Shown: piece by piece, positions 1 to 64,000 of the stretch | How the letters are laid out: each line of letters begins with the position of its first letter | Position numbering within the stretch: position 1 is the stretch's first letter | Assembly (NCBI GenBank): GCA_963833095.1 | Contig: CAWHWQ010000001.1 | Span: 1 to 64,000 of the forward strand | DNA length: 64,000 bases | Source: Vulcanimicrobiota bacterium | GTDB lineage: Bacteria > Vulcanimicrobiota > Vulcanimicrobiia > Vulcanimicrobiales > Vulcanimicrobiaceae | Reading direction: 5' to 3' | Notes under the pieces: generated by a model | Databases searched by the model: none | Seen by the model: the letters and a program-made list of their open reading frames with translations, nothing else | What the model was told of the DNA's origin: nothing | Made by a program: the position numbers and the translations under genes

Positions 1-19
1 GACCGATGCGCGAGGTTCG

Positions 20-631
20 TCACTGCCAGGGAACGGCGCGAAGTTCTTCGACGTAGCGCTCTTGCGAGATCGCTCCCGTTGCTCCGTCGATCGTAAATAT
101 GCCGGCAGGCTGTTCCATAGCGCCACGTACTCCGCAGCATTGATCAGCCATCACCGCCCGATTGCCGGCAGTCCCCAGAAACATCACTTCCTGACGCTGC
201 GGCATGATCGCGTGCACATCGGATTCGGCCGTGACTCGCCCCTTATGCAGATCGATACGCGCGATTCGTCCGCCGCTACAACCTGCGATGACGCCGTCGC
301 CAGATACTCTAAGCGCAGTCGCATACGACGTTGCCGGACAAACGCTAGCCGACCATCGAACGTCCCCACTTCGTGCCTCTACGAGTTCGACACGTCCGCC
401 AGGCTGCCCGAGCGCAACGTCGTCGCCGATCGGAAGTATCGCGAACGATTCAACCGTACGCCAACGCTCCGTTCCGGTCTGCTCGTTGAGCGCAACGGTC
501 GTACCGCCGCCGGCCACCACGACGTTATCCGCAACGGCCACGCCGGTAATAGCCGACGCATCGCTCGGTAACGTAGCGCTCCATCCGGGCCACGCGATTG
601 CAACAAGCAGCGAACACAGTGCGCGGATCAT
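20..631 (-). CDS. Secreted PQQ-like beta-propeller repeat protein (possibly partial)
   Basis: Signal-peptide-like N-terminus MIRALCSLLVAIAWPGWSA; repeats ALNEQTGTERW / VEARSGDVRW typical of PQQ/BamB blades. Start moved to ATG 631. Confidence 0.6.
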   Translation of the reverse strand: MIRALCSLLVAIAWPGWSATLPSDASAITGVAVADNVVVAGGGTTVALNEQTGTERWRTVESFAILPIGDDVALGQPGGRVELVEARSGDVRWSASVCPATSYATALRVSGDGVIAGCSGGRIARIDLHKGRVTAESDVHAIMPQRQEVMFLGTAGNRAVMADQCCGVRGAMEQPAGIFTIDGATGAISQERYVEELRAVPWQ

Positions 632-654
632 ATTCTTTGCCGATTCTGCGGGGA

Positions 655-1827
655 CTATCCGCGTAAATAGAGCGCCTTGAGATATTCCGTCTCCGGCATA
701 GCCGGGTGAACTGGGTGATCGGGTGCGTGGCCGTGGCGTTCCAGAATCTGCATGCGCCGCCCCACCGTTCGTGCTCCATCGAACGCGGCGCGTTGGAGAC
801 GCTCGCTTGAAAGATGGTACGAGCACGACGACGTGACCAAGAAGCCGTCTTCGCGCAACAGTCGAAATGCGGCTTCGTGCAGCCGCTCGTAGAGGCGCTC
901 GCCGGCAGTAGCGTCCTTACGCCGTTTAATGAGCGCCGGCGGATCCAGGATCACCACCTCAAAGCGGCGGCGCTCCTCGTGCAGCCCGCGCATGACGTCC
1001 ATCGCGTCGCCGACGAGGCAGTCGATCTCCTTACCGACCGCCTTCGCATTTTCTTCTGCATAGTCGAGCGCCAATTGTGACGTGTCGATGCTGGTCACGC
1101 TCGCGGCACCAGCGATGAACGCCGACACGCCCCAGCCGCCGACATACGAGAACACGTCAAGCACGTTGTCGCCCGGCTTGACGTAGCGCCGCAGCCGCAG
1201 ACGGTTGTCGCGTTGGTCGTAAAAGTACCCGGTCTTCTGCCCTTCGCGCAGCGGGGCGGCAATTCTCATATCACCCTCGATGACCTCGATTCGCTCCGGT
1301 ACATCACCCAGCGTTTGATCGAGCGCTTCGATTCCTTCGAGAGCGCGCGTCGAGCCGGCATTCCGCAACAACACGCCCGTTGGCGCAATGACCTCCGTCA
1401 GGGCTGCAATGAACGGCTCGCGCAGGGCGACCGCGCCGGCGGTATTGAGCTGCGCGACGCTCACGTCGCCGTAACGATCGACGACGAAACCGGGCAGTCC
1501 ATCCGACTCACCATAGACGAGCCGGTAGAACGGCGCGGCAAAGAGCTCCTGACGGATCGCGAGCGCGCGTTGGATCCGCGAGCGAAACCACGCAACATCG
1601 ATCGTCGCGCGCACATCGCGCGTAAGAATGCGCGCGGCGATCAATGCATTGGGATTCACATAGGCAATACCGACCGGATTGCGAGCAACATCAGCAACAC
1701 GCGCGAGGTCGCCCGGCTTGAAGGCCGCCAGCGGCGTTTGATCGATTGCGACTTCATTGGAAAAGATCCAGTTATGACCAAGGCGGACCCTGCGATCCGC
1801 CTTGGCTTGGAGTCGAAGCTCTTTCAT
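655..1827 (-). CDS. RlmI/RlmK-family SAM-dependent 23S rRNA methyltransferase
   Basis: GHNWIFSNE, YGESDGLPG, GQKTGYFYDQRDNR, DVFSYVGG, LDPP motifs; start at ATG 1827. Confidence 0.88.
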   Translation of the reverse strand: MKELRLQAKADRRVRLGHNWIFSNEVAIDQTPLAAFKPGDLARVADVARNPVGIAYVNPNALIAARILTRDVRATIDVAWFRSRIQRALAIRQELFAAPFYRLVYGESDGLPGFVVDRYGDVSVAQLNTAGAVALREPFIAALTEVIAPTGVLLRNAGSTRALEGIEALDQTLGDVPERIEVIEGDMRIAAPLREGQKTGYFYDQRDNRLRLRRYVKPGDNVLDVFSYVGGWGVSAFIAGAASVTSIDTSQLALDYAEENAKAVGKEIDCLVGDAMDVMRGLHEERRRFEVVILDPPALIKRRKDATAGERLYERLHEAAFRLLREDGFLVTSSCSYHLSSERLQRAAFDGARTVGRRMQILERHGHAPDHPVHPAMPETEYLKALYLRG

Positions 1828-1831
1828 TGAC

Positions 1832-3403
1832 CTATGAGATTTTGCGGGACATGGACTTGGCTTGCATAAAGAGCAACAAATAGTCGCGGCCACCGGCTTT
1901 ACTGTCGGTGCCCGACATGTTGAAGCCGCCGAACGGGTGCACGCCAACGTACGCGCCCGTGCTCTTGCGATTGAAATAGAGATTCCCCACGAAGAAGTCT
2001 TGCTTCGCGCGTTCGATCTTGGCATCGTCGCCGGTATACAGCGAGCCGGTCAATCCGAACTCCGTATTGTTGGCAATCTCCATCGCGTGATCGAAATCGT
2101 TCGCCTTGATGATCGCGAGTACCGGACCGAAGATCTCTTCCTGAGCGATGCGCGCCTGCGGATCGACATCGGCGATAACCGTCGGCTCGAGAAAGTAGCC
2201 CTCGCTCCCGACGCGGTTACCGCCGGCGATGAGCCGGCCTTCCTTTTTTCCGATCTCGATGTACTCAGAAATTGATTTGAGCGCCGCCTCGTTGACGACC
2301 GGTCCCATATAAGCCGACTGCTGCTCCGGATCGCCGACCGTCATTTTCGCGACGCGGTCCTTGAGCTTGCCCACGAACTCATCGTAGATCGAGGCGTCGA
2401 CGATCGCGCGCGAACACGCCGAGCACTTCTGTCCTTGGAAACCGAACGCGGACACGGCGACGCCTTCGACGGCGGCATCGACGTTCGCATCAGCGGCAAC
2501 GACGATCGAGTCTTTGCCGCCCATCTCGGCGACGACGCGCTTGATCCACTTCTGCCCTGGCTGCGGCTTGGCCGCAAGCTCGTTGATGTGCAGTCCAACC
2601 TCTTTCGATCCGGTGAACGAGATGAAGCGAATCTGCGGATGCCCGACGATCAGATCGCCGATCTCACTGCCCGAACCCGGAACGAAGTTCACCACGCCTT
2701 TGGGCAAGCCGATCTCGTGCAAGAGATCGACGAACCAGGCCGCGATGATCGCCGAATCGCTTGATGGTTTGAGCACGACAGTGTTGCCCGTCACGATCGC
2801 CGCGGAGGTCATGCCCATCATGATCGCGCCGGCAAAGTTCCAGGGTGGAATCACTGCGCCGACGCCGAGCGGAATGTAGACCATCTCGTTTCGCTCGCCC
2901 TCGATCGGCACAACCGGGTGCGGTTCGGCATAACGCAGCGCTTCACGCGCGTAGAATTCTAAAAAGTCGATCGCTTCGGCGATGTCGCCGTCGGCCTCAG
3001 GCCAGCTCTTGCCGACTTCGTAGACCAGCAGCGCATCGTATTCAAAGCGGCGCTCGCGCAACTTCGCGGCAGCTTCAAAAATGAACGCAGCGCGCTCCTG
3101 CGCGCTCTTGCGCTTCCACGTTTCGAAGGCACGCGTTGCGGCCGCCACCGCGGCACTCGCTTGCTCTTTGGACGCCGAACTTGTCAGACCGACGATCTCC
3201 GCGGGCCGGGATGGATTAAGCGAGCGGATCTGCTTTGTGGTGTCGATCCGTTCCCCGTCGATCACCAGGGGATAGTGCCGGCCCAAGCGCGCCTTGACGC
3301 TTGCCAGCGCAGCCTTCATCGCGGCCGCATCGGCCGGGTCGGTAAACGACTTGACGACTTCATTCTTAAAGGGTGGAATCGTACGCGTAAGTGTGCTGGT
3401 CAT
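1832..3403 (-). CDS. pruA: L-glutamate gamma-semialdehyde (P5C) dehydrogenase
   Basis: ALDH motifs PWNF, FTGS, AEMGGK, GQKCSACS, EEIFGP; C-terminal HPFGGFNMSGTDSKAGG of RocA/PruA. Confidence 0.92.
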   Translation of the reverse strand: MTSTLTRTIPPFKNEVVKSFTDPADAAAMKAALASVKARLGRHYPLVIDGERIDTTKQIRSLNPSRPAEIVGLTSSASKEQASAAVAAATRAFETWKRKSAQERAAFIFEAAAKLRERRFEYDALLVYEVGKSWPEADGDIAEAIDFLEFYAREALRYAEPHPVVPIEGERNEMVYIPLGVGAVIPPWNFAGAIMMGMTSAAIVTGNTVVLKPSSDSAIIAAWFVDLLHEIGLPKGVVNFVPGSGSEIGDLIVGHPQIRFISFTGSKEVGLHINELAAKPQPGQKWIKRVVAEMGGKDSIVVAADANVDAAVEGVAVSAFGFQGQKCSACSRAIVDASIYDEFVGKLKDRVAKMTVGDPEQQSAYMGPVVNEAALKSISEYIEIGKKEGRLIAGGNRVGSEGYFLEPTVIADVDPQARIAQEEIFGPVLAIIKANDFDHAMEIANNTEFGLTGSLYTGDDAKIERAKQDFFVGNLYFNRKSTGAYVGVHPFGGFNMSGTDSKAGGRDYLLLFMQAKSMSRKIS

Positions 3404-3511
3404 GTCCCGGGATTTCCCCGCCGCCGTCCAGGCCGCCTTGCCACTGGCGTGTCGCGGTACGCGACATTCGTGCTAGCGGGCCCCTCACCAAGGTGCGAGA
3501 ATCGTCGTGAT

Positions 3512-4735
3512 ATGACGTACGACATCGCGATTGTCGGCGGCGGCATCGTCGGCCTCGCCACCGCGCGGGAGCTCCTGCTCCGCCATCCGCACCTCAAGCT
3601 CGTCCTCCTCGAGAAAGAGGAACTGCTCGCCACCCATCAGACGGGACACAACAGCGGCGTTATCCATTCCGGAATTTACTACAAACCCGGTTCCCTCAAA
3701 GCCAAGCTCTGCGTCGAGGGTCGACGCGAGCTATGGAAGTACTGCGACAGTAAGGGTATCGAATACCGCAGCGTCGGCAAGCTGATCGTCGCGACCGAAG
3801 AGCGCGAGCTGCCGTTACTCCAAGATCTTTTCGATCGTGGTGTCCAGAACGGCATTGAAAGCCTCGAAATCGTCGACGCAGACGGCATTCGCCAACGCGA
3901 ACCGCATTGCCGTGGCATCAAAGCGATCTGGATACCGGTTACAGGTATCGTCGACTACGGCCAGGTCGCGCGCTCGTACGGCGACGACGTGCGCGCGCTC
4001 GGCGGCGAGATCTTCACCGGCCGAGAAGTGCGCGGCATCGAGCGCCGCAACGGCGTCGTGCAATTGCAGACGACGCAAGGTGACTACGAAGCGCGCTACG
4101 TGATCACGTGCGGTGGTCTCCAATCCGATCGGTTGGCCAAGATGACCGGCGGCGGCAGCGATCCGAAGATCGTGCCCTTCCGCGGCGATTACTTGATCCT
4201 CAAACCCGACAAACGCTACTTGGTCAAGGGCAACATCTACCCGGTGCCCGATCCAAGCTTCCCGTTCTTGGGCGTACACTTTACGCCGCGCATGAACGGC
4301 GACATCTGGCTTGGGCCGAATGCCGTGCTCGCGTTTGCGCGCGAGGGCTACTCGTTTACCACGATCAATCCGGGCGATCTCATCGAGACGCTCACCTATC
4401 CGGGCTTCATCAAGCTCGCGAGCAAGTATTTCTCCACCGGTATGGGCGAAATGTATCGCGACGTACTGCGTAGCGCCTACGTGAAAGCGCTGCAACGTTA
4501 TATCCCCGAGTTGCAAGTCGCCGATACGCTGCCTGGGCCCTCCGGCGTGCGCGCGCAGGCGATGATGGCCGACGGCACGCAGGTCGACGACTTCGTCTTC
4601 GAAGGTGACTCGGGTACGATGCACGTGCGCAATGCTCCCTCTCCGGCTGCGACGTCGTCGCTGGCCATCGGAACGTTCATCGCTGACGACGCCGACAAGC
4701 GCTTCGGCTTGGGAACGACGGCAGCCGCCGTCTAA
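3512..4735 (+). CDS. lhgO: L-2-hydroxyglutarate oxidase
   Basis: GGGIVG FAD motif, HQTGHNSGVIHSGIYY, YPVPDP, NAPSPAATSSL; start ATG 3512. Confidence 0.9.
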   Translation: MTYDIAIVGGGIVGLATARELLLRHPHLKLVLLEKEELLATHQTGHNSGVIHSGIYYKPGSLKAKLCVEGRRELWKYCDSKGIEYRSVGKLIVATEERELPLLQDLFDRGVQNGIESLEIVDADGIRQREPHCRGIKAIWIPVTGIVDYGQVARSYGDDVRALGGEIFTGREVRGIERRNGVVQLQTTQGDYEARYVITCGGLQSDRLAKMTGGGSDPKIVPFRGDYLILKPDKRYLVKGNIYPVPDPSFPFLGVHFTPRMNGDIWLGPNAVLAFAREGYSFTTINPGDLIETLTYPGFIKLASKYFSTGMGEMYRDVLRSAYVKALQRYIPELQVADTLPGPSGVRAQAMMADGTQVDDFVFEGDSGTMHVRNAPSPAATSSLAIGTFIADDADKRFGLGTTAAAV

Positions 4736-4738
4736 GGA

Positions 4739-5227
4739 GTGAGCGACTTTAACGTCCGGCAAATGGAGCACGGCGACGTCGACGCCGTGCTCTTGCTTTT
4801 TGACTCCGTCGCCGCGGAGCGGCTTTGGATCGGTACCGAACCTGGATACGATCGTGAGAAATATCGCGACATGCTCGGATTCTCACTGAGCAACGGCAAC
4901 GGGATGTTCGTCGCCGAGCGAACCGGGACGGTTGTCGGCGTTGTGACGGAGTACCGCCACGATCCCTACGGGCATACGATTGGAATGTTGGTCGACGAGC
5001 ATCACCGCGGCCAGGGCGTCGGCGCAGCACTGCTCGAGCGGCTCATCACCTGGGCGCGTGAGCGCCTCATCTCGCACCTTTCACTCTTAGTATTTCCCCA
5101 CAACAAACGCGCGCTCGCACTCTACCGCAAGTTCGGCTTCGCGGAAATCGACGCCCAGGCCGCGCAAATCGCGCGCAGGAGTGGTGAAGCCTGGAACGCG
5201 ATCCTGATGCGCAAGCAACTAGACTGA
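4739..5227 (+). CDS. GNAT N-acetyltransferase
   Basis: HRGQGVG acetyl-CoA motif, N.RALALYRKFGF. Confidence 0.85.
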   Translation: MSDFNVRQMEHGDVDAVLLLFDSVAAERLWIGTEPGYDREKYRDMLGFSLSNGNGMFVAERTGTVVGVVTEYRHDPYGHTIGMLVDEHHRGQGVGAALLERLITWARERLISHLSLLVFPHNKRALALYRKFGFAEIDAQAAQIARRSGEAWNAILMRKQLD

Positions 5228-5824
5228 GGACGTCGGAGACGGCGACGGCGACGGGATCATCGTGGGCGGCGCGTCGGCGAGAAACTTCTTAATCCGGTAA
5301 TCGAGCTCGGCACGCCCTATTGAACCGGTGAGATAACAGTAGAGATAGCCTTGGGGCGTGATGAAGAGCGACACGGGAAAGACCGTGCGAATATCCTCGT
5401 GACGACCGATCTGAAGCGCGACGGTGAACCCGCCGCGACGATCCATCGCGATCGGATACGTGATGGCATACTTCTTGCGATAGGCACGGACAACGTTGTC
5501 CTCTTCACGATCGTTGATGCCGATCACTGCGAGCCCTTGCGGCGCGTACTGCGTCGCCAACTCGACGATTGCCGGTTGTTCGTGGTTACACGGACCGCAC
5601 CAGGTTGCGAAGATATTGAGGAGAACGGCCTGTCCGCGGTACGCCAGCAAGTGAAACTCCGGGCCGTCCAGCGTTTGCATTTGCATATCCAACGGATGGT
5701 CGTATGGGAGGGCTGAGCTCGTCTCGCACATATTCCACGGGTTCGAAGTCACCGTTACAACGGGCTGGGACGGTCCGGCCACAAGCACGGTAAGCCCTGT
5801 TTGAACAAACGTCGCGCGATCCAT
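5219..5824 (-). CDS. TlpA-family thiol-disulfide oxidoreductase
   Basis: LNIFATWCGPC active site; start overlaps trpA stop (TAATG). Confidence 0.85.
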   Translation of the reverse strand: MDRATFVQTGLTVLVAGPSQPVVTVTSNPWNMCETSSALPYDHPLDMQMQTLDGPEFHLLAYRGQAVLLNIFATWCGPCNHEQPAIVELATQYAPQGLAVIGINDREEDNVVRAYRKKYAITYPIAMDRRGGFTVALQIGRHEDIRTVFPVSLFITPQGYLYCYLTGSIGRAELDYRIKKFLADAPPTMIPSPSPSPTSSV

Positions 5825-6624
5825 TAGACCCCTGCGTATACCGCCGCGGCGAGCAACGGCTCAACAAACGCGCGTACGCGCTGCGCCGCCTCTTCTCCCC
5901 GCGAACCCGCGTAGGCATCGATCAGCGCGCTTCCGACGATGATACCGTCAGCAAGCGCCGCGACGTCGCGTACGTGATCGGCGTTGCTCACGCCGAATCC
6001 TACCGCGAGCGGCTCTTCGGTGATGCTACGCATCATGGCGATCTGCGCGCGCAAAGCCTGCGTCGAGGGCTGCGTGCCCGCGCCGGTGACACCCAGACGC
6101 GAGACCACGTAAATAAAGCCGGTGCTCTGCGCTGCGATGCGTTTCGCGCGCTCCGGTTTGGTTGACGGAGCAATGAGTAACGGCATGTCCAGCCCACGCG
6201 AGGCCAGCGTTGCCGAGAGAGCCTCTCCCTCCTCGAGCGCGATGTCGGGCACGATGACGGCGCAGGCGCCGGCGTCCGAGGCGGCACCGGCAAAGCGATC
6301 GATGCCAAATTGCAGCACCGGGTTGTAGTAGGTGAAAAGCACGATCGGCGCACCGCCATGGTCGTGATGCTCGCGCACAAGCTCCAGGGTCGACGCAATC
6401 GTCGTCCCAGCGGCTAACGCGCGCTGGCCCGCTGCGGCAATCGTCGGTCCATCTGCAAGCGGGTCACTATACGGAATTCCCAGTTCGATGACGTCGGCAC
6501 CGGCCTGCGTAAGCGCGCGCAAGACTGCAAGCGTCGTTAGCGCATCCGGATCACCCGCCATGACGTAGGGGATAAACGCCGTGCGCTGCGCGTTGCGCGC
6601 CCGTTCGAAAATCGCTTCAAGCAT
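5824..6624 (-). CDS. trpA: Tryptophan synthase alpha chain
   Basis: [33 protein letters not shown]. Confidence 0.96.
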
Positions 6625-7795
6625 ACTGCAACGCCCGCACCTGCGCGATATCTTTGTCTCCGCGTCCGGAAAGATTGACGAGGATCAGATCGTTTGGCCC
6701 ACGTTCCGCCGCGAGGTTACGCGCAAACGCAATCGCATGCGCGCTTTCGAGTGCGGGGATGATTCCCTCGGCCCGCGAGAACGCAAAGAACGCCTCGAGT
6801 GCCTCTTCATCGGTAATCGGAACGTACGTCGCGCGCCCACTCTCTTTGAGATGCGCGTGCTCGGGACCGACACCGGGATAATCCAGGCCCGCGCTGATCG
6901 AATGCGTATCTTGCACTTGCCCGTGCTCGTTCTGCAAGAGGTATGAACGCGAGCCGTGCAGCACGCCGACGCTCCCCGCTCCGAGCGACGCCGCCGTCCT
7001 TGCGCTCGTGAGGCCCTCGCCGGCAGCTTCGACTCCCCACAAGCGAACCTGCGTATCATCCAGAAACCCGGAGAAGATGCCCATCGCATTGCTCCCGCCG
7101 CCGACGCACGCGACGACGTCACTCGGCAACCGGCCGAACTGGGCCAGACATTGCGCCCGCGCCTCGATGCCGATTACCTTTTGAAACTCACGCACCATAT
7201 AGGGATATGGATGCGCGCCGACCACGCTGCCGATGACGTAAAACGTGTCTTCGATCTGCGCCGCCCAAACGCGAAACGCTTCGTTGGTGGCGTCTTTGAG
7301 GGTTTGCGTGCCACCGCTGACCGGGTGAACCGTAGCCCCGAGCAGCTTCATGATATAGACGTTGAGGGCCTGACGCTCGACGTCGACCGCGCCCATGTAG
7401 ACATCGACCGGGAACCCGAACTTCGCTCCAACGGTGGCTGTCGCGACACCATGCTGGCCCGCACCGGTCTCGGCAATCAACCGCCGCTTACCCATACGCC
7501 GCGCGAGCAGCGCTTGGCCGACGGTATTGTTGATCTTGTGTGCGCCTGTATGATTGAGATCTTCGCGCTTTAAGGCAAACGTCGCGCCGTCCCCCGCGAT
7601 ATAACGCTCCGCGCGGTAGAGCGGCGAAGGCCGGCCCACGAAATCGCGAAGCACCGCTTCGTACTCATGCCAAAACTGCGGCTCGGCAAATGCTACCGTC
7701 ATCTCGCGCTCGAGCGAGTCGAGCGCATCGATCAACACCTCGGGAACAAACCGTCCGCCGAAGTCCCCGAAATAGCCGCGCGCGCTAGGCTGCAT
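6617..7795 (-). CDS. trpB: Tryptophan synthase beta chain
   Basis: [46 protein letters not shown]; start ATG 7795. Confidence 0.97.
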
Positions 7796-8411
7796 CGCTC
7801 TTCCGCACGGCCGCCACGAATCGCTCCATCTTGTCAGCGTCTTTGCGGCCCGATGTTTCGATTCCACTGCGCACGTCGACCCAGGCGGGACGCACCACGC
7901 GTACGCACTCGCCGACGTTCTCCGGCGTAAGTCCACCCGCGACGGCAATCGGGCGCAAGCGTGAAAGCTTCGAAAGCACCGACCAATCGAACGCGACGCC
8001 GGTGCCTCCCCACGTGCCCGTAACCTTGGTATCGAAGAGCGGTAGCGCCGAGTACGCGTCGCAGCGAGCATCTAAATCCTTGGGACGCTCGCCCGGCGCA
8101 ATATGAAAGGTCTTCACGACCGACCCGCCAACCGCGCGCGCAAACTCAGGTGTTTCGTCACCGGAGAGTTGCACAACCAATTCGGGGAAATACCAACGCG
8201 CCCGCTCCACCTCTTCGATATCTGGATTGACAAAGACACCAACCGGCAAAATGCTCGTGCCGATGCGCTGCGCAATTTCGGCCGCGGCGGTCCAATTGAT
8301 GCGCCGTGGCGACGACGCGAAGATCATCCCGGCTGCGTCGGCACCGGCGTCGATCGCAAGCGATACGTCGGCCCAGCTACTGCAGCCGCAGAACTTAATG
8401 CGCGTGGACAT
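7785..8411 (-). CDS. trpF: Phosphoribosylanthranilate isomerase
   Basis: [32 protein letters not shown]. Confidence 0.93.
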
Positions 8412-9192
8412 GCTTTAGCGACGCGATGAGGCCCGCCGGATCGTCGGAGCGCATGAGCGCCTCGCCAATCAAGACGCCACGCGCGCCGGCCCGGCGCAAC
8501 CGCTCGACGTCGGCAAGATCGCGCATACCGCTTTCGCTAATGGCGAAGACCTCGGGCGGCACACGGGGCAGCACGTGTTCGCTGACCGCAAGATCGGTAA
8601 TCATCGTGCGCAAGTTCCGATTGTTGACGCCGACGAATTCGACCCCGAGCGCAAGCGCGCGCTCTAGGTCGCGCACGTCGTGTACCTCGACAAGAGCGTC
8701 CAGCTCATACTCGCGTGCTTCCGCAAGCGCGGCACGCATCTGCTCGTCGCTCAGCCCTGAGACGATCAGCAGCACAGCATCGGCTCCGTACGCGGCCGAC
8801 TGAGCGATTTGATAGGGAACCGTCAGAAAGTCTTTGCGCAATAGTGGCAGCGAGGTAGCCGCGCGAACCGGTCCGAGAAAGGACAGATCGCCCAGAAAGT
8901 GCTCGCTCTCGGTGAGGACGCTAATCGCGTCGGCGCCGGCGCGCTGATATGTCGTGGCGATCGCTACCGGGTCGAAGTCGCGCGCGATGAGCCCCGCCGA
9001 GGGTGAGGCGCGCTTTATCTCAGCGATAATCGCGTCACCGCTGCGCGCTTGCAGGAGCCGCAAAAAGTGGCGGCGTGACGCGATACTTGCATGAGCACGC
9101 TCGCGGATTTGCTCATAGGACTCGCGTTCCATCTCCACCTTGAGCCGCTCGGCCTTTGCCGCGTAGATCTTCTTTAGGACGTCCTCAGCCAT
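8395..9192 (-). CDS. trpC: Indole-3-glycerol phosphate synthase
   Basis: IAEIKRASPS, LRKDF, GVNNRNL, SESG; start ATG 9192. Confidence 0.95.
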   Translation of the reverse strand: MAEDVLKKIYAAKAERLKVEMERESYEQIRERAHASIASRRHFLRLLQARSGDAIIAEIKRASPSAGLIARDFDPVAIATTYQRAGADAISVLTESEHFLGDLSFLGPVRAATSLPLLRKDFLTVPYQIAQSAAYGADAVLLIVSGLSDEQMRAALAEAREYELDALVEVHDVRDLERALALGVEFVGVNNRNLRTMITDLAVSEHVLPRVPPEVFAISESGMRDLADVERLRRAGARGVLIGEALMRSDDPAGLIASLKHVHAH

Positions 9193-10180
9193 GCGCAGCC
9201 AACTCCTTCGCGCGCTCGTAGGTATGCAATGCCGCGCCGGCACTCAAGATCGAGCGCGCATGCTCGAGCGCAGCCTTCATCGTCGGCTGCGTGCCGACGG
9301 TATGCAGAACCAGTGCCGCGTTCAGCGCCACGACATCTGCACGGGGCGATACTTCGCCGCCCAAGATGGAAAGAAACGCCTCGCGCGCCGCGTCGATCGA
9401 AGGGGCCACGATCGCCGCAAGTGGGGTCGCGATCCCGTAGGCTGCGGGGTCCAAAGCCCAGCGCCGCCCGCCTGCCGGATCGAAGGAGTATACCGTTGTA
9501 GGAACGTCGCCTGCCACTTCATCGATGCCGTTCTCGGCATGGACGACCGCCCCCCTGCGTACGCCCAGATCTTGTAAGACCTGCGCCAGCGGCTCGAGCA
9601 GCTCGACGCGCGCTACACCGACGATCTGCACGCTCGCGGCAGCGGGATTGGTAAGCGGGCCGAGCACGTTGAAGATCGTCCTGACGCCCAGTTCACTGCG
9701 AATGGGACCGACGTTCTTCATCGCGGGATGGTATCGCGGCGCGTACATGAACGTGAAGTTGGTTTCGCGCAGCATGTGCGCCGCGCGGTCGGGGGCTAAA
9801 TCGATCGCTAGCCCCGTAGCCTCGAGCACATCGGCACTGCCGCAGGCGCTCGATGCTGCCCGATTTCCATGTTTGGCAACCGGCACCCCAGCCGCCGCCG
9901 TCACGAGCGCTGCCATCGTCGAGATGTTGATCGTGTTCGCGCCGTCGCCGCCGGTTCCGACGACGTCGACCACCTCGGGCAGACCGTGCTCCACGTGGAG
10001 ACTACGTTCGCGCATCGCCCGCGCCGCACCGACGATCTCGTCAACCGCCTCACCGCGGCACGCCAGCGCGACCAGCAAACCACCGCCCTGGGCCGGCGTA
10101 AACTCGCCGTCCATGATCGCGCCGATCATCTCAGCGCTTTGCGCTTGAGAAAGACGAGCGCCGGCTATGAGCCGGCGCAA
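9185..10180 (-). CDS. trpD: Anthranilate phosphoribosyltransferase
   Basis: DVVGTGGDG..T.NIST, KHGNR..SS..GSAD, RTIFNVLGPLTNP; exact start uncertain. Confidence 0.95.
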   Translation of the reverse strand: MRRLIAGARLSQAQSAEMIGAIMDGEFTPAQGGGLLVALACRGEAVDEIVGAARAMRERSLHVEHGLPEVVDVVGTGGDGANTINISTMAALVTAAAGVPVAKHGNRAASSACGSADVLEATGLAIDLAPDRAAHMLRETNFTFMYAPRYHPAMKNVGPIRSELGVRTIFNVLGPLTNPAAASVQIVGVARVELLEPLAQVLQDLGVRRGAVVHAENGIDEVAGDVPTTVYSFDPAGGRRWALDPAAYGIATPLAAIVAPSIDAAREAFLSILGGEVSPRADVVALNAALVLHTVGTQPTMKAALEHARSILSAGAALHTYERAKELAAHG

Positions 10181-10200
10181 GAGTGGTGCGTATTCCGTAC

Positions 10201-10554
10201 TTACTTCACCAGTTCAAGAAGTGAAAGTTCGGCTGCGTCGCCCGAGCGAACCCGCGTTTTCGTAATTCGCGTGTATCCGCCCGATCGTCCCTTCAGTGAG
10301 GGAGCGATTTGCTCGACGAGCTTCTTCACCACGGCCGGCTCGGTGAGGAATTCGGCCAGCTTGCGGCGGGCGGCGAGATCGCCGGCCATCGCCGTGCTGA
10401 TCAAGTGCTCGACGACTTTGCTGACTTCTTTCGCTTTGGTCGAAGTCGTCTCGATTTTCTCGTGCTTGAAGAACGAGGTCGCCATGTTGCGCAGGAGCGC
10501 CTTGCGGTGCCCGTCCGTTCGGGAGAGCCGTTTGTATGCGATTTGATGCGGCAT
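10201..10554 (-). CDS. rplQ: 50S ribosomal protein L17
   Basis: HRKALLRNMA, IETT..KAKE, RSGGYTRI. Confidence 0.97.
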   Translation of the reverse strand: MPHQIAYKRLSRTDGHRKALLRNMATSFFKHEKIETTSTKAKEVSKVVEHLISTAMAGDLAARRKLAEFLTEPAVVKKLVEQIAPSLKGRSGGYTRITKTRVRSGDAAELSLLELVK

Positions 10555-10589
10555 TATGTTTTCTCACTACGTCCAATTTCGAGAGCGGA

Positions 10590-10630
10590 TCAGCCGAAGG
10601 CCGAACGCCACGGATTCGCCGAAGGCGAAT
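10590..10630. repeat. Two tandem short hairpins with GAA loops in the rpoA-rplQ spacer
   Basis: tcagcc-gaa-ggccga and gattcgcc-gaa-ggcgaatc on the + strand. Confidence 0.5.
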
Positions 10631-11557
10631 CTAGGTCAGGCGAAGCGAGAGCCCCCTCTCTGCGAGAACTTGCTTGATTTCATCGAGCGACTTCTTTCCG
10701 AAGTTGCGCATCTTCATGATCTCGTCTTCGGTGAGGTCGAGCAGCTCGGAGACCTTCGAGATACCGGCGCGCTTGAGACAGTTGAACGAGCGCACCGAAA
10801 GGTTGAGCGTTTCGACCGGGATGTCCCATTCATTGGGCGGCGCTTCGGGCAGCGGCTCTTCCCGGCTGGTGAAGCCGACGAAGAGATCGAGCTGCTCTTG
10901 CATGATCGCCGCCGACGTTGCGAGCGCGTCATCCGGCGTGATCGAACCGTTGGTCTCGATTTCGAGCGTGAGACGATCGAAGTCGACGCTCTGACCGACG
11001 CGCGTGTCGTCGACCGAGAAGTTGACCTTGCGAATCGGCGAAAAAATCGAGTCGAGCGGAATGAGTCCGATCATGTGCTCGATGTTGCGCTGCTTGTCGG
11101 CCATCACATAACCGCGGCCCTTCTCGACACCGATCTCCATCGAGAGCTTGCCCTCTTTTGAGGTCAGCGTGGCGATGTGGTAGCTCGGATCAAGGATCTC
11201 GACATCGGCGTCCGGCGCGATGTCAGCAGCAGTGACGTTCTTCGGCCCTGAGACCGACAGGTTGAGCACGCGCGGCTCATCGCTGTTGAGCTTGACCGGC
11301 AAGCCCTTGAGGTTGAGCATCAGCGCGATCGTGTCTTCGACCATTCCGTGAATCGTCGAGAACTCGTGCAGCACGCCGTCGATCTTCATGTAGGTCACGG
11401 CTGCGCCAGGAATTGTGCTGAGTAGAATACGGCGCAACGCGTTGCCGAGAGTGATGCCGAATCCGCGCTCGAGCGGTTCGATTACGAATTTGGCATAGTT
11501 CTCACGGCGCTCGCGCACCTCAATGGTTGCGCCGGCGGGCATTTCCAACGTGGTCAT
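10631..11557 (-). CDS. rpoA: RNA polymerase alpha subunit
   Basis: EPLERGFGITLGNALRRILLS, LSVRSFNCLKRAGI, RNFGKKSLDEI. Confidence 0.98.
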   Translation of the reverse strand: MTTLEMPAGATIEVRERRENYAKFVIEPLERGFGITLGNALRRILLSTIPGAAVTYMKIDGVLHEFSTIHGMVEDTIALMLNLKGLPVKLNSDEPRVLNLSVSGPKNVTAADIAPDADVEILDPSYHIATLTSKEGKLSMEIGVEKGRGYVMADKQRNIEHMIGLIPLDSIFSPIRKVNFSVDDTRVGQSVDFDRLTLEIETNGSITPDDALATSAAIMQEQLDLFVGFTSREEPLPEAPPNEWDIPVETLNLSVRSFNCLKRAGISKVSELLDLTEDEIMKMRNFGKKSLDEIKQVLAERGLSLRLT

Positions 11558-11666
11558 GATGTGGTTTCGCTTTTCCTTTGTTACCGTTTACGTTATCCGT
11601 AAAATCTCCCAGAGACTTACGATCGGACGCCTAACGGCGGTTGTGTTGTTTGTTTTGCTAGCGTCC

Positions 11667-12326
11667 CTAGCGGCTGTAATATTCGACAATAAGTTGTTCG
11701 TCGACCGGCGTGTCAATTTGTTCACGCGAGGGCAGCTGCGTCACTTTACCGGTGCTGTCGGCATCGTTCCACTCGAGCCAGTCTGGTGGGCGGCGCGAAC
11801 GCGCGACTTCCAAATTCGCTTCGAATACCGGCGACTTTAAGCTGCGCTCGCCGATCGAGATCACATCGCCCGGCTTGACGATGTACGACGGGATGTTGAC
11901 ATTCTTGCCGTTGACGTGGAAATGACGATGGGTCACGAGCTGGCGCGCTTGCGCGCGGCTCGTCGCCAGATTCAGGCGGTAGACGACGTTGTCGAGACGG
12001 CGTTCGAGTAGTTGCAAGAACGTGCGGCCGGTCTGACCCGGAACGCGGGCGGCCTCGCGGAAGTAATTCTCGAACTGTGTTTCGTGCACGCCATAGTAGC
12101 GACGCATCTTCTGCTTCTCGCGCAGCTGACGGCCGTACTCGGAAATTTTCGAGCGGTTCTTCGTGCCTGTGACCTTCTGGCCTGGGGCTGTGCCGCGGCG
12201 TTCGACCGCGCACTTCCTGGAGAGGCAGCGGTCGCCTTTAAGGAACAGCTTAATTTTTTCGCCCGTTTTACTCGCGGCCGTTTCGCGACGGCACAGGCGG
12301 CAGACGGGACCAACATAACGTGACAT
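11667..12326 (-). CDS. rpsD: 30S ribosomal protein S4 (Cys-containing type)
   Basis: CRLCRRE...[27 protein letters not shown]. Confidence 0.98.
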
Positions 12327-12341
12327 ATCTTCTCTCTTCGA

Positions 12342-12737
12342 TTACACGCGGCGGCGCTTAGGAGGGCGGCACCCGTTATGCGGAATTGGCGTGACGTCTT
12401 TGATCATCGTGATCTCGAGGCCGGCGGCTTGCAGCGAACGGATCGCGGCTTCGCGTCCGGCGCCCGGACCCTTGACGAACACTTCCGTGCTCTTCATACC
12501 GTGATCCATTGCCTTGCGCGCGGCCGACTCAGCAGCCATCTGCGCAGCGAACGGCGTCGACTTCTTCGAACCTTTGAAGCCGAGATTACCGGCTGAGGCC
12601 CAGGAAACAACGTTGCCATGGGGATCGGTGATCGTGACGATCGTATTATTGAAAGATGCGTGCACGTGAGTCACGCCCGATTGGACGTTCTTAACTTCAC
12701 GCTTCTTACGCGACTTGGTTTGCTTTTTGGCAGCCAA
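12342..12737 (-). CDS. rpsK: 30S ribosomal protein S11
   Basis: [40 protein letters not shown] start at 12737 after GGAG SD. Confidence 0.97.
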
Positions 12738-12898
12738 AAGAGACTCCGAGTTTATCCAATTCCCCGAACGACGGGGCTGTCGTCGCCTCAACGAATCGCT
12801 GCATCAGCGACTCATCTGATGGAGCCGGGAACTCGGCGATTGCCCCCGGAGCCGCGCGCCGCTGTTGAAGAGAGAGAGAGCAGCAGCGCCAAGCCAGC

Positions 12899-12928
12899 AT
12901 CTTACCTTAAGTACCCCCAAGGGGTCAA
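12899..12928 (-). promoter_or_regulatory. Putative sigma70 promoter for rpsK-rpsD-rpoA-rplQ(-trp)
   Basis: TTGACC-N18-TAAGAT on the minus strand, followed by a structured leader of about 150 nt. Confidence 0.6.
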
Positions 12929-12953
12929 CTGCCGATGGCGGGAAGCGCCTGCC

Positions 12954-14160
12954 ATGCCTCGACCCACCCCGAACCGCCGGGCGTTTCTCACCTCGGCGGC
13001 AGCCCTAGCCGCCCTCCCGATGGCGGCGCAGGCAACGGCCCCCGCGGATCCCGATCACCCCGGGCGCCTCTCGCAGGCGCTCGTGCTTTCCGGGGGCGGC
13101 GCGCGCGGCGCCTACCAAGCCGGCATGATCGACTATCTCCGCCTCTCGGCTCAGATCCCCAACGGAGCCCCGCTTCGGCCGTATCAACTCGTGGCCGGAA
13201 CCTCGATCGGCGCCCTGAACGGCTACTTTCGTCGCGACCGGCCAGTTCGACGTGCTGCGCCAGCTCTGGTATTCGATCGCCGACCAGCACGTTATCCAAC
13301 TCAAAGCCCGCTACGCCAAGATGGTCAACGACGACAGTGGGGTCGGCACCCGTTTTACCGCGGCCATGCGCATGGTGCTCAGCTTGACCAGTCACGACAC
13401 CGGGGTGATCGACGGGGACCACTTGCACGACTGGCTGGCACGCTACATCGACCCGACGCGGCCCGTCGTCATGCCGTTCATCTGGACCGCAACCAACCTC
13501 ACGTTCCAGTCGCCCGAATTTTTTTATCTCGTGCCCACGGCCCTTAAGGCCGACGAACGCGAACGCGCGATCACCGCGATCCGGCTTACCGTCGGACCGA
13601 CGGCGGTGCTGCGCGAAGCGACGCCCGATCTCTTGGTCGTACGCCTTGCAGGCCTCGACCGCCATTCCGGTCGCCTTCGATCCCGTTCCGCTCCCCGCCG
13701 CATCGGGTGGCGGAACGAATCTCTACGTCGATGGCGGCGTCACCGCGAATACGCCGGTTGGGCCGGCCCGCGCCGCCGCCACGCGCATCGACGTCGTGCT
13801 GCTCGATCCGCCGTTGCAAAAGACCGACTATCACAACGCGCTCGAAGTCGGGTTCGGCGTGTTCGGCGCGATGCAGCGCCGGATTCTCGAAGCCGATCTG
13901 CGCGCTGCGTACTTAGAAACATTCGGCAAGCGCGCGATCGAAGAACGTCAAGGCACCGCAGGCGCGGCTCTTTGCTGCCACGTTATATGATTCCGACATC
14001 TATCAAATGCAGCCGCAGAGATGAGTTGCCTGTCGGCGTGGTCGGTTTCGACGATCGCGAAAACATCTACAAGACATTCACGATCGGCTTTGAAGACGCG
14101 CGCCGCGGCTTCGTGCCCTACAGATACGGTGAGGACTCAGACTTTCTCCGTCAAAGCTGA
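12954..14160 (+). CDS. Tat-exported patatin-like phospholipase (frameshifted in this sequence)
   Basis: NRRAFL twin-arginine signal; GGGARG, GTSIG and DGG motifs spread over several frames (shifts near 13230, 13640 and 13975-14015). Confidence 0.8.
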
Positions 14161-14242
14161 AGGTTTGCCTTCCAAAGTCGAATGGCCCGGGTCTATACGA
14201 CCGGGCTCTTCTGTTCTCTTGTTCTAACGAACGTTAGTTACG

Positions 14243-15551
14243 TTAAAACTTGATGCCGAGACCCACGAACGGACCGTTCTGTGAGTAGTTCGACGGGGCA
14301 TTCGATCTGTTGGTACCACTGGTTCCGGTCCAGCCGGCTTCGATGAAGACCGGGCTGTTGCCGATCACGTAGTCCACGCCGATGTTGTACATCAGAAAGT
14401 TGTACGCGAGGTGGTACTCGGTACCCGCAGGAGTCAGTGAACGTGCCCTTGGCGTTGGGATAGTAGTACGCATCGCCGTACACCGAGAACGCTTGGTTGA
14501 GATCCGGGAGTTTTTCAATACCGAATCCGAACGCGGTCTCGCGCGGATATCCGTAGTTATTGTTGCGCCACAGATAGCCGACACCGATATAGATGCGCGG
14601 ATCTGCGACCTTGAGGCCGAGACGTGCATCGAGATCGGTATCGCTAGCGGTGAAGGCCGGGACGTACGTCGAGCCGTGTACCGCCGATGACCGTCACTTG
14701 ACATTGGCGGGTCGCCAGCACCGTGCAAGTTGTGCGGATACTGGAACTGTTGCATAGTTGCCCTCGATCATCCACGGGATGTTGAACGCGCTGAATTCCC
14801 ACGCGCCGTGAATGCTGATACGAGGCGCCGTTGCCGGTGTTGCCCGGGCTGAACTCGTTATAGACCTTGGGCGAGAAGATGTAGTCGCCGGATACGAAGA
14901 GGTCTTTATACGGTGTTGCAACCGGAGCGGGCGTCGGGGTTGGTGCAACCGTCGGAGCAATCGTCGGCGCAACCGTTGGCGGTGCGGTCGGCGGCGGCGT
15001 CGGCGGTAAATAGCGAACCACGACGAGCTGGCTTGTCGGGAACCCACTGCACGTAGGCGCCCATGCCTTCGGAGATTACGCGCACCGGAACGAGCACGGT
15101 GCCTTGATAGAGAATCGGCGGCACGTCCAGCGGACGCGACTCGCCGTTGATGACGACTTCGGGTTGACCGACCGTCACCTTGACTTCAGAACCCGGCTTG
15201 CTGACCGTGACGGTTTTGCTTGCCGCATCGTACGACACCGACGCACCCATTTGCTCGAACATCGAGCGCAGGGGAATGAGAACGGTGCCGCCCTTACGAA
15301 CGCAGCAAGAACGCGCCCTTGTTTGAGCACGTCAGGTTTCGCGTAGACGTGATGATCGTTATAAAGAATCGGTATAGTGCCGGACGGCGGAGATCCGAAG
15401 TTCGCCGCCGACATCGAACCCGTCGATCCTGTGCAACCACAGTTTGGCCAGTGTTTCCCTGTGATTTGGCAGTTGACGGGGCCGCGACTGCGGTGAGCCC
15501 GCAGAACACTGCGATCAGTGCTGCAAGGACTCCGGTGCTCAGTCGTTTCAC
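14243..15551 (-). CDS. Copper-amine-oxidase N-terminal (stalk) domain + Pro/Thr linker + outer-membrane beta-barrel protein (frameshifted)
   Basis: Signal peptide; stalk motifs FEQMGASVSYD and VLVPVRVISEGMGAYVQW; PPTPPPTAPPT linker; alternating strands ending GLGIKF; several frame changes. Confidence 0.72.
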
Positions 15552-15561
15552 AAAAGCCTCC

Positions 15562-16869
15562 TTAAATATTTTTCACGTTCGTGGGCGGCAAAAGCCGCCC
15601 CACGAAGGCTAGAACGCATGGCTCGCCTTGCTCAGGTTCCATGCAATCATGGCCATAAGCCTTATGCCCCCTTGGGGCCCCAGGTAAACGCCATATCCAA
15701 AGCGTGCCGATGAGCATTTCGGCCCCTCCCAAAAGGAGCGCATCGCGCGGGCCGGTCGCATTACGGATCACACCCAGACCTGAAAGTGTCAGCGTCGCCA
15801 CCAGGGGCGCGAGCATTTGCGGACCGACGACGGCGAGGTTCCAGACGGCCATCGTCGTCGCGAGGGGCCGGGCGGCAGAAGACGGCACGCAAAAGCCCAG
15901 TCCGCACAGAGAAAAATACCCCATCCGACGCCCGCAAGCGGCGATAGCCGGCGCAAGCGCCGGCGCCTGATGCACCAGTGCCAGGCCCATGAGCGAGGCG
16001 GCGACCACGCTGCCCCCCACACTAACCACCAGCCGCTCATCGGCGCGGTCCGCCGGGCCCGCCGCCACCAGCGCCCCGAGTGCTCCCACCACCGTGAATA
16101 CGAGCACGCACAAGGCCCGTCGTCCGCGTCGCGTCCAGCACGAAGCCGTGCGGCAAGATCGACGCAACGAAGAAATACAGATACCCGAGCACCGTATAAA
16201 AGCCCAGATAGACGAAGGCTCGCGAGATGAACAGATCGACGAGCGTGCGGCTGAACGTAAGCGGCGCCGACCGTTCCGATCGGTTGCATGGGGAGGCGCC
16301 GGACGTGGGCCAACGTGATCGGCGCCGATATCAGAAGCCCGAGTGCGAGCGCGAACCCAAGCCATCGGACGCCGAGGAGCGTCGCGAGAATCGCGCCGCA
16401 CGCATTGCCCGCGCTGCCCATTGCCGCAAGCCACGCGGATGCTAACGCCGAAGCGCTGCGGCGGAATCAGATCGGGAATGATCGCTTGGTACGGGCCGAT
16501 GATGACGTTGAGCGAGATTTGCAAGGCGACGAACGACCACATCAACGCGCGCACGTTCCCGCTTTCATAAAAAGCGAGGATTGCCAACGCGCCAAGAAGC
16601 GCACCGATTCCATAAAACACGCTGCGACCGCGGCCGCGCCGGCGCAGCAGCGTCCGAAACCGGCCCGATCACGAGTTGCGTGATCGCCGCTGCGCCTGCA
16701 CCACTTGCAGAAATCAGACCGAAGACGGCGCAAGCGACGAATCGCCCGCGAGTTGCAGACAGCGCGCCTGGAGCGAGATGCCCAGCACCGCGCCCCAAAT
16801 CAACTGCACGCCGAACCAGAGCGCGGTAACGCGCGCGGGCTTTGGCTCCTTAGGAGCGGTCGACTGCAT
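15562..16869 (-). CDS. MFS-type transporter (frameshifted; 3' end uncertain)
   Basis: Hydrophobic segments across frames (ALWFGVQLIWGAVLG, GPYQAIIPD, GVGWGIFLCADWAFAC, WNLAVVGPQMLAP). Confidence 0.7.
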
Positions 16870-17586
16870 AGGCGTATTCGGGCGCCGTGTCGGCATCATA
16901 GGCGAGTTCCGGCGGCGCGTTACGCAACGCCGCCACCGGTACTCCAAGCACACGCTGCGCGCGTGCCTCGAGCGCGCTCACCGAAATGCGGCCGATGGCA
17001 AAACGCAAGAGCACGAGCGGTCCTGCGACGCCGGCCATCTTCCACGGCGCTTTGCGCGCATCGAACATCGTCGTCGCGAGACGTTCGTACTCGCGCACGC
17101 GAACCCGCCGGAAAGTGAAAGACGCCGCCGTTTACTACACGCTCGCCGGCAAGCGTGATGCCGAACGGAGGCGCGCCGGAGAAACGTTCGAGGAATGCGG
17201 CGTGTTCGCAAAGCGGCATCGACAGCGCGCGCGGATCGATGCGGTCGAGAAACCACTGCAGCGAAGGCGCATCGATATACGGCATGTCGCAGGTGAGATA
17301 CAGCAGCGACGCGTCGTCAGGCCACCCGTCGAGCGCGCCGCGGACGTTTGCCGCGCCCGTTCCGGCGTCGGCGATCATCCGCACCGGCGCCACCGATGCA
17401 CATGCATCGCGGACGGCGTCGTTTCCGACGACCGCGATACGCTCGATCCCGCACGCGAGCAAAGCGCCGAGCGTACGCGCGATCATCGTTCGCGCCGCGC
17501 ACCGGCGCCAGTGCCTTGAGCGTGGTCCCGGCCGCGCGAGCGTACTCGCCATCGATCGGACCGCCGGCCGTGATCACCGCGTACAA
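16850..17586 (-). CDS. MobA-like nucleotidyltransferase family protein (frameshifted)
   Basis: N-terminal AVITAGG...KAL.PV.G, LTCDMPYI, C-terminal ELAYDADT; shifts near 17490 and 17095; TTG start. Confidence 0.7.
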
Positions 17587-17620
17587 AACAAAAGACCCGG
17601 CATCGTAACGCCGGGTCTTT
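17583..17620 (-). terminator. Intrinsic terminator after rpsM
   Basis: Perfect 11-bp inverted repeat aaagacccggc/gccgggtcttt running into a U-rich tract on the minus strand. Confidence 0.8.
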
Positions 17621-17665
17621 GAAGCTTACTCCAAAGTAGCCTTTAGGCCGCTTTTCGTTTGCGTC

Positions 17666-18053
17666 CTACTTCTTGGTTGCGGCCTTCTTCTTGCCGGCCA
17701 CAGTCCGTTTGGGACCCTTGCGCGTGCGCGCATTGGTCTTGGTCCGCTGTCCGCGAACCGGGTAGGCCACGACGATGGCGCAAGCCGCGATAGCAGCCGA
17801 TATCCATCAGGCGTTTGATGTTGCCTTGGACTTCGCGGCGCAGATCGCCTTCGACACGAATTTGCAGCGTGTCGAGCGCGTCGCGCAGCTTCTTCTCGTC
17901 GTCCTCGGTGAGGTCTTTGACGCGCGTGTCGGGATTGATCCCCGTGAGGGCAAGCAACTTCGCGGCGTTGGCCGGGCCGACACCGTAAATGTACTGCAAC
18001 GCAATTTCAATGCGCTTCTCGCGCGGAAGATCGATACCAGCGATACGAGCCAT
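17666..18053 (-). CDS. rpsM: 30S ribosomal protein S13 (one extra base near 17760)
   Basis: [10 protein letters not shown]...[11 protein letters not shown]; removing one C restores [25 protein letters not shown]. Confidence 0.96.
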
Positions 18054-18063
18054 AATCTTATCC

Positions 18064-18180
18064 TTACCCCTGAACCTGCTTGTGTTTGGGATTGACGGTA
18101 CAGATCACGCGCACTTTGCCTTCGCGGCGAATGATCTTGCACTTTTCACAAATTTTCTTGACCGAGGGTCTGACTTTCAT
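18064..18180 (-). CDS. rpmJ: 50S ribosomal protein L36 (Zn-binding type)
   Basis: [38 protein letters not shown]. Confidence 0.97.
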
Positions 18181-18409
18181 TTTTAAGGTGCTACACCCAG
18201 GTTCCGCACCCCCACTCATGCCGCCCCGCTTCGCGGGTTCGCACATCCTGTGCTCGGCAATTGTACCGGCATCGTGTCGGTACTTCGTGGGGCCCCCGGA
18301 CCGTGGGCGCCTTTCTCTTGGTTTGTCCGCTTGAGACTCCCCTGGGGGCGCCCAAACGAACGTTGGTTTCTCTAATGAGTTGAGTATCGAACTTGTCAAG
18401 CAGCTCTAT

Positions 18410-18709
18410 TTACTTATACCGGTACGTAATCCGGCCATGAGTCAGATCGTAGGGTGATAGCTCTACGAGGACTCGGTCGCCGGGCAGAATGCGGATGAAG
18501 TTCATCCGGATCTTTCCCGACACGTGTGCTAACACGCGATGCCCGTTGGCGAGTTCCACCCGGAACATCGCATTGGGCAAGGGCTCGACGATCGTGCCTT
18601 CGACTTCGATCGCCTCTTCTTTAGGCATCGCGGTCTTGGCGGCCTTAGCCGCCTTGTCCGCCGCGCTTTTTCTGCCCCGAATCGGGCGACCTCCGCGACG
18701 ACGAGCCAT
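18410..18709 (-). CDS. infA: Translation initiation factor IF-1, with possible basic N-terminal extension
   Basis: [39 protein letters not shown]; the upstream ATG overlaps the map stop (TAATG). Confidence 0.95.
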
Positions 18710-19518
18710 TAGTGGGTCTGCACCCGCTCGGCACCGGGAACGTACTTGGCAACGTCTGGGTGTTCCCCATAGTCGCGAAGCGTCAGAATCCTCGGGCCAT
18801 CGTCGGTCACGGCGATCGTATGCTCGAAGTGCGCTGCGAGTTTACCATCTGCCGTGACGACTGTCCAGCCGTCCTTGAGGATCTCGACCTTGCGGTCGCC
18901 TTGGGTGATCATCGGTTCCACGGCGAGCACCAGCCCCGCGCGCAGCTCGAGGCCGGTCCCGGGCTTGCCGTAATTGGGCACCTGTGGCTCCTCGTGCATT
19001 GCCGTTCCGACCCCGTGGCCGGCCAGCTCGCGCACGACGCCGTAGCCGCGATCCTCGGCATAGCGCTGCACCGCCGCGCCGATATCGCCGACGTGGTTGC
19101 CTCGCTGCATCTGCGCGATCCCAATCATGAGGCACTCCTGCGTGACGTCGAGCAAGCGCTGCGCCTCGGGCGAAATCGTGCCGATTGGAATCGTCACCGC
19201 GGTATCGCTGACGTAGCCGTCGAGCGTCGTTCCGATATCGATCGAGAGCAGATCGCCGTCTTGCAACACATAGTCGCCGGGAATACCGTGGACGACCTCG
19301 TCGTTGACCGATGCGCAGATCGTGGCCGGAAAGCCGTGATAGCCTTTGAACGTTGGAATGCCGCCGCGCTCGCGGATACCACGCTCGGCGATCTGGTCGA
19401 GATCGCTCGTCGTCATGCCCGCCTTGGCGGTTTGCATCAATTCGGTCAGGACGGTCGCGGTGATTTTGCCGCTGCGGCGCATCGTTTCAATTTCGCGCGC
19501 CGACTTGAGCGTAACCAT
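18709..19518 (-). CDS. map: Methionine aminopeptidase type I
   Basis: [38 protein letters not shown]; own ATG at 19518. Confidence 0.96.
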
Positions 19519-19519
19519 T

Positions 19520-20178
19520 CTACGGCGCGCCGCTGCTCCACGCCGATGGCGTGCATCAGCATGTGCGTCACGTGCTCGACCGGCTGCGTTGCGTCGATTT
19601 GCGCCAGACGTTCCGCTCGCGCGATAGTACGCGACCAGCGGCATCGTCTCTCTCTCGAAAACGTCGAGGCGCTTCTTGATCGTCTCCGCATTATCATCGG
19701 GACGCTGAATCAACGGGCCACCATCGTCGTCGCACATGCCCGCGACTTTCGGTGGGCTGAATTTCTCGTGGTAGACGCGTCCCGTGCGCGGATTGGTCCA
19801 GCGGCCCAGAAGCCGCTCTTCGAGCAGCGCGCGCGGAATTTCGAAGAAGACGGCGCTGGGAAGACCGCGTCCGCGTGATTCCAACAGCGTGTCGAGCGCT
19901 TGCGCCTGCGCAACCGTGCGCGGGAAGCCGTCGAAAAGGAGCGCGCCGCTATCCTGCAGTTCGCCTTCGACCATCTTGATGATCAACTCATCGGGTACGA
20001 GTGCGCCGGCCTTCATATAACCGTCGGCGGTTTTGCCGAGCTCTGTACCCTTGTTGACGTGAGCGCGCAGCAGATCGCCGGTTGAGATCTGACGATACCC
20101 AAACTGCTTCTGCAGAATTTGCGCCTGCGTGCCTTTGCCCGCGCCCGGACCACCGAGCAGCACGATGTCACGCGGCAT
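19520..20178 (-). CDS. adk: Adenylate kinase (3' end frameshifted)
   Basis: GGPGAGKGTQ P-loop, ISTGDLLR, FDGFPRT; natural C-terminus LAQIDATQPVEHV is in another frame after about 19615; stop position inferred. Confidence 0.93.
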
Positions 20179-21524
20179 TAGCGCTTGATGAACCCGCGGT
20201 AGTCACGCATGGCCAGACGCGCCTCAATCTGCGAGATGGTGTCGAGCGCAACGCCCACCACGATGAGCAGCGAAGTCGAGCCGAGATAGATCGTCGTGAT
20301 GCTCAAACCGCGCTCGAGAATATTCGGCGCGACGGCCAGGATGCCGAGGAAGAGCGCCGCTGCCGTCGTTAGGCGAACCAGAATCTTATTGAGATAGTCG
20401 ACCGTCGGCTGGCCGGGGCGAATGCCCGGAATGAACGCGCCCGTTTTCTTTAGGTTGTCAGCCACGTCGCGCGTATTGAGCACAATCGAGCTGTAGAAGA
20501 ACGTGAAGATCACGACGAGGAAAAAGTACGCGAAATTGTAGAGCGCCGAACCGGGCGAGAACCAGACGTTGATTGCTAGGTTCAAGGCCACCGTGTTCTC
20601 CGGGATTTGCATCGTCCAATTAACAAGCGGCAGCGTAAAGAGGTTGAACCACTTCGGATCGCCGGCGCCGTGGAGCCAAGTCAGTGCCTGCTGCGGCAGC
20701 AGTAGAATCGAGATCGCAAAGATGATCGAGATCACGCCCGCATTGTTGAGACGCAGGGGAATATAGGTCGAGCGCCCAGCGAACATCTTGCGGCCGACCA
20801 CCCGGCGGGCTTGCTGCACCGGAACGCGACGCTGGCCCTGGTACATGAAGATGATGCCGATGATGATCGCGATCGTGATTAGGACGAACAGGACGAGGTT
20901 GAGCAGCGAAAGGCCGCCGGTGCTCGCCGTTTTGTACGTCTCGGCCACGTACTGCGGGTAGCGCAGCACGATACCGATGAAAATGATCAGCGAGACGCCG
21001 TTGCCGATGCCCTTGTCGCTGATCTGCTCGCCGAGCCACATCAGGAAGAGCGTGCCGGCTACCAGCGCGACGATGGCGAAGAGCTGGTACCAAATGCTCG
21101 TGTCATAGAAGACACCGTACGCCTTCATCGCATTGGTCATGAAGGTCGCCTGGAGAATTGCGAGGACGATCGTGAGCCAGCGCGTGTACTGGCTGATCTT
21201 CTTACGCCCTTCCTCGCCGCCTTTTTTCGCGAGCTCCTCGAGCTGCGGCAGCACGACGGTCATCAACTGCATGATGATCGACGCGTTGATGAAAGGCGTG
21301 ATCCCCATCGCGATGATCGAGAGCTTCTGCAGTGCGCCGCCCGAGAGGAAGCCGAGCAGATTGTAGAAACCGCCGCCGCTCAGCGCTTTTGACCAGGCTT
21401 CTTGGTTCACGTTGGGCAGTTGCACGTGGATCATGAAGATGAACCACGCGAACGCAAAGAGCACGAAGCCGATGCGTTTGCGGATATCGGGAACTAAGAT
21501 CGCCGCCCGGAGATTATCGAACAC
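20178..21524 (-). CDS. secY: Preprotein translocase SecY
   Basis: SIIAMGITPFINASIIMQL, WLGEQI...GIGNGVSLII, FIPGIRPG, TSLLIVVGVALD. Confidence 0.98.
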   Translation of the reverse strand: MFDNLRAAILVPDIRKRIGFVLFAFAWFIFMIHVQLPNVNQEAWSKALSGGGFYNLLGFLSGGALQKLSIIAMGITPFINASIIMQLMTVVLPQLEELAKKGGEEGRKKISQYTRWLTIVLAILQATFMTNAMKAYGVFYDTSIWYQLFAIVALVAGTLFLMWLGEQISDKGIGNGVSLIIFIGIVLRYPQYVAETYKTASTGGLSLLNLVLFVLITIAIIIGIIFMYQGQRRVPVQQARRVVGRKMFAGRSTYIPLRLNNAGVISIIFAISILLLPQQALTWLHGAGDPKWFNLFTLPLVNWTMQIPENTVALNLAINVWFSPGSALYNFAYFFLVVIFTFFYSSIVLNTRDVADNLKKTGAFIPGIRPGQPTVDYLNKILVRLTTAAALFLGILAVAPNILERGLSITTIYLGSTSLLIVVGVALDTISQIEARLAMRDYRGFIKR

Positions 21525-22216
21525 TAGGCGTTCTCAGTGACTGGTTCGGGAATCGAGGCGCCGGCGGCCTTGAGCGCCTCGAGCGCGCTGGCCGAAAACA
21601 CGACGTCGCGGAATTTCAATCCCTGCGGGAGCGACTTTCCGCTCTTGCCGCCGCCGAGAATCTTCACGCCGTCCAAGGTAGAGCTAAGCAGGCCACGCTC
21701 TTTGAGCGATTCGGGCGAGACTTCGACGCTGGGATCCCACGCACTGAGCTGATGCAGATTGACGACCGCGTAGCGCGAACGGAAATGCCCGATGTCGCGA
21801 GCCTTCTGCGAATAGCCGCGCTTGTGCGGTAGACGCCGCGCCCACGGCGTCTGGCCGCCTTCGAACGCGGGGCCTTTACCGCCGCCTGAACGCACGGTTT
21901 GACCCTTGCCGCCTTCGCCGCCGGTCTTGACCATGCCCGAGCCGTGTCCGCGGCCGATCCGTTGACGTTTGGGCCACGATCCTTTCGCGGGTTTGAGCGC
22001 ACCGAGTTTGAGCAGGGCGCCGCTCGACGTTGCGAATGCGCCAGCACTCACGGTCGCGGTGCTTTTTGCAACGGTCGCCTTAGCAGGCGTCACTTTCTTT
22101 GCAGTCGCTTTAGGAGCGGTCGCTTTTTTTGCGGGCGACTTCTTGGCAGCAGTCGCCTTCGTGCTGGACTTTGCACTAGCACTGCTCTTTTTCGCCGTCG
22201 TCTTTTTCTCTGCCAT
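21524..22216 (-). CDS. rplO: 50S ribosomal protein L15 with Lys/Ala-rich N-terminal extension
   Basis: RIGRGHGSG..KTGG.G.KGQ..R, FEGGQTP, VKILG; ATG 22216 with SD-like AAGAAAG. Confidence 0.93.
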   Translation of the reverse strand: MAEKKTTAKKSSASAKSSTKATAAKKSPAKKATAPKATAKKVTPAKATVAKSTATVSAGAFATSSGALLKLGALKPAKGSWPKRQRIGRGHGSGMVKTGGEGGKGQTVRSGGGKGPAFEGGQTPWARRLPHKRGYSQKARDIGHFRSRYAVVNLHQLSAWDPSVEVSPESLKERGLLSSTLDGVKILGGGKSGKSLPQGLKFRDVVFSASALEALKAAGASIPEPVTENA

Positions 22217-22303
22217 AATGTCTTTCTTAAGAATTACCCGCACGATGCGGGTGAAGGTTCGGAGCACAAGACGTGCGTCCGGCCGCGGGCCGGGCCGAAT
22301 CGT

Positions 22304-22816
22304 CTATGCGGCGAAGATTTCCTTCTTCGTCTTGCCGCGAAGCGCGGCTACTTGGTCGGCCGTTTTGAGCGAACGCAGACCCTCGATCGTCGCGAGGACG
22401 ACGTTGATCGGATTGTTCGAGCCGAGTGACTTGCACAGGATGTCGTGAATGCCCGCAAGTTCGAGTACCGCGCGCATTGAGCCGCCGGCAATAACGCCGG
22501 TTCCGGGCGCCGCCGGCTTGAGCAGTACCTTCGCCGATCCGACCGTCATGTTCACGACGTGCGGTATGGTCTTCTCCACCATCGGCACGGTCACAAGATT
22601 TTTCTTGGCTTGCTCAACAGCCTTACGAATTGCTTCGGGCACTTCGCCGGCTTTGCCGATTGCGAATCCGACCTTGCCCTTGCGATCGCCGACCACGACG
22701 AGCGCGCTGAAGCTAAAGCGCTTACCGCCCTTGACGACCTTCGCAACGCGATTGACGCGCACGACGGTCTCTTCGAATCCACTGTTGTCGCGATCGCGAC
22801 CACCACGATAGTTCAT
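22304..22816 (-). CDS. rpsE: 30S ribosomal protein S5
   Basis: [34 protein letters not shown]. Confidence 0.98.
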
Positions 22817-23181
22817 TAGAAGTTCAGCCCCGCTTCACGCGCCGCATCGGCGAGTGCTTGTACACGTCCGTGATATTTATAACCGCCTCGGTCGAACACG
22901 ACCTCGGTGATACCCGCGGCCTTAGCCTTGGCCGCAATCGCTGCGCCCACGGCCTTTGCCGCATCGAGGTTGGTCTTGGAGCCCAGCGGCTCGCCGAGCG
23001 ATTTATCGCGCGTTGAAGCCGCCAAAAGGGTATGCCCCTTGGCGTCGTCGACAAGCGTCGCATAGATGTGATGCAGCGTGCGCCGCACCATCAGGCGCGG
23101 ACAACCGTTCGTCCCGGCAAGCTTCTTGCGAAGGCGCTGATGACGCGCGCGACGCGAGTCATCTTTGGAGATGCGCGCCAT
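22816..23181 (-). CDS. rplR: 50S ribosomal protein L18
   Basis: [26 protein letters not shown]. Confidence 0.97.
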
Positions 23182-23733
23182 TTACTTCTTTCCTGCCTTT
23201 CCGGCCTTACCGAGTTTCTTGCGAACGACCTCACCCTCGTAGCGAATGCCCTTGCCCTTGTAGGGTTCCGGCGCGCGCAGGGAGCGGATCTCCGCAGCGA
23301 CCTGACCGACCTGTTGCTTGTCGATACCGTCGACGTGAATTTTGTTCTGACCCTCGACCGAGAGCGAAATGCCCGTGGGCGCTTCGAACACGACCGGGTG
23401 CGAATAGCCTAGGCTCAGGTTCAGTTTCTCGCCCGCCTTTGCAGCGCGGTAACCGACGCCTTGAATCTCGAGACTCTTGCGGAAGCCTTTGCTGACGCCC
23501 TCGACCATGTTTGAAATCAAGGTACGCGTCAAACCGTGCGCTGAACGTTGCGGTTTCGCATCGCCCTTGCGCTCGACAATCACTTTTCCGTCTTCGAGCT
23601 TAACGTCGACGGCTTGCGTCAGAATGTTCTGACGCAACTCGCCCTTGGGCCCTTTGACGACCACCTCGCCCTCGCCCAGCGTCACGTTGACGCCGCTGGG
23701 AACGGCAACCGGCAGTTTTCCAATGCGCGACAT
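23182..23733 (-). CDS. rplF: 50S ribosomal protein L6
   Basis: MSRIGKLP, GVGYRA, PEPYKGKGIRY; start ATG 23733. Confidence 0.97.
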   Translation of the reverse strand: MSRIGKLPVAVPSGVNVTLGEGEVVVKGPKGELRQNILTQAVDVKLEDGKVIVERKGDAKPQRSAHGLTRTLISNMVEGVSKGFRKSLEIQGVGYRAAKAGEKLNLSLGYSHPVVFEAPTGISLSVEGQNKIHVDGIDKQQVGQVAAEIRSLRAPEPYKGKGIRYEGEVVRKKLGKAGKAGKK

Positions 23734-23743
23734 TTTTGCTTCC

Positions 23744-24145
23744 TTACCAGACGTACGCCAGGACTTCACCGCCGACGCCGAGCTTTTTGGCTCGTTTGCC
23801 GGACATGATGCCTTGCGATGTCGAGATGATGACCAAGCCCAAACCGCCGAGCACACGCGGAATCTCGGTCTTGCCCGTGTACACGCGCAAGCCGGGACGC
23901 GAAATGCGGCGCAAGCCGGTGATGACTTTTTCTTTCTCCGGTCCGTACTTGAGACGGATGCGAAGCGTGCCTTGCGGACCTTCGTTCACGCGCTCGACTT
24001 CCTCGATGAAGCCTTCATCTTTGAGGATCTGAGCAATCGCCGCCTTCACGCGCGACGCCGGAACATCCACCAGCTTGTGGTTGGCCGTGTTCGCGTTACG
24101 GATGCGTGTGAGCAGGTCGGCGACAGGATCGGTAATAGCAGCCAT
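23744..24145 (-). CDS. rpsH: 30S ribosomal protein S8
   Basis: [31 protein letters not shown]. Confidence 0.98.
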
Positions 24146-24157
24146 TTTATGCTCCCT

Positions 24158-24343
24158 TTACCACGACGCCTTGGTCACGCCGGGAACGACGCCTTTGTGC
24201 GCGTTCTCGCGGAAGCAGATACGGCACATGGCAAACTTACGCAGATAGCCGCGCGGGCGTCCGCAGATCTTGCAACGATTGTGCGCGCGCACGCCGAACT
24301 TCGGCGTCCGCTGCGACTTCACGATCATGCTCGTTTTTGCCAT
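24158..24343 (-). CDS. rpsN: 30S ribosomal protein S14, short Zn-binding type Z
   Basis: 61 aa; RCKICGRPR...CRICFRE. Confidence 0.97.
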
Positions 24344-24894
24344 TAGTTCCGTCCCTTCTGTAGCGGGAGTCCCATCGCGGTGAGAAACTCCGTCGCCTCT
24401 TCGTCCGACTTCGCCGTCGTGACGATCGTAATGTCCATGCCGCGCGCCTTGTCGACCTTGTCGAAGTTGACCTCCGGGAAGACCAGCTGCTCGCGCAGGC
24501 CCAAATTGTAGTTGCCCCGTCCGTCGAACGATTTCGGCGGAAGACCGCGGAAGTCGCGGATACGCGGCAATACGATATTGAATAACTTGTCCAAGAAGAT
24601 ATACATCCGATCCCCACGGAGCGTAACCTTGGCGCCGATGTTCATGCCTTCGCGCAGCTTAAACGCCGCGATCGACTTCTTCGCCTTTGTCACGATCGGC
24701 TTCTGACCGGTAATCTGCGTCAGCTCAGCGACGGCCAGGTCAAGCGCCTTGGCGTTGACGATCGCGTCGCCCACGCTCATGTTCACGACGACCTTCTCGA
24801 GCTTAGGGATCTGCTCGACGTTCTTGTAGCCGAACTTTTCCTGCAGCTGCTTGCGCACCGAACTCTTGTACTTTTCTTTCAAACGCGTTTCCAT
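24343..24894 (-). CDS. rplE: 50S ribosomal protein L5
   Basis: [39 protein letters not shown]. Confidence 0.98.
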
Positions 24895-24897
24895 TCG

Positions 24898-25257
24898 TTA
24901 CGCCCCCTTCGCCGACTCACGAGCCGGCTCGCCGCACTTCACGCACACGCGGTGCGCGACGCCGTCGGCGGTGCGACCGCGACGAAGACGCGTCGGCGTT
25001 TTGCACTTCTCGCAGACGTATTGGAGCGAAGAGATCGGAAGCGGCGCTTCCTTCTCGATGATGCCACCGCTTTGCGCTGCACCCATGTTGCCGCGCTCTT
25101 GGCCGGCCTTGGTGTGGCGCTTGACGATGTTGAGGCCTTCGACAGTCGCCTGGCCGGCATCGGCGAAGACCGCCTTGATCACGCCGCGCTTGCCCTTTTC
25201 TTTGCCGCGACGGATCATCACGGTATCGCCTTTGACGATGTTTGGCTTCAAAGCCAT
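24898..25257 (-). CDS. rplX: 50S ribosomal protein L24
   Basis: KGDTV....GK.KGKRG, GGIIEKEAP, C-terminal CxxC pairs. Confidence 0.96.
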   Translation of the reverse strand: MALKPNIVKGDTVMIRRGKEKGKRGVIKAVFADAGQATVEGLNIVKRHTKAGQERGNMGAAQSGGIIEKEAPLPISSLQYVCEKCKTPTRLRRGRTADGVAHRVCVKCGEPARESAKGA

Positions 25258-25259
25258 GG

Positions 25260-25637
25260 TTAGAGCACCTCCGGTGCCAGCGAGGCGATCTTAAGGAAGC
25301 CGCGGTCGCGCAGTTCGCGCATAACCGGCCCGAACACGCGCGTGCCGCGCGGATCGAGGTTGTCCTTTTCGCCCTTGATGATGACGCATGCGTTGTCGTC
25401 GCAGCGCACGACCGACCCATCGGGACGACGGATCGGCGCCGAGGTGCGCACGATCACGGCTTTGACGACTTGTCCTTTTTTCACGGCCGCACCCGGAATC
25501 GCGCTCTTGACCGTGCCGACGACGATATCGCCGACGTGCGCGTAGGCGTGACGACTCCCGCCGCTGACGTGAATCACCAGCAGCTCTCGAGCCCCACTGT
25601 TGTCGGCCACTTTGAGCCGAGTCTCTTGTTGAATCAT
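25260..25637 (-). CDS. rplN: 50S ribosomal protein L14
   Basis: [31 protein letters not shown]; start ATG 25637. Confidence 0.98.
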
Positions 25638-25641
25638 GTTC

Positions 25642-25911
25642 TTATTTTGCTCGCTCGACGATTTCGACCAGGCGCCAGCGCTTGTCGCGCGAGAGCGGCC
25701 GGCACTCCATAATACGAACGATATCGCCGATCTTGGCTTCGTTCTTCTCGTCGTGCGCCTTGAAGCGCGTCGACTTGCGCACGATCTTGCCGTACGTCGG
25801 ATGCGGTACACGCGTCTCCGTAACGACGACGATCGTCTTGTCCATCTTGTCCGACGCGACGCGGCCTTGCTTCACGCGGCGTTGCACCGCTCTAACGTTA
25901 TGCTGCTCCAT
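25642..25911 (-). CDS. rpsQ: 30S ribosomal protein S17
   Basis: [22 protein letters not shown]. Confidence 0.97.
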
Positions 25912-26119
25912 GCTGCTCCTCGGCCATTCGCTTCTCGGAAATGACGGTCTGAATCTGGGCGTACGCGCGGCGCATCGCCTTGATCTTGCTGAAATCGGTC
26001 AGATGCCCGGTCCGAAGCGCAAAGCGCAGGTTGAAGAGCTCCGACTTGGTATCGCGCGCCTTTTGCTTGAGCTCGTCAACCGTGAGGCCACGCAATTCAT
26101 TTAACTCACCCTGCTTCAT
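25898..26119 (-). CDS. rpmC: 50S ribosomal protein L29
   Basis: ELFNLRF motif and position between rplP and rpsQ. Confidence 0.95.
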
Positions 26120-26535
26120 GCCGATGCCTCCTCGCGCGAAACGAGCTTCGTTGCGATCGGAAGTTTGGAAGCTGCGAGACGCAGTGCTTCCTTTGCAACC
26201 GTCGGCTCGACGCCGGAAAGCTCAAAGAGCACGCGTCCCGGGCGCACCACGGCAACCCAGAACTCCGGATTACCTTTGCCGGCGCCCATGCGGACTTCAG
26301 CAGGCTTCTTCGTGACGGGCTTGTCGGGGAAGACCTTGATCCACACCTTACCGCCGCGTTTGATATGACGCGTCATTGCAATACGCGCGGCTTCGATTTG
26401 GCGATTGGTCATCCAACACGGCTCCATCGCTTGCAGACCGAACTCGCCGAACGTCAGGGTGCTGCCGCGCGAAGCGCGCCCGGTCATACGACCACGTTGC
26501 ACCTTGCGCCACTTCACTCGTTTAGGCGTCAACAT
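26116..26535 (-). CDS. rplP: 50S ribosomal protein L16
   Basis: [27 protein letters not shown]. Confidence 0.98.
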
Positions 26536-27444
26536 TTATTCCGCACTCCCTTCGGCCACCGGCGCGCCGCCTTCATACGGTGCGTTGGCCCCATTCGACT
26601 CGCTACGCTCGCTCAGGACGGAAGGCTCTAAGGTAGCGTCGCCGTCGACGACGACCGGCTCACTCGAGGGCTCGCCGGCTGTTCCCAGGGCGCCGTTGGG
26701 CCGTCCGCCCGGAGCCGGCGCGCCAGCGCGTCCACGGCCACGGCCGCCGCGCTCGCGGCGATCGCGGAATCCGCCCTGACGCTCGGCCCGATCGACGGTA
26801 TTGGATTGACGCGGCTGGTCAGGAAGAACCTCACCGCGATAGATCCATACCTTGACGCCGATGCGCCCGAACGTGGTGAACGCTTCGACGTGCGCATAGT
26901 CGATGTCGGCGCGCAGCGTGTGCAGCGGCACCTTTCCATCGGCATTGCGCTCGGTGCGCGCGATTTCCGCGCCGCCCAAACGGCCTGAGACTTGCACTTT
27001 CACGCCGCGCGCGCCGGCTTTCATGGTACGCATGATCGCCTGCTTCATGGCACGGCGGAACGCGATCCGCTTCTCGAGCTGATCGACGATGTTCTGGCCC
27101 ACAAGGCGCGCGTCGAGCTCGGGATGCTTGATCTCCATCACGTTGACTTGCACGTTCTTGCCGGTCAGCTTTTCGAGATTCTTGCGGATCTCTTCGATGC
27201 CCACGCCGCGCTTGCCGATGATGATACCGGGCTTGGCGGTGTTCACAATCACGCGCGCTTGATTGGCGCGACGTTCGATCTCGATCTTGCTGATCGCGGC
27301 CGAACGCATCCACTTATTGAAGAACTGACGGATCTTGACGTCTTCGTGCAGCCATTCGATGTAATGCTTTTTCTCGAACCAGCGGCTGTCCCACGTACGC
27401 GTGATGCCCAGGCGAAGGCCGACCGGATGTATTTTCTGACCCAT
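26536..27444 (-). CDS. rpsC: 30S ribosomal protein S3 with long C-terminal tail
   Basis: [42 protein letters not shown]. Confidence 0.98.
26589..26623 (-). repeat. Degenerate palindromic repeat copy, in frame inside the rpsC tail
   Basis: Minus strand gtcctgagcgagcgtagcgagtcgaatggg resembles the arms at 37841 and 52684; encodes [11 protein letters not shown]. Confidence 0.55.
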
Positions 27445-27447
27445 AGG

Positions 27448-27921
27448 TTAGGCGGTTGCCTCCGCAGCTTTCGCAGTACGTTTGGAAGTCGCGCGACGAA
27501 CCGGCGCACGCTTGGTCGAAACGGCGGCGCCGCTGCGCGCCTTGCGTTTCTTGACCGGCGGCGTTTCGCTCACGACGACGGTCACGTGCGAGAGACGCTT
27601 GCGCTTGAAGTACGCGCGCCCTTGAGCACGCGGATCCAGGCGTTTCGTAAAGCGGCCGCCGGGGCCACCATCGACCGTAATGCGCGCGATAAAAAGCTCG
27701 TCGGTGTTCATATCGTGGTTGTTGCCCGCATTAGCGACGGCACTACGCACGAGCTTCTCGATCGGCTCGGCGGCATAGACGCCCGCAAACTTGAGCATAG
27801 CGAGCGCTTCACGCACGCTCTTGCCGCGAATCGCGTCCGCGACGCGGCGCAGCTTGCGCGGCGCCATACGCACGAACTTCAGATGCGCGACAGCTTGTTG
27901 CTGAGCCTGAGTATCTGCCAT
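27448..27921 (-). CDS. rplV: 50S ribosomal protein L22 with basic C-terminal tail
   Basis: PRKLRRVADAIRGK, SAVANA, PRAQGRA, SHVTVVV. Confidence 0.97.
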   Translation of the reverse strand: MADTQAQQQAVAHLKFVRMAPRKLRRVADAIRGKSVREALAMLKFAGVYAAEPIEKLVRSAVANAGNNHDMNTDELFIARITVDGGPGGRFTKRLDPRAQGRAYFKRKRLSHVTVVVSETPPVKKRKARSGAAVSTKRAPVRRATSKRTAKAAEATA

Positions 27922-28196
27922 CACTTCACCGCTGCCTTGTCGCCGCCGTGGCCACGGAAGCTGCGCGTGGGCGCAAACTCGCCGAGCTTATGACCGACCA
28001 TATTTTCCGTGACATAAACCGGAACGTGCGCTCTGCCGTTGTGCACGCCGATGGTATGACCTACCATCGCGGGCACGATCGTCGACGCGCGGCTCCACGT
28101 TTTAACGACGCGCTTCTCGCGCGTTTCGTTGAGTTTCTCCACCTTCTTGAGCAGATGGTCTGCGACGAAGGGGCCCTTCTTAAGGCTGCGACCCAT
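27921..28196 (-). CDS. rpsS: 30S ribosomal protein S19
   Basis: [26 protein letters not shown]. Confidence 0.98.
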
Positions 28197-29023
28197 TACT
28201 TGGAACCTCGCTTACGAACGATCATCTTGGTCGTGCGCTTGTTGCGGCGCGTTTTCTTACCCATAGTCATCTGACCCCATGGCGTGGTTGGCGGACGTCC
28301 CGACGTGGAACGCGCTTCACCGCCGCCGTGCGGGTGGTCGACCGGATTCATCGCGATACCGCGAACCGACGGACGTTTGCCTAGATGGCGTGAACGGCCG
28401 GCTTTGCCGATTACTTGGTTTTCGTGTTCGATATTGCCGAGCTGGCCGATCGTCGCGCGGCACTCGATGTGAATCTTGCGCACTTCGCCCGACGGCATGC
28501 GCACTTGCGAATACTCGTCCTCTTTGGCCATGAGCTGCGCGGCAACGCCGGCTGAACGCACGAGCTTACCGCCCTGTCCGGCGCGCAGCTCGATGTTGTG
28601 AATCACGGTACCGACCGGAATGTTCTTGATCGGGAGACAGTTGCCGGGCTTGATGTCGGCTCCGCTGCCCGATTCCACGACGTCGCCGACCTTGAGGCCC
28701 AGCGGCGCGAGGATGTAGCGCTTCTCACCGTCTTTGTAGTGCAGCAATGCAATGCGCGAGCTGCGGTTTGGATCGTACTCGACCGTCGCGACCTTGGCCG
28801 GAATCCCGTCCTTGGTACGCTTGAAGTCGATGATCCGATATTGCTTGCGCGTGCCGCCGCCTTTATGGCGGACGGTGATGTGCCCGTTGTTATTGCGACC
28901 CGAATGCTTCTTGCGAACCTCGACGAGCGACCGCTCGGGATCCACTTTCGAAAGATCCGAGAAATCCATCGTGGTTACGAAGCGACGGCCGGGGCTGGTC
29001 GGACGATATTTCTTTACTGGCAT
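28196..29023 (-). CDS. rplB: 50S ribosomal protein L2
   Basis: [20 protein letters not shown]. Confidence 0.98.
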
Positions 29024-29024
29024 C

Positions 29025-29333
29025 TTATTGCTCGAAGTAGTTGACGCCGCCCAGTTCGATTTTCTGGCCGGCCTTCAGAGTGACGATAGCCTTCTTGAAA
29101 TCGCTTTGCTTACCGCTGGTGCGGTTGCCGCGACGCGCGAAGTTGCGAGCTTTGCCACGCACGTTGACCGTGTTGACGCTCATTACGTTCACGCTAAAGA
29201 TCTGTTCGATCGCGTGACGAATCTGCGTCTTGGTCGCCTGCGAGTGGACGACGAACGTATATTGCGTGCCAAGCGCATTAGCCATCGATTTCTCGGTAAT
29301 GCGCGGCGAGAGGATCACATCGCGTGCGTCCAT
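29025..29333 (-). CDS. rplW: 50S ribosomal protein L23
   Basis: P.ITEKS, ATKTQI..AIE, KKAIVTL. Confidence 0.96.
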
Positions 29334-29990
29334 CTACTTTGCCTTCCCTGCGGTGAAGTTCGCGCCGATCGCGTCAAATGCGTCAGCCGTGAAGATGATA
29401 CGCTCGTAGCGCAGCACATCTTTGATGTCCAGCGCGCTGGTGTCGGTGACGGCAACTCTTTGCAGATTGCGCGCAACACGTGCGAGCGCGTCCGCAGCGG
29501 TCTCGCCCTTGCCCGTCACGATCAGCGTCGACGGCCCGGTCTTGGCAGCCTTGGCGCTCCCGAAGAGCAGTTTAGCGAAGTCCGCGGTCTTGGTCAGCGC
29601 GAAGCCGGCCAGATCGAGCACTGTGACCGCATCATTTTTGAAACGATCGGAAAGCGCGGCGACGAACGCGAGCTTGCGCTCCTTCTTATTGAGGTCGGTG
29701 ACATAGCTGCGCGGCTGCGGTCCGAAGACAACGCCGCCGTGGCGCCACTGCGGTGAGCGAATCGAACCCTGGCGCGCGCGCCCGGTTCCCTTCTGCTTCC
29801 AGGGCTTGCGACCACCGCCGGCGACTTCGTCGCGCTTCTTGGTGGACGCCGTCCCCGCGCGCGGGCTTGCCATTTCGCGAAACACCGCACGGAAGATCGT
29901 GTGGCTCTTTTCGCTGTGATCTTGCGTGAAGGCCGCAGGCGTTTGCACGTCGCGCACGACCTTGCCGCTTGCGTCGATAACGTTCGGCAT
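29334..29990 (-). CDS. rplD: 50S ribosomal protein L4
   Basis: [30 protein letters not shown]. Confidence 0.97.
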
Positions 29991-29993
29991 TGC

Positions 29994-30632
29994 TTACGCC
30001 CCCGTTTCTGCTTTGTGCTTCACGCTTGCGCGCAGCACGACGAGGGCGTTTTTGGGGCCCGGCACCGGTCCGCGCACGAGCAGCAAGTTGCGCTCGACAT
30101 CCGCGCGAACCACTTCGAGGTTCTGCATCGTCGTGCGGTCGACGCCGTAGTGACCAGGACGTCGCGCACCCTTCGGAACGCGTCCCGCGTTGGTGTCGCC
30201 GTTGGACGCCGGCTGACGATGAATCATCGAGCCGTGGCTTGCGCCGCCGCCTCGAAAATTATGACGTTTGATGCCGCCCGAAAAACCGTGGCCTTTCGAG
30301 ATGCCGACGACGTCCACGCGGTCGCCTGGTTCAAAACCGGCAACCGTGATTGTTTGGCCGACTTCGACGCCGTCGATGCCGGTGCGAAACTCGCGCACGA
30401 AGCGCGCCGCCTCGACGCCTTGTTTCTTGAAATGTCCAGCAAGGGCACGGGTAACGCGGGACTTCTTAACCGCGCCGAAGCCGAGCGCAACGGCGTCATA
30501 GCCATGCGACTCTTTCGTGCGGCGTTCCACGACCGTGCAGGGACCGGCTTCGATCACCGTGACCGGAACGTTACGTCCGTCGTCGGTGAACACGCTCGTC
30601 ATCCCAACCTTGCGGCCAAGGATATTTTTCAC
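29994..30632 (-). CDS. rplC: 50S ribosomal protein L3
   Basis: ILGRKVGMT, SKGHGF.G.IKRHNF, GPVPG; GTG start 30632 after GAGGA. Confidence 0.97.
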   Translation of the reverse strand: MKNILGRKVGMTSVFTDDGRNVPVTVIEAGPCTVVERRTKESHGYDAVALGFGAVKKSRVTRALAGHFKKQGVEAARFVREFRTGIDGVEVGQTITVAGFEPGDRVDVVGISKGHGFSGGIKRHNFRGGGASHGSMIHRQPASNGDTNAGRVPKGARRPGHYGVDRTTMQNLEVVRADVERNLLLVRGPVPGPKNALVVLRASVKHKAETGA

Positions 30633-30741
30633 TTGAATCCTCGCCCTGAGAGCTGGTAAGCACACGGGTCCACGCGTACTGCTATTTGCTTTTACCGGCA
30701 CGCGCGAAGAGAGCGCGGACCGGCTGGACCACAACCTCGGC

Positions 30742-30770
30742 ACTATATCAAGGTGGCGCCCCACCGTCAA
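30742..30770 (-). promoter_or_regulatory. sigma70 promoter for the rplC...rpsM block
   Basis: TTGACG-N17-TATAGT with extended -10 TG. Confidence 0.8.
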
Positions 30771-30830
30771 GAGGGTTTGGCCGTCCTTTGGACGGACGCA
30801 CCCCCTGTGCTCCACTCCTTCGGTCGCTTC

Positions 30831-32414
30831 GTGCGGCCGGCCCTATTCATTGTCCTCGCTCTTGTCGTTGCCGGATGCGCTCGGCCGGAGGGCGGTGGCC
30901 GGGACCTCACGATCGTCCAGACTCAGGATTTTCCGAGTTTGGATCCGATCTTTGTCAGCGGCGTCGGCGGTCAAGAGCTGGCGGCTCTTCTCTATTCCTA
31001 TTTAGTGAAGTTCGACGACCGCGGGGAGCTGGTTCCCGAGGCCGCCCTCGAAGTGCCGACTCGCAAGAACGGCGGCATCAGCCCGGACGGCCTGCGGATC
31101 GTCTACCATCTACGTCCGGGCATCCGGTTTTCAGATGGCAGCACCCTTACCTCGTTCGATGTCGCCGAGACGATCGGCCACGTGACGTTCCCGGGTTCGG
31201 ACGCGCCTTCGCGAGTCGCTTTCGACGACATCGCTGCCATTTCGACCCCCGACGACATGACCGTCAAGGTGTACCTGCGCACCCCATACGCGCCGATCGT
31301 CCTGTATCTCTGCGGACCCGGTAATGCGGTCCCCATTCTCTCCGCCCGGCAACTTGCGGGCCATGCCCACCTGCGCGGTACCGTCCTCGACAGCGCACCG
31401 CTGGGAAGCGGGCCGTATCGCGTCGATCGCTGGCGTCGCGGTGAACGTTTGGAGCTGCGAAGCAACCCGTACTATTTCGGCGGCAAGCCCAAGATCGACC
31501 GGATCACCATCCTTCCGGTCCCCTCGTCGATCACTGCGTACGAGATGCTGCGAAGCGGTGAGGCCAATGCGTACGTGAATGCCGACGACTCGCAGTTCGC
31601 GCAACTCGACGCGCTGCCGGGCAAGCGCACCGAGGCGATTCCGATCGACGGGACCGGTGCGCTGATTTTCAACATGACGCAGACCATCTTGCGCGATGCG
31701 CGGGTACGACACGCCTTTACGCAAGGACTCGATATTCGTTCCATCGTCGACAAGACGCTGCTCGGCGGCGATCGCACGCGTGATCCCGGACGCGGACTGT
31801 TCGAATGGGCATACGATCCCGTCGCGTATGCGATGCCGGCGCATAACGTGAGCGCCGCCGCAAAAGCGCTGGATGCCGACGGCTGGCGCATGGGAAACGA
31901 CGGGCTGCGGCACAAAGGCGGCGCGAGTCTAAGCCTTGATATCATCGTGCGCGCTGATAAACCGAGCGCGCTCGAGATGGCGACGTTGATGCAAGCGCAG
32001 GAGCGTCCGCTTGGTATCCGCCTCTCGATTCGGCGGTTTGCAGTGAGCGCACTCGTGGCTCCGAACGGACCGCTCTACGGCGGCCACTACGACATCGCGC
32101 TGTTTCCGTTCATCGCGGGCTTCGACCCAGACGTGCGCGACCAATTTTCATGCAAGCGCATTCCGCCGAACGGCTTCAACAAGGCTCGCTACTGCAATCC
32201 CGCACTAACTCGGGTTATGAACGAGGCTGTGCGGCCCTACGATCGCGCGGCACGGATTCCGTATTACCGCGAGGTGCAGCGAGTTCTGGCGGCCGATCTG
32301 CCGATGGTCGCAATGTACCAGGCTGTTTCCATTGACACATTTCCGTCGTGGCTCCGAAACGAACACGCGGCCGTCAACACGCCCTTTTGGAACGTCGCGG
32401 ACTGGACCTACTAA
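30831..32414 (+). CDS. Peptide/nickel ABC transporter substrate-binding lipoprotein (family 5)
   Basis: Lipobox VVAGC, SLDP, PLGSGPYR, NPYYFGGKPKID; probable GTG start 30831; no permease genes adjacent. Confidence 0.88.
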   Translation: MRPALFIVLALVVAGCARPEGGGRDLTIVQTQDFPSLDPIFVSGVGGQELAALLYSYLVKFDDRGELVPEAALEVPTRKNGGISPDGLRIVYHLRPGIRFSDGSTLTSFDVAETIGHVTFPGSDAPSRVAFDDIAAISTPDDMTVKVYLRTPYAPIVLYLCGPGNAVPILSARQLAGHAHLRGTVLDSAPLGSGPYRVDRWRRGERLELRSNPYYFGGKPKIDRITILPVPSSITAYEMLRSGEANAYVNADDSQFAQLDALPGKRTEAIPIDGTGALIFNMTQTILRDARVRHAFTQGLDIRSIVDKTLLGGDRTRDPGRGLFEWAYDPVAYAMPAHNVSAAAKALDADGWRMGNDGLRHKGGASLSLDIIVRADKPSALEMATLMQAQERPLGIRLSIRRFAVSALVAPNGPLYGGHYDIALFPFIAGFDPDVRDQFSCKRIPPNGFNKARYCNPALTRVMNEAVRPYDRAARIPYYREVQRVLAADLPMVAMYQAVSIDTFPSWLRNEHAAVNTPFWNVADWTY

Positions 32415-32467
32415 CCTTTATCGCTCGAAGCTGAAGCCTTGACGTTTGAAGTCGGGTTCAAAGCCAC

Positions 32468-33340
32468 ATGACTACGCAAATTTCGGCCGCCGCATCGGGA
32501 CAATTCGCCATCGGCGGCGACCTGACAGTCAACCGGCTCGGCTTCGGAGCCATGCGGATTACCGGCGCAGGCGTTTGGGGCGATCCGAAGGATCTTGCGG
32601 GCGCTCGCGCGACTTTGCGTCGCAGCGTCGAGCTCGGCGTGAATTTTATCGACACGGCCGACAGCTACGGACCCGAAGTCAGCGAGAATCTCATTCACGA
32701 GGTGCTGCATCCGTATCGCGGTGTCGTGATCGCAACCAAGGGCGGCCTCACCCGCCAAGGTCCGGGTGAGTGGTATCCCGTGGGTCGGGGAGCCTACCTG
32801 CAACAATGCGTGCAGATGAGTCTGCGCCGTCTGGGCGTCGAACGTATCGACCTCTGGCAGTTGCACCGCATCGATCCGCAGACCCCGCGCAAAGAGCAGT
32901 TTCAGACCATCGCTGCGATGCAACGCGACGGATACATCCGCCACGTTGGCCTTTCCGAAGTGAGCGTCGGCGACATCGAGGAGGCGCAACAGTACTTCCC
33001 GGTCGTCACGGTGCAAAACCAATATAACCTGATCGACCGCAAGAGCGAAGCGGTGCTCGATTACTGCGAGGCGCACAACATCGGCTTCATACCGTGGTTC
33101 CCGCTTGCCGCGGGAGATCTCGCGCAGCCGGGTTCGGTCCTCTCGCAGATCGCGAAGCGTCTGGGCGCAACGACGTCGCAAGTCGCGCTTGCGTGGACGC
33201 TCAAGCGCTCACCGGTGATGCTTCCGATTCCGGGAACCTCGCGCGTCGATCATCTCGAAGAGAACCTTGCAGCGGCGAATCTGGTGCTGCGCGACGAGGA
33301 CTTCGAGGAGCTCGACCGCCAGGCGCGCGCCCTTACGTAA
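32468..33340 (+). CDS. Aldo/keto reductase
   Basis: [27 protein letters not shown]. Confidence 0.92.
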
Positions 33341-34517
33341 AGGCGGCGAGTCCGGTGATCTGCTGACCGAGGATAAGCATGTGGACCTCGCTCGTGCCTT
33401 CGTACGTGAGTACCGATTCGAGGTTGTTCATGTGGCGGATCACCGGATACTCGAGCGTCACGCCGTTCCCGCCTAAGATCGTGCGCGACTCGCGCGCAAT
33501 AGCGAGCGCCTCGCGCACGTTATTGAGTTTGCCAAAGCTCACCTGCGAAGGATGCAGCCGGCCTTCGTCTTTCATGCGTCCCAAATGCAGTGCGAGCAAC
33601 GAACCTTTCCCCAGTTCAATCAACATGTTCGCGAGCTTTTCTTGCGTCAGCTGAAAACCACCAATGGGCCGGTCGAATTGAACTCGCGTCTTGGCGTAGT
33701 CGAGTGCGGTTTCGTAACAGGCGCGCGCCGCGCCCATCGAACCCCAAATGATTCCGAAGCGAGCCTCGTTCAAACACGCGAGCGGGCCGGCAAGGCCCTT
33801 GGCGAGCGGCAATTGCGCGTCGGTAGGAAGGCGAACGTCCTGCAGCACGAGTTCGCTCGTAATGCTCGCGCGCAGTGAGAGCTTGCGATGGATGTTGTGC
33901 GCCGAAAAGCCCGGCGTCGCTGTCGGAACGACGAAGCCGCGAATCCCGTCGTCGGTATTAGCCCATACGATGGCGACGTCGGCGATCGAGCCGTTGGTGA
34001 TCCACATCTTCGTTCCGTTGAGAATCCAATCGTCGCCGTCGCGCCGCGCAAAGGTGCGCATGCCGGCCGGATTGCTTCCGAAGTCGGGTTCGGTGAGCCC
34101 GAAGCAGCCGATTTTCTGACCGCGCGCCATCTGCGGCAGCCATTCGCGTTTCTGCTCGTCGCTACCCCAATGATGAATGGCAAACATCGCGAGCGACCCT
34201 TGAACCGAGGCGAAGCTACGTACGCCCGAATCACCCGCCTCGAGTTCCATACACGCAAGGCCGTACGCGACCGCGCTTGCGCCGGGACAGTCGAAGCCTT
34301 CGAGATGCATGCCGAGGACGCCGAGCTTGCCCAACTCAGCCCCGAGTTGTTGGGGAAGTACTCCCTCTTCGAACCATTCGGCGACGTTGGGCAGAACGCG
34401 ATCGCGTACGAACGAGCGCACGGTGTCGCGCACCAGCCGCTCCTCGTGCGAGAGCAGCGCATCGAGGCCGAGAAAATCCACCGCATCGGGTGGCGCGAGT
34501 TTGGTTTTAGTGGTCAC
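33333..34517 (-). CDS. Acyl-CoA dehydrogenase, glutaryl-CoA dehydrogenase-like
   Basis: [35 protein letters not shown]. Confidence 0.88.
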
Positions 34518-35500
34518 CGGTTGACGAAGCTCATGTCAGCGTAACGTGCTCCGCTGGCTGCGCCGGCGGGGAATACCGACTCGATCTCGTGCAACTCGGC
34601 GCCGGTGAGCTTCACCTTGAGCGCGCCGACGTTTTCTTCGAGATATTTCACGCGCTTGGTGCCTGGAATCGGAATGACGTCGGGGCCACGCGCGAGCAGC
34701 CACGCCAAGGCAAGTTGCGACGCCGTGCAGCCCTTGCGCTGCGCAAGCTGTTCGACGTGCCGAACCAGATCTAAATTTCGCTGGAAGTTCTCACCCATGA
34801 AGCGTGGACTCGACCGGCGGAAATCGTCCGAAGCGAAGTCATCGGGGCTCGTAATGGCACCGGTGAGAAAGCCGCGCCCAAGCGGCGAGTAGGCGACGAT
34901 CGTGACACCCAATTCGCGCGCCGCGGCGAGCTGGCCGTTTTCTTCCAGGTCGCGCGACCACAGCGACCATTCGTTCTGCAACGCCGCGATCGGATGCACG
35001 GCGTAGGCGCGACGCACGCTGGCCCCACTGGCTTCAGAGAGCCCGAGGTGGCGCACCTTGCCCGCCTTGATCAAATCGGCCATCGCCCCAACGGTCTCTT
35101 CGATCGGCGTCGACGTGTCGACGCGATGCTGGTAATAGAGGTCGATGTGATCGACACCCAGCCGCTTGAGCGAACCATCGCAGGCTGCACGCACGTAGTC
35201 GGCTTTGCCGCTGATACCGCGCCGCGTTGGATCGTTTGGATCGCGTACGATCCCGAACTTGGTGGCCACAAACACCTGGTCGCGGTGGTCCTTGATCGCC
35301 TTGCCGACCAGCTGTTCGTTGGTGAAAGGCCCATACATATCGGCCGTGTCGAGCATCGTGACGCCCAGCTCGAGCGCGCGGTGGATCGTGCGAATCGATT
35401 CAGCCTCGTCACCTGCGCCGTAAAATTCGGACATCCCCATGCAACCGAGGCCGAGCGCTCCTACCTTGGGTCCATTCTTTCCAATCGTACGCTGTTCCAT
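34514..35500 (-). CDS. Aldo/keto reductase
   Basis: [33 protein letters not shown]. Confidence 0.93.
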
Positions 35501-35507
35501 GGCTCCT

Positions 35508-35933
35508 CTACCGTTTTAGGACGCGCGTAATTTTGTCGAAGAGCGCTTCGATCGAACGCTCGAATGAATCTTCGAGACGACGCCACAATAGACGCCCGTC
35601 GGTGTCGGTCAGCGTACCCTCGATGCGATACTCGAGCACGGTCTGCTTGCCGTCGGCACTCAGATAGAAACCGTGGGTACCGTTGACGCCGTCATTGAGG
35701 ATCCGCCACACGATGCGCTCTTCGGGTACAACCTCGGCGAGCATGGCATGGATGCCCAGGTGCCACTCCTCGGTCCGATCCGGAACGAGCGGACCCGGGG
35801 ACCGCATGAACGGTTGCGAAGCGAAGGGCCAGATCTGGTCCCCCGACGTCCCCATCTCTTCGAGCAGATGGAAGATCCGGCGTTTCGTACCGTGGAACGT
35901 CCGGGCGCGCGATTCTCGAAGGTCGATTGGCAT
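35508..35933 (-). CDS. Hypothetical protein, possibly SRPBCC fold
   Basis: Size, RIVWR...GTHGF pattern and C-terminal helix; operonic spacing. Confidence 0.5.
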
Positions 35934-35958
35934 GGCGCCTGGTTCGAGGCGCCGCAGG

Positions 35959-36696
35959 CTAGCTCATCTGTCGTTCGGCGAGGTGTACGCTGGTCAACAA
36001 AACGAATCGCGCGCCACCCAACTCGCCGGCTCGATCGTAGAGTGCGCGCAATTCCGCCGTCATCGACTCGTATGCGGGGCCCTCGCGGGGTAGGTACGAG
36101 GCTGAGCGCGTGCGCCCGATAAGCCCTTCCCAGTCCACGGTCTTTTCATGCCGAAAATCGAGCACGCGTACCCGCGTCCACCCGTGTTTGCGCAGGTCGT
36201 CATCGACTGCGGTTTTACGTCGACGGGTCTCCGTGTCGTCCGTCATGTACCGGCGGATGATGTCGCTATATGCGAGCATGAACTGATCGGACTCGTCGCG
36301 CTCGTTCCAAACGGCGGCGAATCGTGCACGCGGACTGCCTATGCGCTCGGCTTCGCCCAGCACACGATCTGGATCGAACCAGTGGTAGGCCTGGAACGCC
36401 GTGATGATGTCCACGCTGCGATCAGGAAGCGTTGTCCCCTCCGCCGTTCCGTCAACCACGACGACGTCGGCCCGAGACGGAATCGACGAACGCATGGCGC
36501 CGTTCGGTTCGATTGCAAAAACGTGCGCGCCCGCATCGGCGAGCAAGACCGACGAAATCCCGGTACCGGCTCCAAGATCGGCAATGCGGGGCTTTGTGAA
36601 TCCGTCGAGTATCGCTGCGATCGCCTCGACCGGATAACTGGGCCGATAACGCGCATAGTCTTCCGCGCGCTTGCTGAACCTCGTCGTCGGATCCAT
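35959..36696 (-). CDS. Class I SAM-dependent methyltransferase
   Basis: RPSYP, ADLGAGTG, QAYHWFD. Confidence 0.9.
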   Translation of the reverse strand: MDPTTRFSKRAEDYARYRPSYPVEAIAAILDGFTKPRIADLGAGTGISSVLLADAGAHVFAIEPNGAMRSSIPSRADVVVVDGTAEGTTLPDRSVDIITAFQAYHWFDPDRVLGEAERIGSPRARFAAVWNERDESDQFMLAYSDIIRRYMTDDTETRRRKTAVDDDLRKHGWTRVRVLDFRHEKTVDWEGLIGRTRSASYLPREGPAYESMTAELRALYDRAGELGGARFVLLTSVHLAERQMS

Positions 36697-36707
36697 AACG
36701 CGTGATA

Positions 36708-36944
36708 CTACGGCTTCGGCTCGCTCCCTCGCTCCGCGAGTTTGCCGAGATGCTGGACGACGAGGATCGCAATAATCGTCACGATGACCGCGTAGATAAG
36801 CTCAGCGATCACGCCGTTGCCCGGCTTAAGGAATAAGGCAATGAAATCTGAGATGAACTTATTCCACGCCCCAGCTGCAATCAGGCCGAAAGCCACCGTC
36901 GCGAGCGAGAGCATCGTACCGAAATAGGTCGGTTTGAGTTCCAT
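36708..36944 (-). CDS. Small two-TM membrane protein (DUF5654-like)
   Basis: AFGLIAAGAWN...YAVIVT pattern; strong SD AAGGAG. Confidence 0.65.
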   Translation of the reverse strand: MELKPTYFGTMLSLATVAFGLIAAGAWNKFISDFIALFLKPGNGVIAELIYAVIVTIIAILVVQHLGKLAERGSEPKP

Positions 36945-36965
36945 GAGAGTCTCCTTATCGTTCGT

Positions 36966-37361
36966 CTACTTAAGGCGGAACCGCACGCACGGATAGCCGA
37001 CGGCGCACGGGTTGTTGACGACGGTCGCTCGGATGTTCCCGTTGGAATCCGCGTTCCTGCCTTGGGTGCTCACGAGCGGATGCGCGCAATTCTTCTGCGC
37101 CGTCATTTCGAAAAGCGCTTCTTCGGGACGTTCGGAGAAGTCGGCGCGGTGGCTATTGCTGTGCGGTCCGACGCAGTACCACGCGATATTCTCAATCCGG
37201 GTGCCGATGATCTTTTCCACCGAGGCGCGCACCGTCACCCAGACCCATCCGTCGCTTTCATTCGCGACGTCGACGGTCCAGTTGCCCGCGGACGCAGGCA
37301 ACGAACTGAGCATGATCGCGCCGGCAATGAGGGTCGCAACGCAGAGTGTCTTGAGTCGCAT
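36966..37361 (-). CDS. Hypothetical secreted protein
   Basis: Signal peptide ending ASA, four Cys in the mature part, SD GAGG. Confidence 0.65.
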   Translation of the reverse strand: MRLKTLCVATLIAGAIMLSSLPASAGNWTVDVANESDGWVWVTVRASVEKIIGTRIENIAWYCVGPHSNSHRADFSERPEEALFEMTAQKNCAHPLVSTQGRNADSNGNIRATVVNNPCAVGYPCVRFRLK

Positions 37362-37374
37362 GGGTCACCTCAAG

Positions 37375-37409
37375 GAAAGAAAAAAGCCCGAAGCAATGCT
37401 TCGAGCTTT
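37375..37409 (-). terminator. Intrinsic terminator after rpsJ
   Basis: Minus strand aagctcgaagc-att-gcttcgggctt followed by TTTTCTTTC. Confidence 0.8.
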
Positions 37410-37422
37410 GATGTTTCCGCTG

Positions 37423-37464
37423 CCCTTCGAGGCCCGCCTGCGGCGCGCACCTCAGGGTGACAAA
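37423..37464. repeat. Palindromic repeat, single arm
   Basis: Reverse complement begins tttgtcaccctgag, identical for 14 nt to 37840-37853. Confidence 0.7.
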
Positions 37465-37468
37465 TGCA

Positions 37469-37777
37469 CTACGCCTTGAGTTCGATGTCGACGCCGGCTG
37501 GGAGATCGAGGTGCATGAGTGCATCCATCGTCTTGGGCGAGGCTTGAAGGATGTCGATGAGCCGCTTGTGCGTGCGCATCTCGAAGTGCTCGCGCGACTT
37601 CTTGTCGTTATTCGTCGAGCGTTGGACGCAAAAACGGTTGATCTCGGTTGGCAACGGCACCGGACCGCTCACGAACGCACCGGTGCGTTTGGCAGTATCG
37701 ACGATACGCTCGGCCGACTGGTCGAGAACTTTGTGATCGTACGCTTTCAGACGAATGCGAATCTTCTGCTTTGACAT
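37469..37777 (-). CDS. rpsJ: 30S ribosomal protein S10
   Basis: [33 protein letters not shown]. Confidence 0.98.
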
Positions 37778-37818
37778 CTCTATCCTATATTTTCAATGAA
37801 CTCAAGGGGCCAGGGGCT

Positions 37819-37847
37819 ACTCTACCACGGAGTCAGGTATTTGTCAC
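37819..37847 (-). promoter_or_regulatory. Putative internal rpsJ promoter with its -35 inside the repeat end
   Basis: GTGACA-N17-TAGAGT with extended -10 TG. Confidence 0.5.
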
Positions 37848-37932
37848 CCTGAGCGTTAGCGCGTAAGCGCGAAGTCGTGTATGGCAGTCTACGGTCGGCT
37901 ACGGCGCTTCGCGCCTACGCTCGGGATGACAA
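37841..37932. repeat. 92-bp palindromic REP/MITE-like element between tuf and rpsJ
   Basis: Terminal arms ttgtcaccctgagcgt / acgctcgggatgacaa (14/16 complementary) with internal mini-hairpins gcgcgtaagcgc and ggcgcttcgcgcc. Confidence 0.8.
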
Positions 37933-37937
37933 GGGGA

Positions 37938-39136
<1,199 letters not shown>

Positions 39137-39175
39137 GATTCTATCGTTCTTCCTTATTTATCCGTCGATGAGTTA

Positions 39176-41278
39176 TTAAGCGGGTGCGCCTTTTTTGCCG
39201 GCCGACTTCGCGATGATCTCTTCAGTGACGGACTTCGGCGCTTTCTCGTAGCGAGAGAACTCCATCGTGTACGTCGCCCGGCCTTGCGTCGCTGAACGCA
39301 TGTCGGTGGCGTACCCGAACATTTCCGAGAGTGGGACGTTGGCGGTGATGATCTGCGCGCCGCCCGGAGCTTCTTCCGTCGCTTGGATCATGCCGCGGCG
39401 GCGGTTGAGGTCGCCGGTGATCGCGCCCATGTAATCCTTGGGCGTGGTCACTTCGACTTTCATGATCGGTTCGAGCAGAATCGGCCCGGCCGCGCGATTG
39501 GCTTCTTTCCAGCCCATCGATGCGGCGATCTTGAACGCCATTTCCGACGAGTCGACGTCGTGGTACGAACCGTCGAACGCGGTCACCTTGAAGTCGAGCA
39601 CCGGGAATCCCGCGAGCACGCCGCTCTGCGACGACTCTTGGATACCCTGCTGCACGGCCTTGGAGTATTCTTTGGGAACCGCGCCGCCGACGATCTTCCA
39701 CTCGAACTGGAATCCAGAGCCAGGCTCGAGCGGTTCGACGCGCAGCCACACGTCGCCGTATTGACCCTTACCACCGGACTGCCGGACGAACTTGCCCTGC
39801 TTCTCAACGGTCTTGGTGATCGCTTCTTTGTATGCGACCTGCGGTTTGCCGACGTTGGCTTCGACCTTGAACTCGCGACGCAGGCGGTCGAGGATGATTT
39901 CGAGATGCAGTTCGCCCATGCCGGCGATGATCGTTTGTTGCGTCTCTTCGTCGGTCCACATCCGGAACGTGGGATCCTCTTGCGCAAGGCGCGTGAGCCC
40001 CTTGCCGAGTTGATCCTGGTCGGCCTTCGACTTCGGTTCGATAGCCTGCGAGATGACCGGTTCGGGGAACGTGATCGATTCGAGCAAGATCGTATGCTTC
40101 TCGTCGCACAGCGTATCGCCGGTGCGCGTGTCGGAAAGTCCGACCGCGGCTGCGATGTCGCCCGCGCCGATAGCATCGATGTCCTCGCGATGGTTCGCGT
40201 GCATCCGCAGAATGCGGCCGATGCGCTCTTTGCGGCCCGAACGCGCGTTGTAGACGTACGAGCCCTTCTCGAGCGTGCCCGAGTAGACGCGGAAGTACGT
40301 CAAGTTGCCGTACGGATCGGTCGCGATCTTGAACGCGAGCGCCGCGAACGGCTCATTGTCATCCGGTTTGCGCGTGATCTCGTCGCCGTTCTTATCCTTG
40401 CCGACGATGGCTTTGGCTTCCAGCGGTGAGGGCAAATAGTCGACCACGGCGTCGAGCAGCGGCTGCACACCCTTGTTCTTGAATGCCGAACCGCACAGCA
40501 TCGGCAATACCGACCCTGCGATCGTCGCTTTGCGCAGCGCGGTCTTCATACGATCGACCGGCAATTCTTTGCCGTCGAAGAACATCTCGAGCAACTCGTC
40601 GTCTTGCTCGGCGATCGCCTCGATCAATTCTTGGCGCCACTTCTCGGCGGTTGCCTTGAGCTCGCCGTCCGCATCGGTCAGCGGCTCGTCACCCATCGTG
40701 TTGCCCAGGTCGTCGGTGTAGATGACCTTGTGCATCGTGAACAGGTCAACCACGCCGAGGAACTTATCCTCGGCGCCGATCGGCACTTGGATCGGGACGG
40801 CGCGCGCACCCAGGCGTTCGCGAATCTTCGCGACCACATTGAAGAAGTCGGCGCCCATGCGGTCCATCTTGTTGACGAAGATGATCCGGGGCACTTTGTA
40901 CTTATTGGCTTGGCGCCAGACCGTCTCGGACTGGGGCTGGACAGCCGCAACCGAATCGAAGAGCGCGACGAGGCCGTCGAGCACGCGCAAAGAGCGCTCG
41001 ACCTCGACCGTGAAGTCCACGTGCCCAGGCGTATCAATGATGTTGATGCGGTTCTCGCGCCACGTGCATGCCGTCGCCGCCGACGTGATCGTGATGCCAC
41101 GCTCCTGCTCCTGGACCATCCAGTCCATGGTTGCAGCGCCGTCATGCACCTCACCGATCTTGTGCACCCGTCCGGTGTAGAACAGAATGCGCTCGGTGCA
41201 GGTGGTCTTGCCGGCGTCGATGTGCGCCGCGATACCGATATTGCGAGTCCGCTCGAGCGGAAAATCTCTGGTTGCCAC
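39176..41278 (-). CDS. fusA: Elongation factor G
   Basis: [36 protein letters not shown]. Confidence 0.98.
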
Positions 41279-41299
41279 GTTCCTAAATGTTCTGGTGAA

Positions 41300-41770
41300 T
41301 TACCAACGGTAGTGGGCGAAGGCTTTGTTGGCCTCGGCCATCTTGTGCGTGTCTTCGCGCTTCTTAATCGTCGCGCCGGTGTTGTTGGATGCGTCGAGCA
41401 GTTCGCCCGCCAGCTTCTCCTCAAACGAACGTCCGCCGCGTGCACGGGCGTAACCGATCAGCCAGCGCATCGCCATCGCCTGACGGCGGTCCGGGCGGAC
41501 CTCCATCGGCACCTGGTAGGTCGCACCGCCAACGCGCCGCGGACGCACTTCGACCAGCGGCATCGCGTTCGAAAGCGCCTGCTGGAAAATCTCATACGGA
41601 TCGCGACCCGTCTTCTCGGCAATGATGTTGAGCGCGCCGTAGGTGACCTGTTCGGCGGTCGACTTCTTCCCGCTGAGCATCACCTTGTTGATGAAGCGCG
41701 CGAGTATCTTCGAGTTGAACTTCGGGTCGGGCAGAATCTGCCGCTTGGGAGCCGGTCCTTTACGTGGCAT
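41300..41770 (-). CDS. rpsG: 30S ribosomal protein S7
   Basis: [26 protein letters not shown]. Confidence 0.98.
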
Positions 41771-41778
41771 CTATTTCC

Positions 41779-42219
41779 TTACTTCTTCACGGTGCGCTTG
41801 GCGCCGTATTTCGAGCGGCCTTGCTTGCGGTTGGCGGTGCCGGCAGTGTCCAGCGTACCGCGGATGATGTGATAGCGAACGCCCGGAAGATCTTTCACAC
41901 GACCGCCGCGCACCAGCACGACCGAGTGCTCTTGCAAGTTATGGCCGATGCCGGGGATGTACGCCGTCACTTCCTCGCCGTTGGTCAAGCGCACACGCGC
42001 AACTTTGCGCAGCGCCGAATTCGGCTTCTTGGGGGTTACGGTCTTCACTTGAGTGCAGACGCCGCGACGCTGCGGGTTGCCCGTCACTTCAAACTGACGC
42101 GTCGGAAGATCCGGATGACCCGGCTTCGGCCCGGTGAGGATCACACGGAACGCGCGGGTTTTGACCTTCTTTTCCGTCTTCGCCCGGCCCTTACGGACGA
42201 GCTGATTAATCGTGGGCAA
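41779..42219 (-). CDS. rpsL: 30S ribosomal protein S12
   Basis: [33 protein letters not shown] start 42219 after GGGAG. Confidence 0.98.
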
Positions 42220-42281
42220 CAGCGTCTCCCTAGCAACACACACAAAGTGGGCCGCACCTGCCGGTGGGCCTGAACTACGGC

Positions 42282-42310
42282 AGTATATCAGGGGGAAAGG
42301 GAGGCGTCAA
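42282..42310 (-). promoter_or_regulatory. sigma70 promoter of the str operon
   Basis: TTGACG-N17-TATACT with extended -10 TG; same layout as the rplC promoter. Confidence 0.82.
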
Positions 42311-42372
42311 ATGGTGAGGACGGATCAACCGGAGGCCGGGCGCCACAGCTTGCGGCCGCAGCCTTGAGCCGG

Positions 42373-43164
42373 TTAATACCAGCCGAGCAAGCGGACTTCC
42401 CCGCTTACCGCGGCAGCCGCGGCTTTGGCTGCTTCCTCGGCCTCACACTCGAGTTCGGCATAAAAGATGTACTCGAACGGACGACCGGGCAGTGGGCGCG
42501 CCACTAGGGCCCGCAGGTTCAGGCCGCGCTCGGCGAAGACGCCGAGCGCCGAATGCAGGCTGCCCGGCTGGTGCGGGAGGACGAACGCCAGCACGGCCCG
42601 CCCGAGGCGTCTCCGGGCGACGCCCTCGCAAGCGATTACAAAGAAGCGCGTGAAGTTTTCCGCCTCGTCTTGGATCGCGTCGGCTAGAACCCGGCCGCCA
42701 TAACGCTGGGCACTTGCCGCCGGACCGATGGCGGCGTGCGCGCGGTCACCTTGGCGAACGATATCTTTGACCGCGCCCGCAGTGTCGGCAACCGCGACGA
42801 CTTCGACGCCGGGGAGCGAGGCAAGAAAGCGCCGGCATTGCTCGAGTGCGACCGGATGCGATTCGACGCGCCGAACACCGTCGAGGCTCGCGCCCTCGAT
42901 CCCGATGAGCGTTTGCACGATCCGATGCACGGTTTCGTCGACAATCGCAACGCGCGGATGCATATAAAGTAGATCGTAGGCGCGCGTCACCGGGCCGTGG
43001 ATGCTGTTCTCGCAGGGAAGCAGACCCACGGGTATCTCGCCGGTGTCGACCGCTTCGACAAGCGCATCGAACGTCGGATAGCCGCGCGATTCGATTGCGC
43101 CGAACAGACGTGCCGCCGCCTCCTCGCTGAAGGCCCCAGGCTCACCTTGAAATCCGACGAGCAT
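42373..43164 (-). CDS. pheA: Prephenate dehydratase
   Basis: FQGEPGAFSEEA, ENS..G.V, SHPVAL.QC, ENFTRF, C-terminal ACT domain; start ATG 43164. Confidence 0.92.
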   Translation of the reverse strand: MLVGFQGEPGAFSEEAAARLFGAIESRGYPTFDALVEAVDTGEIPVGLLPCENSIHGPVTRAYDLLYMHPRVAIVDETVHRIVQTLIGIEGASLDGVRRVESHPVALEQCRRFLASLPGVEVVAVADTAGAVKDIVRQGDRAHAAIGPAASAQRYGGRVLADAIQDEAENFTRFFVIACEGVARRRLGRAVLAFVLPHQPGSLHSALGVFAERGLNLRALVARPLPGRPFEYIFYAELECEAEEAAKAAAAAVSGEVRLLGWY

Positions 43165-43903
43165 CGAGAGCCTTTCTAAAACCCTGGAGTTCGCTTTGCA
43201 GTGCATCGCGGTTGGCGGCAAAAATTTCGTCCCACATTTGCGGCGACGACCGGCCCAGGCGCAGCAGCTCGCGCGCCGCCGGTCCGCAGAGCGCATCCAC
43301 CAGCGCAGGATCGCTCGATGCTCGCTCGCTCACGCATTGTGTGAATGCGTAGGCGATAAACTGCGGCAGGTGCGAGGTCAGCGCGACGATTGCATCGTGA
43401 TCGGCTGCATCCACGGCGAGTGACGTCGCGCCGAGCGCCTCGACGAAGACGCGTGCTTGCGCGCTGCGTAGTTCATCTGAGGTCGGCACGAAACACCAGA
43501 TGCGGCCTTCGAACAGATCGCTACGCGCCGCGTCGGGGCCGCGCCGCTCCGCACCGGCCATCGGGTGTGTCGACACGAAGGTCGCAATTCCATCGGCTGC
43601 TCGTACGATTGGCGCTTTCACCGACGCCACATCAATGATGAGCTGATCGTCGCGCAGCGCACGCCACCGCAGTGATGCAACCTCTTCGAGCGTGCCGCTA
43701 ACATGCGCCGCGATGACGACGACATCGGCGCCACCATAGATTTCATCGCGCTCGGCAATGCGATCGATCGCGCCCTTTCGCAATGCGCCGCTTGCGGCAG
43801 CCGGGTCGCGGTCGTATCCCAGCGCCTCCCAGCCGCGTTCGCGCGCGGCAAGCCCGATCGATGCGCCGATCAATCCGGTGCCGATAATGCCAACGCACGG
43901 CAT
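43142..43903 (-). CDS. tyrA: Prephenate/arogenate dehydrogenase
   Basis: GTGLIGAS, DVASVK, HPMAG.E, HD..VALTSHLP. Confidence 0.9.
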   Translation of the reverse strand: MPCVGIIGTGLIGASIGLAARERGWEALGYDRDPAAASGALRKGAIDRIAERDEIYGGADVVVIAAHVSGTLEEVASLRWRALRDDQLIIDVASVKAPIVRAADGIATFVSTHPMAGAERRGPDAARSDLFEGRIWCFVPTSDELRSAQARVFVEALGATSLAVDAADHDAIVALTSHLPQFIAYAFTQCVSERASSDPALVDALCGPAARELLRLGRSSPQMWDEIFAANRDALQSELQGFRKALDARRISR

Positions 43904-43906
43904 CGG

Positions 43907-44305
43907 CTAGGTCGTCGTCGTACGAGCGAGGTCGGGACGCAACACGACCGCTCCGTCGAGATAGACGTGTTCGATTGCATCGATCGTTCGCGTGGTATTG
44001 ACGTGCATCAGCACGCGAATGACGCGCTCGAGCGACCCGGGAACGTCGATTTCGCAGAAATGCAACATTGGCACGTTCGTCCAGCCCATCTCACGTGCGC
44101 CCAGCGCAGGGAAGACCGCGCGCAGGTCCGGCGTGAGACTGAAAAGCACGGAAGCGATATCATCGATCTCGACCTCATTCCGCTCGATCATTGCAGTCAG
44201 GAGGCGTTTGGTGGCGTCGACGATCGCCGCGCCCTCATCACGCTCGACGGTGATGGCGCCGCGAATACCGCGTACTTTGCAGCCGCGCCACTCCGCTTCT
44301 TTCAT
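43907..44305 (-). CDS. aroH: AroH-class chorismate mutase
   Basis: VRGIRGAITV, T.DL...FPA..AR, HVYL.GA..LRPDL. Confidence 0.93.
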   Translation of the reverse strand: MKEAEWRGCKVRGIRGAITVERDEGAAIVDATKRLLTAMIERNEVEIDDIASVLFSLTPDLRAVFPALGAREMGWTNVPMLHFCEIDVPGSLERVIRVLMHVNTTRTIDAIEHVYLDGAVVLRPDLARTTTT

Positions 44306-46067
44306 ACGCGGACCTGCGGTTGCGACCAGATGTCGATCTGCTCGAGGTCGCGCATGATCGTGCCAAAGTCGTCGAAGGTGAGCGCCTGTTCCTTATCACT
44401 CTTGGCTTCGGGCGGATTGGGATGCACCTCGATGAGCAACCCGTGCGCGCCGACGGCTTTGGCCGCGCGGCACAGCGGGCGCACCCAGCGGCGCACGCCG
44501 ACCCCGTGGCTCGGATCGACCCACACCGGCAGATGCGAGCGCTCCCGTAACACGGGTACCGCCGAGAGATCGAGCGTGTTGCGCGTGGCCTGTTCGAACG
44601 TACGAATGCCGCGTTCGCACAGAATCACGTTGGGATTGCCTTCGGAGAGAATGTACTCGGCTGCGGCAAGTAGCTCGTCGACCGTTGCGGCTAGGCCGCG
44701 CTTGAGCAACACCGGACGCCCGCAGCGCCCGACGGCTTTGAGCAGATCGAAGTTCTGCATGTTGCGCGCGCCGATTTGCAAAACGTCGATTTGCGCGGCC
44801 ATGCGCTCGACCTGATCGATCGTCATCACCTCGCTCACCGTCGGAAGGCCGCTCGCACGCCCCGCTTCAGCGAGCAGCGACACGCCTTCCCAGCCCAGGC
44901 CTTGAAAGGCATACGGGCTGGTGCGCGGTTTGAACGCACCGCCGCGCAACATCACCGCGCCGTGCGCCGCGACCGAACGCGCCGTGTCGAGAATCTGTTC
45001 GCGCGATTCGACCGAACACGGGCCTGCCACGATCGTGAACTCGCCGTCGCCGACGCGCACGCCGCCGATCTGCAGCGTGGTCCCCGGCGGATTTGCCGCG
45101 CGCGAAACACGTGGAAAGGGCGAATCGGCAATCGCGGGCGGCGGAGCGATTTCACGCACCAGTTCGACCAGCGCTTTAGGCGGATCGTCGTTGCGCCCGA
45201 TCGGCTCGCCGACATGCGCGTCGTAGCTCCCTAGCACGGTCAGCGTCTTGCAGGCCTTCTTCAGCTCAGCGAGCGCGTCCGCGACATTCGCATCGTCGAG
45301 ATCACCGTCGAAGTCGACATAAAAGACGCGCTCGGTTCCGTAACCCAGGTGCGGCTTGGACTCGAGCTTGTCGCCGTTGATATTGCGGCTGGCGAGAATG
45401 GCCAGCGCGCCCGCGAGCGACCCCGTGCGCTCCTCGACGGAAAAGATCAGCGACGTCTTGCGCCGCGCAGCTCTTTCGCTAGCGCAAGCACCGGGTTCGA
45501 TGCGCCGCTGTGGCGCGGCCGTACGATGAGGAAGCGCGAGTAGGTACGCGGGTCGTCGCTGCAGTGCGTGGCCAGTTCAATCAAGTCGTAGATCGAGGCG
45601 GCGGCGGGTGAAGCAAGGGCGGCGATCGCCGGATTGCCGCCCCGCGCGACCTCGCGCGCAGCGACGCCGGTGTCTTCGCATGGAATCGCGCGCGCATGAT
45701 CGAGTCCGGCAAGAAACGCGCCGCACTCCGCGAGCACCAGCGGATGGGCGAGAACTTCGCGCACGTCGCGCAGTTCCGCACCACGCACGCCGAGCAGACG
45801 GTGGTCGGTGCGCCACTGAATCTCAGAGACCGGCACGAGATCGAACTCGGCAAGCAGGTCGTAGCCTTCGCGTACCGTCCCGACGATCGCATTCTCGATC
45901 GGGATGACCCCGATCGCGGCACGCGCACCGGCCACGGCGGTTGCCATCTCGCGAAAGCTGGGAAGGCCCACGGTCGGCATTTCGATGCCGTGTTCGCGCA
46001 AAAAGTGCCCGAGCACGAGCTGCGAGTAGGCTCCATCGACTCCTTGGTAGACCGCTGTCATTGCCAT
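44302..46067 (-). CDS. aroF: Fusion of prephenate-dehydratase-like domain + ACT domain + class I-beta DAHP synthase (one frameshift near 45465)
   Basis: DAHPS motifs AGPCSVE, RGGAFKPRTSPY, QIGARNMQNF, CERGIR, DPSH. The same frame extends upstream through an ACT domain (KTSLIFSV...LESKP...FYVDFDG) with no start codon of its own. PDT-like ORF 45447-46067 abuts it in the adjacent frame. Confidence 0.85.
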
Positions 46068-46078
46068 TGCCCCTGATT

Positions 46079-46116
46079 GAAAAAGAACGAGTCCCCACTT
46101 CGGCGGGGACTCGTTC
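46079..46116 (-). terminator. Attenuator terminator upstream of the aroF fusion
   Basis: Perfect 12-bp stem gaacgagtcccc/ggggactcgttc followed by TTTTTC, about 12 nt before the start codon. Confidence 0.88.
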
Positions 46117-46157
46117 GTGCATTTTACGCGTGTTCTGCGGCTTCTTGCCGGCCAGCC

Positions 46158-46238
46158 TTATGCGTGCGCGAATCCCCTTGGGCCACCCAGGCCAAAGTAG
46201 TAATACCAAAACGCGTAGCTAAAGCTGTGGACAGTCAC
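46158..46238 (-). CDS. 26-aa aromatic-rich leader peptide MTVHSFSYAFWYYYFGLGGPRGFAHA
   Basis: GTG 46238 to TAA 46158; 8 aromatic codons within codons 6-15, six consecutive; followed by antiterminator/terminator. Too short for the ORF track. Confidence 0.88.
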   Translation of the reverse strand: MTVHSFSYAFWYYYFGLGGPRGFAHA

Positions 46239-46285
46239 GTTGCGGCTATGCAATCACATCCCGGCGGCGCCTGTCAAGCCGCGAG

Positions 46286-46669
46286 CTAGGAATTGAGCAC
46301 CTTTCGGAGCTCTGCGGCGATCTCGGTATGGCTGTAGCCGCGGTGGCGCAGCGAATCCACAAAGCGTAGCGCCGCGTCGGCAAGGGCGTTCGATCGCGCG
46401 CGCCGGTCGGTCGCGGGCGTCTTACTCGCCACGCGGGTCCCACGCCTCCCCTCGCTGACCAACCACCCCGCATCCTGGAGATCCGCGTAGGCTCGCGCCA
46501 CGGTGTTGGGCGCAACGCCTAAATCCCCCGCGAGTTGGCGCACCGTCGGCAAGGGCGCATCGGGCGCGAGCGTACCGCGCTCGACCGCCGCACGAATCTG
46601 CTCGAAGATCTGTTGATAGGGCGGCGTTTCGATTTGCGGATCAACCGCGATGAGCGCGTCGTCGGACAT
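46286..46669 (-). CDS. GntR-family regulator, YtrA-like
   Basis: PPYQQI, LPTVRQLA.DLGVAPNTVARAY, GRRGT.V; short C-terminal domain. Confidence 0.92.
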   Translation of the reverse strand: MSDDALIAVDPQIETPPYQQIFEQIRAAVERGTLAPDAPLPTVRQLAGDLGVAPNTVARAYADLQDAGWLVSEGRRGTRVASKTPATDRRARSNALADAALRFVDSLRHRGYSHTEIAAELRKVLNS

Positions 46670-46673
46670 TTGC

Positions 46674-47441
46674 CTAACGAAAAACCACGATCGCGCGACG
46701 CACGAGCAAAGGGACGACGAATCCGCACCACGCGCCGAAAACTAGGACATAGGCTATCCTATGGAGCAGCGTGCCCGGCGTATGCACCGAGACCATTGCA
46801 ACGAAAACCAGCGGGACGCCCATGCCGACGGCAAACAATCCGAGCACGCGACAACGGCGGATTCGATTATCGACATAAAGTTCGGTTTCTGGATCGCTGC
46901 CCGACATAATCGACGCCATTGAGTTTGACGCGACGGCAAAGCCAAACGTCGCGAGCGCGGCGAGCGTGACGCAGATCGATGCAATCGCGGATTGCGGCGC
47001 GTCGAGAAAGGCCAGTGGCGCGACGGATACTATCGCCGCGGCTGGATACCAAGGCAGCGGAACGACGGAGGTCAGGGTGCGTGGCGCGAGCGCTGCGGCG
47101 CGCGTCGCTCCGCGATTGCGAAGTCGCAGATACGACGTTCCCAAACTTGTCACGAAGGCGCACGTGCCGAATCCGTAGCCGATGATCCCGCTAAGTGCGC
47201 CTCCGAGTACCGCGGCGCCGAGCAGAACGTTGATGATTCCCGGGATATACCAGGCGGCGAGCGGAAGCGCTTCGAGCTCTTGACGGCGCGCGACGGTTTC
47301 ATAGAGTCCTGGCAAGCAATCGTCGCGGAAGTACCGGCGCAGATCGTTCAACGCGCGGGCGCGTACGACCAAGTACATACCGAATCCGACGAGGAAGAGC
47401 CCAAGATACCAACGTTCGAACGCCATGTTCCAAATCATCAT
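46674..47441 (-). CDS. Multi-pass membrane protein co-transcribed with the GntR gene
   Basis: About seven hydrophobic segments; 4-nt gap to the gntR gene. Confidence 0.7.
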   Translation of the reverse strand: MMIWNMAFERWYLGLFLVGFGMYLVVRARALNDLRRYFRDDCLPGLYETVARRQELEALPLAAWYIPGIINVLLGAAVLGGALSGIIGYGFGTCAFVTSLGTSYLRLRNRGATRAAALAPRTLTSVVPLPWYPAAAIVSVAPLAFLDAPQSAIASICVTLAALATFGFAVASNSMASIMSGSDPETELYVDNRIRRCRVLGLFAVGMGVPLVFVAMVSVHTPGTLLHRIAYVLVFGAWCGFVVPLLVRRAIVVFR

Positions 47442-47480
47442 TGTATCTATATACTAATACAAACCTAGGTTTTGTGTCAA
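47441..47480 (-). promoter_or_regulatory. Promoter with overlapping palindromic GntR/YtrA-type operator
   Basis: TTGACA-N18-TAGTAT; palindrome TTGTAT-N10-ATACAA (47441-47462) covers the -10 and the start. Confidence 0.7.
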
Positions 47481-47559
47481 TCCCTTAGAACAATGGCTCA
47501 ACGCTGCGCGTTGACCTTTAGCGTTCGGCCTTTGGCCGATCCGCCCACGGAATGAGACG

Positions 47560-48699
47560 TTGAAAGATAGACTAGGCGTACTTGATGGGATGCGCGGTAT
47601 CGCCGTGCTGCTCGTGCTGTGGTACCACATTTGGGAGATCTCGTGGCTGCCTGCGCCGGAACCGTGGCTGCAATGGATTCCCGAAACGGGCTTCATCGGC
47701 GTCCATCTCTTCTTCTTTCTGAGCGGCTTCGTCATTACGTTTCCGTTCGTGCGCGCGCAGTTCGCGGGCGAGCCGCAGCCGGCGTGGGGCCACTTTGCGT
47801 GGCGGCGCTTCATCAAGATCGTCCCATCCTACGTGCTCTCGATCGTGGTCGCATACGCGATTGGCTATGATGTGCTGTGCCGCGCGGGCGCGGCGCCTTG
47901 GCAAGAGATCGTCACCCACCTGCTCTTCATCCATACCTGGTTTCAATCAACGTACGGGTCGATCAACGGCGTGCTCTGGACGCTCGCGGTCGAAGTCGAG
48001 TTCTATCTGATCTTTCCGTTGGTGTGGTGGTGCTTTTCGCGGCGCCCATTGCTGACCGTCGTCGTCATGATCGCGATTTCCGAGCTGTGGCGTATGCACG
48101 CGGCGCAGTGCTGCTTTGCCGATCAGATGCCGCTGCTGGTTGAAAACCTCCCCGGCTATCTCGACATCTTCGCCTGCGGAATGCTCTCCGCATGGCTGTT
48201 CGCACGCTTTGGCCACCAGCTGCGTGCGCCGGGCATATCGCTCGTTATGCCGATGCTCGCCATCGCGGGCGCCTGGCTCCTGTGCACGCTCCTGATTCAC
48301 ATGTTCGACCATCGCATGGATCCGCAGTGGCAAACGGCGCTGCAGATTTATACGCGCCCGCTGTATGGCGTGAGCTTCGCCGCGATCGCGATCGGCTCGC
48401 TGGCGGCCCCGCGCGCATGGCAAGCGCTGCTCGCGAATCCGCCGCTGCGCTTTCTCGCCATCATCTCATACAATCTCTACCTGTATCACCAACTAGTCGC
48501 TCGCGAGATGGTCAACAACCACATCCCGGCATATTTCGGCGATCCGCACTACGATCCGGTATGGCGGGTCCGCTACACGATCCTCGCCTTCATCGTGACC
48601 GTCGTGCAGGCGGCAATCGTGACCTATCTGGTGGAGCGCCCGCTCCTGCGCTTGCCGCAACCGCGTCTTCTTTCACGTATACGGGGGCACTCACCGTGA
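47560..48699 (+). CDS. Acyltransferase family 3 (OafA-like O-acyltransferase)
   Basis: LDGMRGIAVLLV..YH, FFFLSGF, WTLAVEVEFY, SYNLYLYH, VERP. Confidence 0.9.
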   Translation: MKDRLGVLDGMRGIAVLLVLWYHIWEISWLPAPEPWLQWIPETGFIGVHLFFFLSGFVITFPFVRAQFAGEPQPAWGHFAWRRFIKIVPSYVLSIVVAYAIGYDVLCRAGAAPWQEIVTHLLFIHTWFQSTYGSINGVLWTLAVEVEFYLIFPLVWWCFSRRPLLTVVVMIAISELWRMHAAQCCFADQMPLLVENLPGYLDIFACGMLSAWLFARFGHQLRAPGISLVMPMLAIAGAWLLCTLLIHMFDHRMDPQWQTALQIYTRPLYGVSFAAIAIGSLAAPRAWQALLANPPLRFLAIISYNLYLYHQLVAREMVNNHIPAYFGDPHYDPVWRVRYTILAFIVTVVQAAIVTYLVERPLLRLPQPRLLSRIRGHSP

Positions 48700-48700
48700 T

Positions 48701-49138
48701 GTGCGCCACATCGAACGCGGTGACAGCCTGGTCGAAGTCGTTGTAGCGGTCGCGATTATCGCGGTGGCCGCCGGCACGCTCGGCGCCGCTACGATTGCCG
48801 CAGTCCACCGCTTCGGTCCGGATCCACTCCAAAGTGCGCTCGAAGCAGCGGTGACCCGCGAGATGCGAATCGCCGTCGACATCATGAAATATCAAGGCGC
48901 GAGACTGCCAACGACGACGGTCGCGACCGCAGTCCCATTACCGAGCGGCTCGCCGCTGCCGGTGCACCTGTCGCTCTCGACCACGACGGCCGCAAGCGGC
49001 GCGGTGACGATCGTGCTTTCGGCAAGCGACGATAACGACACCACGAAAAGCGCGACGCTGAGTCAAACGATCGCGGCGCCCGCGCCGCTCCCCGGCGCAC
49101 GTCTTCCGGCAAGCAGCAACGGCGCGGCGCCACAGTGA
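48701..49138 (+). CDS. Prepilin-type (minor pilin/pseudopilin-like) protein
   Basis: ERG|DSLVEVVVAVAII: Gly-1, Glu+5, hydrophobic helix. Confidence 0.65.
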   Translation: MRHIERGDSLVEVVVAVAIIAVAAGTLGAATIAAVHRFGPDPLQSALEAAVTREMRIAVDIMKYQGARLPTTTVATAVPLPSGSPLPVHLSLSTTTAASGAVTIVLSASDDNDTTKSATLSQTIAAPAPLPGARLPASSNGAAPQ

Positions 49139-49803
49139 TGCTGCTGCGCACCCTATTTTTGCTCGCGCTCCTCGCCGTGCTTGGAGAAACGATCGTGCAC
49201 GGCGCTGCTTCACTCGCCCAAGCTGCGCTCCGGCAGCGCGCCCTCGACGCCGCTCGCCTGGCTTTCGTCAGCGGCGTGCGGGCTGCGCAGGCCTCGGTTG
49301 CGCAGAGCGTTGCGGCGAATCCGCAGGCGTCGAGCTTCGCCGCGCCCGCGCCGATCGAAACCTGCGCCTACGCCGACGCGAACGGCTGCGAGCTCAACGT
49401 ACAAACGCATTTTGTAGCGCAGTCTGCCGCGCCGGCGCCTTCCTCGTGCCCCGGGACCGCCTGCACCATCGTGTTGCAGAACAATAGCGCGGTGAGCGAA
49501 ACGCGCGCCTCGTTTGTCATCGCAAGTGTCGTTAGTGCCACGAGCGGTGCCACGGTCGCTTCACGCAGCGGAATCGTCGCGTTTCGCACCTTTGCTGCAG
49601 CGCCCTACGCATCGATCGTCGGCGGAGCCGACGCGACGCTCGATGCGCTCTTCAACGGCGGAGCCGGCGACGACGCCGGTGCCCCTAATACCCTCATCAA
49701 CGTTGAATATGATCCCAACGCCGGCGGCGCGAGCACCGCGGGAAACGTATGGCAGCCGGCAATCGAGAGCCCCGCCTCGGCCGCGCCCGCCTGGGATCAT
49801 TAG
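49135..49803 (+). CDS. Hypothetical membrane-anchored protein, possibly pilus-associated
   Basis: N-terminal hydrophobic helix, two Cys pairs, overlap with the prepilin gene stop. Confidence 0.5.
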   Translation: MMLLRTLFLLALLAVLGETIVHGAASLAQAALRQRALDAARLAFVSGVRAAQASVAQSVAANPQASSFAAPAPIETCAYADANGCELNVQTHFVAQSAAPAPSSCPGTACTIVLQNNSAVSETRASFVIASVVSATSGATVASRSGIVAFRTFAAAPYASIVGGADATLDALFNGGAGDDAGAPNTLINVEYDPNAGGASTAGNVWQPAIESPASAAPAWDH

Positions 49804-50582
49804 CCGGCGAATCGCCGAATCGCCTCGGCAACGTCGTCAGGCGCTTCGATCGGAAGGTTGTGTCCGGTATCGCGTAATTGAACGAAGAGCGCGCCGCCGA
49901 TTGCGCCCGTCACGTCGCGCTTTATTTGCGAAGCCGACACGAGTGGATCGTTGCTCCCCGCAATCGCCAAGACCGGCACGCTAATCGAGGCAAGGCGTTC
50001 GGTGAACTCACTCACCCGACCGGTATCATACCAGCCTGTCCAGTGCTCGTACGAGGCGACGAGCGCGTCATCGACGATCCGCTCCATGACTGCGGCAGCA
50101 ACTTCACGCTGCATCGCCGAGCGCTGGAACCGTTCGATTCGCGCGCGCGACCCGTAGGTCTCGAGCGTCAGCGCGCGGTGGCGCGGCGACGGGCGCGCCG
50201 GACGCGCTGTTCCTGGTGCAACCAAAATCATGCGCTCGAGATTGGGCGGCTGCTCGGAGGCGACGTATTGTGCCAGCTTTCCGCCCATCGAATGGCCGAC
50301 GAGTGTCACCGACGTCGCGATCGACACCAGCGCCGCGCGCAAATCGCTCGCATAACCCTCGAGGTCGTGTCCCTCGCGCGGGCGATCCGAGCGCCCACAT
50401 CCGCGGAAATCCAGCATATGGAGCGTGAAGGCGGTAAGGTCGAGACGTTCGGCGACGTCATACCACATGCGACGCGACGAGATCCAACCATGAGCGAAGA
50501 GCACGTGCCTTGGCCCGGATCCGCGACGCTCACAGCACAATCGGAGCGAACCGTTTTCAAGAAAGGGCATGAACTGACTCAT
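49800..50582 (-). CDS. Alpha/beta hydrolase
   Basis: HGW, DFRGCGRS, GHSMGG nucleophile elbow, terminal GH. Confidence 0.9.
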   Translation of the reverse strand: MSQFMPFLENGSLRLCCERRGSGPRHVLFAHGWISSRRMWYDVAERLDLTAFTLHMLDFRGCGRSDRPREGHDLEGYASDLRAALVSIATSVTLVGHSMGGKLAQYVASEQPPNLERMILVAPGTARPARPSPRHRALTLETYGSRARIERFQRSAMQREVAAAVMERIVDDALVASYEHWTGWYDTGRVSEFTERLASISVPVLAIAGSNDPLVSASQIKRDVTGAIGGALFVQLRDTGHNLPIEAPDDVAEAIRRFAG

Positions 50583-50607
50583 CGTCACACGAAGCTTGCG
50601 CGTAATC

Positions 50608-51519
50608 GTGCCGCGCCGCCTGCTTATCTACGGTGCATTGCTCTACGTTGTACTCGCTTGGGCGATCAATATGATCGTCGCAAAGCAGGCCATCGAGCAG
50701 ATGAACCCGCTCGCCTTCACCTTTGTGCGTTTTCTGATCATGACGCCCCTTGCGTTTATACTTGTATGGGTTACGGGCGGTCGCATCCATATCGAGCGCC
50801 GCGACATTCCCGCATTCCTGCTCTGTGGCGCGTGCGGTTTCGGTCTGTACCAATACTTTTGGATACTCGGTCTTGCGCACACCACGCCTTTTGCGACCGC
50901 GCTCCTGGGCGCAACCTCACCAATCTTCACGCTAGCGATCGTAGCTCTCGCCGGGCACGAGCATGTGCGGCCCGGGCGATGGCTTGGCGTGGGGATCGCG
51001 CTGTTCGGCGTCGCGATCTTCGAAGGCGCGTTTTCCGGCAACGCAGCGATGCGTATCGGCGATCTACTGGTCCTTGCCTCTGCTGCCGTCTTTGCAGGCT
51101 ATAACGTGGTTGGTTCCCGGCTCATGGCGCGCTACCAGCCGCTGGAGTTGCTCGCGATCGGCCTGACGATCGGCGCTATCATGCTCGTTCCCGGCGGCGT
51201 ACCGGCACTGTTGCACACAAATCTTCCGGCGCTCGGATGGGACGTATGGTGGCGCGTCCTGTACGCTACGCTCTTTCCCATCCTCCTCACCTATCCGGTC
51301 TGGATCTGGGGAATCAACAAACTCGGCGCCGGAAAAGGATCGATCGTTCAATTCCTCATGCCCGTTTTCACCGGCATCCTGAGCGTCCCGATCTTGCACG
51401 CCGAGTTTCTTCCTTACGAATTGATCGGCGCGATCGTCTGCCTGGGTGGTATGTTCTTTGCCTTCGCGCTCGGCCGTTCGGGACGACCGGATCCTACGTT
51501 GGAAGGTGAGTTAGCCTAA
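50608..51519 (+). CDS. DMT/EamA-family transporter
   Basis: Ten hydrophobic segments in two repeats; start approximate. Confidence 0.88.
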   Translation: MPRRLLIYGALLYVVLAWAINMIVAKQAIEQMNPLAFTFVRFLIMTPLAFILVWVTGGRIHIERRDIPAFLLCGACGFGLYQYFWILGLAHTTPFATALLGATSPIFTLAIVALAGHEHVRPGRWLGVGIALFGVAIFEGAFSGNAAMRIGDLLVLASAAVFAGYNVVGSRLMARYQPLELLAIGLTIGAIMLVPGGVPALLHTNLPALGWDVWWRVLYATLFPILLTYPVWIWGINKLGAGKGSIVQFLMPVFTGILSVPILHAEFLPYELIGAIVCLGGMFFAFALGRSGRPDPTLEGELA

Positions 51520-52218
51520 ACGGTCGCCGAATTCGAGCAGCATCGGCGCGTTCGCAACACGATCCAGAAAAGCGACTGGAACGGCTTGCGCGGAGTCGAC
51601 TTGGCTGGGCTGGTTCTGTGCATGCACGTGAAGGTGCGCGCGGCTTGTGGTTCCCGAATTTCCGCAGCGTCCAATCTCATCGCCCGCGTGGACGCCTTCC
51701 CCGACGCGAACGATCACCGACCCTTGACGCAAGTGCGCGAGGATCACGAAGCCGCCCGGCGTTTCGATCGAGACGTAGTTGCCGAACGGGCGCGCGCGAT
51801 CGTGCTGGCGCTGCGCCGGCGATGCATCGGGCCGACGATCCTCCATGTGCACGATCATTCCGTCGCACGGTGCGAGAATCGGCTGATCCCACGATTCGCC
51901 ATCTTCGCGCTCAAAGTCGTACGCGAAGTACTGATCGCCGCGACCGAGATGATGGTTGTGACGCGGATCAGGTCCACCGGATGTGACGAGCCAGCGATCG
52001 GCAAACGGCGGCTGGAGCACGAGGGGCCGATCCGATGCGCGAGCGAGCCAGCGCTTCGAGGCAGCTTGCGTGTTGAAGCGCTTCCAAAGCAAAAACGCGA
52101 CGATCGCGGCGACGGCGATCCAGAAACCCGGCACGCCGATCTGGGAATCCCAGAATACGACGAATCCGAAGCCTGCCGCGACCAAGACGAGAATCGTCAG
52201 ACTATTGGGAAAACGCAC
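51511..52218 (-). CDS. Membrane-anchored M23 metallopeptidase
   Basis: HH...AYDF, GNYV.I, LAHL, GNSG....HLH; two N-terminal TM segments. Confidence 0.85.
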   Translation of the reverse strand: MRFPNSLTILVLVAAGFGFVVFWDSQIGVPGFWIAVAAIVAFLLWKRFNTQAASKRWLARASDRPLVLQPPFADRWLVTSGGPDPRHNHHLGRGDQYFAYDFEREDGESWDQPILAPCDGMIVHMEDRRPDASPAQRQHDRARPFGNYVSIETPGGFVILAHLRQGSVIVRVGEGVHAGDEIGRCGNSGTTSRAHLHVHAQNQPSQVDSAQAVPVAFLDRVANAPMLLEFGDRLG

Positions 52219-52295
52219 GTCGTGTCCACCTGCACATCGCCGCAAGGGTCGGCCCAGGAGGCGCATAATTCCTGCCGCATGACGGTTCGAGACCG

Positions 52296-53822
52296 GTGAC
52301 TAGCATCGCATTAGCGTTTGCCACGTTCATACTGCATCTTTGCACCGCGTGGCGTTACGGCTATTTTCGTGACGAACTGTATTTTATCGCGTGCGGGCGT
52401 CATCTCGCGTGGGGCTACGTCGACCAACCGCCGCTCGTTGCGCTCGTCGCATGGCTCGCGCAGCCCGCAAACGATGGATTGATCGCGCTGCGGTTTTTGC
52501 CGTGCCTCGCTGCCGGCCTGACCACGTACGTTGCGATCCAGATCGCGCGCGACCTTGGCGGTGGACGCTTCGCACAGTGGCTGGCCGGTATCGCGGTGGC
52601 GTTGACTCCCGCCTATCTTCTGCTCGGCAATATCCTGACCACCACGTCGTTCGAACCGCTTTCGTGGACCCTGCTCATTTGGCTTGTCATCCCGAGCGTA
52701 GCGAAGCATAGTCGAGGGACCGACTCAAAAACATGGCTCGCACTCGCGGCCGCTGCGAGCTTTGGCCTGTACGGAAAGTATTCGATGGCGCTGCTGCTCG
52801 TCGCACTGCTCATCGGTTTGCTGGTTACCAAGGAGCGGCGCACCTTAGCAACAGCGTGGTTCCCCATTGCCGCGGCGATCGTTGCGATCGTTACGCTGCC
52901 GAACCTATTCTGGCAAGCCGCACACGGCTGGCCATTCTTCGCGGTGCTTCAAGGCGACACCGCGCATCGCCACGCCTTCAACAACGGCTGGCTGCTCGAA
53001 TCACAAAACCTCGCCGGCAACGCGCTCTCGTTCGCAACCGAACAGCTGGTATACACCAACCCGCTTGCTGCTCCCGTCTGGCTCGCCGGATTGATCGCAC
53101 CGTTTACTTGGACACGCATGCGCGAACTCCGATTTATCTCCGTAGCGTACATCGTGCTCTTCGTAGCCGCGGTAACGCTCGAGGCCAAGGGTTACTATAT
53201 CATCGGAGTCTACGGCACACTCCTCGCGATTGGTGCCGTGGTCTTCGAGCGCGCGTCTTTCTGGCTTCGCTCGGCACTATTTGTTGCCCTGACCGCGACG
53301 GCTGTTGCAACGATGCCGCTTTCGATTCCGGTTCTGTCAATCGACGGATTCATCGCCTATTCGCGCGTGCTCGGACTCACTGGGCGCAACGAGCCCGCTC
53401 ATCTCATTCAACCGGTCTATGCCGAAGAGTTCGGTTGGGAACGGCTCGCGCGCGACGTCGCCTCCGTGTACGACACGTTGCCGGTCGCGACACGCGGCGC
53501 AACGGCGATCTACGCCGACACCTACGCCGACGCGGGCGCAATCGATTTCTTCGGTCCAGCCGCCGCCCTTCCGAGCGCAATCGGCAGCCAAAATTCGTAT
53601 TGGCTCTGGGGAACGCATGGCTACGACGGAAAGAGCATGATTGCGATCGGCGCCACGCGCATCGACGTGTTGCGTCGATACTATCGTACATGCCGCCTCG
53701 TGCGAACCTCAGACGAACCACTCAAATGGGTGGTCGAAGGGCCCGCGCCGATCTACCTCTGCACCAGCCCGACCATGCCGCTGGAACAAATCTGGCCGCA
53801 CCTGCGCTGGTACGGCGCGTAG
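52296..53822 (+). CDS. Glycosyltransferase family 39 (ArnT/PMT-like)
   Basis: RDELYF...HLAWGYVDQPPL, KY, PNL.WQ..HGWP. Confidence 0.88.
   Translation: MTSIALAFATFILHLCTAWRYGYFRDELYFIACGRHLAWGYVDQPPLVALVAWLAQPANDGLIALRFLPCLAAGLTTYVAIQIARDLGGGRFAQWLAGIAVALTPAYLLLGNILTTTSFEPLSWTLLIWLVIPSVAKHSRGTDSKTWLALAAAASFGLYGKYSMALLLVALLIGLLVTKERRTLATAWFPIAAAIVAIVTLPNLFWQAAHGWPFFAVLQGDTAHRHAFNNGWLLESQNLAGNALSFATEQLVYTNPLAAPVWLAGLIAPFTWTRMRELRFISVAYIVLFVAAVTLEAKGYYIIGVYGTLLAIGAVVFERASFWLRSALFVALTATAVATMPLSIPVLSIDGFIAYSRVLGLTGRNEPAHLIQPVYAEEFGWERLARDVASVYDTLPVATRGATAIYADTYADAGAIDFFGPAAALPSAIGSQNSYWLWGTHGYDGKSMIAIGATRIDVLRRYYRTCRLVRTSDEPLKWVVEGPAPIYLCTSPTMPLEQIWPHLRWYGA
52683..52720 (+). repeat. Repeat arm in frame inside the GT39 gene
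   Basis: cttgtcatcccgagcgtag is a 19-nt exact match to the reverse complement of 37915-37933; encodes LVIPSVAKHSRG. Confidence 0.75.
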
Positions 53823-53825
53823 CCG

Positions 53826-54362
53826 CTATTGTTTGATCGCTTCTACGTCGATTTCGAGGTCGATGCTGTTGCTTACCACGGGATAGTACAGATTCATACC
53901 CCATTGCGTGCGATCCACCGTCGTCTTGCAGGTATACGCGATGCGAAGTTCGCCTGGACGCAGGCCTGGGCCGCGGCCGAGGTATTCACAGGCCAGCGTC
54001 ACCGGGTGCGTTTGCCCGTGCATCGTGAGATCGCCCGCTGCGGTGAAATGCGTCGCGTCGCTTGCACTGATCTTGGTGCTGGTGAACTCCATCTTTGGAT
54101 AGGTCGCGATGTCGAAGAAATGAGCCGACTTGAGGTCGTCGTCTCGATGGGAGTTGCGCGTGTCGATACCGCTGGGATCAAGCGATGCGCGAGCTCCAGT
54201 CGGGATGTTGGTCGCGTCCGGAACGACGATGGTTGCGTTCACGATCGGAATGATCCCGTTCACGTGCGAAATCATCAGGTGCGTCGCGGTGAAGTTCGCC
54301 GAGGAATGAACGGGATCGGCCGCCCAAAGAGCGGCGAGCAGTAGTCCGACAAGCAGGTGCAT
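53826..54362 (-). CDS. YceI-family lipid/polyisoprenoid-binding protein
   Basis: DPVHS, IDTRN..RD.DLKS..FFD...YP, GDLTMHG. Confidence 0.9.
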   Translation of the reverse strand: MHLLVGLLLAALWAADPVHSSANFTATHLMISHVNGIIPIVNATIVVPDATNIPTGARASLDPSGIDTRNSHRDDDLKSAHFFDIATYPKMEFTSTKISASDATHFTAAGDLTMHGQTHPVTLACEYLGRGPGLRPGELRIAYTCKTTVDRTQWGMNLYYPVVSNSIDLEIDVEAIKQ

Positions 54363-55114
54363 TAGGCTTCCGCACCTCCGGGAACGACCAGCGAAATTCC
54401 GCTTCGCTCACCGCAGATCAAATCAAGTGAGGCCTGCGCGACCTCGTTGACGCTAGCAAGACGTCCTTCCGGATTCATGTCGGCAAGCGACTGCCGCGCT
54501 GATTCATTTGAGGCGCCGGTGAACTTCATGATCTTGTCGATCGCCTGTTGCATCATGTCGGTCTCGGTGTAGCCCGGGCAAATTGCATTCGCCGTCACGC
54601 CCGTGCCGGCAAACTCCGCCGCGATCGCCCTTGTAAAACCGATCACGCCGTGTTTGCTTGCGCAATAGGCTGAGACGTACGGCGCACCGTGGAGTCCCGC
54701 CATGCTCGCGACGTTGAGGATGCGTCCCCATCGCGCGATCAGCATATCTTGCGCCACCTCACGCGTGCACAGGAACGTGCCGGTAAGATTCGTCGCCACG
54801 ATGCGTTCGAAGAGTTCGAGTGAGGTTCGGGTCACGGGCGCAGAGTCCGCGATGCCCGAGTTGTTTACCAGCACCTCGATCGGTCCGTTGACCTTCCGGC
54901 ACTGCTCGAACGCCGACCGTACTTGGTCTTCGTCGGTCACGTCGGCCTGCGCCGTGGTAAATTCGGCGGCGACTGCGGCCGGTTGGCGACTGATGACGGA
55001 GATGCGCGCGCCGTGTTTGGCTAGCGCCCTTGCGATAGCTTCGCCAATGCCTCGCGCACCGCCGGTCACGAGCGCGTGCTTCCCCGCGAGGATCGCGGTG
55101 TAGTCAGATGACAT
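54362..55114 (-). CDS. SDR oxidoreductase (AbmB-like)
   Basis: TGGARGIG, NNSG, YCASK, ICPGYTET; start ATG 55114. Confidence 0.88.
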   Translation of the reverse strand: MSSDYTAILAGKHALVTGGARGIGEAIARALAKHGARISVISRQPAAVAAEFTTAQADVTDEDQVRSAFEQCRKVNGPIEVLVNNSGIADSAPVTRTSLELFERIVATNLTGTFLCTREVAQDMLIARWGRILNVASMAGLHGAPYVSAYCASKHGVIGFTRAIAAEFAGTGVTANAICPGYTETDMMQQAIDKIMKFTGASNESARQSLADMNPEGRLASVNEVAQASLDLICGERSGISLVVPGGAEA

Positions 55115-55348
55115 GTCCGGGAAATATTGCACCGGCGCAAGATCGCCTTCATTGCGGAGGCGAGAGGCCGTCGACCGCGTTGTGCATATCCATGGGAGAT
55201 ACGACAACGCGGTTGCGCAAGTATACCTCACGCAAACGGAAACGGGCGCAAGATCGGCGGGTCCGGAGTCCCCGCTCCGAGCCATGACTCGAACCGCTCG
55301 ACATAGGTCTATCGAGCAGCCGGAGGTTTTCGTGACCGGCGCCGGAAG
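55115..55348 (-). pseudogene. Relic of a bifunctional salicylyl-CoA 5-hydroxylase / 2-aminobenzoyl-CoA monooxygenase-reductase gene
   Basis: Across two frameshifts reads HENLRLLD-TYVERFESWL...PPILRPF-RLREVYLRNRVVVSPMDMHNAVDG, resembling the hydroxylase/OYE domain junction. Confidence 0.65.
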
Positions 55349-55357
55349 GCTCAAGCA

Positions 55358-55546
55358 ATGCAGCGACAGCTTCGCTTCCTGCTCGCGGCGATACCCTTCG
55401 GCGCGCTCTCGGTGGCTGTGCCGTTCGTTAATCACGTCGAGCCACGTATTTTGGGCCTGCCGTTTCTCCTTGCTTGGATCGCGTTTTGGGTGATCGTGAC
55501 ACCCGCGTTTCTGTGGATGGTCGGCCGCATCGAGGGACACTGGTGA
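55358..55546 (+). CDS. DUF3311-like small membrane protein
   Basis: PFVNHVEPRILGLPFLLAW; overlaps the symporter start. Confidence 0.82.
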   Translation: MQRQLRFLLAAIPFGALSVAVPFVNHVEPRILGLPFLLAWIAFWVIVTPAFLWMVGRIEGHW

Positions 55547-56994
55547 ACTCCGGCGTCGCACTCGGCGTTATCGCCGTGATCGTCTTAGGAACGGTCTTCT
55601 TCGCCGTCGCAAGCGTCCGGCGTTTCACGATGACGCCACAAGAATACATTGTTGGCGGACGCGGCTTCGGTGCGGTGTTTCTTTGGGTGCTGCTTGCGGG
55701 CGAAATCTATACCAGCTTTACGTTCTTGGGCGCAGCCGGATGGACGTACACCTTCGGCGCCCCGGCCTTTTACATCATGGCCTACGGCACGTGCGGCTAC
55801 ATCTTCTACTATTTCCTTTTCCCATGGATTTGGCGCATGGGCAAGCAGCACAACCTGCTCACGCTCCCCGACCTTATCCAAGTTCGCTATCAGAGCCGCG
55901 CGCTTTCGACGATCGTCGCGATCATTGCGGTGTTGGCGCTCATCCCCTACGTCACGCTCCAACTTTCAGCGCTGCAAATTTTCTTGACCGTCGCGGGACA
56001 CGGGGTGATCGACCCGGTACTCGGCGCATGCGTTGCATTTTTGTTGATCATCGCGTTTGTCTTCGTGACAGGCTTACGCGGAACGGCATGGGCCAGTATC
56101 ATTAAAGACGCGCTGGTGATCGGAGCGCTGCTCTTCGTCGGTCTGGCCATTCCGCTGCACTTTTTCGGCTCGCCGGCAAAATTGTTCGATCAAGTGTTGC
56201 TCGCCCATCCCGAACGGCTGGTGCTCGGCGGCCTTACCGCACCCAAAGGCTCACTGTGGTATGTCTCCACCGTGTTGCTGACCGGATTAGGCTTCTTTTC
56301 GGGGCCGCAGTCGATCGCCGCGATCTTCAGCGCCAAAGATGAGAACGTGCTGCGGCGCAACGCCATGTTTTTGCCGGTCTACCAGCTCATCATGTTGCTG
56401 ATTTTCTTCGCCGGATTTTCCGCGCTATTGATCGTGCCAGGGCTCAAGGGCCCCGCGGCCGATCAATCGTTCCTCGCCGTCGTTTCACGGTTCTACCCGC
56501 CGTGGGTGCTTGGATTCGTCACCGGGACCGGCGCGCTTTGCGCGCTCGTGCCGTCGACTGCATTGTTGCTCAGTTCTGCGAGCGTTGTCGCCAAGAACAT
56601 CGCGGGCGATCTTTTCGGCATCGGTTTGGACGAAGCCGGACGCCTGCGCGTCACGCGCTTGATGGTCGTGGTCATGGGCCTGCTTTCGCTTGGCCTATGG
56701 CTCGCCTATCGCACCACGCTGGTCGATCTATTGCTGCTCACCTACAACGGAATCTCGCAGTTTATGCCCGCATACCTGTTCGGAGCCTTTTGGAAACGCG
56801 TGACCACCGCCGGCGTTGCGTGCGGCATCGTGGTCGGCATCGTCCTCGCGGTAACACTGGCCGCAACCGGCCGAGCGCCGTTTGGTCTGAACCCGGGGTT
56901 CATCGGTCTCGCCGTTAACATCGCGGTAGTCGTCGGCGTATCCTTACTAACGCAACCGGCCCGAGGATTGACACCCCAGCCGGCGCGCGATTAG
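55543..56994 (+). CDS. Sodium:solute symporter
   Basis: EYIVGGR, AGEIYTSFTFLG, GLRGTAW; GTG start overlapping the upstream TGA. Confidence 0.9.
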   Translation: MNSGVALGVIAVIVLGTVFFAVASVRRFTMTPQEYIVGGRGFGAVFLWVLLAGEIYTSFTFLGAAGWTYTFGAPAFYIMAYGTCGYIFYYFLFPWIWRMGKQHNLLTLPDLIQVRYQSRALSTIVAIIAVLALIPYVTLQLSALQIFLTVAGHGVIDPVLGACVAFLLIIAFVFVTGLRGTAWASIIKDALVIGALLFVGLAIPLHFFGSPAKLFDQVLLAHPERLVLGGLTAPKGSLWYVSTVLLTGLGFFSGPQSIAAIFSAKDENVLRRNAMFLPVYQLIMLLIFFAGFSALLIVPGLKGPAADQSFLAVVSRFYPPWVLGFVTGTGALCALVPSTALLLSSASVVAKNIAGDLFGIGLDEAGRLRVTRLMVVVMGLLSLGLWLAYRTTLVDLLLLTYNGISQFMPAYLFGAFWKRVTTAGVACGIVVGIVLAVTLAATGRAPFGLNPGFIGLAVNIAVVVGVSLLTQPARGLTPQPARD

Positions 56995-57423
56995 TCAGCC
57001 GGCTCGCAGAACTGAATCGAAGATTTCTTCAAAAAAATACAGTGGCCCGATCAGCAGATAAACCAGATTCTCCATGAACTTCGGTTTAGTTCCCTCGAAC
57101 CGGTGGCCGACTAATTGAAAGACCCACCCGACGACGAGTGCGCCAAGAGCGATCTGCCACGGTAATCGGATCGCGATCTCATAGATGACCGCGAAGAGCA
57201 CGGTGGAGATCAGCGCGCCACGAGGATCGATGAAGGCGTAGTAGAGCAGTGTTGCTAGGCCGGCCACGATCGCAAGGTCGATCGGCCCGAGCGTTGCGAG
57301 ATGCAACATTCCCATCGTGCCCAGCAGGATCAGCGGAATCCCCACCGCGTGACACGCGCGATTGCGGCCATCGGCATGATACGAGCCATACTCGGTAAAG
57401 AGCTCGGTCTTAGTCATTGACAT
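56995..57423 (-). CDS. Mpo1/DUF962-family membrane protein
   Basis: Y..YH....N...H.VGIP, GW.FQ.VGH.FE..KP. Confidence 0.85.
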   Translation of the reverse strand: MSMTKTELFTEYGSYHADGRNRACHAVGIPLILLGTMGMLHLATLGPIDLAIVAGLATLLYYAFIDPRGALISTVLFAVIYEIAIRLPWQIALGALVVGWVFQLVGHRFEGTKPKFMENLVYLLIGPLYFFEEIFDSVLRAG

Positions 57424-57512
57424 CGCGCCCCCTTGTGCGTGCGGCGTTCTGCGACCCCTGCCGCCGGAGTCCCTGCCGGGGATGGGTGCGCGTGCGCAGA
57501 ACTCACGCTGGC

Positions 57513-58691
57513 ATGACAGCGACGATAACCGTTCCGCAGCGACTTGCCGATGACGTCGTCTTGATCCGCCGCGACCTCCACATGCATCCCGAACTGGGTT
57601 TCTGCGAGCATCGCACGGCCGGCATCGTCGCGGATCGTCTGCGCTCGCTAGGCTACGAGGTCCACGAACGTATAGGCACAACCGGCGTGGTGGGTCTCCT
57701 GCGGGGCGGGCGCCCCGGCCGGACCATCATGCTCCGTGCCGACATGGATGCGCTGCCGATTCTCGAGGAGCTCGATCACGCGTACCGCTCGCAGGCGGAC
57801 GGGACGATGCATGCCTGCGGACACGATGGGCACGTCGCAATTCTACTCGGCGCCGCGGCGCTGATCGCTGACCGCCGCGACGAACTCGCCGGGACGGTCG
57901 CATTGGTGTTTCAACCCGCGGAGGAAGGCCTCGGCGGGGCTAAAGCAATGATCGAGGACGGGTTGATCGAGCGTTTCGGCATCGAGCGCGCGTACGGCTT
58001 GCATCTCAACACGCTCTACCCGACCGGCGTTCTCGGCTTTCGCGAAGGTCCTATGTACGCATCGAGCGACTCGATCGAAATCGAGGTGATCGGCGTCGGC
58101 GGTCATGGCGCGGCGCCGCACTATGCGGTCGATCCGATCCTCACCGCCGCGAGCTTTATCACCAGCGTGCAGCAGGTCGTGTCGCGAATGGTCGATCCGC
58201 TCGAACCGGCGGTGGTGACGATCGGCGCGATCCATGCCGGCACAACCCATAACGTCATACCGCGGACTGCCAAGATGCTCGGCACGGTTCGCGCGTTTGC
58301 CGACGACGTGCGCAGCGAGATGCCCGAGCGGATCGAGCGCGTGCTGCGCGCCTGTTGTGACGCCTCCGGTGCGACCTACGACTACGACTACATCTGGCGC
58401 TACCCGGTCACGGCAAACGACCCCGCGCAAACCCAGTATGCGCGCGCGCTGGCGGCCGCAACGGTCGGCGAAACATCGGTGGTCGACGTCGCGCAATTGA
58501 TGGGCGCAGAGGATTTCTCATTTTTTGCCCAACGCGTTCCTTCGTGTTTTTATACGCTGGGATGCAGCGGTGGGCCGCAGACCAGCCACCCGCATCACTC
58601 GAGCCTTTTCGATATCGATGAACGGGCGCTGCCCAACGGTGTCGCGATGATGACCGCGCTCGCGTTCGACGCTCCGCGCAACGCGCCGTGA
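57513..58691 (+). CDS. M20D amidohydrolase
   Basis: RRDLHMHPEL, RADMDALP, MHACGHDGH, FQPAEE, AEDF. Confidence 0.93.
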   Translation: MTATITVPQRLADDVVLIRRDLHMHPELGFCEHRTAGIVADRLRSLGYEVHERIGTTGVVGLLRGGRPGRTIMLRADMDALPILEELDHAYRSQADGTMHACGHDGHVAILLGAAALIADRRDELAGTVALVFQPAEEGLGGAKAMIEDGLIERFGIERAYGLHLNTLYPTGVLGFREGPMYASSDSIEIEVIGVGGHGAAPHYAVDPILTAASFITSVQQVVSRMVDPLEPAVVTIGAIHAGTTHNVIPRTAKMLGTVRAFADDVRSEMPERIERVLRACCDASGATYDYDYIWRYPVTANDPAQTQYARALAAATVGETSVVDVAQLMGAEDFSFFAQRVPSCFYTLGCSGGPQTSHPHHSSLFDIDERALPNGVAMMTALAFDAPRNAP

Positions 58692-58718
58692 GATGGCTCC
58701 GCCGTTTCGCGGGCGCGC

Positions 58719-59225
58719 GTGATTCCTGAAGTTATCGAGCATCCCACGCCTGCGCAGGTGCTCGAGATCGTCACGCGCGCAGTGTTTCAGGCCGGCGTAA
58801 AATGGTCGCAGATCGCGCAGCACTGGGATGCGTACCGCGCGGCCTTTGCGAATTTCGATCCCGCGCAAGTTTCCGTCTTCGATAGCATCGACACGCAGCG
58901 CATACTCGCGCAGGAGGGCGTCTTGCGCGTGCCGCGCAAGGTCCAGGCGACGATCGCTAACGCGGGAGCGCTGATCGCCATCGAGCGCGAGTTCGGGAGC
59001 TTTCGCGCCTACGTCGCATCGTTTTCTGACTATGCAGCGCTCGCCCGGGATATGAAAAAGCGCTTCGCCTTTCTCGGCGATATGAATGTGTGGTACGTAC
59101 TGTTTCGCTGCGGCGAACCGGTGCCGCGCTTCGAACCGTGGGTGAAAACGATCAAGGGCGAGCACCCGCGCATGCGCGAGATGGTCGAGCTCGCGCGCGG
59201 GCGGGGTATTTCGCCGGAAGCCTAG
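58719..59225 (+). CDS. DNA-3-methyladenine glycosylase I family protein
   Basis: FQAG..W, AF.NFDP, K..A.I.NA, KKRF.F.G. Confidence 0.8.
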   Translation: MIPEVIEHPTPAQVLEIVTRAVFQAGVKWSQIAQHWDAYRAAFANFDPAQVSVFDSIDTQRILAQEGVLRVPRKVQATIANAGALIAIEREFGSFRAYVASFSDYAALARDMKKRFAFLGDMNVWYVLFRCGEPVPRFEPWVKTIKGEHPRMREMVELARGRGISPEA

Positions 59226-62200
59226 TTCGGAGGTCGGCTCGGCGACGGGCGCGGCTGACGAACCAGATACAGCCCGTACGCCGCATTGTAGTTCAGATCG
59301 GGTTGCATCGCGCCGTCCCAGCCTTTGGGCACTAGTTCCTGCGGCGTCGTTGCGGCGACGCGTCCGCAGAAGAGCAGCGAGAACACCAGCGTCGGATCGC
59401 CCGGCACAAGGCTATACCACGTGCCGTTCTTTGCGGTGTGCGCGGCGATCGTCCAAAGATGCGGCGCCGCTGCGCTCGCGAAGTAGGCGCGCAGTTCGGT
59501 CAACGCTTCCGTCGCCGTGTTCTTCAAATCCGCCGTGCATTCGGTGGCAGCGCGCACTTCGAAGGGATCCTTCGGCGGCGTCGAGGGCAGGGTGTAGACG
59601 CGGAAGCTCTCCTGACCCGCCTGCGGCTGGCGCGCCACCGCATAGAGCCCGACTGACGGCATGAAGGTGAGCTGCGGCGCTCCGAACAGCGACGAAATCG
59701 GCGTATAGAGTTTGCGCGCCGTCACTTCGTCGGGCTGCGCAATATGCAGTGTGAGGCATCCGAAGAACACACGGAATTGACCGCCGCGATTGCCGCCACC
59801 ACGCTGCCCGCCTTGTCCGGGAGCCGGACTCGGGCTCGCGCCTGCGGCAAGCTCTTCTGAGGCAAGGCGCAACGCCGGCGTCTGGTTCTGGAAATGCGGC
59901 TGGATCGAGAGCGCATACGTGCTGTCCATGCCGTGATAGGTGACCGTTGCATCGGCAATCTGCGGCGGCGGCATCGTCGCGGGATATCCCGCCGACGTTT
60001 TTGCCGCCTCGATCTCCGCAACGTAAGCTTTGAGTTCGTTCGAAAGCTGCAGCGCCGTCACATGCGCGTCGGCCGGGCACCGCGTATCGTCCGACGAAAC
60101 GTCCAACGGATCTGCCGGAGCCGCGCTCGGTAGCGGCTGCGGACGGAATCCACCTCCGCGACCGGGACCGCCCTCGCCGCGGCCACCACCCCCGGGCGCA
60201 GGCAGCGACTGCGCGACGTGCGTGTTGCCCAGCGTTCCTGGGCCGTATCGTAGCGTATACGTGACGGTGTACGTACGCGGCGTGAGCGGACGCGCGACGG
60301 TCGGCACGATCTGCCCACTCTGCGTGTAAAATGGGACCGCGTTCGCGTAGCTCGAGAAGATGCCCGCGTAGGTGCCGAAGATGTTCGACGCGGCGACCGT
60401 TAAATTTCCCTTGTTGAACGCTGCGTTGACGGCGGCATCGAACTGTGTGTACGCGGGCAGATTGTTCGAATTGTTTCGCCCGTTGTATTCCGCATCGGCG
60501 TAATATTCAAGCGCCGAATGGCGCGCCTTATAATCGAAGATCACGCCGGCGCGCTGAAGCGGCACGTTGGGCAACTGCTGCCCGGACTGCGTGATCGAAT
60601 AGGGGTTGTCGATCAATGGCGAATTCGAGATTGCTTGCGACACGGTGGTATTCCAGAACGGCTGTACGATGAGATTACCGAACGTGCCGTAACCGGTGAT
60701 CTGGATGCCCTGATACACACGATCGACGCCGGCGACCGGGGTGCTGAAATAGAGTTGGCTTGGGCTGAACGGTACGCTCCCGCAACCCGCGTCGCTTTGG
60801 AATATCTGTTGCACTGCTGCAATGTATGAAGGCGTCAACGTGCCGTTTGCCAGCAGAATCGTGCCGTTTACGTCGGTCGGCAACAGCGTATTCTTCTGCA
60901 ACTGACGGTACAAGCGCACCGAGAGGTCGCCGCCGATCCACGTGTGCGTGTACGTGACATTCGTGGACGTCGAAGAACTCGCTTCGGGTGCCGCGCCCGG
61001 TGCGTTGCCGTAGGCGACGCTATTCGCGCCATCGCAGGTGTAGCGAAGCGCTGCGGGGTCGCTGAGAATCGTCGAACGCGTCTGCTGCCCGGGCGAGCCC
61101 TGCATCGTGTACGAAGCCGAGTAGGTATCATATTTCGTCGGGTGCCACGTCGTCCCCAGCGATTCGAGCACGCCGCCGAAGCCGCCGGTCCCTTGCGTCA
61201 CACCGAGGGATTCGGAAAACGAGAGATGCTCGTTCGAATGAATCGAATCGGTCACTTCGGCGGCGGCATAGCTGCTATGCTGCAGGTTCGTGTAGTACGG
61301 CGTCGCCGGTTCGTTGAGCGGAAATGTCTGCGACGTGCCCCACGAGCCGTAGGCGGTAAGCGAGATCGTGTGTCGCTGCGCCGCCGGAAGGATAGCATTG
61401 AGTGTAAAACCCCGGCTATCGTTTAGCCCCGTGGAGCCGATCGGCGACGCGACACCATCGATATAGCGATCGAGTTCGTCGCCGAGCGAGGTTGAGTTAT
61501 TCTGATAGATCGTCGCTTGGATCGAGGTCGCGCCAAGCAGTAGATCGTCGCTGAGCGAGAACAGACTCACGCTTCCGGCCGAATAATTGTTCGGGCCGTA
61601 GCCGCAGGGGGTTCCGTCGTATTGTATTCGCGCGCAGACGACGTTCGTGATGCGATTCGACGTCAGAGATCGTACCGGTGATCGTCTGCGAATCCCCGAC
61701 CTCGTAGCGGAATCTTCCCGATGAACCGAAGCTGTTCGCATCGCCGTTGTGGACGTAGTTCAGACCGCTCGCATCGGTGTAGCGCAAACCGTCGAGCCAG
61801 CTGGTCGCGAGACCGCCGCAGAGGTTGAGCGCAACGCCGAGCTTACCGTTTGAACCGGTCTCGGCGCTTTGCCAACTGTTGCGAGCATTCGACCCGAGCA
61901 TCAGCGAATCGTAAGACTCCCATGACAGCGTCGGCTGCAGCGTGGTGAAATTCACACCGCCGGCGAGGCCGCCGAGTTGCGGTCCGTTGCGAACGCCCGC
62001 GCCGGTAAACAAGCAGGTAGCATAGTTGCGAAGATTGCCGGCCGAGCCCGGAGCATTGAGCGGAATACCGTCGAGCGTCAGCGCCGTTTGACCGGCATCT
62101 TGACCGTCGAGCGAGATGGTCTGCTCGGCGTCGCTATCATCACTGCTGGTTTGCACCGAGACGCCCGAGAGCTTATTGAGTGCGTCGGCCAAATCGCTCG

Positions 62201-62627
62201 AAAGCCGGCGCACCGCGGAATCGGGACCGAATGAGCTTGACGAGATCGCCGCCGACGAGTGCGCCTCAACGGTACCGATCACTTTTAACTGAGTCGAAAG
62301 CGCGAGCGAAACGCTCACCGTGACGTAGTTGCCGTTGATGATCTCGAACGACGGCGAGGTAACCGTCTGGTAATCGCGCCGGACGACGCGCGCGCGATAG
62401 ATACCGTCCGGCACATCGGTGAAGACGATCAAGCCTTTCTTATCGGTGAACCCACTCGTCACGACTGGGCCGTCGAGGACGACGCGCGCGAGTTCGACTG
62501 ATGCCTTGCTGCTCTGGTCGGTGACGACGATCCGTATCTCGCCGTTATCCGCCTGTTGCGCTGATGCGGCGATCGGCGAAAAGGGCATAAAGAGAGCGGC
62601 AAGCACGGCCGCGAGGAGGCGCTTCAT
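59222..62627 (-). CDS. TonB-dependent-receptor-like outer-membrane protein with C-terminal extension (one frameshift near 61667)
   Basis: Signal peptide, carboxypeptidase-regulatory-like domain, plug-like segment (LNKLSGVSV...TLDGIPLN...GGVNF), barrel-end motifs NLPAYTQFDA / NIF / PRTYTVTYTLRY. Confidence 0.75.
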
Positions 62628-62650
62628 GATGTGCAGGTGATTCTTCTTCG

Positions 62651-64000
62651 TTAGAGGCGGATGGTCACCGTGGTGCCCCGTGCGGGCGCGCTATCGATAC
62701 CTATCGAGCCTCCGGCGCGTTCCACCGCGCGTTTGGCGATCGCTAGTCCGAGTCCACTTCCCGTTATTTCGCCGCGCTGATCGCCGCGGTAGAAACGCTC
62801 GAAGGCGTGCAGTCGCTCCGATTCGGTCATACCCGGACCCTCGTCGCGCACCGTAATCGTTGTGTGTCCGTTCGTCTTCACCGCGCGTAAATGAATCGGC
62901 GCCTCGGGCGCGTACTTCAGCGCATTTTCCACAACGTTCCATAATGCTTCGCCAAGCTCGGTGCGATCGCCGACTAATCCTTTGGTGCCATCAACGCTAT
63001 AGTCGATCTCTCGCGTCTCGTCCAAACGCCGCGCGGCATCACATTGACTGCGCAGCAGTTCAGCGAGATCGATTGATTCTGCTCGCGGTGGCGTTTCCGC
63101 GTCCAGTCGCGCAAGTCGCATCAACCGATCGATCAGGTTGCGCATATGCTCTTTCTCGAGCGACATCGTCCCGAGAATCTGGCGCGCGATCGTGGGCTCC
63201 GCGACGGCTCCGCGGCGGAGCACATCGATGTATCCGCCGATCACCGTCAGCGGCGTGCGCAGCTCGTGCCCCGCGTCGGCGACGAATTGCCGCATCCGCT
63301 CCTCGGTTTCGCGACGCTCGCTCATGGCATTCGCGACGCTTGCAGCGGCGTCGTTGTAGGCGGCGGTCAGCGTGCCGATCTCGTCGCCGCCCGGCGCGAT
63401 GAAACGGCGTTGCGTGAAATCACCGCCGGCAAGCGCATTGAGTGATTCGGTTAGGTCGTTGATCGGGCGCAGCGCCTGCTGCGCGAAGAAGCGGCCCACG
63501 AGCCACGAGAGCAGCATCGCAACGACGGCGACCACGATCACGACGCGCCAGTACGGAATCAGCGCCACGAGCACGAGCGGCATCGACGGCTCGAAGGCAA
63601 CATATCCGCCGTCGACAATGGCTACTTGCGACGGCTCGGGCAAGGGCCCGGAACCCGATGCGCCATTCGTCCGGAAAAGAAACGAGCCACGCGTCGAAGG
63701 GGGCGGCGAGCCGTAGGGCGGCGGGAAGAAAAACGCTCCAGGCGCAAAACGACCGCCCGTATTTGCCGGTCCGGGCGGCTGGCGAAAATGGGCGGCGACC
63801 ATGCGCCCGAGTAGGCGTGGGTGCACGCTCTTATCACCGCCCAAGAAGTTACCGTGGCTGTCGAATACCGCGACGCTGAGGCCGATGCTGCTTAGCGTGC
63901 TCGCAATCTGCGGGGCGGCGGCCTTGAGCGAGGTGCCGTCGGCGCGATATTGATCGACGAGCACGCGCGCCTCTTCGTGTTTGGCCACCACGATGCTCCG
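62651..64000 (-). CDS. HAMP-domain sensor histidine kinase (5' end outside window)
   Basis: FVADAGHELRTPL H-box, ENALKY, DEGPG, FERFYRG, GSGLGL. Confidence 0.93.
   Translation of the reverse strand, partial: RSIVVAKHEEARVLVDQYRADGTSLKAAAPQIASTLSSIGLSVAVFDSHGNFLGGDKSVHPRLLGRMVAAHFRQPPGPANTGGRFAPGAFFFPPPYGSPPPSTRGSFLFRTNGASGSGPLPEPSQVAIVDGGYVAFEPSMPLVLVALIPYWRVVIVVAVVAMLLSWLVGRFFAQQALRPINDLTESLNALAGGDFTQRRFIAPGGDEIGTLTAAYNDAAASVANAMSERRETEERMRQFVADAGHELRTPLTVIGGYIDVLRRGAVAEPTIARQILGTMSLEKEHMRNLIDRLMRLARLDAETPPRAESIDLAELLRSQCDAARRLDETREIDYSVDGTKGLVGDRTELGEALWNVVENALKYAPEAPIHLRAVKTNGHTTITVRDEGPGMTESERLHAFERFYRGDQRGEITGSGLGLAIAKRAVERAGGSIGIDSAPARGTTVTIRL

Follow-up and report, generated by a model that had tools for sequence, protein, structure and literature searches.

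The minus strand of the window (the whole 64,000-nt stretch of DNA that was analysed) very probably carries a ribosome-mediated, i.e. leader-peptide, transcription attenuator at the head of an operon encoding a prephenate dehydratase-ACT-DAHP synthase fusion protein, chorismate mutase, TyrA and PheA. The attenuator is of a textbook type that is newly seen in this phylum, and it provides a testable predicted regulatory element for the uncultured phylum Vulcanimicrobiota/Eremiobacterota, the source of the sequence being an uncultured soil bacterium. The initial annotation had placed such an attenuator at the entry step of the aromatic pathway, an assignment that is supported by RNA folding, by conservation in relatives and by the genes identified downstream with Pfam.

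A re-reading of the minus-strand sequence recovered all elements of the initial annotation in place; all features described below are located on this strand unless stated otherwise. The promoter region follows a GntR-family gene that ends at position 46286 and comprises the -35 hexamer TTGACA (46272..46277) and, 18 nt beyond it, the extended -10 element TGaTTGCAT (46248..46256). The TTGACA hexamer and a GTG start codon lacking a Shine-Dalgarno sequence had been recognized before, and the extended -10 element is now added to this account. The mean pairwise identity of the -35 hexamer in 15 aligned relatives was 0.98, and TTGAC was found in 23 of the 23 leaders analysed. The corresponding value for the extended -10 element was 0.91-0.95 within the genus, and the pattern TGnTTnnAT was seen again in other genera. 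The promoter at 46277-46248 is absent from the list of a simple promoter scan because position 2 of the hexamer is occupied by T and not by A. The leader ORF MTVHSFSYAFWYYYFGLGGPRGFAHA (46158..46238) starts 9 nt after the extended -10 element with the codon GTG (46238-46236), comprises 26 codons and ends with the stop codon TAA (46160-46158). Inspection of the sequence 5' of the GTG revealed no purine-rich Shine-Dalgarno motif.

The putative control codons are codons 6-15 of the leader ORF (46194..46223), which read TTT AGC TAC GCG TTT TGG TAT TAC TAC TTT and specify the residues F S Y A F W Y Y Y F. This cluster contains four Tyr codons, three Phe codons and one Trp codon. The three Phe codons are all TTT, the rarer synonym that represents 33% of the Phe codons in long ORFs, and Trp codons account for approximately 1% of all codons in the long ORFs of this genome. 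The statistical standing of the cluster was assessed by scanning the genome sequence of 2,806,132 bases (61.9% G+C), the six-frame translation of which yields 5.6 million residues. The leader ORF proposed in the initial annotation at 46238-46158 turned out to specify the sole 10-residue window with eight aromatic residues in the whole genome, followed by one window with seven and 53 windows with six aromatic residues. Accordingly, the densest aromatic window of the genome directly precedes its aromatic amino-acid operon.

Four RNA segments can be delineated in the predicted leader transcript. Segment 1, with the sequence CAGCUUUAGC..CGCG (46212..46227), forms the 5' strand of the 1:2 (anti-antiterminator) helix and overlaps control codons 6-9. 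It is followed within codons 16-20 by the small hairpin GGCC-UGGGU-GGCC (46181..46193). Segment 2 (46153..46177), which was defined by folds and conservation, includes the stop codon. Its parts GGGGAUUCG (46177-46169) and GCAU (46163-46160) are able to pair with segment 3, and the part CGCG..GC.UAAGGCUG (46170-46153) is able to pair with segment 1. Segments 3 and 4 (46085..46122) provide the terminator as well as the 3' strand of the antiterminator, which consists of AUGC (46122-46119) and CGAGUCCCC (46113-46105). At the DNA level, GGGGATTCG (46177-46169) is complementary to CGAGTCCCC (46113-46105), with one G-U pair included. The stem-loop of the terminator (46116-46085), as detected by a terminator scan, comprises 14 pairs, nine of them G-C, and a 4-nt loop. 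Its hairpin energy is -26.2 kcal/mol, and it is followed by the T tract TTTTT (46080..46084). The terminator and the U tract of the initial annotation were thus recovered, with 14 pairs counted in place of the 12 bp given there. The distance from the TTTTT to the ATG at 46067 is 12 nt and that to the ATG at 46061 is 18 nt, and a Shine-Dalgarno-like AGGGG of the first structural gene is located at 46070..46074.

The first structural gene (44302..46067) encodes a prephenate dehydratase-ACT-DAHP synthase (type I) fusion protein. Pfam assigned the region 46067-45447 to prephenate dehydratase (PDT, E = 8.7e-38) and the region 45237-44302 to type-I DAHP synthase (DAHP_synth_1, E = 1.8e-77). The true start of the gene is probably the ATG at 46061, located 8 nt downstream of AGGGG; the motif CAGGGG is conserved, and the majority of relatives contain only the ATG equivalent to 46061. 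The fusion gene is present in two frames in this assembly, with a break near 45447-45480. The DAHP synthase frame is open upstream as far as 45576, and its translation from about 45444 onward, inspected by eye, resembles the ACT part of prephenate dehydratases. In relatives the fusion is encoded by a single open frame of 586-643 aa, such as the 588-aa ORF of locus L002, and the first gene is therefore assigned as a PDT-ACT-DAHP synthase fusion. The 'DAHP-synthase fusion' named in the initial annotation is corrected here by its full domain identity and the frame split. DNA contigs from three metagenome runs, one per run, are one letter short at both 45468 and 45474, and deletion of these two letters rejoins both frames. 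The frame break therefore represents an assembly error or a strain-level lesion and not a feature of the family.

The operon continues with genes for a chorismate mutase of the AroH type (43907..44305; Pfam CM_1, E = 1.3e-44), a prephenate dehydrogenase (TyrA, 43142..43903; Pfam PDH_N and PDH_C) and a prephenate dehydratase-ACT protein (PheA, 42373..43296; Pfam). The coordinates of the latter are those of the longest ORF, in which the PDT match begins at residue 47, and the true start of PheA is probably located further in, near 43164. The products of the operon make Phe and Tyr and additionally catalyse the common first step of the pathway. Other genes nearby encode the GntR regulator and a 255-aa protein without a Pfam match, and no maturation or export gene was present among the neighbouring genes examined. 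No separate leader was found immediately upstream of trpE in this genome.

The minimum free energy fold of the ribosome-free leader showed codons 4-9 paired with the stop-codon region in the 1:2 helix and, at the same time, a formed terminator. Ribosome occupancy was modelled by masking the footprint and folding the nascent transcript as far as the terminator loop in 23 leaders. With the mask at the first or the last control codon of the leader in the window, GGGGAUUCG paired with CGAGUCCCC, and this duplex was lengthened by GCAU:AUGC. This stalled state sequestered 10-12 of the 14 nt of the terminator 5' arm, the energy for the last control codon being -28.7 kcal/mol. A mask at the stop codon left all 14 arm nucleotides unpaired (-2.3 kcal/mol), and the terminator of -26.2 kcal/mol would therefore be free to form in silico. 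The two states differed as initially proposed in all 23 leaders: a stall at the last control codon sequestered 7-13 of 10-16 arm nucleotides at -21 to -37 kcal/mol, and the stop-codon mask left 0-9 arm nucleotides sequestered at -0.3 to -11.4 kcal/mol. The complementarity of the strand in the last leader codons to the terminator arm, from which the initial annotation had derived a mutually exclusive antiterminator, was likewise found, and the masked folds concur with it. In these models, the antiterminator is predicted to exclude the terminator, with its 5' strand masked by a ribosome at the stop codon and exposed on stalling.

The duplex of segment 2 and the terminator arm was moreover tested, in 13 representative leaders, against 500 dinucleotide shuffles. 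It exceeded the shuffles in all four leaders tested from the genus (z = -2.3 to -4.2), was borderline in four of nine distant leaders (shuffle fraction 0.01-0.06) and was not above the shuffles in five of the nine (L016, L017, L031, L034 and L042). Covariation of the antiterminator within the genus was not detected because its pairs are invariant, eight of the nine pairs never varying and one changing on one side. The 1:2 helix was paired in 87%-100% of the alignment cells of 15 relatives, with compensatory changes at two pairs, and overlaps the antiterminator strand by only about 5-6 nt. The small hairpin was paired in 98% of the cells, with one compensatory pair (GGUC/GACC in L014), and pairing of the terminator amounted to 99.5% in the 15 relatives. 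The alignment of upstream regions of orthologues suggested in the initial annotation thus confirmed the conservation of the aromatic codons and yielded limited covariation, namely that at two pairs of the 1:2 helix, at one pair of the small hairpin and at none of the antiterminator.

A further helix of the initial annotation, UACGCGU:ACGCGUA, was rejected. The two motifs are present as TACGCGT at 46217-46211 and ACGCGTA at 46131-46125; 82% of the cells can pair, compared with 70-78% when the 3' partner is slid by two columns, and 85 of 500 shuffles matched the covariation score. This pairing is consequently no better than the slid or shuffled controls, and it is a different 1:2 helix that shows compensatory changes.

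Transcripts of the locus were searched for in sequencing runs, among which one metatranscriptome run contained a small share of the window and no other RNA run did. A 228-nt contig assembled from this run covers positions 46186-45959 with four differences and extends from the 3' part of the leader across the terminator into the gene. This contig fits a read-through transcript and is a weak hint in that direction; DNA carry-over may also explain it. Contig ends at 46186 and 46236 match the ends of DNA contigs in run X1 and are therefore assembly breaks and not RNA ends.

The conservation of the leader was analysed by a protein-anchored search of 41 related genomes, which resulted in 30 loci. 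A DAHP synthase match was present in 41 of the 41 genomes, a tally that includes the unpublished genome G036, which enters into none of the other statements. The leader was present at each of the 18 fusion-gene loci with upstream sequence in these genomes, locus L018 included. Three genomes of the same genus stand outside this count: G003 and G007, the sequences of which stop short of the upstream region, and G016, from which no locus was taken. In other Vulcanimicrobiota species, the leader was detected at seven of nine fusion loci (L031, L033, L034, L035, L036, L040 and L042); no aromatic leader was visible at L032, and L038 contained just one short, partly masked ORF. The leader, for which the initial annotation had named a lack of conservation of the small ORF or the stems in relatives as an observation that would speak against it, is thus conserved at 18 of 18 fusion loci of the related genomes and at 7 of 9 fusion loci of other Vulcanimicrobiota species. 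In total, the layout is repeated at 25 Vulcanimicrobiota (Eremiobacterota) loci, the comparison comprising 27 fusion loci with upstream sequence. Fusion genes of Actinomycetota and Myxococcota MAGs showed no aromatic leader within 600 nt upstream. An aromatic short ORF was found at none of ten non-fusion DAHP synthase loci of related families, a weak negative result with a flank of only 1.5 kb. A leader of these genes could sit beyond this flank, or the gene could be operon-internal.

Across genera the leader peptides cannot be aligned except for the aromatic cluster, which alone is kept in divergent peptides such as MTFSFSYYAYYFWTS.. and MTNARWYSYAYYFG..; further examples are MTFSFSYYAYYFWTSAGRAESCLRA, MTNARWYSYAYYFGLRPGWLGACCA, MTNVAYAYWYYCSGPEGR and MARSSWSYRYFYASRDALRRGRPLP. 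In the cluster, Phe and Tyr exchange positions within the genus, as is seen in FSYAFWYYYF, FSFAYWYFYF and FSYAYWFYYF. At least two Tyr codons per leader occur in 25 of 25 leaders, Trp is present in 24 of the 25, mostly as a single codon at a variable position, and Phe is present in 23, being missing in L031 and L042. A start codon (GTG or ATG) is located 37-40 nt past the first T of the -35 hexamer in 22 of 23 leaders, and L034 contains neither a canonical start at the expected site nor a Trp codon. A strong terminator hairpin was detected in 22 of 23 leaders, and that of L042 was located by hand.

In the 15-sequence alignment of the genus, the mean pairwise identity was 0.91-0.98 for the -35 and -10 elements, the aromatic codons, segment 2 and the terminator, and 0.65-0.78 for the promoter spacer, codons 1-5, the hairpin in codons 16-20 and the spacer preceding the terminator. 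Segment 2 (0.93-0.95) is near-invariant at every codon position, synonymous sites included, and the C-terminal residues GFAHA of the leader peptide are conserved within the genus. The small hairpin retains its stem, and its loop and the encoded amino acids vary. Moreover, the leader is retained at five loci where the upstream sequence differs (L006, L007, L014, L016 and L017). As judged from these comparisons of sequence, the conservation pattern is that of an RNA switch read by the ribosome and not that of a functional peptide.

Since the GTG of the leader ORF closely follows the promoter, the positions of translation starts were examined in ORFs of at least 100 aa located 3' of promoter-like sites of this genome. 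Starts 6-9 nt after the -10 element are favoured: 18 ORFs start at offsets 6-9, eight of these at offset 9, compared with a background of 76 ORFs over the 50 offsets 11-60, i.e. approximately 1.5 per offset. The neighbouring operon in the window also belongs to this set, with a promoter at 47480-47451 and an ATG at 47441. The leader mRNA is predicted to be leaderless or to possess a 5' UTR of 1-3 nt, and the near-leaderless translation suggested in the initial annotation gains support from the fixed start spacing in 22 of 23 leaders and from the enrichment of leaderless starts in the genome.

A promoter-anchored scan for short ORFs, carried out genome-wide and combined with Pfam searches of the downstream genes, yielded four more units consisting of a promoter, a leaderless short ORF with a cognate codon run and a terminator. 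The sibling leader MISMFVSTTTTTTTTTTTVVRCRLT contains 11 consecutive Thr codons and a terminator and precedes a gene that Pfam assigns to the PALP enzymes, without further specification, and that presumably encodes threonine synthase. The leader MILASLLLVVLALIS.. contains a run of Ile, Leu and Val codons and precedes a TPP enzyme of acetolactate-synthase architecture (Pfam). The leader MFAPTMMTCSMCIIQMNK.. contains Met, Thr, Cys and Ile codons and is located in front of a homoserine dehydrogenase gene (Pfam); like the aromatic leader, it combines codons for more than one end product of a branch point. The leader MSNLHIMCHMCPV.. contains Met and Cys codons and precedes a gene for an NMT1/THI5-type binding protein (Pfam). 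A terminator-anchored scan of the genome detected the aromatic leader and, as its single further hit, a Thr-rich ORF at C1:+303768, and missed the four sibling leaders. On the basis of these predicted units, leaderless leader-peptide attenuation is evidently a routine device of this organism, and the aromatic leader together with its four siblings suggests that ribosome-based sensing may be the main control of amino-acid biosynthesis in this lineage.

From these features we infer where transcription starts, that the ORF is translated and how the system responds to the individual amino acids, as follows. Transcription would begin about 7 nt past the extended -10 element, placing the 5' end of the mRNA at the GTG or 1-3 nt before it, and the ribosome would load without a Shine-Dalgarno sequence. 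When Phe-, Tyr- and probably Trp-tRNA are amply charged, the ribosome should reach the TAA and cover GGGGAUUCG; the 14-bp terminator would then form, and transcription would end ahead of the operon. When a charged aromatic tRNA is scarce, the ribosome would stall in codons 6-15, break the 1:2 helix and leave segment 2 free. The sequence GGGGAUUCG, along with GCAU, could then capture the 5' arm of the terminator before the 3' arm is synthesized, and RNA polymerase would enter the operon. In the case of no translation, the 1:2 and 3:4 helices are both expected to form, leading to termination.

With respect to the amino acids that are sensed, a response to Phe and Tyr is plausible from the codon content, and the input of Trp would rest on one codon that is retained in 24 of 25 leaders. 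It is tentatively proposed that one leaderless peptide integrates all three aromatic end products and belongs to a genome-wide set of leaderless, 70S-initiated attenuators that would include the Met/Thr/Cys/Ile leader of the homoserine dehydrogenase gene as a sensor, a reading that we consider possible rather than probable. It would imply that the several Tyr and Phe codons and the single, selection-retained Trp codon each trigger read-through. The same device might instead have fewer inputs and respond to Tyr and/or Phe only, the Trp codon (or one other kind of codon) being without regulatory weight; this, too, could be the case, although we would stop short of calling it likely. The single Trp codon stands beside four Tyr and three Phe codons in the control cluster, and among the aromatic codons only those for Tyr are both universal and multiple across the 25 leaders, Phe being missing in L031 and L042. 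Moreover, the available portions of PMC11802643 describe that transcription of the C. glutamicum aroF operon, which is preceded by the aroR leader peptide (Phe-Tyr-Phe), increases under Phe limitation and that the supply of Tyr has no effect, so that this operon answers Phe and not Tyr limitation. A dispensable Trp codon is less easily reconciled with its retention in 24 of 25 leaders, where its placement relative to Tyr varies and the rest of the peptide has diverged, in a genome in which Trp makes up about 1% of the codons in long ORFs and trpE lacks its own leader directly upstream. Furthermore, a ribosome stalled at codon 11 would be expected, from footprint sizes, to shield codons 6-15 and to release segment 2, as at any other control codon. 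The sensing of three amino acids had nevertheless been overstated in the initial annotation, where it was derived from codon content only, with one Trp codon, and in view of an aroR operon that is deaf to the supply of Tyr. The presence of three mixed aromatic codon types makes the leader a natural test of a lone Trp codon as an independent input, a point that aroR, the only tested precedent, leaves open. If joint sensing and the genome-wide set are true, the sensing of all end products of a branch point by leader peptides would be a design principle of general validity in the phylum, which is uncultured.

It is very improbable that the ORF is incidental, with the hairpin serving as the terminator of the GntR gene or as an element of a structured 5' UTR with affinity for a protein, a tRNA or a metabolite in the manner of a T-box, a TRAP-like element or a riboswitch. 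GC-rich leaders fold easily, and the z-score of the whole-leader fold is only -1.9, as would suit this explanation. An Rfam cmscan of the region 44000-48000 with E values up to 10 returned five chance-level matches to unrelated families, none of them within the leader, and neither the T-box nor leader families of Rfam such as Trp_leader and Phe_leader gave a covariance-model match at the locus, such that even at E = 10 none of the matches was relevant. A conserved promoter lies between the stop codon of the GntR gene and the leader ORF, and the leader is kept at the five loci with a different upstream sequence. The frame, the position of the start and the aromatic codons are conserved while adjacent codons drift, and the genome contains the four sibling leaders with cognate codon runs, all of which speaks against this explanation.

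A functional aromatic-rich small peptide, i.e. a membrane peptide or the precursor of a modified peptide, is a highly improbable product of the ORF, for although Phe/Tyr exchanges are conservative in proteins too and GFAHA is conserved within the genus, the aromatic cluster is the sole part retained outside the genus, the C-terminal codons do not vary even at synonymous sites and are the same stretch that forms the antiterminator strand, the amino acids specified by the hairpin are exchanged freely without loss of its stem, and the neighbours are aromatic-pathway enzymes, GntR and the 255-aa protein, with no maturation or export gene.

Attenuation by a leader peptide thus remains the preferred reading of the locus, and it can be compared with known systems. 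Neshat et al. are said to have described in 2014 a leader-peptide attenuator at aroR-aroF of C. glutamicum. The novelty of the present case had been overrated in the initial annotation, because aroR-aroF, omitted from its list of known cases, is a mixed Phe/Tyr leader in front of a DAHP synthase gene. The aroR leader peptide upstream of the aroF operon contains the residues Phe-Tyr-Phe (excerpts of PMC11802643 and PMC4046766), and the aroR-aroF attenuator is also treated in the accessible part of PMC7356990. In both systems a DAHP synthase operon is preceded by a short leader peptide in which aromatic codons are mixed, and in the case of aroR, stalling raises transcription. In contrast to aroR, the cluster described here is far denser, with eight aromatic codons in ten, and includes Trp. 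The operon also differs in that it opens with a PDT-ACT-DAHP synthase fusion gene and adds chorismate mutase, tyrA and pheA. The phylum, here Vulcanimicrobiota, is different as well. As peptides of this length do not permit a test of homology, the resemblance, which is predicted on our side, is to be understood as functional only.

The leaders thrL and ilvL of E. coli read Thr and Ile, and Ile, Leu and Val, respectively. They share with the aromatic leader the principle that the codons of a single leader cover more than one end product of a branched pathway. The pathway is here the aromatic one, and the branch-point enzyme catalyses the initial step that the syntheses of Phe, Tyr and Trp have in common. 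The enterobacterial attenuators pheL-pheA, trpL-trpEDCBA and pheM-pheST, as summarised in the excerpted text of PMC11802643, follow the same four-segment logic (1:2, 2:3 and 3:4), with control codons in segment 1, a stop codon beside segment 2 and an intrinsic terminator just 5' of the structural gene. In contrast to these leaders, each of which reads a single amino acid and has a Shine-Dalgarno sequence at its start, the present leader mixes three amino acids and is predicted to be leaderless, and it has no similarity to them in sequence or in Rfam models. Classical attenuation on leaderless mRNAs outside the Actinobacteria is accordingly suggested by this predicted leader as a possibility. 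For genome annotation, leaders of this kind mark transcription starts and regulons in MAGs.

Literature searches returned no paper mentioning 'Eremiobacterota' together with 'attenuator'. Within the portions of text that were retrievable, they also returned no paper on a three-amino-acid aromatic leader beyond the aroR and Acholeplasma cases and none describing a PDT-DAHP synthase fusion. The Acholeplasma case is the uORFC-13-1 motif upstream of aroF, for which the accessible sections of Brewer et al. 2021 (PMC8632094) give a predicted uORF with Phe codons and a terminator. Like the leader described here, it represents a predicted arrangement of an upstream ORF with Phe codons adjoining a terminator 5' of a DAHP synthase gene. 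It differs in being AT-rich and Phe-only, in belonging to another lineage and in possessing another structure. Additionally, a similar aromatic leader was seen at clostridial loci that were obtained from a wider search.

The regulatory arrangement of the putative leader-peptide attenuator, located on the minus strand ahead of the PDT-ACT-DAHP synthase operon, is not the only one of its kind in the Vulcanimicrobiota genome G000. Four further units were identified that consist of a promoter, a leaderless short ORF with a run of cognate codons, a terminator and a gene. These sibling units are located on contig C4 from position 207013 (L111) and from position 209223 (L113) as well as on contig C5 from position 569956 (L114) and ahead of the minus-strand gene at 453842-455530 (L112). 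One of them carries 11 threonine codons in an unbroken row ahead of a gene for a PALP enzyme, and another one isoleucine, leucine and valine codons ahead of a gene encoding an acetolactate-synthase-like TPP enzyme. The remaining two units combine methionine, threonine, cysteine and isoleucine codons with a homoserine dehydrogenase gene, and methionine, cysteine and histidine codons with a gene for an NMT1-type binding protein. The sole trpE-like (chorismate-binding) gene found in G000 (C1:166471-167232, minus strand) is separated by 14 nt from the end of another ORF to its first start codon, and neither a leader peptide nor a terminator was found directly upstream of it.

Among ORFs of at least 100 amino acids throughout the G000 genome, starts occur preferentially 6-9 nt past a promoter-like -10 element, and 9 nt is the most frequent offset. 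These ORF start offsets indicate that leaderless mRNAs are frequent in this organism. The 255-aa ORF that adjoins the leader locus upstream of the GntR gene also belongs to the ORFs with a leaderless-type start, with its minus-strand promoter at 47480-47451 and its ATG at position 47441.

Within the aromatic control codons of the leader (46194-46223), all three phenylalanine codons are TTT, the rarer synonym that accounts for 33% of the phenylalanine codons in long ORFs, and the tyrosine codons are mixed, with one TAT and three TAC. The Logan contigs of the DNA run X1 and the RNA run X20 both end at 46186, and the following X1 contig starts at 46236. The aromatic codons lie within this gap, as does the variable loop of the hairpin, which suggests that strain microdiversity breaks the assembly graph at 46186-46236.

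The first gene behind the leader (44302-46067, minus strand) encodes a type-I DAHP synthase whose N-terminus is fused to a complete prephenate dehydratase with its ACT-like region, an architecture shared with loci from related genomes (L002-L018) and from the wider search (L031-L055), with lengths of 586-643 amino acids. According to the record titles, the fusion is present in Vulcanimicrobiota and in MAGs labelled Actinomycetota and Myxococcota, and a literature search at the level of listings yielded no description of it. The fused protein may represent a phenylalanine-responsive allosteric module or a bifunctional enzyme. In the present assembly, the gene is split into two frames by a break at 45447-45480. 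One contig from each of three DNA runs is missing a single letter at both 45468 and 45474, and the absence of both letters restores the single frame seen in the relatives. The split probably reflects either an indel error in the assembly or a lesion at the strain level.

Short ORFs rich in phenylalanine, tyrosine and tryptophan codons and preceded by a Shine-Dalgarno sequence were also detected in Clostridia and other Bacillota, for example ..KFFNFYFIWGYFYFSASYLFYKK.., at the mutually similar loci L070, L076, L082, L089 and L097 and additionally at L087, L105 and L108. Downstream of every one of these ORFs lies a stem-loop with a T run, as judged by eye, and then a long ORF overlapping or immediately ahead of the DAHP synthase match. 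The pattern YYF..WGYFY.SA..YKK is recognisable in five of these Bacillota peptides.
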